64,000 nt of DNA. Source: Owenia fusiformis. Taxonomy: Eukaryota. Where the stretch lies: the NCBI GenBank assembly GCA_903813345.2, contig CAIIXF020000001.1, positions 11,284,001 through 11,348,000 of the forward strand, given 5' to 3'. Position numbers and translations under genes: made by a program. Positions 1 through 64,000 of this stretch are shown here, one piece after another (the stretch's first letter is position 1; the number at the start of each line of letters is the position of its first letter). A model generated the notes under the pieces. It saw nothing but the letters and a program-made list of their open reading frames with translations, was not told where the DNA came from and searched no databases.

Positions 1-3000
1 GGTATATCTGAAGTAGGTGTAGTCCAATGGCCTCTAGTGGTGTGCCTCATTGTGTCATGGGTAGTCATATTCTTCTGCCTCTGGAAGGGAGTCAAATCTA
101 TGGGCAAAGTAAGAGAAAATACATACATGTATCTTTGTAAAACACTTTAAAGATGAGACCAGTTTTATTGATTTTTGAAACTGCAGATTTTTTTTAACCC
201 ATTGTAAGTATCTGGATGGTGTCATACATTCTTTTCTGAAAAAGAGTAAAAATAAATTATTTTAATATTTTAGAGATTTTGAACAAATTATTTGATTATA
301 TTTGGCTAACTGAAAATATTTGTATTATATTTTCTATATTTCTCTTTTAATTACCATGTTTCAGGCTGTGTATTTTACTGCTGGGTTCCCCTATGTTGTG
401 CTTACTATACTGCTAGTACGTGGTGTCACTCTACCAGGGTCTATGGATGGAATCATCTACTACCTTAAGCCAGAGTGGAGTAAACTCAGTCAGCCACAGG
501 TAAGTCATAGGGAGGTTGAAATATATGTTTTCAAGAGAGGTAGAATTATGGTCCTTTACGGATTAGTTCTACCCTTCATCCTTCATAGTATTGACTCGCC
601 CAATTGAGTATAAAGGTTATAGGTCAAATAATTGTAATCAGCTCCCTTGAAAACCAATTGAGAGAGATGGGGACTGTATACTCCAGGATAATTAAAGTAC
701 AAGTTCATATACAAGATCTCTAAAAATGTGTAGCCTTATCTATCTAATAATAAAATATAGTAATATATTATACACATACTCAATCAAATTGAAGAAAGAT
801 TGATTTAAGGTAATTGATGACGTAACTTGGCTCCACGCAAAAGCATTTAAGCAATGATTTGACATGTGTTTGGCTTTAGGACACATGAATTCTGTGATAT
901 CGCACTGAGTTTTTAATTTGGAAGCATTAAATTAATTACGTGATTAACATTAAATATTGAAAAAATGTATTTTTGGAAGAGCAATAGTAAAAAAGGAAGT
1001 TGATGAAAGTTGATTTTTAAAGTTCGTGGCATAAATGTTGTTGTTCAGTACATTCTGTAAATCCTGTCGTTCTCTCATACCCAAATGGATCAAAATGTTT
1101 TCTAGTTTTTAATTGCAACATTACAGGTGTGGGGCGAAGCATGTGTGCAGATCTTCCTCTCTCTGGCCCTTGGAACAGGTGGCTGGGTCACACTGTCAAG
1201 TTACAACAAATACAGTAACAATTGTAGAAGGTATGAAGTGTGACTATGGACGCCTTATTTGCATGGAGAGCTTATATTAATTTTACTTCTTCAGTACACC
1301 ATTTACATTACCTGAGAAATGTAGATTGATTGAAACCACATGTTACGATTCTGTTTGGGATATCATTGGTTTGACAACTATTTGAATGGATTCACTTTTA
1401 AACTTTCTTTATGTGCCTTTATTGGAATCTATCAATATCTTATAGGTATTCCATAAAGTAACATCTCCAAGTAATATTGAACTTGAAGAATCCTGTTCAA
1501 TATTATTTAAATAACCTCAATATTATTGACATTTCAGGGATGCTATTATAGTTGCCATAGCAAACAGTGTCACAAGTCTCTACGCCGGGTTCGTCATCTT
1601 CAGTGTCCTTGGGTTCATGGCTTACAAAAAGGGAGTCAATGTTGCTGATGTGGCTGATGTTGGTAAGAAGTCTCTCTTCAAAATCTCTTGTCTCTGTATT
1701 ATGTTGACAGAAATAATTCATTTCTTGCATAAACATGTAGTGCAAATTCGCTGATTCTTTTAACAGGTGCACATAACCAAAACATTGTTAACCATAATAT
1801 GCAACCGTAAAAATCATCAGATGATAACATACTCTGGAATTATTAACATTACTCAATTTATCACATCAAAACTATGGCTCAGTTTCATAAAGGACCATAT
1901 GTTGTTTGTAGAATGAATCTTGGGAGCTTTTTCATGCATTTCGCTTGTGTTTTTCATCTAAAAAACATCAATACACTTTAAAACATTTCATGGACTATAA
2001 GATTACACCATAGAATCCTAAAAAATATTTCTCATTTTCAAGGATTATCTATGGATTAACACCCAGGTATTGTTATTTTTCAAACTTCAGATCTGGGAAT
2101 CATTATTACGATCATTTTTTAATAATATTAATGCTGTTTTAAATAGGTTTCATGTATGCCAATAATTTCTCAAATTGCTTAAATGGTACCCCATCCTTAA
2201 TCCCAAGAATTTTCTCTTTGAGTAATTTCCCATAGTAATCCAATGGTATAGTTCCAAGCAGATTTTGAGATAACAGGAAAGTAAATCATTAATACACACC
2301 TTATTGGCTTGTTTTGGTTTATATCACAAGCCAATGAGGTGTGTATTAATCATTAACTTTAACTTGATAAAAGTTAATATTGCATTTATTTTGATTGTAG
2401 GGCCTGGTCTTGCCTTTGTTGCATACCCTGAAGGCCTAGCCATGATGCCCGGTGCACCTTTCTGGTCCATATGTTTCTTTGTTACCATGTTCACTGTCGG
2501 CCTTGATAGCTTGGTAGGTACCTTCATCTGTTGTAATATTCAATTTACTTATATATTAAATTATTTCTATTTCTACATTAAATTTTAGTTCTCTGTATTA
2601 AAGTAAAACTTTGTTTAAGGAGTGCAGCCAGCTGGTGAAAATATTAGTACTGCCAGTTGCAGTACAACGTTCATATATTCAATTAATCGATTATCCATCA
2701 ATGCTCAATGGAGGTAAAGTCATTACCTCAAATCCTGCTTAGATTTCGTATAAAAGTAAATGTGTTGTTGCCATTCCAGTTCACTCAGGTAGAAACCATC
2801 ATCTGTGCCTTGGTGGATGAGTTCCCTAAACTGAAAGAAAAGAGAAAGATTGTTACATTAGTTTTCTGTGTCATACTTATGCTGCTGGGAATCCCCCTAG
2901 TCACTCAGGTAGGAGAATCTACATAAACCAGGTAGTGGATAACTTGTCAATATTATCAGTAATCTCTCCAGCATTAAAGCAAAAGGGCGCTGCATCTACT

Positions 3001-5917
3001 TGAGATTCACTTGAAAATGTGAAATAAGAATTTTGCAACCACTTTGGTAAAAAATTCTGATTATCATTATGTGTCACACAAATGTGCTTATATCAAAGCA
3101 ATGGATCGTGTAAACATAGTGTCTTTGTTGTATAACTTATTGAAGCTACTCTTGAATTGAGTTTTAGCTTGTGCTTGAGAGTGCAACTTTTGGCTGTCGG
3201 CTACTGGACTAACCTACTATCTTATGGGCAACTCATTTAGATATGAAAAGCACCTGCCACTATTTCATTCATATGTAAATGAGTAGGTCATAGAATTGTT
3301 GGTTAATTCAGTAGCCAACGGCTGAAAGTTGCATTTTCAAATACTAGCTAAGTTGAAAACCTACAGTTTTAAAGAACTGAGAACATTTGCAGAACTGCTC
3401 CTTGTTTGGTGTAAAATAAACAAAGGGCTGTTAAAAGTTATCGAAGAAATCTCAAAATATCCTTTTACATGTTTTTCGACATTCTTCATTTTCTTTATCT
3501 GAAAATTGGAAATAAAATGTTCACAAATATTATTATAAAAAATAATTCAATGAACTCAAAGTAGAACTTTGAAAATAATTGCTGTCAAACCTGAATATAG
3601 TGAACACTTATGGAGCCACCAAAAAGTGTTCGCTGTAGGTAGGTGTTCATTACAGAATGGGAGTTTTGTATGAAGTCAATGTAAAATGTGTCTTGAGAAG
3701 GGTTCATTGAGAAAGGTTGTACTATATGTGATTGATACTTTCCAGGGAGGCATATATATTGTGACATTGATGGATTGGTATGTTCCCCTGTTCTCCCTTG
3801 CTTTCATCTCATTAACTGAAATCTTGGTGCTCAACTTTTTCTATGGTAAGTAAAATAAATATTTATATTTAAGATTATTCAGAATGTACATTACATTACA
3901 TAAAATGAAATGAAATTACAAAAATAGTTTTGATGTATAAGTGCAATATTAACAAACCAATCATGATATTGAAGGTAAAAAAGGGATCATTTGATAGTTT
4001 GAACTTTTCATACACATGTAATGGTCATTATATGATTTTATATCACCACCCCAAGTGGTCATAGTCTCCAAACTTTTTTTGGGATTGCAGTTGGTGTTCA
4101 GCTTTTGATTTTTGGCAGTTCTCGTCTTTTACATGGCATTTGTAACAAATGACAGGTAGTGACATTTTGTATGTTAATGCCTTATTACTTTGATACAAGA
4201 CATATGCCTTTCTGCTTTCAGGGTATAAGAAATTTGGAGAGGACATAAAGACTATGATAGGTTTTGGCCCAAACTATTATGATCTATTCTGTTGGTTGAT
4301 TGCTACTCCAATCTTACTTCTGGTGAGTCATGAAATTTATTAATGCAGCAAATTGGTCCCTGTCTTTAGGGTCATTTATCAAATTGACAATTTTAAATCA
4401 CTTGTATGAAATTAGAATTTTTAAGGCAACTTGTAGATAATTTTGAAATTGGCAGCTTGGTTTATTGTCGCCACCCAAAAGAGGGAACATATTGTTAAAC
4501 TACCTTTTTGAGGACTGGCATTCAGTTGTTGGTGTTGTTACAGATTGTTACACTTTTGTAACTATTTGCAGTAACTCACCATGTGATGACATCTTTTCCT
4601 GTGTTTAATATGATATGTTTACACATCTAATGGATGATACAGACAAATAATGAAAGTGCCCATTAATAGTTATATTCAGCAAAGTTTGGATTTTTTTTTA
4701 AATTGACAATTTTAGGATAACAGGAGCATTGTTTATTGAACAGCCCTTGTATTAAATACACATAGGTTATTTACTGGGAGGGATTGAATATGGGTTTTAT
4801 TTTGAGGGACAATATGATATTGACCGAAGGGTAATATGATATTTACCAAGGGAATAAATGTACCTATTAGTACCACTATGAAATCTAAGGTTATTTTCTT
4901 TATTTCAGCTGATAGTTATCTTCATAGCTGTTAACTATAAAGCACCTTACTATGGTGACTATTCATTTCCTGGTTGGGCCAATGACATTGGCTGGTGTCT
5001 TGCCTTCATTCCCTGTACCATAGTGCCCATTGTGATGGCTGTCATATTTCTAAGGGCAGTAAGAAACTGGGAGGTATGCTTATTATGATTGCATTATTGG
5101 TTTCTGGTTATTTTAAAATAAATCTGCAAGCTATTTAACCCAAAAATACAGATATGAATCATGTGATGAGACAGAGTTTGAAAGTTCAGTAGACACCACA
5201 AGTGCAAATTGCATATTGAGTTTTTAACTGAGAATAAACTCTGAGATAACATAAATTGCATAAAATATTTAGAATATGGAAGAAAACAATTTGAATAAAT
5301 GTAGGTATTTCTATAAATTATCAAAAAATGTCTAGAGCTATAATCTTGATTTGAACCTTCCTAAATACATATTGGGACGATCCTATCCAATGACTAAATT
5401 ATTCCATTGGTGTATTTATGGAATACATTCTCACCAAATAATTCCACTTAAGACACAATGGCTGACATAATGGACTGAACGAGTCAAATTTGCATTATGT
5501 TTAATTATACTTTGCAGACATTTGTAGCAGTATTTCGTGGTGAGCAAGGGCCACTGTTAAGATCGCTTATAACTCCAATGCCTGACTGGGGCCCCGCTGT
5601 GCCTGAGGACAGAAACAAGAGGTACACTGGTACAATTTTACATTATGCCATGTACTTTATATAGTTGATGTCAGTATAATAGATTTATAGATTTGGCCTT
5701 CATATCAGTATTAGATAAGTTCTGTACAAATCAGCATAATTATGGGGATTTCTGTTATTGAAAGTTATACTAAATTTTATGTGTGAGTTTTTTATTCTGT
5801 TTCATCTGGGAACAATTTACTACAAAATTTTATATTTGTTACAGATACGAAAAGCAGGAAAACAAGAATCGAGATGCTGAGCAGGGGGCGCCACTAGTGG
5901 TAGAAAGTCCCATATAA
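1..5917 (+). CDS. SLC6 (sodium:neurotransmitter symporter) family Na+/Cl- dependent transporter, 3' part; 5' exons lie outside the window
   Basis: Phase-consistent GT-AG exons: 1-108, 365-499, 1127-1230, 1538-1662, 2401-2513, 2780-2908, 3746-3845, 4222-4322, 4909-5073, 5518-5621, 5845-5917 (TAA). The translation shows SLC6 hallmarks: [107 protein letters not shown]. It ends ...VESPI*. Confidence 0.95.
3163..3352. mobile_element. Small foldback/MITE-like inverted repeat in an SLC6 intron
   Basis: tgcaacttttggctgtcggctactggactaacc (~3183-3213) pairs imperfectly with ggttaattcagtagccaacggctgaaagttgca (3301-3333). The arms extend outward. No TSD identified. Confidence 0.5.
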
Positions 5918-7097
5918 GGAAGGATAATAACGGGGGACAGTCATAAAAGAAATATTTTCAATAGAGGGCTTTAACTACAGCTGAAGATGCTTCTTTGAGG
6001 ATAGTATATGTGTCCTCACCAGTCATGATTGTTTCATCTTGATGAGCATTGGAGACATCATTTTGGTCGTAGCATTTGTGGAAGTCAAAGTTGTTTGGCT
6101 GAATATATCTCAATCGGGTTGTTGAATGGAGATCATCATTATTTAGTCTCAAGAACTTATAATCAGCAATTAAACAAAGTATTACTGTAAATTGATATAT
6201 TACATCATTACTTATGGATGGCCTTCAGAATTACTTTAAAGGCCTATTTAATCATTCTTAGGTCTTGTTCATCAAAAGCTTCCTCTGGGAGTTTATTTTG
6301 CTCAAAGTTATCGTAAATAACGGCTCTTTAAAATAGACTATTGTCTTATCGTGAATACTGGTATAAAGATGAACAACTTGTAATTAGTTTAGAAAAAACC
6401 TGAGGCAGCTATTGTGAATATGTCCATGTGTATTCTCTTTGATATTTCTCTGAACGGACTGTTATAAATGTCTGTGTTTGGATAAATTGGGCTTTGTTAT
6501 GTTGACACTTGATCCAGTCATCCATGATTCATTGTCATTATCATAATATATTGGATCTAATTGATCTAGATTACTGGTCTGCATTACTGGTTCTGCATCC
6601 TTGATCTGGTATCAAAAATCTTTATCTCACTTTAGATCATTGTTTTTTTTTTGATTTTCAAGTTGATCACTTCAAATCATTTACGTAATCTGATCCAGAT
6701 CATTCATGTAGTCTCAATCGAGATCCTTCAGCTGATCCTTGTCCATGTAGGTGCTTGATCTGATCACATTGTATCTTATATTACGCCATGCTTTTCTTGG
6801 TATTTGTAAATAATAACAGTGTTCTTCATAGTATTAGAGTTGCACCCAATTGAAACTCAAAATTACATGCCATCTTTTTGAAAATCTGTTTGCACTCTTT
6901 CAAGGATGAACTGCTGGCATATTTTGGCCAAAACAGGCAAAATTAGGATTAAGAACCCAGTCGAGAAAAACCTGGGGAGATTTCTGAGTGGTGCATTTCT
7001 GTGTGGTTGGTGCATAATATACTTCTATTGCCAATTATACTGTATTATGGGTCTTGGTACTGTTTGTAAGCATCGATGCTAATATGTTCAATGCATA

Positions 7098-7158
7098 CAA
7101 ACTTGCAGTTATATCAAATAGAGTAAAAACTTGCAGTTATATCAAATAGAGTAAAAAC
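7098..7158. repeat. Tandem duplication of a 28-bp unit
   Basis: aaacttgcagttatatcaaatagagtaa occurs twice in tandem. Confidence 0.8.
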
Positions 7159-9472
7159 CTGCCTTGCTGAACACCTGTAATCTTTGAAAATCTCATTCAA
7201 TTCTGCAGTGTCAATACTAGGGGAAGGTGTTCACAATGGAAGGTTTTACTGTATTGTCTCAGAGGCATGACACTAAAATGTAAACATTTACATGCACAAA
7301 AATATACTTTTGACCAGTATATATTGAATAATCCTGTATATGGTTTTAACGTGACATGTATATGTTTGTATTGTAAAGCTTGCTGTATATTTGATGAAAC
7401 GGTTTTAAATGTTGAGTGTACAATATTTCATAATAGAGCTAGATGAAGAATCTCAATTCTACCCTTCTGTATCCTTTCAAGAGTTTATTTCCATGCATAT
7501 TAACAAAGTTAGATTTAAAGAGTATTTTTTATTTTTAAATGACCCCGTTGTGATACATATGCAATATGCATAAAATATTTTGTATGTATGATATTTTAGA
7601 TTATTATAAACGCAAGATATGGACTTTTTCAAATCCATGTTTATTTTCACATGAAATGTGCCATGACTTAAAGTTCAACTTCATTCAATAGAGTACTATG
7701 ATGAATTTAGGCAGCATTTAGGTGCGGTTGACTTATTTATTCCTTTAAATAAATGTGTCAACCAGCACAATTATTAAAACAAATGTTGTAGATTCCAGGC
7801 TTTCACAGGTCTATGTAGAGATTTGAGAAATGATACAGTTCTGAATATTTTTATAACAATTCAATTTTTTTTTCATTTGCAGATGTTGAAAAATAAATAT
7901 TTGCCAGTGTTAGATTCTCAGGCATTAATATTGTTATTCTTATTACCTCAAACATATGAAATTGTGAAAATGTAAACTGATACATTGGAGATTATAGCTT
8001 GAAGACTATATAGCTTTTGGAATAATTGTTGCTTATTCTCGTATAACTGCTGTACCAAAATTAATAAAGAATAACTAGTTTATTGGAAAATCAATGATTG
8101 TCGTGGAAGGTATGTTGAAAATAGTTAAAATTGAATTCTTCAATTATACTATAGAATCATGTATGTATTTAACAAACATCAGAGGGACTGAGTCAAGTTA
8201 TCAATTGTTTTCTGTGAAAGTAATTTAATACGATGATGCATTTTACCCTCCACAGATGAAAATTACTTCCGTGCACACAATTGATAATTGACCCAACACC
8301 TTGTGCATCCGTATTTCTATTTTCAAGTGTAAATGTAGATTCAATGAAGACCACGTGGATGAGTAATAAGTATGATTAAATGAATTATCAGTTATGAATT
8401 CATGGGGGAAGGGGGAGGTGTTATGGAATAAAAGTGTCTGGAATAGAAAAGACTATTATTTCTGAGCTGTATATAGGACTAGGTTTATAGAGTGGTTTGT
8501 GTTCTGTTGCCAACTCATGGGCAGCTATTGATATTTTATGATTTTAGTTTTGAACAGTTAACAATGAAACCAAGCCCAACCCTTTGTTTAAAAAGGAAAT
8601 AGGATAGAATGGGATAGGTTAATGAATTATTTTATTGTATAATATTCAAGATATAATTCATCAAAGTTTAGTCAAAATCTCATATCCTGATATTCAGTGA
8701 GAGTGTGAATGAATTCAAGGCAAGCTTTATAAGTACAGTACACAAAAATCTGTAAAGATATATTTTTACTTAACTTGTATTTTATGAAATCAGGTACTTG
8801 AGAGCTAATCATAAGTTTTTGAAGAGATTGTCTCAAAGAAAACTAAATTCTACACATTTCCATTTTGTATTCACTCCTTTTTAAAGAGACTTTTAGAAAA
8901 TGCTACACCCATCCACCCACTTGCAAAACAAAATTGGAAAATGTAGAATTTAGTTTGAAACAATATAATATGAGATGGTGTCTTATTTGTAACACATTCA
9001 GAATAATGCAGTATGTACATTGTTTGCGCATGACGCATTATATCTTGTACATGTGTACACATATATTGTAAATAAATCATGCAGTAATGCAGGTTATCTC
9101 CTCTTTATAGTCATAAAATGACTCATTTCCCGCGTAAAGTGTGCTTGTATTGTACATATGATGTATGTTTGTATGAAATATTAGCCATTTAATACTATCA
9201 ACCTACTGGGTCTGCCAGGGCCATAGGGAGGGACACCAGTGTCGTCACAATTCCTAACTCCTGCATATTTGTATCCTCATAATACTCGAGTTGCTACAGA
9301 GTTACATTGTCTTTTCCGGGGCGGATCTGAAAACTAATGTCGGAAGTGACGTGAAGTCTGAAAATAATATTTTGGGAAATTATGGAAATTTAAGGCCCAT
9401 TTTCTTGGTAATTTGGGTGTAAGATTGAACAATAGGCCACTGTAATGCCCAAAAAGGCACTATGCTTTCAGT

Positions 9473-11197
9473 TAGGGGTGGGACGATGACCCGATGAGTC
9501 GATTCCCCGCGGGTTGAGGCCTTCGGGTTGACCCGAATCGACTCCTCTAGTTGAGGAGTCGACTCGTTCGGGTTGAAAATGATGATAACTTCCGGTTTAT
9601 AATTCCAGGCAATTTTTGGTATCTAAACTGTAGATTTCAAGGCTTTCTTTCATGATCTAGCCCATCTATGTGTTTATATTAGATATTACAAATGTCCTGA
9701 GTATTATTAATGTAATAACATTACTTGTTAGTATGTAATGCTTGGAATGATTAGAAATTATAAACTTACGTTAGACTTGTTTTGTTTTCTTTTTGGTGAT
9801 TAATTTACGAACGAAAATAAAATGACGTTCGTTATTTTATCTTTATTATTAATGTATGTTGTCATTCCCTGTGAGAAATTTTCTATGTTTTATGAGTAAA
9901 CAATTGTATATTATCCCCCCGAATACAAATATATGACAGGTAAAACGATAATAATGGGAACAAACTCCGACTTTTTTGTTCTGTTACGAAAGTTCTACAC
10001 GTTCGTTAAATGTCTAATATACGAACGACCACAGGCTTTTGTGTTCGGTATTTGTTTTTAGATCTTAAATAAAAGTTGTTGAAATTTGTGCTTTCTATCA
10101 GATTATATCCGAATTCTTTTCGACTCAAATACTTTAGAGTGTTTCTAGTATGAAAACTATGAGATAAATCACTGATTTATTGATAATCGTAAGTGTTGGG
10201 TGTGTTGTTGCAAACGCGCCGGTCGTTCGTAGATATATGCCTGTTCAGCAAAAAAGAACATGCCTAAATCGCTTCTTCTAAAAAATCCTCCAGCCTCTCT
10301 CAAGGCACCAATTTGGCTGCATTTCGGGTTCCATCCCATCAAAAAGGACCATGTCGTTTGCCGGATGTGTCATCGGGAGTACGGTTATAATCATGGTAAG
10401 CATGAAAATGCTAAAATAAAAACCAATTTTATTTTTTTGAAGATTTTTAATTTTTGCCTATAGAGTCAGTACGTCTATTTCCAAACACCCCCATCAAAAA
10501 ATGTAGTTAACTTGGCTGTACTGCACATCTATGCTATGATTCTATATATATCATGTGTATTATCCACTGTAGAATGCATTTGCAGAAAAAATTACGAAAA
10601 ATTGTAAAAAATATCTGGGTTATTCCATTTTTACTACAAGGTATTTTAGGGGGGTAATTCCGTACAGGAGTTTTTTGGGGGGTAAATCCGAACACTTGCA
10701 TGGGGGTAATTCCAAACACTTAACTTCAACTTAATTGTTTTAATTATTAGATTGATGGTATATCATTATATGATACCCTTAACTCTGATACTGGATCCTG
10801 TCACCCCTGCATATCAAGAAACACAAATTTAAATCATTTATTACTGACATCTATTTATTTAAACGCACAGAGTTTGTGGGGGTAATTCCAAACACTAGCA
10901 TGGGGGTAATTCCGAACACCTAAATCATCATAATTGATTATTTTATTGTAAGATTGTTGGTATACATCATTATATTGTATCTTTCAGGCTATAAATATTA
11001 TGTAGAGGTAGTAGAGGTACTATTATTCAATTCAATAATCTGCTTGCCATTATTTGGAACCCGTTCGTGTTTACCCCCCTGTTTGGATTTGGACGTATTG
11101 ACTCTATAACCCGACCCGAGTCGGAACTCGAATCGGATTTCTCTGGCCCGACCCGACCCGGACCCGAATCGTGCCATTTCGACCCGTCCCATCCCTA
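9473..11197 (+). mobile_element. Non-autonomous hAT-superfamily DNA transposon with a BED zinc-finger remnant
   Basis: TIRs TAGGGGTGGGACG / CGTCCCATCCCTA. Perfect 8-bp TSD ctttcagt (9465-9472 and 11198-11205). Subterminal acccga/gtcga repeats. The internal ORF 10260-10463 has a BED-finger-like start (APIWLHFGF...VVCRMCHREYGY). No DDE domain seen. Confidence 0.9.
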
Positions 11198-12755
11198 CTT
11201 TCAGTCATAAGTATTGATTAGTTTTAGATGATCTGATAAAAAAACATTATACAGGTTGATTTGTATGTAAATCTTAGGCTAAGTTCAAAAATCAAAGAAA
11301 GGGCCAGGTTGATTTTGGTGATGGTATAACTTGGCTCAAATATTTTCTATCCTTACTGTCAATGTTTACAAGAAGTCATATTGATATTTTTTGTTGATGT
11401 AAGTCAAAAAGAGTATGTAATAGTTTCTTTTATTACATACAGATATTAAGAATTGATACTTTTTTGCAAATATAGTCTTCCTTTTGCTTTTCCTTTTCTC
11501 ACCAAGGAAAATATTTTTGAAAAATGACAGCTGATAAATAATTATATATTTTTGTGTGTTATGTAATTTGAATCTCCGAGATCATAATTTGTTTGCTATT
11601 TGTTGGCTTATCTTTGCCTTATTTGAATACACAATGTATCAAAACTTGTACAACTGAAACTATGTATTTGAGATGGCTAATTTTCACATATATTTGCCGA
11701 ACTAGTCTCTGCAGGATTTGGTGTACAATATGATTTTTTGAGATTGTACATATACTGGATGCTGAAGACACTTCTATTAAATGACAGCATTATCTCTTAC
11801 TTGTATAGTTTATAAATAGGGTTAAGGGTCTTTAGCTTCAAGTCCATGTAGTATATACCGTTAAACATAATACAATGATACAAATAAAGTATGGTTTGTA
11901 AAAATATTTTCATCGAGTTTTGTTTGTGTATTTATTATTGAATCTGAAGTATTTCATAACCTAAATCAAAGTTTTTGTCATGAGTTTTTTTTGGATGCAA
12001 AATATCTGTTATTTACATATGTAGATAACATTTCAAGAGAACATTGACGCCTCTGGCTTTTATATGTAAAACCAGAATAACCAGAAATACATTGACTCCC
12101 ATATGTCTATATACTATATAGTAACCAGGTCAGCTTGAAAATAGTGTGTTATGTAATCAAATGAGATCCCTCTGTTGACTCAGAAAACACTATTATTACC
12201 ATAAAAGTTAAACTGAAACTGGTGGTTTAACTTGAATTCTATTCAGATCTCCATGTATTTTTACAATATATAAGACTTTTTGAGTAGACTTGAAGTTTGC
12301 GAAAGATTTGCATTTGTACATGTATATTCTCATTTCTGAGGTGGACTTTCTGTTGCTCTGTCAAAGCTGCAGAGTGTGTTTGTGGAATGATATCCTATAA
12401 TCCTCAAATGAAATAAATGCAACATGTTAAGCAGAAAGACAAACATAGCTAAGATTTTAATATTTATTTAATATTGAGCAGTGATATAATGAACTGAGAC
12501 GATTCACAACAGATAAATGAATTATATGGCCTCTAAAAATATCAGATCAAATATTCTTCATGTCAATTTTCAAATTTGACAGAAAAAATGAGCAAAATTG
12601 AATTCAAAAGCGTAACCAAAACTTTATAGAAAATTATTTATTCAGATGTTTTTAAACTGATGATGAAGTACACTAGGAGTATGATACTGATCCTATGAGC
12701 TTAAATATGACTCCATTAATTTTAGATTTTGGCTACACCCTTTGAAATCATTGTA

Positions 12756-13656
12756 CAGGGTGTTCAAAAAAACGCAACCCAAAGAAATCGCTATATCTTG
12801 GAAAATACTCATCCAATTACGTTCATATTTTCAGGAAAGAAAGAGGAGACTGTGTATGTATAGCCCCTGTTGTTAGTTAGTTGTAAAACATGATGTCTTG
12901 GACACTTGCTCAAAAGACAGTTTTACTAGCAAAATACGAAAAACGCGAATGGAAAATCACTATATCTTCGAAAATACTAATTCAATAATGTTCATTTTTT
13001 CAGGAAAAGAAAGAAGAGACTGTGTATGTATAGCTCCTGTTGTCAGTAAGTTGTAAAACATGATGCCTTGGACACCTGCTCAAATGACAGTTGTTCTAGG
13101 AAAACATGAAAACGCAGTCACAGGTGACTGCCACAGCAATAAAACCAAATAACTTTCTAACCATGGTGTTTTGGCACTTCAGATTTGGCATAACTTATCC
13201 TCATTCAATGTGTGGTGAATTTGTGGAGTTTAATCAAAATCACTCCAGGGACTTTACAGTCATGGTCAAAATGCCTTCTTAAGTCTCCCTGAACCAGGGC
13301 GTTTGACTGCGATTTGAAAGCATTTCAACCATAACTGTGAAGTCCCTGAAGTGATTTTGATTTCACTCTACAGATTTACCATACAGTAAATGAAGTTTTG
13401 AAGAGCCAAAACACTATGGTTAGAAAGTTATTTAATTTTTTAAGGTTGCAGTCACCCCTTACTGCGTTTTTCGTATTTTCCTAGAACAACTGTCTTTTGA
13501 GCAGGTGTCCAAGGCATCATGTTTTACAACTAACCATTTACAGGAGCTATACATACAGAGTCTCTTCTTTATTTCCTGAAAATATGAACATAATTGAACC
13601 AGTATTTTTCAAGATATAGCGATTTCTTTGGGTTGCGTTTTTTTTTGAACACCCTG
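12756..13656. mobile_element. Tc1/mariner-type foldback MITE
   Basis: TA|cagggtgttcaaaaaaacgcaacccaaagaaatcgctatatcttg ... caagatatagcgatttctttgggttgcgtttttttttgaacaccctg|TA. The arms are inverted over most of the length, and the left arm has an internal ~170-bp duplication. Confidence 0.9.
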
Positions 13657-13995
13657 TACTTTACATCATATATAGGAGTCTAATGAGAGCATGAGTAAGT
13701 TTAAACATTCATCTGAGAATTCTTCCATGGAGTATTCATAAGACATTCATAGTTCAAATGTCGGCCAAATGTCACAAAATGATCCATGTGACCATGTCAA
13801 TACTGCATAAGTTCCATATCTCACACTTGATTGAGAATAAGCCAATACATCCCATCCTCTGAAAACAGAGCTACAAACTTGTAGATATTCTTGATCCTAG
13901 AGCTCTGGGGTCAGAGAATGATACAGTCTTCATGCTAACAGAGACTGCAAAATATTCCATATTGCTCTTTATCAAAATGTTAGTGATATATTCTA

Positions 13996-14989
13996 CAGTG
14001 CGTATCAAAAAAAACGCAACATATTGTTATTTTGGAAAAGCACAAAACTAGTGATAACAGCATTGATTTCATTCAATGCGCCATAAAGCCACGTGTCTCC
14101 TCTTTACAATGATATATCATTCATTGATATTTGGTCATGGTTGGGCGAGTAATCATTCCATTTGCAAAGTGGGCCAAGATTAGCTTCGGGCCAAGTTATA
14201 AACATCGCAAAAGTCAGTGTACGGAGCCCGATGCAATATTGGACGAAAACATAAAACCAATGCTGACTGCATCATTTTAATTCAATGTACCAAAAGCCAA
14301 ATTACTCCTCTTTGCAATGGAATATCATTCATTCACAGGTAGTCATCTATGGCTGAATAATCATTAATTTTGCAAAGTGGGGCAAAATTCAGCTCGGGCC
14401 CAAGTTTAAAACATTGCAAAAGTCAGAACAAGGGGCATAGGGGCTATTGGAAGAAGGTGTGACAGATGTGGCATAGACAGTTAAGTGTTCATACTCATAC
14501 TCTTGCAAGAATACATCCTATACCCCTCCAAATTGCCACCACTTTCTTGCACATAAAGATGCGCTCATCTGTCCACGTCATGCTTGGTTCAGCCCTGAAT
14601 CATGTGCGGGTTAAAGCAAAGAAAAGCAGCCTATGGGCAAATATTTCTCGAGGTTTTGCAATATCTGGTGGAGGAACTGTGAGCACAGATGCTCCTGAGA
14701 GAGCTCCAAAAGAAAAAGTCACAACAATTCAAGTCAGGGGAACTTCCATTGGCACTTAGCCCTTGTACTGATTTTTTTAATATCTAAAACTTGGCGCAGA
14801 GCCGATTTTGACCCACTGTACAAATGGAAAGATTTCTCACCCAACCATTACCACATGTGAATGAATGGCATATCATTGCAAAGAGGAGAGACATGGCTTT
14901 ATGGTACATCAAATGAAATTGATGCAGTCATCACTAGTTTTGTGATTTTACGAGATAACTACTTGTTGCGTTTTTTTTGATACGCCCTG
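13996..14989. mobile_element. Tc1/mariner-type MITE with ~230-bp diverged TIRs
   Basis: TA|cagtgcgtatcaaaaaaaacgcaac ... gttgcgtttttttttgatacgccctg|TA, with long imperfect inverted arms. Confidence 0.88.
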
Positions 14990-15054
14990 TATATTGCTCT
15001 TTATCAAAATGTTAGTGATATATACTTTTTAAATAGTCCCGAGTAAGATCATGA

Positions 15055-16140
15055 CTAATGAGATCCAGCAGTGAATTTATCATCAAAGAATTTCACCTTG
15101 GGCCATTCTGTTCCATCTCCTGTTTGTCTGAACACAAGCTGAGCAGGAAGGATAAAATTAAAAGGCCAAAAATCGCCAAAAACAGATCTAAAGTTTTGCT
15201 TTGTGCCAGATGTCACTTTTAGTCTTTTACCAGAAGTGACTTCATTTGAGGTTTTTCCAATCGATATGATATACATATGCCATATAAAAAACCCTGTAGC
15301 TACTAATGCAGCCCACCAAAGGATGTACAGGTGTATGACTAATACACAGTGATGGCCAAGCATTTCCCCCGTGATCCACTTAAATACTGCTACTGGTAGT
15401 ATAAAATCAGTTAATGCTGAAGCAGGATAAAATGTATGGTAAATGTAGTACACCTCGTGAGGGAATGCAATGAGGGTAGCAACAGCTGAGTAAAAATTAA
15501 GAAATACGAAGTATCTCTGGTTGAAGTATCCTATACATACTCCTGTCACGTAGCAATGATGATCACGTTTACGAATACACTTGTCGCATATTTTACAATG
15601 GTGCACCCTTGGAGGCATACGATGATTACATGTATTACAGTATGGCCAGGTTTCTCTTTTCCTTTCAACCCCATCTAGAAACACCTTGGTGTCATCCCAT
15701 AAGAGTTTATCCACATGAGGTCTATCAAGTGTTTCTTCATAAAATGTCCCAGTGAAATGACAACAGGCCCAGTTTCCAAGACACTGGATGAAAATGAACA
15801 CAGTTAGCACTTTCAAAGCATAACATATCCAGTCAGCGTAGAAGCCATAGCAAAATGGTATTATGTAGGCCATGACAACATAGAAGGTCGATATAGCACA
15901 AAACCAAAAGATCGTCATGGCTAATCTATTAGCCATACGACCAGTACTGGATTTTCCTGTTGCATAATAGTTCTCGATCTTTTCCATAAGGGTTAATTCT
16001 TTAGGCTGCTTGAAAATTGCCCTATAGAGGGCAGACTGATTATTGTTGCTGCTATATGAAGACATCTTCGAGTCTAATGCTATTTCTTTAACTTCAGCTT
16101 GACGATCAGCTTCAGTCGTTTCTGTGGTTCGTTGCCTCAT
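15055..16140 (-). CDS. DHHC palmitoyltransferase, ZDHHC22/ZDHHC24-like, 361 aa, single coding exon
   Basis: DHHC cysteine-rich domain CNTCNHRMPPRVHHCKICDKCIRKRDHHCYVTGVCIGYFNQRYF, four hydrophobic segments, TTxE-like KTSNE, and PaCCT-like NFRSVFG..W. The ATG at 16140 lies just after the acceptor tattttcag| (exon starts 16141), so the ORF-track start at 16200 is intronic. A probable upstream non-coding exon has its donor gaag|gtaagt at 16708. Confidence 0.93.
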   Translation of the reverse strand: MRQRTTETTEADRQAEVKEIALDSKMSSYSSNNNQSALYRAIFKQPKELTLMEKIENYYATGKSSTGRMANRLAMTIFWFCAISTFYVVMAYIIPFCYGFYADWICYALKVLTVFIFIQCLGNWACCHFTGTFYEETLDRPHVDKLLWDDTKVFLDGVERKRETWPYCNTCNHRMPPRVHHCKICDKCIRKRDHHCYVTGVCIGYFNQRYFVFLNFYSAVATLIAFPHEVYYIYHTFYPASALTDFILPVAVFKWITGEMLGHHCVLVIHLYILWWAALVATGFFIWHMYIISIGKTSNEVTSGKRLKVTSGTKQNFRSVFGDFWPFNFILPAQLVFRQTGDGTEWPKVKFFDDKFTAGSH

Positions 16141-16799
16141 TCTGAAAATATTGAAACAACTAACTGAAACCTGGTTTAATCTAAATTTGTTTTTTAGCAA
16201 GCCTATGGCTTAATTTGGGAAGAATACACAATTGGTTTTGATGATTTTTGTGTGGTTAATGAGATGTCATCTGAAAATTGCTGTTGCATCCACGTCCAAT
16301 TATGGCACATTGATACAACACCACAACCAGTTTAGCGCAGTGATTCTGTTCATACTATCATTAGATGGAAAAACTTCCAGTGTAGTTATAGAGAAAACAT
16401 GTAGATGGTGCTGACTGTGCCATAAATTGATAGTCTACATAATATAGCCCTATAAAGGACTCTTGATTTGCCTGGAGTCGAGAGTCGATCGATTCAATTT
16501 GAGGGTCGATGGATTTTATTTCAGATCTCAAATCTAATAATGACAAATTGAGAGTCCTTTATACATGTAGCGCTAACCTGAGACCATCATTTTATGTTAG
16601 TCTCAGGTGCTAACATATAAACATTCTTTTCGATTGCTGTATGGATAACCAATGGGCTTTCACTTTCTCTTGAAAGCCCATGGGATATCTTCACAGTCAG
16701 CACTTACCTTCTTCTAAGGCCACTGTATCGTGGCCTTCATCCAAAGATAAATTCCTGCATGTATAAAGGGTCATGTCGTAATCATAAAATTTGAAATCA

Positions 16800-17685
16800 A
16801 ATGTCCGCCATTTTTCCACATCACAATTTGAATAGCAAGTTTTGGTTTTATTACGTACCTCAACAAAAATCCCAAAACACACATGAAGTGATCAATGTAT
16901 TAGTTTACATCTTCTGGATCGCTAACTTAGAATTTACAGCCATTTACTAATGTCAGACATTAACGACATTTCGTCTAGTTTTCGAATATCGCCCTTTTTC
17001 TTGGAGCCATTTGTTTTAATTTTAGACAAAATCCTGACGAATTCATGCAATATCTCATCAAGGAGCCCAGCCGGTTCCATTTTATTAATGATTTATTTAT
17101 AAGGCAATTTTAAAATATTCAATAAAATGACAAGCCGGCCAGCTTTTCAAATGGAGTTCACAGTATTCCAGATGAAATTACCTCAAGCCAAGAATTGCCT
17201 AGAGACTCGAGTAAGTCAGCATCATCTAACTGAATAATGAAGATTGATTTGATAGTGCTCAATGTGGACATGGGCTGCTGTGGATAACTTTACAACCCAC
17301 CTGGGCCCAATAGTCATTTGCTGAATCACAGACCAATTCAGATCATATAAAATAAATCAATTTATTACTTCTTTTTATTGGAATGTATTGTACGAGATTG
17401 GTTTTCCTAATGAGAAGAGGGAGAAAGTCCAAATGCATGATTCTATTTTTACTAGATCTATTCTAAAAATTTTAGAATTTCTAGATTATGAATAAGTGTT
17501 GAAATCAGAACCTGACAATTTAGCGCATATTTACTGACAAAAAACTGTGGAAAAACATTATAAGATGCTTATTGTGATCATTGTATCTACTTACAGAGCG
17601 TTATTTTCGCCAGAACCTCACTATTTCTTCGGAAACGAAAAGTTTTCAAACTGGCCGGATGTATCAATTACGCATGCGCATATTG
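16800..17685 (-). promoter_or_regulatory. Candidate housekeeping-type promoter region of the ZDHHC gene
   Basis: YY1-like AAAATGGCGG on the - strand (~16804-16814). NRF1-like ACGCATGCGCA (~17670-17680) and ETS-like CGGAA/CCGGAT sit in a locally CpG-richer patch (17600-17680). Motif matches only. Confidence 0.3.
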
Positions 17686-18391
17686 AACCTAACGACAAAC
17701 AGGTACAGGCTGAGCTAAAAAAGGCAACTCAAACCAATGTTAATATTTATCATTCATTCAGCGTGGGTTTAGTTTCATATTTGGCACAATTAAACCTTAT
17801 TCAATGGTCTTTCATTCTACCAAGTTTATTTTGGTCTAGTTTTAATGGTGACGATTTAATTGCCATTTTACAAAGTTTTAAAATAACGAAAAGGGTAGGT
17901 GTAAAATTTTGGTCCTACTCTCGACCTAATTACAATTATTTTCCTTATTATTTATTCACAGTCAGGGACAGTAAGGGCCATAAGGAAAGGGGACCATAAT
18001 CCCCAGGGGACCATAATTTCTTTTCCACCGGCTTCAGGTCTTGACTTGAATGTATCGAATGTACATGTAGCTGTTCACTACATGAGTACAGATATCTTGT
18101 TTTATGACTCTCATCTTCCTTCTTATCTCTTGTTTCATTGTTCCAAGGACTGTTATTGTAGACATTAGCCCCACAGATAAAATCTGGTGGGATTTATGTC
18201 CAATCAAAGTGTGACACGTTTCGGTATTTGGAGCATGTTTTATAAATGGCCACGAAATCATGACCATTGAAGAAAGAACAATGAAATTTTGTCGGAAGAA
18301 TGAAAGAACATTAAACAAGGTCTAACTGTTCCTAATATAAATTTTAACACCGTGCCTGAAAGACTGAGTTATTATTATTAACATTACTATA

Positions 18392-20142
18392 AGTACGCTA
18401 TTGGTACACATTTGAATATTATAAATTATTTCGAAATACATGTTAAACGAAGACCGAGATCTTAAATAACCTTCTTGCTATTATATAAGGCAATTATTCG
18501 AACTGAATTTTATGAAATATCCTCTATGGTTATTCAATTCACAGCCCTTCGAAATAGAATAAAATTGAATAAAAACACCATAAAAGGCGTGTTCAACGTT
18601 TCAACGAGGAACGAAACAAAATGGCCATGTAGTATGTAAAAGTATATATCTTTTTAACTGTTGCATTAATGTTTATGATATTTTCAGGATAATACCCTAT
18701 TTCATGGATCATCAATTCTATGAATAAATATTTACAAATAACGAACAGCGTATGACGTCACAATAGCTATTGTCGCAATCGTAATTGTGAGTGACTTGTG
18801 TTCAACTCTGACTTATTCAGCCTGCGTATGGTACTTAAATGTAGATTTTGTGAGTTATATAGCAGTTTGTCATACAGTTGTTATATTGTTAGATCCGGAA
18901 AAGTTTCACGAACATACTGAAACTATACTTACCAGTGATTCAGATGTAAACGTATCAGCCACGATGGATTTTGTAGGAATATTAGGAGTGAAGCCTCGTC
19001 AAAATTACGTTATTTTTTACCACGGTAGATATGTTCTAAGCCATCTAAGTCTTTTAAATTACAATGAATCATCTCAAATTCTTATGGGCAACAATAAAGA
19101 AGATGTTTGTTCTACAAAAAAGTATATTTGATGACCTGGTGGCCATATAAACCTCGTAAATTCTATAAAATATTGAAAAATGTCCAAGTGAAGCCTCCGT
19201 GATTAAAATCCCCGTTAAAATCAATTGGACATTTGCAATCTATGCGAGTGTGAGTATTTTAATATTTTGAGTCCTAAAAAATATTTTTCTCAGCTGCGCA
19301 TCAGGTGATCATAATGTATTAAAAAATTAGAGACTCTATTTTAGTTTTTCACCTTTTAAAATGAATGATACCAGAGTCTGAACTAAATGTGCATAGACCG
19401 TTTTGACGTCATTTTACACACAAAATGGGGACTTTGTGTCCCCTTTCATCGGAATTAGCGAGGCCAGATTTTATTGAAATAATTTGATAGCTTTTTTATT
19501 TGCCTGCGTATGTTCCATACATTACAGTGGTACTAAATGATAGGGTAAACCATACTTCTTCATGAACATATACCGTATTCTTTGAGTCTTAAAGAATAGA
19601 GACATTTCCGCGCTATAGGTTATAATACGCAAGAAAACGTAAAAAGCGCGCGATTGATGAGTCCCGCATCAAAAGTTAACAGAACAAATTCTCTACAGAT
19701 CATAACTTTCAATCATGATGAATTCTCATTTGAAATAAAGATGCACATGTCATTTTGATGTAATGATTATCTATTGATATTATTAGTGATTATATCTTGT
19801 AGGATTTGCGTATAAATTCATCAAAATGGAAGATTAGTACAAAGTTTTCAATTTTATAGTTCAGAGTATTTGTCTTGGTTTCCATGTTTATTCAATTTTA
19901 AATCGATGTTTTGATTGAAGCTGCTTGGTTTGTTTTGAAATACCTTTTCATCGATTCATTCCTTAGATAGAATGTAGGTAATAAAAATGTAATGTGTCAT
20001 TTTCATAATTTTATGTTCATGCTTCAGTGAATTTCGAAGGAATAATGACGTCGTCGAATGTCTGTCAAATTGCGAGAATATTTTTCATAACGTCACATTT
20101 CATTGTTTCCTGTGAAACGGGAGTGTGCACCAATAGCGTACT
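18392..20142. mobile_element. TIR-bounded non-autonomous element, superfamily unassigned
   Basis: agtacgctattggtacaca (18392-18410) and tgtgcaccaatagcgtact (20124-20142) match as inverted repeats at 18 of 19 positions. No clear TSD or coding remnant. It may be nested in an older Tc1-like element with ends near 17706 and 20186. Confidence 0.5.
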
Positions 20143-20298
20143 CACTGTGCAGACATTTGTCAGGGTTACATTTTCGGCTCACCCTGTAACACTTTAAGAG
20201 TGAGACTTCTGATTAGATTTTAGTTCTCACATGTCATATGTCATTCAGGCCGAAGTTTTATCCAATCTATACAAGCGCCTAGATTTCCTCCATTGGTA

Positions 20299-20760
20299 CA
20301 GGGTGGTCCAAAAAAGCATTCACATTTTTGATTACATAGAACTTTTTATCGGCAGTTTTTTCCAATTTTTTTCATTTTCCTGTCCTACAACACAGCGCTC
20401 AATAGTTTATAATATGTTCAATGCCCGAGGGAATCCTCCTGATCTCTGTTCTAATGCTATTCTCGAGTGCATCAATAGTTTTGGGGATTGTTAACCTAGA
20501 CTCTGGCTTTAAGGTATCCCCACAAAAAAATAATCCAAATGGGATATGTCTGGAGAATGTGCAGGCCAAGGTATAGTAGCCCGTGCGACAAGAGATGAGC
20601 CTGTCTCAAGGGAAGTAGTGAGGTATTCAAGTGAAGCGTTGGAGCAGTGCGGCGTTGATCCATCTTGCGGATAGATCTCGGTATTTATGTCTACTCCTCG
20701 CTTCCTTATCAGGGCCAATCGAAAATATGTGCGTGGTATTATATTGATAGTCAGATACAC
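20299..20760 (-). mobile_element. Degenerate Tc1/mariner transposase fragment with one TIR
   Basis: The - strand remnant QDGSTPHCSNASLEYL...WPAHSPDISHLDYFF matches the mariner/Tc1 QD.A..H and WP..SPDL.P.D motifs. The TIR TA|cagggtggtccaaaaaa at 20299 is shared with the MITE at 40027. Confidence 0.85.
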
Positions 20761-21014
20761 AACTTCCCAATTTAGGAGTTATTAGTAGCTTTGAAATCTC
20801 GCAGATATTTGAAATTGCATATTTTGTCAATTAAATGGTAAATAAAAAGAAATCTGACTGGATTCGTGTATTTCCTGAGAGAAAAAATCCAAGTATTTCC
20901 GTGGTTAACCCCGCATTACAAAAAAATCTAGATGAATGACTGTCATTTTATAAGAATTGTGTGTTCCAATCCTCAATGTACTGGGAATCCCGGTTCTAGG
21001 TAACCCCCCCCCCC

Positions 21015-21811
21015 CTATCACACCAAACTAGTTCTTACCCGTTCTTGCCAGTCCAACGAAAACGTCATAAAACGGGGTCAGTCTGGCTGTGGTCGGGAAA
21101 TATGTCTGAAATAATTAGCTTCTTCGTTCTTAAACAGTCTTCAATACGTCCATCTCGTTCGCAGTTCGTTCAGGTCGTACCACGTCGGTGTGCAACGTCG
21201 TAGAACGCGTCCCTTAGTCTAGAAGGTCAACATGACCTGATTACAGAACGGTATGGTCGCCATCGAATTTTGAATCGATTCAGAATTCTAAAATCACATT
21301 CCCGTCTGAGAACGTTCATAAAGTTCGTAAATAGACCTTAGAAAGTTGCAGCTACGTTCATTCCGTTCGCACACAGTTTAAAACCAGTTTTGAAGAACGC
21401 AGTGGCAACTTGTTGGTGTGATAGCTATATTTTTGCTAAGTCGTTAATAAGCAGTGTTAAATACGTTCTTAATCAGTTTAAACCCGTTTGCAATTAGTTC
21501 TACCTCGTTCTCAGCACGTCCTCAGACAGTTCAACTCGTTGTTAAAACGTCCCTAGTAGGATTGAAGTACGACGGTTACGTTCGTAGTACGTCCAGCTCG
21601 TCGTTAGTACGTTGCCACTCGTTATAATTGAAGAACGTGACGACCACGACAACATTTTGAGCATTGTCTAAGTTCTAGAGGAACTACCCGTTCGAGTACG
21701 TTCGAGGAAGTTTGTAAATAGATCCCAAACGATTCTTAGTAGGTCCAGTCCGTTCGTACACAGTTGAAACCCGTTTTCGAGAACGTAGTGAGAACTAGTT
21801 TGGTGTGATAG
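21015..21811. mobile_element. CpG-rich TIR element (possibly PIF/Harbinger-like), with a duplicated right end
   Basis: ctatcacaccaaactagttct (from 21015) is inverted to agaactagtttggtgtgatag (to 21811). A diverged direct copy of the terminal ~120 bp ends at 21424. The superfamily is a guess. Confidence 0.65.
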
Positions 21812-21961
21812 TACGGTAAGGAAAGGCTGTAAAACGATCACAGGCTACCGAGTAAAATCCATGATATCGCCCGAGCAATTGCAAGCTCATGGCATCATCG
21901 GGTCTGCTTTACGTCCGTTTAAGATGGATATTTGCCTCATCACTGAAAAAGATCAGGTTCT

Positions 21962-22190
21962 GTGGACCCTGTATCATTAGGGTCTGATACGCGATCGCCG
22001 CTCCTGCCAGGTGGACCTTGTATCATTAGGGTCTGGTACGCGATCGCCGCTATCCTGCCAAGTGGATCCTTTATCATAAGGGTCTGATACGCGTCCTGTG
22101 TCCTCAGCGGGTAGGTCAGGGTTAGGTAATCATTCAAAACTCATCTGGTTTAATACATGAATAGGGCCAGGGTAAGGGTTGGTTAGGGTT
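21962..22190. repeat. ~50-bp tandem repeat (2.6 copies) followed by telomere-like (T)TAGGG-variant tract; HINE/Helentron-like
   Basis: The unit gtggaccctgtatcattagggtctgatacgcgatcgccgctcctgcca starts at 21962, 22011 and 22062. It is followed by gggtaggtcagggttagg and agggccagggtaagggttggttagggtt. Confidence 0.7.
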
Positions 22191-23076
22191 AAATTAATTT
22201 TTTTGACACACAAGTTTATTATATTTATGGAATTCATTTTTTTGATTTTTTGATACATATATTCATGGTCTTTTTGGGATGTTTTGACACAGTTTCATGG
22301 TCTTGATGGAATTCATTTTTTGATTGTTTTGATATTGCCCAAGTTCTGGATATACCTGATTCTCATATGGAAACCAAAGATCCTTGTGCATTATTTGCAT
22401 AACTGAGCTCCTTAAAAGATCTTTCTACTGGGACAAACGTCTGTTGGATTTTCTTGGAGACAGCTGCAAGGTTTGTCTGACAGTCACAATGTGATTTTCT
22501 GTCCTAGCTGACCTTAGACGGCCACTGCGGCCTATGACCTTTCTGGCTATCCTGTACACTTTCCGTCTCCCTCAATTTCTCAGGGAGATGTGTGTTTGGA
22601 TGGAGGGTTTCTCCCCGGAGAGTCCCTCTGGTGGTTAAAATGAGATTTACTTTTTCTAAATGAGGAAAACATTTTTGAAAAAATTAGAAGATGGACTATA
22701 ATCCATCTATCGGTATAATCCAAATGACATTTTAGTTTTGTTTTTCAGTGCTTAAGTTGACGATAACAATTGTTCTAATGTAAAACGAGGAATGTATGGC
22801 CTAACAATGCTCTTATTTTCTTAATTGATCTTCCAAATAGTTCTGGGGATGCTTTTTTCATGCCTCATTTGAATTAAATGAAAAAATGAAATACTGTTAT
22901 GACAGGAATGAAGCAAGACTTCCGCATTAGCAAGAGCTCGACTTCAATTTAGAAATTCATTTTTTGATGTATGTGGACAAAGGTATGAAATCAAGATCGC
23001 CTGTTGTAACTAAATAAAAGTTTGATTTTTATTTCCTTACGTTTACGTACATGATTACAAAGTACAAATGAATGTA

Positions 23077-24099
23077 CAGGTTGGGCCAAAAAAACAATAC
23101 CCAACTTCAAATCAGGATAAAAATAGTTACATTCAATATGGTAGATTGACTTACATATCATTTTAAAGGTTATACATTTTCAAACAATTTGGTATTTAAC
23201 ACTTTGTCATGAAATCAATAGTAAAGTTTTATTATACTTATTTGGGAGGCCGGGTTGCTATTCAAGGTCTCCAGATTTTAGGGAGAAAAAAGTAAATCTG
23301 CGGAATAATGTTAATTTTCTATTTATAGAATATCATTTTTTGTAAGTTGAATACATGCTTGGATATTGATATTTGCAACAATGTGTGGCTAAATTTATTG
23401 TTTATGAATTTCAGTGTTGTTTGATAACATTTAACACTTTATTTATTTTAACAATTGCTCAATATACAGCGTCAACAATAAGCTTCAAGTGGTAGCGCAA
23501 TCCATCAATAGCCTTATCGACAGATTTCTGTTGCAATTCATTTCAGCACTTTAGGATTCTGTGTTTCAGCTCATCAATGCTGTTTATCGGATACTTGCGA
23601 TTGTACCACTTCCTCGAGATGGCTCCATGTATGGCAATCAACCACATTAGCATCGGGGTTGTTGGGTGGCCAAGCATCGAGATCAATCGAATTGACACCT
23701 TGTTCGCAAAGGAATGCCAATGTCTCCTTAGATCTATGGTACAAGGCAATGTCTTGTTGAAAAATAAAATCCTCCATATACGTTTAATGTCTTTTAGCAG
23801 CCCCTTTGAGTAATTATTGATAATAAACAACACTGACATTTATAAACAATAAGTTTAGTCACACAACTATGTAAATATACGAGCATGTATTCACCTAACA
23901 AAATGATATTCTATAAATAAAAAATTAACATAATTCCGCAGATTTACTATTTTCTCCCTAAAATCTAGAGACCTCACAAATAAGTATAATAAAACTTAAA
24001 TATTAATTTCATGACAAAGTGTTATATACCAAACTGTTTGAAAATGGATTACCTTTAAAATGATATATAAATCAACGTATCATATTGAAAGTAGCTATT
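23077..24099 (-). mobile_element. Internally deleted Tc1/mariner element with long TIRs and a transposase C-terminal remnant; right TIR truncated
   Basis: TA|caggttgggccaaaaaaac at 23077. 23120-23400 is inverted to 23845-24099. The - strand remnant reads FIFQQDIALYHRSKET...WPPNNPDANVVDCHTWSHLEE, then after a frameshift SIDELKHRILKC*NEL...AID. Confidence 0.88.
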
Positions 24100-24100
24100 G

Positions 24101-27100
24101 CACTGGTGATCCACTCGATTACGCTGGTTACCGAAACGATTCGTTTTGGTAACAAAATGTCGGAACATCGAAGGTACGATTTTTCTTTTTTCCTTATTTC
24201 ACACGTTGTAGGCAGAATTCCGACGACATTTTTAATACAAACGTGTATCAGTATCATATGTTTAAGAAAATGTACATATTTGCGAACAAATAGTTCATTA
24301 TCCTGTTCCCGGACTATAGTCCTGTACGGAGCCAATACATTTGCCTGTACGATTACAACTTGGGAGAATTATCTACGCCCCTTCCACTTAAGAAACCTAC
24401 CTCAATGCATTCTAGAACTCAAAATGTAACTTCTAATATATTGGAACCGCCGATTGTCTGGGTTAGTTGGCAGAACGAGGTCTTTTTGTTTCTTATGGCT
24501 CTTTTGGTCGAAGTTCGATTAAGATGGCGGTTATAACGGAATTTCCCGAACTCTTCCGTAATAGCACGAACTTGGTTTTTCGTTACTTCACTTCCATGTA
24601 AAATGGATTTGTTTCCGGTAAGAAACATTGTTTAACCATTCGGTATACAGTTAAGAGCATAGGATGTCGACATGGCAGTAAATATTGAAAATATTGTCCG
24701 AAATTTTCGAAATTCCCTCTTACCCGAAACAAATCCATTTTACACGGAAGTGACGTAACGAAAAACCAAGTTCGTGCTATTACGGAAGAGTTCGGAAAAT
24801 TCCGTTATAACCGCCATCTTAATCGAACTTCGACCAAAAGAGCCATAAGAAACAAAAAGACCTCGTTCTGCCAACTAACCCAGACAATCGGCGGTTCCAA
24901 TATATTAGAAGTTACATTTTGAGTTCTAGAATGCATTGAGGTAGGTTTCTTAAGTGGAAGGGGCGTAGATAATTCTCCCAAGTTGTAATCGTACAGGCAA
25001 ATGTATTGGCTCCGTACAGGACTATAGTCCTGGAACGGGATAAATAGTTCAGAAGACAACAGAATCGTCGATTTAATTCCTCACTTAATTTACATAAACG
25101 GTTTTTCGAAAAACAGTTAAGCAGTCAAGCCAAGTAAGTAAGTCAACATTCGAAAATAAAAATCTCAAAAATCGTACATCTTTGATTTCCAAAATAATTT
25201 GTGAGGTGGTTATTTAGATGATAATACACATTTTAACGCACTAATTTTGAGTACATCTCGAATCCATTCTCAACAAAGCGTTCTCGAAATAAGTATTTGA
25301 AATGTTTGAGTTCGGGATGATAAAAGTACGTTAAGATATACCGCTCCTTAACAAACTCCTTCAGGAACAAGATATAGAATCAAATGCACATTCTTCCTAT
25401 TTATTCCCTGACACATGCCAATGAATGTTGCATAAGTAAATATCTCCGTTTTAAAAAGTTTTGAAAACGTTGTTATCTACAGGTGCCATTTTTTATAATT
25501 GAAAAACAAAATTGAACAATTTGCATTTCTAAATTGATAAGTTTCTTGGAATACAACTTAACTGTAAACGATTTAAGTCATTAAAAATATTTCCCTTAGT
25601 GAACCCATGCTGAATAGACAGTAACTGGGTCAATGTTTTGTGTTCAACCTTGTTTTCATGACTTTTAAACATGAGTCGACGATTATGTAGGAAATTTCAT
25701 TTTCAAATGTAAGCGTGTCAACTCCTCTTTTTGCACAATATTTAGCCCTTTATAATGATAGATCGCTAAAATATGCATGTACCTCTCAATTAGGCGATAT
25801 GTTTTTCAATTTATAGATGTAAACTATAAACTCAAACAAAAATTCAAACCACCCGCTCTATTATTTTGATTACACAAGACGAAATTTCCACTCCCGGGGA
25901 GCACTTTGGTATCACTTTGAAGGAGGATTCTTGAAAAATCGTTCGAATTTTCACAAAGGGTTTCACGTAATGTTATTGCTTTGTTTAAGCCTCGACTTAT
26001 ATTATACTCAAATCCGATACCATAATTATGAATCAAAATGAAACATTCAATTCAACAGGTTAAATAATAAACCGTTTCGAGAATTGATGATTTGAGTTAA
26101 TTGTGGATATTTATATAAATGTAAGTTGGCATGTATTCGACAGTTAATGTACACACATGATGTATGCATCAACGTGTGACTTAAATATTAATTCGTGACT
26201 ATCACATTTGGCTTCCCAAAATTAAGTTGTAAGTTACAGTGGTAGGAGATTAACGAAAACGTCCATCACATCCACATATCCGTACGACGTCAAGTATTAA
26301 CAAAACACTTTTCGTGCATCTCGAACATGGCAAGGTTCTGTTATCCAGCAATGTGCTTTTCGAAAGAAAAAAATCACAAATCTCAACAAATTTCATTGAG
26401 TAGGATATTACATTCGAAATCACAACTTTCAAATTATTTTTTTTAACCAAGAATTGTAAGAACTTGAAACATGTTGTGAGTTTTTCAAACGGCATATCCT
26501 CATTCACGTCCTTTGACAAGGATGAATCCATTTGAAAACATGGATTTTCTTGATTATTATTCAAAACTACCCTTGAAATATAAGTATGTAGGATATTACA
26601 GTGTAATTTGACACGCATTTGTTTGCCCGATATCCTGAACAGATAAATGCAGCACCGTCTTGCAATATTTGAAAACCAAAAGTTCATTCTGTATGTAAAC
26701 AAGAAAAAATACATTTATGGTTGGTTCATAATGAAAAATGACGAATAACATATATCTTTTGAAGTAGGGGTATACAGGGACACAGTGGAAAATCAGAAGT
26801 TTAGGTCATATCCCAAAGATTGCTTCACCAATATGTAACAGAACATCAAAATTATCATTTACACGTTTGCTGATAAGTTAATTGAAAATAATTATCCAGA
26901 GGTTTACTTTAATTGTGGCACCATTCTTAGTTAATATTGATGAACATACGAATATCGAATGTTGACTAAGTTACTTGTCTTGACCGTAAGATCTGCACTT
27001 TTAACCCAAACCGTTTATGTAACTTAAGTGAGGAATTAAATCGACGATTCTGTTGTCTTCTGAGCTATTTTTTCGCAAACATGTACATTTTCTAAAACAT

Positions 27101-27249
27101 ATGATGCTGATACACGTTTGTGAGAAAAAACGTCGTTGGGATTCTGCCTACAACGCGTGAAATAGGAAAAATCGTACCTTCGATGTCCGACATTTTGTTA
27201 CCAAAACGAACCGTTCCGGTAACCAGCGTAATCGAGCGGATCACCAGTG
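24101..27249. mobile_element. 3.1-kb element with CACTG...CAGTG termini and ~300-bp TIRs (CACTA/Transib-like termini; unassigned)
   Basis: cactggtgatccactcgattacgctggttaccgaaacg is inverted to cgttccggtaaccagcgtaatcgagcggatcaccagtg. Homology continues as 24101-24297 plus 25052-25160 versus 26945-27249. No TSD and no recognisable transposase. Confidence 0.8.
24298..25043. mobile_element. Young foldback MITE with 8-bp TSD, inserted in the left TIR of the 24101-27249 element
   Basis: Near-perfect inverted arms of ~325 bp (24298-24623 vs 24718-25043). TSD atagttca at 24290-24297 and 25044-25051. The uninterrupted site is visible in the host's other TIR (~27050-27090). Confidence 0.92.
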
Positions 27250-27278
27250 CAGCGTGACGTCGTATTAATATTCTTATA

Positions 27279-27882
27279 CAGGGTGACACAAAAAATGACA
27301 CACACCTTACGTTGTTACTCGTTTGTCTTTTAACATATAGACTTGTAACATATAGACTTGTCCTTTGGCAAATTCAAAGCAGACATAATGCGAAAGCACT
27401 GCCCAAAATATCAGGTGTGTAGCTCAAGTTGGTCAGTTTTTGAGCGTTACAACTTTTGCTCTAAATTTCGTCCATTCCTTTGCAGACACACACGGATTCT
27501 ACACAAAACATGCCACCTAGGTTTTGTATCATAACTAATGTAAATACTAATAATTTTGTCTTGTACTTTCAGGGAAATGAAGTCCATCCAATTAAACACA
27601 AAATAATGTAGTTGTTGTTGATATAATCATTATAACTTATTCTAAAATTATGTTACAAAAGGTGGGTGTCATTTTTTGTGTAAGATCCAGTTGCGCCAGC
27701 AAAGGAATAGACGACACATTTTGTAACGCTCATAAATGTGCATCTAAGTGAGCTAGTCATCTGAAACTTCTTGTGGAGTTGAAAAATGGAGTGTAGTTTT
27801 AATGTGGGAAAAACAAGTCAGAATTTCTTTAGACAAACAGTTATGAAACATTATGTAGGTGTGGGTGTCATTTTTTGTGTCA
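27279..27882. mobile_element. Tc1/mariner-type MITE remnant with a duplicated right end
   Basis: TA|cagggtgacacaaaaaatgacacacacct at 27279. Inverted copies aggtg(t)gggtgtcattttttgtgt occur at ~27660-27681 and ~27857-27881. Confidence 0.6.
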
Positions 27883-28192
27883 AGCGGTACCAAGGGCTTC
27901 ATGGGTGATCGAATGTCCATAGAGAGATGGTAGTACTGTAAACCTGAGAATATCAATATAAGTATATTCTTATATTCTCTTTAACTGTCATCTTTTTATT
28001 GGCCTAAAGCCTATGTTCTGTTTTTTCTATTTGTACTCAGAGTGTATCCAAATTGTTAGTACACACACATGTCATCCAGCTATAAATGGACTAAGAGTGG
28101 TATAGCTATTAGCTATAGCTATGTATTATCATTGTGCGCTTAGCTGTCTTTTTACAATTTTGTTTCATCAGCATCTGTCCATATATGATATC

Positions 28193-31100
28193 CTATCGGC
28201 AGAACCGACATGTACGCCTGCAGTACCTGCTCATAAATGTACGTCTTTTGGTGCACTCCCCCGCCCTCATATATATCAAGCAACGGCCCGGGTCTTGGTC
28301 TGTGCAGGTAGATCCTAAACAAAAATGATTTTTTTTTCATTATTATTGAGCTAACAAAATCAGAGTGGAAAAAGAAATCACGTCACTATAATAAGTACAA
28401 TTAATTAAGATATCAGGGGTAAATACAATTACTATTTCCTATACTCACTCTGTGGATTTTCTCGCTCTGAAGATTGATTTGAACGGCAATAGTTGCAAGA
28501 CTTGTAACAATTTGTCCTCATGTATTCTTCATTTGTCCTACAGGCTCCACGTACAGCCCAACTTGGGCATTCTGATGGCTTCTGGTCTATACATGACCCA
28601 CCTGCAGGAAGATTTCAATAGATTATATCGATACATGGAATTCGGGAGAGGGTGCCGATAGATGCTGGATGTGGGGAAGTAATCTAAAAACAAAATGGTT
28701 GCATTTATCGATATTCCAGTCAAACTGGTGAATGTCATCCACATACCAGTTTATAGTATTGAAATCTTCATCTATTACATACACAGATTTTCATTTTCAC
28801 GATTTCGGCACACATGAACAATTTGAATTAGTTTTAGCCATTTTGAAAGCAGTTATTACGTGAATATAAAACAAAGGAAACTGTGCCTCAACTTTTTCGT
28901 ACATAAATTTCCCTAAATGTTACCGTGGCTTTTGTCCACAGAATACGGTGTTCTTGTTGGACAAGTCTTTTTGTTGCATTTCTTGTCTTGATAACTCACT
29001 CCATTACAAGAAGAACCTATGCAAGCACGCCGTCTCCTCGTGCTTCCTCCCGCACAAGACCTGCTGCAGGTAGACCACGTACCCCACTGAGCCCATCTAC
29101 CTGGAAAAAATCAAACATAAGTCCTTGACCCAATATTTACCCTACCTTAGTAATTGACCATTCGGAAAGTTTTGCTGAAGATGAAAGTTAAACAAATCCG
29201 ATGGTTTATGTACCATAGCGAAGTCGACGGAAAGATAGCAGAAGTGATCCGTCTGTCTTCGAGAAGAGATATAGCCAGACCACCACTGTCTCTCTCTGTT
29301 CATGAGTGCCTGTGTTTATATTGGCTATTTACCTTCATAACTACAAGTTCTTTATTTTCGAATTGAAGCCCCATAGAAGGCGAGACTGGTTCGTCGTAGA
29401 TATGGACAGTAAGACGACACAATAGCCCAATGAAAATGATTTATTATACATCATCACTTTTGATCGACTCACTTTTGGTTGTGCATGATTGAGTATTACA
29501 TTTTTTATCCTGAACAGATATTCCTTTACACGAATATCCTCGGGGGACACACGACCGCGTTCGTCTCTTGGATCCAGCCCCACACGAACGTGAACACGCC
29601 GTCCACGACGACCACGAGTCCCATTTGCCTGAAATGTTTGAATGATACAATATGTATTTTGTTATACAGGGTGTTCCAAAAGTAACAGGACTGGTGCTGG
29701 CATTTTGTTGAATATGCACCAATCGTCTTCAAAATGTTACATCATGTACTTTCATGTATTGTTACTAAAACTTCAAAGTTTTGACAAAAATTATGAAACT
29801 GGAGTAGAGTTATGGTTGCTATGGTACCATGACATCACAATAGCCGGGGCAACATTCCACGCAGAAAGTTACAGAGACTATAAGCATTTTGTACATCCCA
29901 TATCAAAGTTAGAATCCAACAACTGGTGGGAATTACATTTGCTAAATACATCATTTAATATTCCTATATGTATCCTCTACTTTGAAAAGTGCGGTCCTCT
30001 TTAGTTAGTCCAAGAGTAGCACTCTGTATCCATGATTCAAACACATGAGTAAACCCATTTGATGACATCACGCAGGATCGATATGACAACTTGGAGATGG
30101 TCAATCTCATCTTTAAAGGTCTTACCACACTGATTAGCATTCCATTCTATATATAAATGTAAAAATTAGATATTGCATGATCAGAAGAGTATGGTGCATG
30201 GTCTTAGACCTCAAAACCTAAGCTCTGCTATAGCTGCAGTGGTCTTTAATGCTGACTTGTGGACAGGCGCCATTATCAAGGTGGATGACTGGCTTCAAAT
30301 TAGGTATTTTCAAAAACTCAACAGTGAATTGCGCAGACTGTTATACATAATGATATTTCAGGAAATTGAATTAATATTAAAATTATTAAATCAAATTTGA
30401 ATCTGAGTTGTATAGCAACACCATCACTATAAAGCAACTAATAAAACAAACAAGAAATGTTGTATTGTAATAGGTGAACTAGATACTTTCTTCAGTAATA
30501 TAAAAATGTTAGAAATTACATTTTCATGAAAAAGTTGCCCCGGGTATTGTGATGTCACGTTTCTATAGTAACCATAACTTAACCCGCCTTTTATTATTTT
30601 TTCTGAACCTTAACAATCTTAGTTGCACTACGTCAAAGTACAATTTGTGAAAATTTGAACACACTCGGTGCATAATTGACAAAATGTCAGCACCAGTCCT
30701 GTTACTTTTGGAACACCCTGTACTAATCGGATAACTACTTTTTTCACCATAGTAGCGATATTTACGAATTTTACCATATGAAAATTATGTGGTGTTTTAT
30801 TTATTTACAAAAACGGAATAAGTACCATTTCGGCTGCATGGATTGGTGTTACATTTCTTTGATTGTGTTGTTGCTCCGGAGCATGTCCCATACGCGCATG
30901 TACGACGCCTCAGCCTAGAGCCTGTCCCGCAGGACTTCGTGCATTGATTCCACTCACCCCAGTCACGCCATTCACTCGCTGAAATTGATAGTCAATAGAT
31001 TATCATTTGCACGAAACAATGTTTTCATGTTCGATCCATGAATCTTTTTTTCTTTACTCAAGTCTTTACTCTTGGTGGGCTGCAATGTATCATATATTGA

Positions 31101-34100
31101 CTCACATTATGTTTTAGGCCTTTCACCCAAATGGTACACTAAAATTGTGACCCTTTATAACACTAGTGAACACAAATTATAGTAACATGTTATACAATTT
31201 TCATGATATCATTTTGTATATGAATTTTAAGTGGATGATTTATTTTAAGTGAATATGTAATGTGTGGCTTCAATGAAGACATGCATTAGCCGCTCCTCTG
31301 TTACTTATCACTATATCAGGATCTAGGCTCACTTTTACTTGCTGTACATGATTTACTGTTGCACGATTTCCATTGATAATTAAGACCTTTACAATTAGAT
31401 CCATTACACGTTCTTCTCCTGGATTTAGTCCCGCCTCCACATTTCTCTGAACACGTGGACCAAGTTGCCCATGCGTTCCATTTCGCTACAAAAAATGATC
31501 AGTTGACTTAATGTTCATGATATTCTCTCAATTACCAAGTCAATATTACGATGTATTTCGGATGGTGCTCTAGGCAGAAATAATCAGCAACTTATGAAAT
31601 CACTATTATGCACTATCTTGTTTAATTGCACTATGTATCTAAGTGTAATTGTACCTGAAATAAAAACTTCGCTAATACGACTCTTCGATATAAAGATGGC
31701 AGAAGCAGCAGTAGCCTTGCCCCAAGTCGGTATTATCTTTTATTTATATTGATTTTCAATTATATAGCAGTGAAAATATAAGAATAAAAAAAGTCAAAAG
31801 ATACCGACCTAGGCAAGGCTACAGCAGCATCAGAATCATATATCTATTTCTAAATGCCCTTAACCTATGATTATACCTCTTGGACAAGAACGTGTGTTGC
31901 AGCGAGCCGTTTTATATGAATCTCCAGTACAACCTTGATCGCTGCAATATCTTCTCCTTACTTTTGTACCACCTCCACAACTCTTGGAACATGTTTCCCA
32001 CGATGCCCACGGATGCCATTTTCCTGGAATATTTAAGCACACCCTGACGCAATTGTTATAAGATGGTGCGTGGTCATTAGATGAGATGAATGGGCCCTCT
32101 AAAGCAAATCAACATTTTGAACACTGTTAGTGAAAGAACCAACAGCAATATTTAAACACACCCTGACGCAATTGATGGCAACTGAGTCATAGATCCGGTC
32201 ATAGGCAATCTACTCTACACTGAGCTAAACTTAACAAGACCAAACAAAATTGGAGGGCGTCAAACTATTGCTCAAGTGCATCATCGACTGAATTTCAAAT
32301 ACATATTTTAGGTCTTGGGAACTACACTACTATTTCACATAAAAGCAGCTTTTTCAAAAACGATCATCGTAATTAATTGTTATAAAATATCATGGTTTAT
32401 ATATCTCTTCAATGGTGCACTGAAATAGTCTAGTTTGTTGAACTTATACTTTTGCTGGTATTCGTAGATAAATGATCGTGACAGAAATAAAATTCGAAGT
32501 TATTTATCTGGATATCTTCATACTTATTAACCAGTAATTTGATGAAAGTACAGGTCTGGCAAATGTATCCGTTTGTCAGGGACCAAGTTACACAATTTGA
32601 TTTGACATTTTGGAGCTTTGTCTGGTCCGGTACAGGTTAGTCTTGCGTGGTGTATACTCGTCAATAAAGCCCTGATACATTAGGTTGAAACTGATTTTCA
32701 TTTACGATTTGTAATGTGATTCGAGCATATCATATACACCGAGGTACATGTACACAATACCATATTCAATTCCAGACTTGCTAATTTTCGAAGACTTCTG
32801 ACATTTCTGTCTGCAAACATTTCTGTCTGCAAATAATATATCTAGCCAATACATGCCCTACTTTACTTGATTCGCCAAAAGTGGGTCAGAAAGGTTTATT
32901 TTATATACGGTATGAATTTTGATTGCATCCATTTTACCAACTTATACGAACAACTGTCATATTGATAGAAGATACTCTTCTTAATAGTTATACATACCTC
33001 TGGATGGGCACCTACTCGTGCCACAAGAACCAGTTTCCCTTGACGACCCGCTACAATTCCTCCCATAGCAACGGCGTTGCCTGGTCCGTGTTCCTCCACC
33101 ACAGGATCTGCTACATGATCCCCATGATGACCAGCTGCCCCAACGACCTACGGGGATGAAAAGCATTATCATTTTTACACAAGAGTGAAATTTGAGAATG
33201 TTGAATACTGCAGATAAAGCCGCAAATGGGGCTTATAAACATTTCTGAAGGGCTCATTTTTGAGGGGGTTTAAAAAACTAATCATTTCAGTAGATTACAT
33301 TTCAAGCCTGGTGGAAATGGAAATGGGCCATGGTTTAGAACGTTTATTCTGTGATGACATTTTCTTCAGACACGCGGCTCACCGGTTAAGTCTAATATTG
33401 ATTTGACTTACATCCCCCCATCAAAAGGAAATGGTGTGGGCAACAGGGGGCAAGCGGTGTCCTCGGAACTCCTTTTCTCTGTAGAAGATTAATCGATGTA
33501 ATCTTTGTAATCATAGGATAAACAATACCTGATGATGGTTTATTCCAACCGCACGCATTGCATGACTTTTTGCAGTATGCCAACATATAGGTCGGATTGC
33601 GTCGACACTGATCTTGTTTTGCCCATGCGCTACAATAGGCAGCGTAATCGTAGCAGTTAACGCTGCCACCACTACCAGAACCTGTAAAATCATTAAAGTT
33701 TTTGAAAGTTATATTGCCTTTGTAAAAAGTGTGAGCGAGTGTTTATAATTAAAAAGTGAATACTACTAAGTAAAAACTGAAATTTTCAATAACCTTGAAA
33801 TTGTATTCTGTGCAAATGTTAAATTACTTTGAAATCATACCTTATTCAGAATAATTAATTAATTCAATTAAGCATGATTAAGGGATTATGAAAGTTTGGA
33901 ATACGGAAGATATTTTCACAAATCGTTACCTGAACCATTCGAGCAACTTCTCAGTCTGCAGGCTTTGGTTTCACTTCCAGAACCACTGCATTTCCCTCCG
34001 TAGCAGCTTCTCCTTCTTGAGTAGACACCCTGGTCGCATGTTTTGGAGCAGCTGCTCCATGACGACCATACCGTCCAACGCCCTCGTGGAGGCGTCGTTG

Positions 34101-37100
34101 GACGAGATCCACCAGATCCACCAGATCCACTAGATCCACTGGATCCACTATTCCGCCCATATAAGCTCTGTATTCCATTGATGTCATCTTGGTGTAGACT
34201 GAAGTCTTCTACGAAACCCTGGTAAAATGGATACATCGTCGCTCCCAATACATTAGTGTGGTCCAAACCAAGTGAATGCCCCAATTCGTGAACAGCAACA
34301 ATGAACAAATTGGTTCCTGAAATACAACAATGAAATAAAACTGCAAAGATCCACTATGATAGGACGTAAAGACCAGTGATCATTATTGTCAAAACTAGGA
34401 GAAATGTGTGGAGACCCTACGTCTCAAATACGTTAATTATCTGTGTGGAGAATTCATTTCAAGTATCACATTTTCTCTTTAATTTGCACAATACTTGAAA
34501 GCTAGGTCAAAAGATATTAATGAGGCAAGAGAACAGGTTTGGAGATTTTTGAATTGCCAGATAATCATGTGCAACTAAACGAATATATGTCCTTACCTTT
34601 TTTCGTATTAGCTGTGTATGATTCTGCATCATCAAAATGTAAGTCGCCTTTCGATGGATAAAACGCATGTGCAAGAACACTTCCAGGTCCATCAAATGGG
34701 TATCCATCGCCATGGTCCCCATTTTCAAATCTTATAGCAATATCGGCCTTTCCAGATGTTCTCGAGAACTTCAGGTCGGATACCTTGCTCCATTCCTGTA
34801 AAGCATTGTAGATGTCACGGTCTATTTGTGAACGTGACAAATCTCGTGAATAGTTCTCGATCTTATAGGTTAGTGATTTCTTGGACCATTTGGCTGAAAG
34901 AAGTAATATGAACGAGTGAAGATCCAAATCAATGAACTTTTTTGGTTTTTGGTGTCTGTTGCGTTATGATCACTCCTTACCACTATCTAACGTGTACACA
35001 ATTTATTTAGCAATTTTGATCCGAAGGGATAACTGTAATCAGAGCTAACATGTACGCAGACTCTAGTTGTAAACTACCGATGAAGATGAAGTCGAAGCTC
35101 TCTTTTAATAAGCGAAGTCGAACGAATGTAAAGAGTAGGTCAAGCCCGAGGCCCAAGAATGTTTAAAATGTAGCTAATTGCTCATATGTATGTACTAGAC
35201 TGTATGTACACTCCCTCGAAACAATTTTTCTTCTTTAAAAAAGGTTCCAAAACTTTTGGATGGGAGTGTTACGAGTGTATACCAATTACATTTACATATA
35301 GTTTAGCCTTGACTGTAAACGATGGATAATTGGTTGATATACCACAATAATTTTTAAAACACTGTGCTGCATTCCTCGACCTCTGCAAGTTCAGAAAAAC
35401 TATCACCTTACTGCCATTTGGACTTTTGATTTTCCACGGAACCAAAGTTACATAGCCTACTTTATACTTACACTGCGTGACAAATCTCTTCTTGCGCCCG
35501 TTAATAATTGGATCTGGCATTCCGCATCGCTTCCAGTTCATTGCTTCTAGCGTCTTATCGTCTACTTCACCTACAGGATGGAGTATGCGTGTGATTTAAA
35601 TAAATAATTTATCAGAATTTGTCATCTCGGCTTTTTGGCGCGAAAGTATGAAAACTAAGAAAAAGTGATCAGTTTCCACAAAAATTAGAAGTTTTCATTC
35701 TTTATGTCACCCTGTAGCGGGTTAAATATGGCATGCGGTTCGTTCAAGTCAATTTGACCTCAGCCCAATATGCAAGCTTCATGTGCCACATTAGACAGAC
35801 ACAAACAACACAGGCTACTGCTCAGAACAGTGAGCTTTACAATAAGATAGAGATCTCTAAAATAAACTCAGAGATACCAAAAACACTAACTTGCGATAAA
35901 ATGTACATGCAAGGTCTACCTGTAGCGGGAATTCTGGCATATCGCTGGAAGTTAGCAACGCTTGCTTTTACAGCTGATTCTGCATCAGTTATAGAGGCCC
36001 CTTTCTTTGGAGTTCGAAGGTAACCAAATTTCATCAGATATGTCTGCAAGGATTGGAACAATAAAAGTGAAAGTTTTTGTTATAGTTAATTGAAGAGCCT
36101 ACCCGACCCCTTATCCACTTCAACAACATGAACTATAGGGTCTTGTAATCTGTGCTCAGGCACAGGTGGATCACAAGATCTGGAAATAGGTTTCATTGAT
36201 TTTTATAATTTGGAAAAATCAAGAAAATTTTAGTTCTCATAGAAACCAACGAAACAATGATATTTAAAACATAATACCTTTTACCTTTTAACCTGGCTAG
36301 ACAATCAATGATTTATTTTTGAAGTTTAGGATATTATTAGAAAAGATTTGCATAGAATTTTTTTCCAAATTTTTCATAAAGTTTTTGCCATCTGTGTGAT
36401 GGCATGATGATATGCTAAAACATTGAAGTGGCACATTAGATATGACATTTTATTTTGAAATAGTGTGTCCTTTGTTTAATCTTTGCTTTGGTGTGAAAAA
36501 TAATGTTTTTTTGCACTGTATCGTGAAATATTTGATGATTAAAACTTTTATTTAAAATGGGGGGAAATTTGAATATTTGAGAAACTTTTGAAGTCATGAC
36601 GAATATTAAATGAATGACAAAAACTTATTTTCAAACTTTACACGGGGCACGTCCCATCATTACATGTCCAGCTGTTTTACTTCTTGAATGTACATGTACT
36701 GTAGAACACATAGATATTCATAACAGACTCGCAATACAGCTTTAATTTGGTATTATTCGGCTATATTTCACAAAATGATTGATAGAAACAATTATGGACT
36801 TCCGAAAATGTCAGAGTATTATGACAAAGAACCCTTTTTCAACAAATAAACTTTGTCTGACTCTTCAGTATGTCAGTATGCACGACCACTGTCACGTTTT
36901 GTCGAACTTGCATCCTGGAGTAAAATTTCAACCACAACAATTGGCCCCGATGTCTGCGCTCTAGAATTAGGTTGGAAGACATTTCTTGTAACTGAAGTTG
37001 GTATACATTACTTAATAGTCTAAATAAATCCCAGTGTTCTTAGACAAGTTCAGCCTAACCCTTTAGCTGATTCATAATGTAGATGAATGGAATATACATA

Positions 37101-37401
37101 CCGCTGCATCAAGAAACGACCTGTACACTTTTCCCACTTTCTTTTCTATTTTGTCTGTCACTTTATCTATTTTAGCAGCAGCAGATTCTATCTTCTTATC
37201 TATTTTATCAGATGCTTTCCCAACTCTTCTGTTTATTTTGTCAATAACTTTAGTTATTCCACCGTCAATTGTTTCCTTTAGACTCGTAAATGGATTTTTA
37301 AAATTGGCTGGTCCTTCTGATTCCGCACTTTCAACATCATATATGACGATCAACGTCATACAAAGCATCAACAACAAATATCGAAATGGCAACATGTTCA
37401 T
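28193..37401 (-). CDS. Matrix metalloproteinase (M10A), ~856 aa: signal peptide, amphipathic repeat, prodomain, catalytic domain, TSP1, ShKT, 6xTSP1, 2xShKT; no hemopexin
   Basis: Phase-consistent GT-AG exons (5' to 3'): 37401-37102, 36043-35920, 35570-35472, 34893-34597, 34316-33930, 33681-33529, 33147-32998, 32023-31877, 31485-31333, 30978-30826, 29628-29473, 29100-28924, 28601-28449, 28314-28193 (TAG); total 2571 nt. Motifs: YLMKFGYL, cysteine switch KRCGMPD, furin site [40 protein letters not shown], Met-turn ATMYP, seven WxxWxxW..C...C TSP1 units and three ShKT units. AATAAA on the - strand at 27995-28000. Confidence 0.93.
29667..30720. mobile_element. Tc1/mariner-type MITE in an MMP intron
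   Basis: TA|cagggtgttccaaaagtaacaggactggtgctggcattttg ... caaaatgtcagcaccagtcctgttacttttggaacaccctg|TA. Diverged inverted arms extend ~170 bp. Confidence 0.9.
31711..31823. repeat. Short hairpin/MITE-like inverted repeat in an MMP intron
   Basis: gtagccttgccccaagtcggtat pairs with ataccgacctaggcaaggctac. Flanked by gcagca on both sides. Confidence 0.6.
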
Positions 37402-37609
37402 GATTGAGTGTATTTCCGACGACAAGTCAATCGCCAGCTTCAGTATAGCAATGGCAAATGACCCTGGTCTTCAGGTTGTGGTTGTGATGGTAAAATGAGG
37501 ACTCAAGTTCTCGAAATGTCAATAAATACTTCCATGTTTGCAGGAATCCGGTTATAAAGTGGACGCTCAAATATCTTCGAGTTTTGTGACGCTCCAACAA
37601 GCCACTTAG

Positions 37610-37625
37610 TTAGGTTTATAGCATA
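37610..37625 (-). promoter_or_regulatory. Candidate TATA box of the MMP gene
   Basis: gcTATAAAcc on the - strand at 37615-37620, ~215 bp upstream of the ATG. Motif match only. Confidence 0.3.
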
Positions 37626-39169
37626 ATAGAAGATAAACTAACACTGTTATCACTTTATTGAGCAGATAGGAAGTTTTGGTCGGTCATAGAAATCATCATT
37701 TTGGGTTATCGGAGTCTCTCTTTATTTAATGATTGTGAAAGACTCTGATTTACCATAAGACAGTTGATGCTGGGTACTTCATTCCTATGATCTCAATACA
37801 CTTTTTGGATTTTAAGAAACTATTTCTTTTATCAATGTCCCACATTGCCATGTGTCATGGTAACACTGGTCTATTCCCCATGCAAAACGTTGGCGACCCT
37901 AACTCGCCATTGTTTGCTTTTGTCTTAATTATGTCACCACAACAAGTGGTGACATATTGTTATAGTCTTCAACTTTTTTGTGGACGTTGTTCGGCGTTTG
38001 GAGTTCGCCGTCTGACAGGTAGTGACATTTTGCATGTTATATCCTGCCTTGTTTCAATTTTATTATCTGGAATATGTCATTTCTTAAGGTCACTACTAGT
38101 AGGGCTATTTCACGTATTGAACGATGTTGGATTACCAAGCTATGAAGATTTCATGATTGAAAATCAAACTGGTAAACGAATATGGTATTGAACTCTATCT
38201 TCATTCGGATAATACAAAAAAGTACATCATAACTGAGAAAGTATCGGAGGATTGCCATGTTTTGTATCGCTCTGCATACAAGGCTTCAGGAATGATATAA
38301 ACCCCCAAATCCAACGTACATCAAGGGTCAACATTCGATGGAAGGATGAGTCATTTCGTGAAGTCTCCGAATGTTAGGCTTTAGTTAAGAAATAACATAA
38401 CCCACTGATATGTACTTTTACGGGAATCTCTTATTTTAACGTGATAATTAAACACATGCTATGAATTAGACACATTGAACTTGAAGTGGTTTTCTCGCAT
38501 CTTATTGATCAACCTTGTGAATAGCTGTCAAAACTATTTCCTTGGTCGGAAGCAACATGCCAACAACAAATATGGTGGCTTATTAAACAAATAAAAAGGC
38601 GATACCAGAAAGGGTGGGCGATTCTATCCTAGATCTAGAAAGCTCACACCAAGAAATTGAGCCATTTAGACCATGGGCTTTCGCCGGTGTAACAAAAATT
38701 ATCTTTGTCTGGTATTTCTTTCATTTTGAATCACTGTTGGATTGGAAATTGTTTTGTAATTCAAGAAGAGAAAAATGTTTTGGGTCGAACCGCATTTGTA
38801 TTAAACAAAGAATCAACATATAACTTTTTTAGCAATTGGTATCTATATACCGAAAGATATTTACAGTATTTACACTGCGCGAAGAGTCTACAGTAAATAC
38901 ACTACTTAAGACGAAGCTCTCTTTTAAGAAGCGAAATCGAACGAATGCAAACGGTATGAGATATTGTATTTTTGTGTTTATTACATGGTACTCTCAGTAC
39001 ATGTGTACTAAGATTCACCAATAGTTTATAATCTTGCATTGAGATGAATGCTCACAATTGATTATAATATTTTGACTCCATTGAGGTTACCATGAATTTG
39101 GAGCCTCGACTAATCTTGATAGTTTTGTTCCTACATTGTTCAGTCATTTTTGAAGTCACATTCGATATT

Positions 39170-42100
39170 CTATGTTGAAAGGTATAGCAGACTCGTCAAC
39201 AGCGTGTCAAATAGAATTAGACATCCCATGTGTAATAGAGAACTTGAAGATACTCTCTTAGCAGAACCTAAAACAGTAAGGGGTAAATGTAAAGAAAATA
39301 AACAATGACTAATGATTCCAACTTATAATGAAATAAGTATTATGGTTTCTAGTATTAATGACGAAAGTGATACTGGAATAACATAGTGTTTTGTCGATTT
39401 TAAGTATTCTAAGTGACATCGCTTGAAAGGATTTCTTCTAAGCGTCACTGAACTCGAGTCGATTTTTAAGGCCATTGGATGTGCCTACCACCAAGCACCA
39501 GATTAGAAGAAACGTATTGTCATGGTGTAATATGTCATTTTCCGATAGGTGTAATTGTATGTAACTTACTTGTACACACAGGTCCCTTTGGAAAGTATCC
39601 CTTTGTGCAGAAACACCGTTTAGATTTATCATTAAAAAGGCTTGCAAATTTACTACCACTCTTCTTTATGTTACTGAGAGTCAGCGCAGGTGGCCGGCAT
39701 TCCATTTTCCGATGGTACTGAAAAGTAAAAGTATGGGTTATGATGTATAATATTGATTTTAGCGAGTTCATTTCGATGTTATTGTTATCGGCAATCTGTT
39801 GCAATAAATGTAACACCACTAGTATCGGTGTCATGTGTGTCAGGCCCTATTAAATTAGACAACATTCTCTTTAAAAATAATGGGAAGACTTGAGTAAAGG
39901 CATAATCATCACCGGATAAATTATTTTTCATAGAATTCCAACACACGATACAGCAATACATACAAATGTGCATACATATTTATATTCAAGCTTTAAAATG
40001 TTGTATTTTGGAATATTATGAAGTAACAGGGTGGTCCAAAAAAAGTGAACCCCTGCAACAGGCTACAATTTTCTTAATACATGCATGAATTGGCTCATAT
40101 TATCACATGTTGTAGAAAAAGGTCTAAAATTTGGGTTAATGCCATATTTTACTCTCAGTCTTAAATTTTGAAAAAATTACAAGCGTTTAACAAACATGCC
40201 TGGAAATTTCACACTTTCATTGATCATTTTGAAGCATTTTTAACTGTTCAACAGTTCAGGGGTATGTTACCTACACCAACAGTTAGAGGGGCGCCTCTTA
40301 TGGAAGGAAGTTGCCCCCTGTGACCAGGAATCTGATCACCCCTTCATCAAATATCTTTAAAAAATCAAAAGAAAATCCAATATTCAATGTTTTGAGCCAT
40401 ATGCTAGTTTTAAGCCATAATGTGCAAGATTTTAAATTGAACAAAGTCAGAAAATATTAGTTCTTTAAGACTGCAGCTTAAAAAATTCTCAGGGGAAAGG
40501 TGTTAAAGGGTTGAAGTATCGCGGATACTGAAAATCACAATTTGTCCATTTTCAGTAATGTTTGGTTAGGGCTTATTATTTCTGCAAATTTCAAGACTAA
40601 GAAAAATGTATGGTACCAACATAACTTTTAGACCTTCTTCTACAACATGTGAAAAAAAAAATTCCTGCAAGTAATAAGGGAAATATGGCCAGTTGCAGGG
40701 GTTCACTTTTTTTGGACCACCCTGTTTAAACGTTCTGGTCGCCTCCATACCTCTGAGGCTCTTGGACAGGTTGTGAAGAAGTTCTTGCACACTGGCCTGT
40801 CTAAATATCCCTGTAAACAGTCGTTGGTTTGCCTGCACAATTTACCGAAGGCCCGCAAAGGACTGTCTTTAACTGAAAAAAGCCAGCGTTATTGTTATTA
40901 ACACACTGAATGTGAGAGAAGTTTTTTGTAATCAGCTATTATATTGGCTTTCAATGGAATCGGACTCAGAACAAGTTGGCTACATTTTGGATTTTCTGAG
41001 AATATAAAAGATGGCGTACGTGTTGCACTCACCTATTTTTGCGTTGCATTTCATTTTTCCACAGCAGAAGTTCCATCTACGTGTCCATTCGGCATCAGTG
41101 TCTAAGAGCTCCTCACAATGGTCCTTTGCTTTACAGCCCTTCTCTACCTGGTACTTCTCCCAACCCAATTTGATAGTCTTGCTGTAGCATTGGTACTACC
41201 AAGTAAAAATAATGGGATGAAAGCGACATTATCATTTGATTAGCCCCATAGTCAAAATACAAATGATTGAACTGATATATCATTTAATGGAATAGATGTG
41301 AGACTCAACTTAAATGAAAAGGTGAGCCAACGGGGGTCATGATTAGAGATACACACGAGACAGCAGTCAAGTCAAGTAAAGTATAACACATGTTCATCGG
41401 AAATGCATTTTAAGTTGATTTCTCTTTCATTTTTCTTGGCAATGTGCGGTTTACCAAATTCCTCAGGTACATGAGAGGAAATCCGATTTGCATTTTGTCT
41501 TTCAAATGTTACCATGTGCGTCTTGATTTACGTACCTTTGTTCTGTCACGTTGTTCTTCAGTAGTAGTAAACATGGGATCTGGAGTTGTTTTGCGGACTC
41601 TGTTCTCTTTATCATCGTTGTCATCATCATCTTCATCATACATACCATTTCCATATATAGTATTGTCGTAATTAATTTTTTTCTTCTGTGTCTTCTTCTT
41701 TGATACTAAAACCTCCTCCTCTTCCTCATCGTATTCTTCATACTCCTCATATTCATACTCTGTATTGTTTGATGACGGCTCGTCGTCATAATAATACAGA
41801 CCATCAGCAGACCTCTCAACACGCCCATTCCCTCTTTTCCCTTTCCCACGTCCCTTCCCCTTCCCTCGTTTGTTCAGTTCTGCTAGATCCTGATAGTAAT
41901 ATTCATATAGTTCAGTGGCATCTTCGTCTTCTTCCGTTTCGTAATAATAATCATCAAATTTTTCACATCGTTCAAGGTCAGCTGATTCTAAACATCGCAC
42001 GTTAGCGTCTATTTCATTTTGACCCTTTCCCGTACAAGAGTAACATTTGATACAATCTGAAAATGAAACAATACAATTTACATGAGTTTCATCAACGTTT

Positions 42101-45100
42101 GCAATTTCACTTACGTAACGATGCAGATCTATGTCAACATTTGCATTATCAGACTTATTCATGACTGTAAACTATGGACTTGCCCAGTTCTCATTATAAA
42201 AATGCAGTCATTAACTATTTTACTTCAAAAGGTTGCAAGCGCTACAGCTAAGAGTTCTATGTTGTACTTGACAATGAACCTCTTTTAAAACAATGGCCCA
42301 GATAATTACTTGTTGGCCTTCCTGATGAACAGTATATTTAATGACACAGTTCAAATTAATTAATGTGTCATCATCTGTTCTTCTTCAGGATCACTTTTAA
42401 TTTTTCTCGTTGATGTTTAAATTTCCGATTCTGATTTTATGAGTTTCTTCCACCATTGCTCATTGAGAATGTTTTGGGCCACCCTGTATATTTCTCTACA
42501 AATAACGTTTAATCAATAGTAATGTAGTAAGGAGAGTGACCAAAATGCAGAAACATAATGTCCATTTACATTGAATTATCATTAGAATTGATAGCGGTGA
42601 TTTTGGACTACTAGATATGTCCTTTTAGCATCAGACTTAGCTGAGACAATGGAAAATGCTCAACTACAAACATTTCATGAGTACTGCGTCGTCTGTATTT
42701 ATAATGATGCACTTAATCAAGCCTTTGTGTTACTCCAACTATAAATTTGTTTTGTAATTAAAGTTGGTAAGTATGCGCACTACATTTTTCCACAATGGTA
42801 GCATAGCATAGATAATATAGTTTGCCAGCGGTTATTACCATATGTTACGCCGCACCAGGTGGTAGTGTAGGTTGCACTATTGTTCTCAATGCTAGAGTTA
42901 CTGACGTATATAACATATCACTGTTCTACATTAATACCGATTTCAGCTCTCTGGTATTCCTGTTTTAGAGCACAACTCCCTGACAAAATAACAATTTAAA
43001 TTTGAATTTTTTGACGATGGATATATGTTACGTAAGGGTTGGACAACATGTTTTCTAGTGGAAACTTATCTTATAAACTACAAACATTTTCACACCTTTG
43101 ATGTCGAATATACACTGAGCTGTTTATTTTTGTATTCATCACTTCAGGAGTGATTCAGAAATGATCCTATGGACCTCGAGAAATAATTTTGCTATTTGCC
43201 TGTTCAAGAGAAAAACAAACGAGTTAATCTTTGTCACGCGTATTTTCTCATAATCCCAAAATTCCATACTTAAAGAGAGAATCAGATCTAGCGGGCAAAT
43301 GTTTCAATTTTAATGTATTTTGGCTCATATCATTCCTTGTTATGTCTATTTTCTAAAACTCCTCAAAGTACATTCTTTATTCCAGAAACTTAAAGGGACA
43401 TTCCTAGCCAGACCATTTCTATCCTGATATGGTAGCTACAATCATATATACTTTGCATATTTAGCAAAACACGAGAATGATGTCATCAACCCTCAACTTT
43501 CACAACCTTGCCTATAACAGTATAGGACAGTAGCATAAAATCACTTTTAGGCAAGCGGTCCTTACTTGATGTGCAAAAATATTTTCAGCGCTTGTCAGCC
43601 TGCTTAGAATAAAAGAAGAGACTTTTAGGATCAAGTCATAAACAAATTTGAAAAATAATATTCAGCTGGTTTTATCATTCTTAATAGATCCTTACCTAAT
43701 GTTATATGCAAAGTTCTTGAGAGATGATGACATCACTTCCTGAGTGAAATCTTAAAAGATGACAGCCTTATGGAATTGAGCACTACAATTTTAAGTGATC
43801 AATATTGACCATATCTAACATTTCCCCATGTTTTGCTAAACATGGAAAGTTTATATAAATATGATTATAGCTATCATATAAAGAGAGAAATGGTCTGGCA
43901 AGGAATATCCCTTTAAGATTTTTACAATAATGTGTTATTTTTCAATCATTTTGGTTTTTTCTACAATTTTTGCACTTTGAATCCTGAATAACTTCACCAA
44001 ATTATAACATATCTCGAGTCTTTTGGGATATATTGTATTTGAGATCATAAAGAATATATTGGTGGGTACATGTTGCTTGCAATTTTGTCATCCCCTATAG
44101 ATCTGATACGACCTTAAAGTCCATGTGACCCCTTCCCCTCCTACTGTACAGAGCAGCACAACAACTTACTATTTGACTGGTTGAACATAAATGTTTGATC
44201 ATCCTCTAAGCAGATTATAACTTTAGCAACTTAACATCCGTTTTGACAAAATATCTCAAGGTTTCCCTCTGGCTCTCTTAGCTGATCAATTACAATTGCC
44301 TATGGTAATTTATCAAAAATGCAAGCTTATCTAAATAAAGTCTCACTTTTCCAGAGGGCTTTACAGTGAGAACGATTAGTGTCTTCACTGTTTTATTAGT
44401 GCATTTGCATATACTTGTACATGTTTTTAAAGAAATTATACACGTTCGTTAAATATATGAAATCCATAAAACATATCTACTACCCCGTCCCTGTTTTAGA
44501 TTAGTTATCCTGCTAGTAACATTGCCACTGTTTGAACTATGGAGAGAAGAAATCGCACACGTATTATCTTTTCCAATCGCATCGATTGTACGTCACCTGT
44601 ACACGGGAGTTTATCATCTTGGATTACCAGGATATGAAACTGGTAAGCGAATATTGGAGCTAACCAAAATTTTCAAAAGGCCATAGTTAAGCTTTAATGT
44701 CCTCTTTAAGAACCCCATATTCTTACTATTGAAAATGGATTCTACCAATACTCTCCAACGTGAATAGTTACGAGATCAACTTGATTTCTTCTTGTTGAGA
44801 TAAGTTGTGATAGCATGATCGAGTCTTGGCAAGTATATTAACTTATATGTTGAATTGTATTGCTAAAATCCATTTTTATAGCATCAATAGGGTAAAATGA
44901 CATTGGGGTTGCTTTTTAGAACTTTTTGTTGGCTTTACATGGGTGTATATATTATGCTCAATAACTGATATACTGTTTAATGAAACCTTTATCGTTATAA
45001 TTCATTGTATCTAGGACTTTGTCTTTTGGCCTAAAGGATCAGCAAGTCGAAACAAAATTCTAAGATTAATTAATAATATAACGCTTTACACAGTAGAACA

Positions 45101-48100
45101 AAATGTATGGTTCGCTCTTGTCCCGGTGGACTTTCTTAAAGCTTTCGACTCTCTTCGTCATCATTATTTTTTATTAAGGTAATTAATAAAAGTTCACGTT
45201 GAGAAATATGTCATTTCATGGGTAAAACAGTATTAAAATGATAAGTTAAGTTATGCATCCAGGGTTCTAGTTTTAAGATTAAGATATAAAAGGGGATCAA
45301 ACATGGGGATTCGTTACCACCTAAATTATTTTTATGTGGATACAATATCCTTTATGGCAAAAAATATATACGAGATGATAAATAAAAAAGAAATCTGGAT
45401 TGGAAGCAAAGAATTAAAATAAGCATACGATTTAAGTGCTATTGTTATTTGTTATTTACGTTGTATTTTAGTTTTACTCCGGCAAGATTTACTCATAAAC
45501 CAAGGGAACCCCTAGAGACAATAAGTGAACGTCAACCAACCCTCGAATGTCATTTTGCCTACTACTGGTATTCATAATAGTTTCTGATTTGGGAGACCTC
45601 ATCGGACTTCAACGTTCGTACATTAAGGTGAGATAATCAATTAATTAATCAAGTTAATTACTATTATTTATTACATCATTTGAAAAAATGAATGCGAGTA
45701 TTCAAACACTGGGAGAAATAACACCATTCTATTTGATCATTGTTCGTCAACCAATGAAAATTCGACATTTTTAGCTTTTAACAGTAATGATAATTGTTCT
45801 GTACACTTTCATATACGCATTATAAGCTTTCAATCATAAAGAAACCAAAAGGAACAGAAACTACTACCTACAGTAGCTAATGAGTCAGCCCCCAAATCGA
45901 CCTCGTTTCACAGTGCATTCTGAAGTTAATAAATGGGCTTCACAACCCTCAATCATCTCAACAGTTGCACCGTTACATGATTTTCTGAATGAATTTGCGG
46001 GAGGAGAGCATAAAAATAACTTATCTTGATATACAGGTTGTTAATAAAGTTCTTGAAAAAGGGTTATAATAGTGCTAACATTTTTAAACATGAAACAAAT
46101 TGCATTGTGATTGGTGTTTGCAGGAGCTATACAGTCTAATAAAAATGAGTACACTTTTATATCCAAGGTGATTTTTTATTTTAATGCTTCCAGTATTGTT
46201 TGTGTATGCTATATCTCTGGATAGAGACTTAAATATTCTCATTAAATAATATATAATGTACGATGACTAGATAACAAAAATGCTGTCTTACACCATATTA
46301 TTGAGTACCATGGGATATTTTAGAGGATACACCAAGGGTGTATTATGAATGTGAAGTACAGGGTGAGCAAAAAAAGATTGAACTTTGTTCGATGTTCCAC
46401 TAAACCCATCATATGGGGTTTATGTATCCCAGCTTATTAGATACAGCAGGGCGTGTTCAAAATATCTAGATTTCAAATCAAGACACCATATTTTAGTTAC
46501 CAAGCTGTTAGGACAAGGTTATACTTGTAAAAAACTTAAGAAATCCTTTCTGGGCTTCGCTGAAAAGTACAAGTCATTAATTTTGAAATTTCAAATTTTA
46601 CCACTTGAAATGCTGAAGGATGTAGGAATGGTATAAAACAAATTGGCACCTTTTGAGGTGAATCCCGGCTATGGTATTAATGGTTGAGAAATAGGAATCG
46701 AAACCAGCCATAGTTTTCTCCTGATGACCATTGTGAATGTTGTGTTTTATGGATTATGATGATAGCTTTGCGAACGGATGTTGACCCCTTGAATTGCCTA
46801 TGGACTTCGAGACTGGATTTTATCTATCCCACATCATTTGAGACTGAATACTCTTATCTTTTATGAGTACTAGTATCTACAACTATTTTTGATGTTTTGA
46901 GTATTGGCTATCAATTTTTCAATTTTTCTTCAACATGTATTGTAATGACTTCAGTATGAATGAAATGTCCCTTGGTGTTCTGGTCCTGGATTGTGATACT
47001 AGTATTGGTTCTCGATTGGAGGGGGGATGTTAGACATTGTTTCTTTTCACGTGAGATCATGGTTTTGGGATATATAGGGTCTACTTTTCTTATGACAGAT
47101 TTACACTTACAGTTTGCTTTTCTTGTTGGGTTTCCTTGAAGTTTTTAGTCACCCTTCCCTTTTGGCATTTGTGCTTATATATTCTTTCATTCTAATGATT
47201 TCATTGGTCTATTTCAAAGGGTTACGATTTCATGGCCATTTCTATGTCACCACTTTTGTTAAAGCCCCCGTTTTTGTGACGGTGGTCGGCTTCTGTAATG
47301 GCGGTTGGCGCTCGGCTTCTATAGCAAATTTCCAATAAATTAACAAATAACCGTTGAGACTGACTTCAAATTTTTTCCAAAATCATCAACGAGTTCTCAT
47401 TTTTCAACCCACTTCAAATTGACAATTTTTTATCTAAATCATCTACTAGTTCTCAGAGGTTCAAACCTGGCTTTAGATTTGGGATTTGACCTTCAATGAC
47501 ATTCTTAAGGTCAGAAAAGGTCAAAAAGGTATTTTTCAACCCACTTCAAATTGACAATTTTTTATCTAAATCATCTACTAGTTCTCAGAGGTTCAAACCT
47601 GGCTTTAGATTTGGGATTTGACCTTCAATGACATTCTTAAGGTCAGAAAAGGTCAAAAAGGTAGTTTTCAACTCACTTCAAATTGACAATTTTATTATCA
47701 AAATCATCTACAAGTTCTATCTTGAGATTTTTCCTTTAGTGACATTCTCAAGGTAAAAAGGTATTTTTCAATTTCTTCAAATCGAGTTCTTTTTTCAAGA
47801 TCATTTACAATTTCTCAGAGGTTCAAACCTGCCTTTAGATTTGAGACTTGACCTTCAATGACCTTCTCAAACCCAAAGTGTTCAGTTTTCAACTTGCTTC
47901 AAATTGGCCAATCAGAAATTCAAATCTGACTTTTAGATTTAAGACTTGACGTTCAATGACCTTCTCAAAGTAAAAAGGTCGAGACGTTAAATCTGACTTC
48001 AAATTGAACTCATAATATTGTGGGCGCGATTGGGTGACCAATATTAGCTGAAAGCAATGGATCGCATGAGTTTTCCCTATGGGAAAATAAGATGGGAAAT

Positions 48101-49881
48101 ATTGTTTTCCACTTTATCTAAAAGGAATTCCTTTAAAGGGGTTATGTACTGTGTGTCAAAACACAACATATTGACGCAAGAAAAATTAAAAAAGCAGGGG
48201 TGGAAGGGGTTGAAAATCAGGGAAATATTTCTGAAAAAACATGTGGGTGGGTTGTTTGCATCTTCCCTGTCTCAAATTCGAAATTATCTTATCATCTCTA
48301 GGGGTGCTTTTCCTAGAGATTATGCATTGGTCTTACATATGCACCTATTTAAATCCTCAGAAAATAGCCAAAATCCAACATATGACTGTACGAAATCTGT
48401 TGCGATATTTTCCTTCCTCCTTCGGTAGCTATCTTGAGAATGTCTTCTTGAGTGGAGCTCCCATCCAATGTCTCTAGGAATCAGAATACAAAGTTTGAAC
48501 CATATCCATCAACTCGTATTTGGGTTTTCAAAGATTACGTTCTGGTACGAGGAATGGCGGCCATTTTGGAATTTAGCCACCATCTGTACGAAAATGATAT
48601 AGTGACATTATTGCAAACGACATTGTTTATTTCAAAGCTCTGGCTTATATAGAAAAGATTTATAAGGAAAACAATTACGAAAAGTCCTCCAATATTTTTG
48701 GAAATACCCAAACCTCAACTCAAACTCCTTCGAATATATATTTAGACCACCAACAAGTTCAGATGCCTTGTTATTAAGGTCTGACTTTGCTGTATGGTTT
48801 GCTATCAATCTCAGCTTGTTTGAGGCATCCAGTTTTAAATTATCGGGATACTTTTAGAAAATATCTATACTTATCCGGAGCGAGACATTTTTTGTACCAA
48901 AACTATAACTTTAATGTTTTGAACAGACCATCAGTAAGAACCATCGCTCGCTGTAAATATCAAATAATATTCCCTTACTGGACAACAAGCACGGCATAAC
49001 TGAAAATATTTATCCTTGAATCACGAGTGAGGGGTCTTTAGTCAAAAACGTTTCTAAAACTTTGGATATCGCTAATAAGTACCATTATACCATATTTTGT
49101 TGTAAAAGACCGAATATTTGCGGCATGACCTACGATAGGAGGGGTGCATATATTGGCTATATGGGGGCGTGCCGCTAAAGTTGGTCACTTTTTCGCCGAA
49201 AAATCTCTAAATTTGGGTCAAATTTTGAAGAAAAAATCCTAGATATGAGTCCCATTTTGATGAAAAATCCCTAGAACTGGGTCTACTTTTTGAAAAATCC
49301 TAAAATTGGGTATTGTTTTTGAAAAAAAGAAAACCCCTAGATGTGGTTGGATATTTTGATGCGGGACTCCAGTAATACTATAAACAATATAAACCATTCT
49401 TACTGGCTGTTAGTTGAAATAATGACCATTGTTTCACCTAAGTCAGTATACATTACATATACTGTGAATTAATGTTACACGAAACATTGACATTGTGAAT
49501 TTCAAAATAAGAATTGACTGAACACGTACATGATAAAGAGTGAATCTGATAAATCAGAATGAGTGTTACCATTTTGAACAGCTCTATCAATACACAAATC
49601 AAATCGGCCTTTAACCCATGCACCCCCTCCCCCTCCCCTTTTTGGTGCTCCGCCAGTCTGCCTGTAGTAGAGATGCTACAAGAGTTAAACCATGTCATTT
49701 TGGCAACAATAGCCTTTTTAAGATAAACACAAATATATATTACAGTGACATTCAAAGACAATTAGTTCAAAAATTAATTGAATGGTCTAACATTGCATTA
49801 AAGTCTCAACTTACCTCCCAAAGGCACAATGAAGAATATCCCAAATGCGATGATAACACAAAGACAAAATAATCTATGCAT
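39170..49881 (-). CDS. Predicted GPI-anchored Ly6/uPAR (three-finger, LU) protein, ~372 aa, with a large acidic insertion and a second Cys-rich (EB/EGF-like) module
   Basis: Phase-consistent exons: 49881-49815 (signal peptide MHRLFCLCVIIAFGIFFIVPLG), 42056-41536 (DCIKCYSC...RC...RC plus acidic region), 41195-41033 (YQCYSKTIK...KGC...HC...FCCGKMKCN), 40872-40751, 39717-39570 (...RCFCTKGYFPKGPVCT) and 39267-39170 (SSAKRVSSSSLLHMGCLILFDTLLTSLLYLST*, a GPI-signal-like tail). Total 1119 nt. The link to the distant first exon is inferred from phase and composition. Confidence 0.82.
40027..40724. mobile_element. Tc1/mariner-type MITE in an LU-gene intron
   Basis: cagggtggtccaaaaaaagtgaacccctgcaac ... 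gttgcaggggttcactttttttggaccaccctg, with diverged arms of ~170 bp. The flanks are aa/tt rather than TA/TA. Confidence 0.88.
43274..44113. mobile_element. TTAA-flanked non-autonomous element (Kolobok-like), host of a nested insertion
   Basis: TTAA|agagagaatcagatcta ... tagatctgatacgacc|TTAA. A second family member lies inverted at ~55307-55600. Confidence 0.65.
43394..43912. mobile_element. Kolobok-like MITE (TTAA TSD, AG...CT termini)
   Basis: TTAA|agggacattcctagccagaccatttct ... agaaatggtctggcaaggaatatccct|TTAA, with ~80-bp imperfect TIRs. Confidence 0.85.
46388..47260 (+). mobile_element. 5'-truncated Penelope-like retroelement (RT thumb C-terminus plus non-coding tail)
   Basis: VPLNPSYGVYVSQLIRYSRACSKYLDFKSRHHILVTKLLGQGYTCKKLKKSF resembles the PLE RT thumb motif (P..P.YGVY.SQL.RY.R.CS...F...L..KLL.QGY). 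The stop follows at 46636. It abuts a Tc1-type TIR (TA|cagggtgagcaaaaaaag at 46359). The tail is homologous to 57130-57560. Confidence 0.8.
47263..48050. repeat. 132-bp satellite-like tandem array (2 near-identical units plus degenerate units) within a HINE/Helentron-like element
   Basis: The unit ttttcaacccacttcaaattgacaa...ttgaccttcaatgacattcttaaggtcagaaaaggtcaaaaaggta has period 132 (47401, 47533, 47665) and decays to ~48005. GC-rich terminal segments at 47263-47316 and 48019-48040. Confidence 0.8.
49140..49350. repeat. Dispersed repeat fragment with ~32-bp subrepeats
   Basis: An aaaaatc(c)ctag(a/aa)...tgggt motif recurs about five times after a G-rich start. Confidence 0.5.
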
Positions 49882-50892
49882 TTTGAATAAGCAGTGTCTC
49901 GTTGTTCTAAATCCTAAATTTGTTACGTTTTCATTATTTTTACTAATGTTAAGGTACAAATTAATTCCAATCAAATTCAAAATGGCGTCGCTTGTAACTC
50001 AAAATTAATCAAGACATCTGTCATTGAGAAATAGTCAACGAATTAAATTTATGTCACATGGTCACATGGTATGTAACATCTTGGACATTAGCCCTTTTAA
50101 CAAACAGGCCGTACAGCATTGTTTTAACTACATATATTCATAGAGAACTAAAAATTCATTTCAAACGTAGCTCTGTGGCCTCGGTTTCAATTTTTCCAAT
50201 TTTTGATATTCATTATTTAAGAAAGTTGAAGGTTAACGGTCAAGTGAAGAGGGAATCTGGGCGCAAGGCTTGATCTGCAATCAAAGAATATAAAATAGGT
50301 TATATAAGTAGGTAACCTGGACGCACTCGCTGTCTTTACTTGTGCCGCGCGTATGTTATCTGAGGGATAGGACGTTCCCTGTCTTGGTATTCTGATGCAT
50401 TTGGACAGCATCTTGATTGAAGAAATTAATTGCACTGAATACACCTGTAATGCCTCGAGGTAATTGGTAGCACGTTCCGTAATACTGACACATGAGGAAA
50501 TTAAATCATTGAAAAAAACTCAATACATCGCCGTTCTTGATCCGCCTAGGTTCGATTCCCTGTTCAGCAGACAAAATTCTGTATTTAATTATATATTCAG
50601 GTACATAAGGATAACAGAATCACAAAGAATACACCCAGGATTAAAACTGAATGCAGCCTTGCTGTTTAATCTTGCTTACCAACAGGGTTAATCAGATGCG
50701 CAACTCAATGGGACTCGTGTAGACCCACAGATGACATATCACGAGTGGGTTGCACTTCATTTCCGTAAATAATGCGCTCACAAAGTCCACTACATTTGTA
50801 AAGTAATATTGATACCAAATATATCATGATTGGATTTTTACATTTCCCTGCTCCTAAAACTCAAATAAATCTAAACTGAACAGCGTGCAAGA

Positions 50893-51927
50893 GACCCCGC
50901 CACATAGTGTGGGGCCATATTGTCGGCCTAGGCGCGTCTGTCAGTTCGTCCGTCCGCCTCTCTGTCTGTTCATACGCCCGGCTTTTTCTCCAATACTGCT
51001 ACAGTTATCACCTTCAAATTTTCAGGGATAACTTATGAGTACATACAGATGTGGATGAAATTATAGAAGTTAGCGAGCGATAATACTAAAGTATCATATC
51101 ATATTAGAATGGTGTTTTGAGTTTTCATAGTTTAACGATTAAGTAGCTTTATAAATAAGTGTCCTGTGTTGTAAAAGTCGATGTTACTGTTTACAGTAGT
51201 TGTATGCAATAATTTGAAAAAGAAATAAGCAAAAACTCATAAATTCTATTTTTTATTGTCGCCCATTTTAGATTTTCCGTCCTAAAATCTTGTCTGTCAA
51301 GTGTTGTGTACGCGTTTTCAGGTGAACTGATTGGTAGATCAATTTCAAACTTTTAGAGATGATTCTTAGTATGAAAATCAAGAGCTGATTAGTTTTTCGA
51401 CATTCTGGGTAAATGTCAAGGTAGCCATTTTGGATTTTCCGTCCTAAAACATTGTCTGTAAAGTATTGTCTACGCCTTGTGGGGTTAACTCTTTGACGGA
51501 TCAATTTCAAATTTTCAGGGCTGGTTCTTAGTATGAAAATCTCGAACTGACGTTTTTCGGCAATCTGCGTAAGTTTTAAGGCAGTCATTCTGGATTTTCC
51601 GTCAGTCTAAGCATCTTCAGGGTAACCATTTGACGGTGGATCAATTTCAATTTTTTAGAAATGATTCTGGGTAAATTTTGAGGTGGCCATTTTGGGTTGA
51701 CAGTTGACAGATCGATTTCAAATTTTCGGGAGTGATTCTTTGAATGAAAATCTCAAACTACCTTGTTTATGCTTAGTCCGGTTAAATTTTAAGGCGGCCA
51801 CATTGGATTTTCTCTTAAAATCCTGTCGTTTGAACTGATTTATGTTCGGCATTCAAGATGAAAAAAGTGCAGTATATAGGATCACCCATTTGTGGGGACA
51901 TGTTGTACACGTTTGTGTTCTTGTTTG
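50893..51927 (+). mobile_element. HINE/Helentron-like non-autonomous element
   Basis: 5' hairpin ccccgccacatagtgtgggg, then a gtct/gtcc microsatellite, ~160-bp internal degenerate repeats (gatcaatttcaaattttcaggg...gccattttggatttt), and a 3' cccatttgtgggg hairpin with a cttgttt end. Confidence 0.7.
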
Positions 51928-53390
51928 TTATTTAAACTTTATTGAAATTACTGGCAAAACATCTGTTAATTGCTTCAAAATGTTTAAAAATGAATCTCGT
52001 GTGGTTTTCAATCTTGTCACATTGGGAATAGAGAATTAACGGATTCCATATTGCAAAGTGAAGAATGACATGCTATGTACACTCCCCTCTATAAATTTGA
52101 AAAAAAGATTCAAACATTGGCAGGCATCGGTATTCTATCTCATCAAAACGTTCAGTTGCAAAACTTTTGGAAGGGAGTGTAGACTAAATGAAAAAACAAA
52201 GGATCTAATGTGAGAATACGATCGCAGACTGAGGAATAATGAACAATTAGGCAATGTCAGGGCGCTCTGATCTAAAGGCTTCAACACCCATGTATACAAA
52301 ATATATATATATAAATCGACGGGTGGTGTCAATTATTTTAGTTTTTCATTATCGTAATAAAGCCGAAGTATTGTCTACGCCTTTTGAGGTTAACTCTTTG
52401 ACGGATCAAATTTTCAGGGCTGGTTCTTAGTGTGAAAATCTCGAACTGATTAGTTTTTCGGCAATCTGCGTAAGTTTAAGGCAGCCATTCTTGATTTTCC
52501 GTCAGTCTAAGCATTTTCAGGATAACCATTTGACGGTGGATCAATTTCAATTTTTTAGAAATGATTCTAGGTAAATGTTTAGGTGGCCATTTTGGGTTTT
52601 TGTCTTAAAATCTTCTCTGTAAAGTCTTGTCTACATTTTTTCTCGCGAACCAGTTGACAGATCGATTTAACATTTTCGGGAGTGATTCTTTGAATGAAAA
52701 TTTCAAACTACTTTGTTTATGCTTAGTCCGGTTAAATTTTAAGGCGGCCACATTGGATTTTCTCTTAAAATCCTGTCTTTTCAACTGATTTATGTTCGGC
52801 ATTCAAGATGAAAAAATTGCAGTATATACTGTAGGATCACCCATTGGTGGGGACATGTTGTGCACGTTTGTGTTCTTGTTTGTTATTTAAACTTTATTAA
52901 AATTACTTGCAAAACATCTGTTAATTGCTTCAAAATGTTTAAAAATGAATCTCGTGTGGTTTTCAATCTTGTCACATTGGGAATAGAGAATTAACGGATT
53001 CCATATTGCAAAGTGAAGAATGACATGCTATGTACACTCCCCTCCATAAATTTGTCAACTGGAAGATTCTTTTGGGATCACGTTTCGTCTGTATGTCTGG
53101 CAGTAGAGGTATGGTAAATTAAGGAACACAATTGAGATTCAAACATTTACAGGCATCGGTATGCTATCTTATCAAAACGTTCAGTTGCAAACCTTTTGGA
53201 AGGGAGTGTAGACTAAATGAACAAAGGATCTAATGTGAGAATACGATCGCAGACTAAGGAATAATGAACAATTAGGCAATGTCAGAGCGCTCTGATCTAA
53301 AGGCTTCAACACCCATGTATAAATAAAAAAAATATATAAATCGACGGGTGGTGTCAATTATTTTAGTTTTTCATTATCGTAATAAAAGCC
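51461..53390. repeat. Local tandem duplication of ~0.9-1.0 kb (51461-52365 and 52366-53390)
   Basis: Both units start aagtattgtctacgcctt and end gtttttcattatcgtaataaa(a)gcc. They are colinear and highly similar, and unit 2 has extra segments near 52600-52650 and 53055-53135. Confidence 0.9.
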
Positions 53391-55306
53391 AAACTCGAGT
53401 AAACACTGGTTAAAACAAGCCTCGAGACTGTAAAGGTGAAATAGAATGATTAGTAAAACAATTTATTTCCCCTTGTCTTGAAGGAAACGGCATAAATACC
53501 TCAGAATCATGTGAAAAATTAGAAACAGTTGCACTAGATTGCCAGATGTAAACGAAAAAAATCTTTGTAGGATGTAAGCTTTGAACCCCCATAGAATATA
53601 TGACTTTGTGCCATTATTTATGAGGAAAATTTCACTATTTGTCAACTGGGATGCAAAACCAATATTCCACATTGTTTTTCAACCTATATATTTTAAAGTT
53701 CATTACACGATTGGCAGCCATGCATGTAAAACCATATGGGTGTCAAGGTCCAGCAATACTTTCATTCTTACTTTAGTCTACTGAGGACACGTTTCGGGAC
53801 AAACTATTTTAAAGGCTGTCTGTGCTTATCCTAGTTGAAATTGACATTTTTGGAGAAGCCAAAACATTTCTGCACAAGTTATCGCATATTTTTGTTTTAA
53901 TCATCTAAATTAATCTTTCCTTGTAATGTAGCCTATGCCCCGGTTATCTTACAAATGTGTTATAATGACACTGTGTATCTATGGAATTTCTCCTGCTTTA
54001 TTAGTAGCCCGGTTATAATTCTATATTTCTAGCTATCATTTCTAAATATAACAATCTGTGGCTCATTGTAAAGTATTACAAGCCAAGTGTGTAAATGGAA
54101 ACTAGCCGGTGAAAATTCGAACAAACGAATGTAGTAAGCAAGAGACGTAATTATATCTATCTCTATAAAGCTCTGCGGGGCTTTCCCTCCTCTTGCTTTT
54201 GGGTATATATTCCAAATACGATGTTGCATAATCATGAAGTTACGTGTGCACTGCGCAACATAAGCAAATATTACGTAATCTTTTCTTTATCTGACACAAT
54301 TACATAAGCTCTTTCTCGATAGACAGCCGCCTCCCCATGTCAAACAATATATTTACATCTTTATTTGATTTTTACATGTAATAAATTTTGTATATAACCT
54401 TACAAGTGCTCTTTGGATATAATTTGGATATAAATATTCATGAAAATGGCATGTCACTTTGAATAATTAAGCCTTGACCATCAGAATTGCCGATTGAAAG
54501 TCAAATTTAGTATTTCTAAATTCGAGCTTTTGAATGGTACAAACCTGCTCATTTAGAAGCAAGTTCAATTGAACATAACCTCTTCTGAGACAGATACTCT
54601 AATAATATACGATATGTACAAAGGCATTTGAATACTTATGAATGAAAAAAACGTATAAGACATGACTATAACTGGTACCGCATCTGATGACGAATACCAA
54701 GAACGGTGCATGGGATGTAAACTGTGTTGAAAATACAATTAATAAATTGAAAATAGAAGATAGATTTGAAATCATATAATTACGATATGAAGAAAAGTCG
54801 CTCGAAGCTCTCCAAACTCCAGAACATCTCATTGATTCGTAAGTTTGAGGACGGCCAAATATATTACACGATTCTCAAGTGGTTGTCCGGGATACTAATA
54901 TATAACCCCTTACTATTCTGTAATATATGTTTGTAATGTGATATGCATGTCATGTATAAATTGTTTTGCTCTCCAATAAAACGGAGGAAATAAAGAAACA
55001 TAAACATAAACATATATAAATTGAATCGTTCGTAAATTTTGTTAGTTATTTCAAATATTTTCGTATTTTCGTGTACCATACAGAGATGCATTTCAAACTG
55101 TTTGATAGGGTCATATATTATTAGAATTTAAATCCAATTTCGGCAATGACACAATACGGTGAACTGTACAGTTAATCATAAAGAATAGAAAGTTGTAACA
55201 AAGAAGAGTGAATTCCTTTTCTATTGTTCCATTGCATGTGACCATTCAGCAAGATTTCAGGTTTTCAGCCTTCCACCCGACCGCCATCCCAAATTTCTTG
55301 GTTATT

Positions 55307-55600
55307 TAGAGATAGAATCAGATCTATAGGGAGGGTGACAAAATTGCAAGAAACTTTTACAGTTGACCTAACATCATTATTCCCAACGATGTCAAATATA
55401 ATATCTACCGACAGATTCACAATATGATATAAATATAAATTAATAAAAATGGTAACAATATTTACATAAAAGTATACACATTATTGTAAAAATCTTAAGT
55501 TTTCCTAAAATAAAGTATGCTCTTTTGGTAATTTAAGAAAATAAACATGACAAGAAATGATGTGAGCCCATAATGTTCTAAAATTTAAGTTTTTGTTAAT
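55307..55600. mobile_element. Inverted partial copy of the 43274-44113 element lacking the nested MITE
   Basis: atcagatctatagggagggtgacaaaattgcaag is the reverse complement (near-exact) of 44077-44107. cacattattgtaaaaatcTTAAgtttt carries a single TTAA (55495-55498) at the insertion point. Confidence 0.7.
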
Positions 55601-55720
55601 GTTAGTTGATATATCCGATTGTCCCTTTTTGGTTACGTGACAATTCGACTGATTTCGATAAAGGCTCATTTTTATTCATAACTTACATTTATATTCTAAG
55701 TCAATGTCGAAGTGATTTAA

Positions 55721-56350
55721 CCCTAGAAGCCCTAAGGGGGGGGGGTCAAAATGACCCCCCCCCCCCCCCTGTTAAGTTTTTTCCCCATAACTTTTTATTG
55801 GCATCTAGTAGGATCTTCAAATTTTCAGTAGCTGGAGCTACAGATATAACACATGTTTTCTGAAAAAATCAGCAAAATTGCACATAGGGTAGTTGATTTA
55901 TTATGATGTTATAATCAGCTCCAATATCAAAAATCGGAAAAAGCTAGCACTATTTCTACCATACGTGGTATCTTTAGAGTAAAATTATGCAATTTTACAT
56001 CATCAAAGTTGTTGAAGTTATTACACCAAGTTGTAGATAATTGAATGAAGTATATTTTGGGAAAGTTTGGACATCCTAGCTTTACTAGTTTGTTATAAAT
56101 TCATTATGCTGTAATCATCATCTTCAATAGACAAAAGCGGAAAAAAGCTCGCACCAATTCTATCATGCGTGTTGTCTTTAGAATGAAATTACGCAATCTT
56201 ACATCATCATAGTTGTTAAAGTTATTACACCAAGTTGTAGGTAATTGAATGAAGTATATTTGGAAAAAGTTTGAACTTCCTAGCTCCATTAATAAAAATT
56301 TTACAAGGGGGGTGCCCTTTTGACCCCCCCCCCTTAGGTGTTCGTGTAAC
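55721..56350. mobile_element. piggyBac-like non-autonomous element, right end truncated
   Basis: TTAA|ccctagaagccctaaggggggggggtcaaaatgacccccc. The inverted partial end is tttgacccccccccttagg (~56320-56338). Internal ~200-bp direct repeat. Confidence 0.6.
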
Positions 56351-57129
56351 TTTTATCAATTTAAGGACATGTCACAAATTACTTGGTGTGTTTAAAGTAG
56401 ATCAAGGTCATGGGTGAAGGTCATTATAGGCTAATGCCAACATTTCAGTTCGGTTCAATATATAGGTTTTTATGCATTTTACACTTTAAGTACATTTAGT
56501 GCACCTGGTGTGTTTAAAGTAGTTTAAGACCAGGGCGCATGTTGGGAAAATTGATTTGTTTTGTAAAATGTATAAAAAACGAGAAAATTCAGTGAAAAAA
56601 AATTCTGAAAATTTTCTGAATTTTTCACTGAATTTTCTGGTTTTTATACACTTTATCAAAACATTCTTCTCACAAGTCTTTTCTAGGGACATAAGTGCAC
56701 TCTTTGTGCAAAACTGGAAGATATAGACAATGTGGGGAAGGAGTGATTCTTGTTTGAAAAATAACATGTGACTCAATTGAGGGATGCAGAAAATTTCCCA
56801 TCATGTACCCTGACCTTAAGGTCATGGGTGAAGGTCATGCCAATGTGACATCAAGAATCTCTACACCGTTTAAACCATATCGAAGTCATTTAAGTCAAGC
56901 TAACATTTAGAAATCATTTCAATTCGGTTCAATATATAGGTTATTATGCATTTGACACTTTAAAGTACATTTAGTACAATTAATTTTTTGTGTGACTTTA
57001 AAATAACAAAAGTAATTTAAGAACATCGCACGTAAATCTAAGTAAGTCACTCAGAAGAATTCTTGATAATTTAATGATGAAATTCCGAATCGTCAGTATC
57101 GTTTTATAGGTCCAAGGCAAAAATAGTTA

Positions 57130-57560
57130 TATATTTATTTCATGGTGTATCCATGCTACCCTGTATATGGACTAAAACTCCAAAATCACACAACATGAAA
57201 AAACACACGTGCAAAATGGATATGTATGCGCAAGTGCCAATGCGAAAGTACCAAAAACTCGTTACAGAACACAGTAAGAAAGAGAAAACATCTAAGTGTA
57301 CACCAGTCATACGTAAAGCAAACCCCAACTATCCCAAAATCATAATCCAAATGTGATAAGAAACAGTGTCTAATACGTCCTCCCGACCATTCAAGTACCA
57401 ATATCACAATCCGAGGCCATAACTCTAAGGGACATTTCATTCATACTAAAGTCATAACATTTACACGTTGAAGAATTGATTTAAAATTGATAGCCAAGAC
57501 TCATAACATCAGAAATAGTTGTATATACTAAATAATAATGATAGAGCAAAGAACATATTA
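57130..57560 (-). mobile_element. Diverged second copy of the Penelope-like element tail
   Basis: The reverse complement contains ggctatcaatttt...cttcaac.tgta...atgact(t/c)agtatgaatgaaatgtccctt...ggattgtgata, matching 46907-47000. Confidence 0.7.
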
Positions 57561-58518
57561 AGATAATGGAATCTATAACACAATTGCATAGATGAGCATC
57601 TAGGAGCCCAACCAGATATTTATGGGAAGCAAGCCCCAATATCCCAAAGCATGTTCAATTCCCCTCACCCCCATGTAGGAATTTTGCAAACCTTCCGGAC
57701 GATATTTTCAATATTACACATGTTTCATACATGCAATTATAAATGCATGATTATGATGGTAACTTCCCATCGGATTTCATCCGAAGTCGAGTAAAGTTGT
57801 GTAATTCTTGGTTCAAAACAAGTAAAGCATCTCTTGAGTTAAAAGAAGACTCCCAAAGTATATGTTGAATCAGGTGACTGACTTCCAGCGCAAATTGTGT
57901 AAAACCACGAACGTTTGATCTCCGAACTAAGAATACAATATGTTGTGTTATGCTACATTCTAATTTTTCAAAAAGGAATGTTTGACACATTGCAACAATT
58001 CCAAGATGTCATTCTACTGATATTCTTGGTTGATGTTATACATAGTTTCCAGTACTTACTCCCACTGCAACGGTGTCTGGATCTGGAACAAAATAAGTTG
58101 AATTGCAAAGAAGGATTTGTGAAGGACTAAAAGAACATTTTAAGTGGCATTGGAGCACAATGCTAATTTGTAAGATAATTGAGAGTTTAAGCTTGCATAT
58201 AAAATCGAAACGCCAACCTATACGCATGACCAATCGCCCATATAAATGCATCGCTTAAATATTTTCCGTTCACGTTTAGGTTGTGAAAAACATTGCAAGC
58301 TTACGCTCCCTAATGTCGTATGTAAGGCAATTATGTTGTCTTGATTATGGACTTGAGGAAATGTCAACTCCTTTGAATGTACCACCCTTAAATTGTACCA
58401 TATCATAGACTTAGTGACCATATGATCAAACGATATCTCGAAATATGAGTCGACACATTGAAGTTGTTGATCTCCACTTGATTAGAAGGTATCGTCTTGG
58501 TTTTAACAGAGGAGTTGC

Positions 58519-58600
58519 CATCCTCCGTATCGCAGGGTTACAGAATCATGCACAAAGTTGGAAGGAAGGAACTTTGTGTAACCCTGCGATACGGAGGATG
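58519..58600. mobile_element. 82-bp miniature MITE with perfect 24-bp TIRs and 9-bp TSD (Mutator-like)
   Basis: catcctccgtatcgcagggttaca / tgtaaccctgcgatacggaggatg. The flanks aggagttgc and agaagttgc match at 8 of 9 positions. Confidence 0.75.
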
Positions 58601-59314
58601 AGAAGTTGCCCTCATGGCATGAAGTCATCACTTTGTTTGTTCTTTGGAGTTTTAAAATTATATTCTTAAATGATTTAAGCATATAATTTCAAGTTGTGCT
58701 ACACGAATCAGGAACGGGTCTGAAAATGAACAAGGAGGGGGGGAGTGTCACATTTCAAGTCTGAAAAAATATTTCCCCTAAAATCCAAAATTGGGCCTAA
58801 ATTTTGAAAAGTTAAGGTCCATTTTCTGGATAATTTGGCCTTTAGTAACAATTCAATTATGGCAAAAGAGGGCCCACATTTTTCTTGGCCCAGTGCGAAT
58901 ATCGCAGGGATATTTTGTTTGAAGCACTTCCACACTGAAATACACACAAAACTACATCCCAGACGTTCTAAATTGATGCGAAACACATTGTTCTACTTTA
59001 AATGCTTTTCATGTGGTTAGGGGGCATATCGGTTAATTTAAGGAGTAATCATCGAATACACAACACTATATTTATCATAAGTAAGATTTTAGATTATTAC
59101 ATAATCAGTCGGTGTTTCATGGAAACATTTACTCTTCCATACAAAAGTTTGGCAACCCAAATTCACTATCTTTATTTGACGACAAATATTCACTTTCTTC
59201 AGAATCAAAAAAATTTTGTGAATTTATTTTTATATCTCGATAACTCTCTCCCAAAAAAATGTATAGTATTCTCTAAAATGAGACTCTGTGGTAGCTTTTC
59301 TAATCACAAAGCAA

Positions 59315-59409
59315 TATAAATATAAACAGCAAACAACAAAGACAATTCAGTTTTTCAGTTTTCTAATTTGCCATGCTAGAGACAAACAAACATCCTGGCG
59401 CGTATATAG
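59315..59409 (+). promoter_or_regulatory. Candidate TATA + Inr core promoter and non-coding first exon for the 61606 gene
   Basis: Tandem TATAAA at 59315 and 59321. TCAGTT initiators at 59347 and 59355 (~28-34 nt downstream). Strong donor tag|gtaagt at 59409/59410. Confidence 0.5.
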
Positions 59410-60610
59410 GTAAGTAAAAGTATATAGTAAGACGAAGCTATGTTTTAAGAAGCTAAGTCAAGCTGGTGCGAAGGTTAACTGCATTGTTGATTTTTCAAAA
59501 ACACATTAAGGGTTTCATACAAAATACTTAAGTTTTTTAATCATGTTACGAGCACTGGTAGATTCTTTACTATGGTATAGACAAAACTAAGCTTATAATC
59601 TTGAGTGTAAATTTCTAACCGTCTGTTTTGCATTTTATCCACAAGATCAATTCATTGCTGTCTATCAACGTAATGCCTATATGTCTGAGCAACCCATCAC
59701 CTATTCATAATAAAACATTCACGGTTATTCGGTTCCTGCAGATTGCTACGTTGCAGTTTTTTTAGGAAATTCCCCAGAATGGCGGAGTGACCCTCTACGA
59801 TGAAAAAGTATATTAGCTACATAGTCTGCACCCCACTGTAGTGACAAATGAACAGTTGTTTAATCCGGTTGAAATGTCAAACAGACATTGTAAAAAGCTC
59901 AAATGCAATGCAGGCCCTATTAAAATATTTGTTTATTCATGGTGTTTCGCCCTTTTGATCGATATTCAAGACTACGCCACGCCGGCAGTGAAAACTCCGT
60001 GATATTAGTCTAGTTCTTCCCTGAACTTTTTACTGGATGCGTTGTATGTACACCGAAATGTCAAGTATACAGTATAGGCAGTTGCTTTCTCCCCATTCTA
60101 GGTGAAAGTCACGAGTCTGATCTGAAAACAAGAAATAGACAACCCTTTTCAATATTTTATTCATTTGCACTTCTCTAAAAGAGAGCTTCATCTAGTAATT
60201 ACTGCAACCATCTAAATCCCAGGGTATGAGTCAATGTTTTTCAAGCTAAGGCATTAGTATGACAAAATGTCACTACATATTACAAAAGTGAAATCATAGA
60301 CGTCAAACGCCGGTCAAAAAACGGCTCACGTGAAAATGGTTTCTAATATCCATGCATAACATAAGAACATTGGCCCAAATGACTTGGGCAAAGGGCAAAA
60401 AGGCCACGATGTATCAGCCAAAATCTTTGGAAACAGGTAGAACAATTGCATTTTCATGCCCTTATTTTGATTTAAATCCAAAATATATGGTACTGAAAGA
60501 TGCCATTTGAATGTGTGGGATGAAATTGAAAAATAAACTATATGAAATATGCACTTGTGTAAATAGATGTATTTGAAATATGATCACTCTGCCCATCACT
60601 CGCCACATTA

Positions 60611-60932
60611 CCAGATATTCAACATCGATTCTTTCCAAGAATTCCCATATGGGTCAAATCATGCATGCTGTCATTGTGCCTTTTACTCTCCACAAATTAC
60701 AAGATATTCAACATCGATTCTTTCCAAGAATTCCCATATGGGTCAAGTCATGCATGTTGTCACTGTGCCCTTTACTCTACATAAATAACAAGATATTCAA
60801 CATCGATTGTTTCCAAAAATTCCCTTATGGGTCAAATCATCATGCATGCTGTCATTGTGCCCTTTACTCTCCACAAATTACAAGATATTCAACATCGATT
60901 TTTCCAAGAATTCCCATATTCCCATATGGGTC
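60611..60932. repeat. ~89-bp tandem repeat, ~3.5 copies
   Basis: agatattcaacatcgatt...ccaagaattcccatatgggtcaa...catgc...tgtgcc.tttactct recurs at ~60613, 60702, 60791 and 60883. Confidence 0.9.
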
Positions 60933-61605
60933 ATTCCTCGCAACCATGTATGTCAGACAGACACGTGGTATACCGCCACGAAATCCATGGTTTTTAGTAC
61001 CATTTTATGGGTACTATAGGTAGGTCACCATGCTCTCTTTGAACATGTTCTTATGGAACCTCTGGGAACGTAAAACAATAAAGAGCCCAAATAGATCTTT
61101 CGTTTGATATACAGAGGTACGTTACATCTAATGGAACCATGATTGTTGTGTTTTCTTTGATTCTGTGCGAATCAACTAGTTGTGCAACTGAATTTGGTCT
61201 CATGTGTTCCAAACCCAGACGATATAGCAAGTGATAGCTGTTTGCTGACTATCAAATTTCTTACAACTTCTGTTCTTAATCATTTTTTATCAAGCTTTCC
61301 GAACGGCAAGCTTTTTTGTGTCACAGACGTAAAAAATAACATGGAAAATCATTTTCTCGTAATCCTATTGGCTGATCCCAGACTAGAGATCTAAATTTAC
61401 CTAACAAATGCTGTTTTTAAGTAATCGCTCCGCAACATTTCTTCACATTCAGGAACGTTTGCATTTAGCTGTACGGAGGTGCATGTGATACCAGGGAAAA
61501 CTGGCAACACTGCAAGCCGCAGCACGAAGGCATTTAAAACTTATACATCTTCATAATCATTTGTAAATATACCTCATTTTATAGACTATGAAATAGTAGA
61601 CAATT

Positions 61606-61720
61606 ATGGCGAGGACTAATTTTACAATGAGTTTATTAGTGCATTTTGTTGTCGTCGTGATATTGCAGTCCGTATTATTCCAAGATGGGGCCGTAACCGA
61701 AGCAGCCAAGAGAAGGAAGC
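61606..61720 (+). CDS. First coding exon (signal peptide) of an unidentified secreted or membrane protein; continues downstream
   Basis: Acceptor ttttatag| at 61584. ATG at 61606 gives MARTNFTMSLLVHFVVVVILQSVLFQDGAVTEAAKRRK, then a phase-1 donor c|gtaagt. A possible next micro-exon is 63901-63931 (cctag|...aag|gtaaat), low confidence. Confidence 0.65.
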
Positions 61721-64000
61721 GTAAGTATATTATTCTGATAAACAAATATGATATAATGAATTAAATAAAGAACCAAGTTATTCTTTAATATAATCATCAA
61801 ATAACAAAAACTGCGCAAATGCTGATTTCTCTCAAGTCTTATCTTAAAACCATGGCAACTTTTGTTTTAACACTGTACGAAATCGATTGAGCAAATCGGT
61901 TATCGCTAAAGATACGATTTCATGAATAGTATATATTTAAGTGAGAAAAGCTTTTAGAGCCTAAAAATCATTTTAGCATGTATGACTTGATTCGAGTTAC
62001 CAGGGATTACCCTAACATTTGAGGGAGTGGATGCTTTCATGCTACATCCATGGAATTTTTAAAATATGCTTGCACCAACATGAAAACAGTTTTGCACCAA
62101 GTTAAAAATCATGAAAATTCGCCAAATTTGACCAACTTAAGGCTTTACTATGTAAAAAGAATTTCGAACTCATTTGGAAAAAGACGACTGAGTTACACAT
62201 CCAAAAAGTTGATTCATTAGTTACGAGAGTTCAGGAAGGCAACTCCTGCTGTTTGAGCATTCCTAGTTGTCGAATTTGCACATTCAGTACAAGAATGAGT
62301 GATGTATCTATTCTTGACGATAGAGCCGGATATTTAGGGCATCGATCATTAGGCGAAAAACTTTGTATTTTAAGGTTTTTAACCCGTATCATTATAACTT
62401 TCTCTACCTTTTTTCATAATCTGTGTTACATGGTCGACCTTCTTCCAGTTTCATATCTACATCTCATAACTCTTTCATGTAGACCACCAATACCTCAGAT
62501 CAATTACATTCTAAAAGCAATCATGAGTTTTACCACATGTGGTTATTTTGTGCAATGATATCCCCATCAAAGTCTAGCTTTTATCTACAGAGGTCCTTTA
62601 CCCACCCAGGGGTTACATTGTTCCACTACATACTACTTTAATTTGTTCATTTATCAGACGGGAAATTTTTGACTTTTGCATCGTCTTTATCATCAGTGCA
62701 CATTTGCTGTCTGGAAGGAACCATTAAATCTTGAGGAACATTACCTTCCAGTAAGATATATTGCATATGAGAATGTAAAGAGCGTTATTCGGAAAGAACC
62801 CACAAATGGTAACACAAGAAGAGCAAAATTACATCCAAATCAAATATATATTAATCAATAAACAAAAAATGGACCGATACATTATATCAGATACAAGATT
62901 TATATAATATGGGTAATTATTTGAAGTAAGTAATTTGAGCAGGTTTTTATAAATATTTTTATAAGTGTATATTTCAACGTCAAGTACTTTAATTTCTGTT
63001 TACCATATCCCCCACAATGATCCGTCCTGGCCTTGATTTTCAAGTATAAACCGATAAAGTTGTTATTAGAAAAAAATGTTAAAGCGGCAGTGAATGACCG
63101 AGAGTGTAAAATATTGGAAGCAGTTTTTAAGACGCATTCCTGGGTGAATAAATATAATCCTAAATGTACGATTTCTGAAACAAAAATTGTGATATCTAAT
63201 TAATCAAATATGATATTTTTTGTACGATTTAAGGTGCAGATATGTCCAAATTAAAGGACATCCACCCCTTCAAAATTATTGCTATGAACAAGGATAAGGA
63301 TTATCATGAAATTAACTTTTGAACTATTGTGAATATTATATGATTTTGTGAAAGTTGTTCTCAATTTGTTTCTTGTCTTAGTTGCACTTTAAGACAGCTG
63401 TATATCATAAAACATTCAAATTAGTCTGTTCGTTACATCATGGCCTTGTTGGAAAAAGTACACATATGGTTTATTTAAATCATTCTGATCGTTGTAATAC
63501 ATTTTAAAAACATGGGTTTCTTTTCTAGTCCTGTAATTCGCTGACTTTAAATGAGACTGTTTAATTGAGGCAGACAAACTCGTTTTTATTTCTAAAAACC
63601 CTTCTTGTTTTTCAAATGTTCCTACTTCAGTGTTTTCGTATTTGCTGAAATCATCTGTCTCTTATAATTGTTGTGTTTCTTTGTGACAGCACTTTTTGCG
63701 AACTACTCTTATTTATTATCGGCCAAATATCATACATTTATTTTCAGTTTTCCGTCTTTGGATATGTTTGGTTTTCTTCAAGCTAGATGCATGCTGTGAC
63801 TAATGAAATTATTAATGGTATATATGTCAAATTCAGAAGTAGAAGGCAATTTAAACAGTCATGCCGGCTGTTAAAAGTTAAAACTCGTTACTTATCCTAG
63901 AAAATCACAACAGGGAATGGGAATATACAAGGTAAATAGTTGACCTTAGAGTGTCCTGAAAGGTTGGACGTAATGGGTAGTTTTTTTAGTTACGTTTACA

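Follow-up and report, generated by a model that had tools for sequence, protein, structure and literature searches.

A matrix metalloproteinase gene of Owenia fusiformis with TSP1 and ShKT modules in place of hemopexin

Our goal was to understand whether a locus of the annelid Owenia fusiformis encodes a matrix metalloproteinase (MMP) that ends in TSP1 and ShKT modules instead of hemopexin and, if so, what such a tail might do. The DNA analysed, hereafter the window, is a stretch of 64,000 nucleotides. An earlier note, made from this DNA alone, had placed the gene at 28193..37401. Those coordinates are exact, running on the minus strand from the ATG to the last base of the stop codon (Table 1).

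One gene and one transcript

The gene has 14 exons and its product is 856 amino acids long. All 13 junctions have a GT donor and an AG acceptor. RNA mapping across them, which the earlier note had named as the check on its exon chain, recovered 13 of 13 in spliced contigs of two runs, each from a different study. The joint between exons 1 and 2 (36043/37102) is present in both X6 and X13 contigs, and those between exons 6 and 7 (33145/33527) and exons 13 and 14 (28313/28448) were also found in transcript contigs. One X13 contig (record 1; 2789 nt, 28147-37573) covers the entire mRNA, and comprises 46 nt of 3' UTR, the stop codon, 2568 nt of coding sequence and 172 nt of 5' UTR. Note that these UTR ends are minimal: the transcript contigs take the 5' UTR to at least 37573 and the 3' UTR to at least 28147. 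The joined translation of the 14 exons equals P0231 letter for letter over 856 residues. The same Owenia fusiformis protein is deposited as CAH1772995.1 (GenBank) and A0A8J1UAB7 (UniProt), where it is annotated as uncharacterised.

Domains were assigned by Pfam scans, both exon by exon and on the whole protein, and those reported are above the gathering cut-offs. The results are shown in Table 1. Exon 1 also matches MT0933_antitox at 19.4 bits; the cut-off of this profile is 27, and the match was rejected as noise.

Table 1. Exons of the Owenia fusiformis MMP gene, in order of transcription; positions are those of the window.
Feature	Positions	Strand	Length	Content	Evidence
Exon 1	37102..37401	-	300 nt	Residues 1-100; ATG at 37401, hydrophobic putative signal peptide, Lys-rich extension	Sub-threshold Pfam match only
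Exon 2	35920..36043	-	124 nt	MMP prodomain, PG_binding_1 fold	Pfam E 3.4e-6
Exon 3	35472..35570	-	99 nt	End of prodomain, cysteine switch KRCGMPD and RKKR	Motif scan, 9csx alignment
Exon 4	34597..34893	-	297 nt	N-terminal two thirds of catalytic domain, structural-zinc positions	Peptidase_M10 E 5.7e-33
Exon 5	33930..34316	-	387 nt	Catalytic C-terminus, Gly/Ser/Pro hinge, TSP1 repeat 1	M10 E 4.4e-19, TSP_1 E 3.4e-8
Exon 6	33529..33681	-	153 nt	ShKT domain 1	Pfam ShK E 1.5e-7, PDB 2mcr E 5.7e-6
Exon 7	32998..33147	-		TSP1 repeat 2	Pfam TSP_1
Exon 8	31877..32023	-		TSP1 repeat 3	Pfam TSP_1
Exon 9	31333..31485	-		TSP1 repeat 4	Pfam TSP_1
Exon 10	30826..30978	-		TSP1 repeat 5	Pfam TSP_1
Exon 11	29473..29628	-		TSP1 repeat 6	Pfam TSP_1
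Exon 12	28924..29100	-		TSP1 repeat 7 and linker	Pfam TSP_1 and TSP1_ADAMTS
Exon 13	28449..28601	-		ShKT domain 2	Pfam ShK E 2.6e-8, PDB 2k72 E 6.8e-4
Exon 14	28193..28314	-		ShKT domain 3, stop codon 28195-28193	Pfam ShK E 1.2e-6

Multidomain chimeras are a common error of gene prediction, according to PMC3927612. Logically, adjacent MMP and TSP1/ShKT genes could have been fused here by annotation, read-through or misassembly. We regard this as extremely improbable. When scanned exon by exon, exon 5 alone encodes both the C-terminus of the catalytic domain and the first TSP1 repeat and, since one exon holds both, the fusion of MMP and tail is physical. In addition, all 13 joints, with a single frame and one stop, are found in contigs of two studies, one of these contigs being full-length. 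We conclude that the catalytic and TSP1/ShKT parts belong to one gene and one mRNA; the shared exon and the contig joints refute a merged-gene artefact.

The exons follow a regular pattern. The phase is 1 for every intron from 2 to 13, each exon carries one domain, and from exon 3 on the exon lengths are divisible by 3. The tail was probably built by shuffling and tandem duplication of such one-domain exons in the lineage leading to Owenia. This assembly would not be recent, because identity between the repeats of the tail is no more than 38-57%. Exon 6 has an alternative donor 117 nt downstream, with 33412 as its last base, whose use would lengthen the protein by 39 residues; a 39-residue extra stretch is carried by a partial database isoform, P0001, when compared with the gene model.

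The protease and its tail

The earlier note described a complete MMP pro- and catalytic unit. Pfam, motif scans and an alignment to pro-stromelysin-2 (9csx) agree on this, and protease activity is predicted. In the whole protein, PG_binding_1 matches residues 101-152, while Peptidase_M10 (PF00413) matches residues 176-327 with E 6e-56 and covers profile positions 1-159 of 159. The prodomain is preceded by a Lys-rich extension of about 75 residues with KIDK-type repeats. The cysteine switch, KRCGMPD at residue 155, has Lys where Pro is usual (PRCGxPD type), and a furin-type site, RKKR, lies in the same exon, which encodes the end of the prodomain (residues 167-170 for RKKR). The HExxHxxGxxH zinc motif, [11 protein letters not shown], is at residue 283 and the Met-turn, ATMYP, at residue 299; the motif scan found both [22 protein letters not shown] and ATMYP. 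In the 9csx alignment (189 bits) the cysteine switch is kept, as are the His, Asp, His and His that we take to be the structural-zinc ligands. The catalytic domain is intact, none of the canonical positions of the zinc site, Met-turn and structural zinc being missing, and is apparently that of an active protease.

Hydropathy finds a sole hydrophobic stretch in the 856 residues, and this resembles a short N-terminal signal peptide. Because there is no other such stretch, the whole protein is without a transmembrane or GPI segment, in line with the earlier note. Judged by hydropathy only, the product looks like a secreted protein rather than a membrane-bound one.

After the Gly/Ser hinge the modules follow in the order TSP1-ShKT-(TSP1)x6-ShKT-ShKT, just as had been read from the sequence before any Pfam scan. 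Pfam finds seven stretches of TSP_1 (E 3e-45) and three of ShK (E 1.6e-12) in the whole protein. Each of the three ShK stretches is above cut-off when scanned singly, and their six cysteines align. The tail has 60 cysteines, equivalent to 6 for each of the ten modules. A motif scan shows WxxW in 7 of 7 TSP1 repeats and CxxS/TCxxG in 6 of 7. The TSP1_ADAMTS profile scores 44 bits on the whole protein (cut-off 23.8), and repeat 7 passes when scanned by exon. The tail is also Arg/Lys-rich, as first noticed, with 96 Arg and Lys against 25 Asp and Glu in 511 residues. The absence of hemopexin holds too: the whole protein has no match to Hemopexin (PF00045) at E<=0.01. Similarly, tblastn of 13 hemopexin or PAN tails against the whole window gave nothing better than E 0.3, leaving no sign there of a hemopexin remnant.

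The proposal that the ShK-like modules are releasable fared less well. Three further R-x-K/R-R motifs exist, but these sit inside TSP1 repeats, in the Arg-rich strand, and not in linkers. The motif scan found no dibasic sites in the linkers around the ShKT units. Hence, releasable ShK modules have no sequence support. The channel-blocking dyad of ShK is Lys-Tyr (PMC6409789). At this position ShKT1 has Thr-Tyr, where 2mcr has Lys-Tyr, ShKT2 has Glu-Tyr, where 7od2 has Lys-Tyr, and ShKT3 has Thr-Phe in our own alignment. The Lys is missing in 3 of 3 units.

Expression, variation and possible function

The gene is transcribed, but not everywhere. Contig depth is about 350-1080 in run X6, although depth of this kind measures expression poorly. 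In the RNA runs X16 and X17, for which about 6% of the raw reads were used, coverage of the exons is near zero. The difference suggests that expression is restricted by tissue or stage. One raw read of X17 crosses the joint between exons 7 and 8 (32022/32997). Heavy coverage by X16 and X17 at 29605-29925, 30568-30888 and 36346-36666 was discounted, as it reflects multi-copy repeats and not expression of the gene.

Differences between individuals are unevenly placed. In X6 and X13 contigs catalytic exons 4 and 5 match the reference without a single difference, whereas variation is seen in the tail exons. The most polymorphic is exon 13, encoding ShKT2, with 11 differences in 152 nt of the X13 contig. 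Among the 20 coding differences listed, not one alters a cysteine or creates a stop, and 7 of the 12 nonsynonymous differences listed fall in ShKT2. A rapidly evolving interaction surface would account for this clustering no less well than a simple anchor.

The reading that we favour, with a probability of about 0.6, is drawn from domain content. The protein would be a secreted MMP, activated by furin, with a basic tail that tethers it to matrix or glycosaminoglycans and steers its choice of substrates in an ADAMTS-like manner. Its propeptide consists of the unusual Lys-rich extension and a three-helix prodomain of the ordinary MMP kind, which holds the cysteine switch. Within the secretory pathway, a furin-type convertase would cut behind RKKR(170) and so release the active enzyme, in which a flexible Gly/Ser/Pro hinge lies between the catalytic domain and a strongly basic, disulfide-rich tail of about 510 residues. 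The tail could anchor the protease to sulfated glycosaminoglycans or to other ligands of the matrix or cell surface. It may also serve as an exosite that selects substrates, which is the role of hemopexin in MMPs and of the TSR-containing ancillary region in ADAMTS. These roles of hemopexin and of TSRs are established knowledge; we know of no established matrix-binding role for ShKT modules. The role of TSRs in ADAMTS is described in PMC1867822.

A rather unlikely alternative follows the logic of MMP23. Here, the ShKT modules would be what matters in the tail, binding and modulating ion channels, of the potassium or another type, on the animal's own cells or, were the protein secreted outward, on those of other organisms; the TSP1 repeats would be spacers only. 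The best solved match of ShKT2 is indeed the toxin domain of MMP23 (2k72), and that of ShKT1 is a ShKT peptide of a nematode metalloprotease (2mcr; Table 1). Polymorphism in the gene also peaks in ShKT2, as expected of a surface under changing selection. Set against this, the pore-plugging Lys is missing in all three modules, although MMP23 modulates Kv1 channels without a Lys-Tyr dyad (PMC6409789). ShKT domains are, moreover, common in multidomain proteins that are not toxins (PMC6409789 and PMC9848320), and seven TSP1 repeats would be a costly spacer.

Alternatively, the protein might be an external secretory product that an epithelium or gland delivers to the tube lining, mucus or gut. Its task there would be the processing of secreted material, digestion of food or defence, roles of the kind proposed for astacins with ShKT modules. 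We consider this unlikely as an explanation in its own right. Owenia is a tube builder, which would suit such a role, and the contrast in depth between X6 (about 350-1080) and the raw-read runs X16 and X17 (near zero) is in keeping with it, poor as depth is as a measure of expression. There is also an analogy to the astacins with ShKT modules, whose main sites of expression are barrier epithelia or the digestive tract (PMC9848320). Note, however, that this proposal concerns the site of action and is compatible with the molecular mechanism of the tethered, furin-activated MMP that we prefer.

Relatives and the search for the same architecture

With canonical secreted, furin-activated MMPs (M10A matrixins) the Owenia protein shares a predicted signal peptide, a PG_binding_1 prodomain, the cysteine switch, RKKR and a full catalytic domain. 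It differs in its Lys-rich N-terminal extension and in the TSP1/ShKT array that replaces hemopexin. An MMP with ShKT, for which the earlier note cited vertebrate MMP23, is found there but is not restricted to it, since cnidarians also have MMPs with pro, catalytic and ShKT domains. MMP23, like the Owenia protein, has an M10 catalytic domain followed by ShKT and lacks hemopexin. MMP23 has an Ig-like C2 domain at its C-terminus, an N-terminal signal anchor and no cysteine switch. In contrast, the Owenia protein has three ShKT and seven TSP1 modules, a cysteine switch and what looks, by hydropathy only, like a cleavable signal peptide, and Pfam finds no Ig-family match in it. The ShKT 'toxin domain' and Ig-like domain of MMP23 are described in PMC1867822. 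Among Atlas feature matches for the whole protein, the MMP23 cluster ranks only 19th. The nearest is a cnidarian '50 kDa hatching enzyme-like' cluster (score 0.88; ShK in 65% of 71 members). Cnidarian MMPs of about 300 residues, such as A0A7M5WV05 of Clytia hemisphaerica, resemble the Owenia protein in ending with ShKT and lacking hemopexin, but have a single ShKT and no TSP1. UniRef names P0283 a 'ShKT domain-containing protein'.

ADAMTS and ADAMTS-like proteins offer another comparison. Like the Owenia protein, as predicted, they are secreted and furin-processed metzincins with a basic C-terminal TSP1 array, and the nearest Atlas clusters of the tail are ADAMTS-like TSR arrays (score 0.85), which is to be read as a lead only. 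The Owenia catalytic domain, however, is M10 and not reprolysin M12B, with Reprolysin_3 at 19.8 bits falling below the cut-off of 22.4. Furthermore, no Pfam match to disintegrin-like, cysteine-rich, spacer or PLAC modules was found in it at E<=0.01. Astacins (M12A) of nematodes, cnidarians and others also place ShKT and/or TSP modules after a metzincin unit (PMC9848320). The design idea is the same, but the catalytic family is different: the Owenia protein has no match to Astacin (PF01400) at E<=0.01. Other invertebrate MMPs with non-hemopexin tails include M10 with PAN in Owenia (P0168), M10 with PAN_4 in a representative protein (P0271), and M10 with HYR, EGF and NIDO in the sea star Patiria miniata (P0447). 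None of these tails has TSP1. They show the MMP C-terminus to be a hot spot of exon shuffling, recurrent in marine invertebrates.

The catalytic domain is 44-58% identical to many animal MMPs, and at most 58% to any relative found. In a quick IQ-TREE analysis of 85 catalytic-domain rows, none of them MMP23, the Owenia protein lies on a polytomy with no supported sister. Clytia falls in a cnidarian clade, and P0009 and P0249 form a separate pair; neither groups with the Owenia protein. On this tree the catalytic domain is an orphan branch. Being outside any supported clade, it is neither assigned to a class by the tree nor traced to the MMP lineage that received the tail. P0009 (322 aa, Logan) was considered as a case of M10 with ShK and set aside: its Cys-rich tail is ShK-like by eye, but Pfam made no call at E<=0.01 and the regular expression missed it.

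We searched for M10 with TSP1 in other proteins. In three word-index listings of 120 proteins each, only this gene's own products qualified, and the same was true of the best 150 of 4485 matches in an exhaustive HMMER search. Of the 148 non-self proteins among those 150, 75 were scanned with Pfam at E<=1e-5, and the others were covered by local HMMs built from the repeats of this gene, which detect TSP1 with good sensitivity but ShKT with less. A metagenome scan with exon 5 gave 16 loci. The match stops by query residue 55 in 15 of them and at 76 in one; none extends into TSP1, and six-frame translations of the 16 gave no match to our TSP1 and ShKT HMMs. In the literature searched we found no description of the architecture or of the accessions. 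In a survey of annelid MMPs that includes Owenia (PMC10192322), the terms TSP1 and ShKT are absent from five supplementary files; Fig. 5b and Supplementary Fig. 10, which give domain architectures and lie outside that scope, may show the gene. Hence, the combination of M10, TSP1 and ShKT was found in no other protein or paper within our searches. The earlier description, a lineage-specific and unnamed chimera, stands insofar as M10 with TSP1 is unique in these searches, but the gene was already in GenBank and UniProt as uncharacterised.

MMPs and ADAMTS are the two main metzincin families of matrix remodelling, and their ancillary domains are thought to set their substrates. It is possible, if doubtful, that the ADAMTS design arose a second time, independently, in an early-branching annelid lineage that used an MMP as the scaffold. 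In such a convergent 'MMP-TS' class, the TSR array would steer an M10 enzyme to proteoglycan-rich matrix, and the fast-varying ShKT modules would add a second activity, directed at channels or receptors. If this were true, nature would have done the experiment of asking whether metzincin substrate choice is set by the ancillary domains and not by the catalytic fold. In any case, a natural MMP with an ADAMTS-style TSR array and ShKT, and with catalytic exons identical to the reference in both runs, offers a clean test of the idea that ancillary domains set substrates. It also adds a third independent-looking case of MMP with ShKT to those of vertebrate MMP23 and the cnidarians. In practical terms its weight is modest: this is one gene of one species, deposited already but unnamed.

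The search for paralogues covered the window and protein databases, and tblastn found no paralogous exons elsewhere in the window. The other long open reading frames of the window encode an SNF transporter and a DHHC palmitoyltransferase.

Structure and transcription of the gene

Translation and Pfam scanning of each exon revealed 14 open blocks, encoding, in order, an MMP prodomain, two Peptidase_M10 halves, TSP1, ShK, six TSP1 and two ShK. All per-exon matches were above the family's own gathering score. Exon borders were set by script from frame-keeping AG/GT sites. Each of the 13 introns has GT-AG ends, with phase 1 shared by introns 2-13. The coding sequence is 2568 nt, encodes 856 amino acids and has a single stop. 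Note that exon 5 carries the second Peptidase_M10 half followed by a hinge of Gly/Ser and then one TSP1 repeat. Since this exon codes for both the zinc-binding catalytic half and the first TSP1 repeat, whatever the splicing, the fusion is written in the DNA.

Features of the MMP-TSP1/ShKT gene and its surroundings
Feature	Window positions	Strand	Details
MMP-TSP1/ShKT gene	28193-37401	minus	14 exons
Exons 1-7		minus	300, 124, 99, 297, 387, 153, 150 nt
Exons 8-14		minus	147, 153, 153, 156, 177, 153, 119+3 nt
Lys-rich segment	37102-37330	minus	exon 1, aa 24-100
CAH1772996.1 insertion	33412-33528		donor 117 nt downstream of exon 6
ShKT2 exon	28449-28601		exon 13
Intron 10 repeat arms	29665-29856 and 30531-30722		192 nt each
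Intron 1 patch	~36554-36584		multi-copy
Sodium:neurotransmitter symporter (SNF) exons	314-2585	plus	unrelated neighbour
DHHC palmitoyltransferase	15058-16209	minus	one 384-aa open block; unrelated neighbour

Assembled contigs from two public runs, belonging to two studies, were placed on positions 28000-37600. All 13 joints were present, with plus-strand ends CT..AC (GT..AG on the gene strand). One 2789 nt contig, from run X13, spans 28147-37573 and corresponds exactly to 5'UTR, CDS and 3'UTR. In run X6, the same 13 joints are spread over three listed contigs. The type on record for these runs is not RNA; because genomic introns are missing from the contigs, they must derive from spliced transcripts. 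Two genuine RNA-seq runs (raw reads, 6% sampled) yielded a handful of reads from the gene, one of them spliced. We conclude that the gene is real. The earlier note had read a complete MMP pro- and catalytic domain, followed by seven TSP1 and three ShKT modules, and this was correct.

Searching with the exon 5 protein identified a 761-aa entry with 100% identity, labelled 'unnamed protein product, partial', from Owenia fusiformis, an early-branching annelid. The same cluster contains the 856-aa CAH1772995.1 (UniRef A0A8J1UAB7, 'Uncharacterized protein'), which is the 14-exon model letter for letter. The gene model is already public, without a name. The 761-aa entry (CAH1772996.1) has its 3' end cut off and carries a 39-aa in-frame insertion between ShKT1 and TSP1-2. 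Among the joints listed, only the 856-aa form, using the upstream exon 6 donor, has splice support.

Intron 10 (1197 nt) contains an inverted repeat, the arms of which are 77% complementary and 674 nt apart. Reads and contigs pile onto this repeat, with loose ends beginning at 29663-29665 and 30722. Hence, the repeat is multi-copy and transposon-like. Intron 1 holds a second multi-copy patch.

Distribution of the architecture and its relatives

Three word-index searches, which depend on shared words, were made against 5.8 billion proteins. Queries were exon 5 (longer proteins; best 120 of 254 significant matches), residues 100-345 (best 120 of 368) and residues 101-460 (best 120 of 226). The last was chosen so that proteins with M10 and TSP1, or M10 and ShK, would outrank plain MMPs. 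Among the matches listed, PF00413 and PF00090 occurred together only in the cluster of this gene's own products. An exhaustive HMMER search with exon 4, of 1.84 billion cluster representatives, gave 4485 matches (E<=1e-3), with a best non-self identity of 58%. Among the best 150, none of the 75 scanned with Pfam (E<=1e-5) had TSP_1 or ShK. Similarly, a metagenome scan with exon 5 found 16 loci, none of which runs on into TSP1. One eukaryote-like metagenome contig (1487 nt, 37% GC) carries an MMP catalytic exon, 72% identical to the catalytic part of exon 5 and very like a 322-aa Logan protein (P0009), that stops directly after the catalytic domain at an apparent intron.

We also scanned 374 proteins with HMMs made from the gene's own repeats. 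M10 with TSP1 was found only in two products of this gene. Besides the gene itself, M10 with ShK was found in P0249 (JGI cluster, unnamed) and, as a weak match, in P0283, a 'ShKT domain-containing protein' (UniRef name) of the hydrozoan Clytia hemisphaerica. The ESM Atlas offers only a lead: its nearest cluster (score 0.88) is a cnidarian one with the pro-cat-ShK layout, and 65% of its 71 members carry ShK. M10 with TSP_1 was absent from all ESM Atlas clusters with at least 50 members. Other hemopexin replacements are M10 with PAN in Owenia (P0168), M10 with PAN_4 in a cluster representative (P0271), and M10 with HYR, EGF and NIDO in Patiria (P0447). Domain shuffling is common at metzincin C-termini. 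We conclude that MMP with ShKT is a recurrent combination. An MMP with a TSP1 array was found only here in the databases searched, which does not prove that it is absent elsewhere; species closely related to Owenia may lack sampling there.

Among 85 catalytic domains placed in a quick ML tree, the protein branches by itself from an unresolved polytomy among animal MMPs; its closest identity, 58%, is with a Branchiostoma MMP. It groups neither with the other Owenia MMP in this tree nor with any M10+ShK protein. Since it joins neither, the catalytic domain is an orphan lineage, and ShKT gains by MMPs look independent, although the weak support of the tree allows no further conclusion.

No paper describing the protein was found by architecture, by species and metalloproteinase, or by accession. 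A survey of annelid MMPs, including Owenia, reports new invertebrate MMP classes A-H (PMC10192322). The terms TSP1 and ShKT do not occur in its supplements; the architecture figures lie outside that search.

Protein anatomy and possible function

Pfam scanning of the whole protein detected PG_binding_1 (101-152), full-length Peptidase_M10 (176-327, E 6e-56), seven TSP_1 and three ShK. There was no match to Hemopexin, Ig, disintegrin, spacer, PLAC or astacin, and no hemopexin remnant anywhere within the window. Hydrophobic sequence is confined to the N-terminal signal peptide. The lack of hemopexin, TM and GPI segments noted earlier is thus upheld. A motif scan placed the cysteine switch KRCGMPD at 155, RKKR at 167-170, an 11-residue motif at 283 and the Met-turn ATMYP at 299. 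Alignment with pro-stromelysin-2 (PDB 9csx, 189 bits) shows that the switch is conserved, as are the His/Asp/His/His positions for structural zinc. By all sequence criteria tested, this is a matrixin family member. ADAMTS identity was rejected: the catalytic family is different, the disintegrin, Cys-rich and spacer modules are missing, and the likeness is one of layout only. The protein is not of MMP23 type, having a cysteine switch and no Ig domain, and the lack of a Pfam astacin match excludes an astacin.

Each module of the tail (aa 346-856) holds exactly 6 Cys, 60 in total, and the tail as a whole contains 96 Arg+Lys vs 25 Asp+Glu, in agreement with the basic TSP1 units described previously. 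WxxW occurs in all seven TSP1 repeats and CxxS/TCxxG in six; these are the motifs for C-mannosylation and POFUT2 O-fucosylation, respectively. Because the repeats share only 38-57% identity, the array has not recently expanded. The signal peptide is followed, ahead of the prodomain, by a Lys-rich, repetitive (KIDK-like) segment of ~75 aa, with no family match above threshold (Pfam, exon 1). Furin cleavage would remove it with the propeptide.

In sum, one mRNA encodes a protein with a secretory signal and a furin-type site, whose zymogen and catalytic machinery are intact and whose TSR/ShKT tail is basic, rich in disulfides and free of any membrane anchor. From knowledge of MMPs and ADAMTS, we infer that a convertase would activate the enzyme within the secretory pathway. 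The tail would tether it to sulfated glycans or matrix, pick substrates and so replace hemopexin's role; it probably arose from phase-1 exons, each coding for one domain, that were shuffled and duplicated. We give this reading a probability of about 0.6. The same chemistry is compatible with an enzyme acting externally, in a glandular, tube or digestive setting, though we think this rather unlikely. A gene-model artefact is scarcely credible, given exon 5, the complete set of joints, one frame and one stop.

The ShKT units might instead modulate channels. Their best solved matches include a nematode metalloprotease ShKT peptide (2mcr, E 5.7e-6) for ShKT1 and the MMP23 toxin domain (2k72, E 6.8e-4) for ShKT2. 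A Lys-Tyr dyad is considered essential to pore block (PMC6409789), but ShKT1, ShKT2 and ShKT3 have Thr-Tyr, Glu-Tyr and Thr-Phe at this position, all lacking the Lys. Channel activity is therefore unlikely on sequence grounds, yet conceivable, because MMP23 has Arg-Leu at the dyad and modulates Kv1 channels (same source). The earlier suggestion that the ShK-like modules are releasable was not borne out. Beyond the prodomain RKKR, R-x-K/R-R motifs occur at 476, 625 and 728, all within TSP1 repeats, and the motif scan found no dibasic site in linkers flanking ShKT units.

Variation between individuals

Relative to the reference, the catalytic exons are free of differences in the X13 transcript contig (388 + 298 nt = 686 nt). 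Conversely, over 152 nt of the ShKT2 exon there are 11 differences, and over 177 nt of the TSP1-7 exon there are 6. Of the coding differences, 20 are listed, with 30 further ones outside the listing; among these 20, 8 are synonymous and 12 nonsynonymous, with 7 of the latter in ShKT2, and none changes a Cys or creates a stop. In this small sample, and for the listed differences only, the pattern agrees with constraint on the protease and faster evolution of the distal tail. The ShKT2 exon is a polymorphism hot spot, where one nonsynonymous difference falls at the dyad-equivalent Glu and another removes an N-x-S site.
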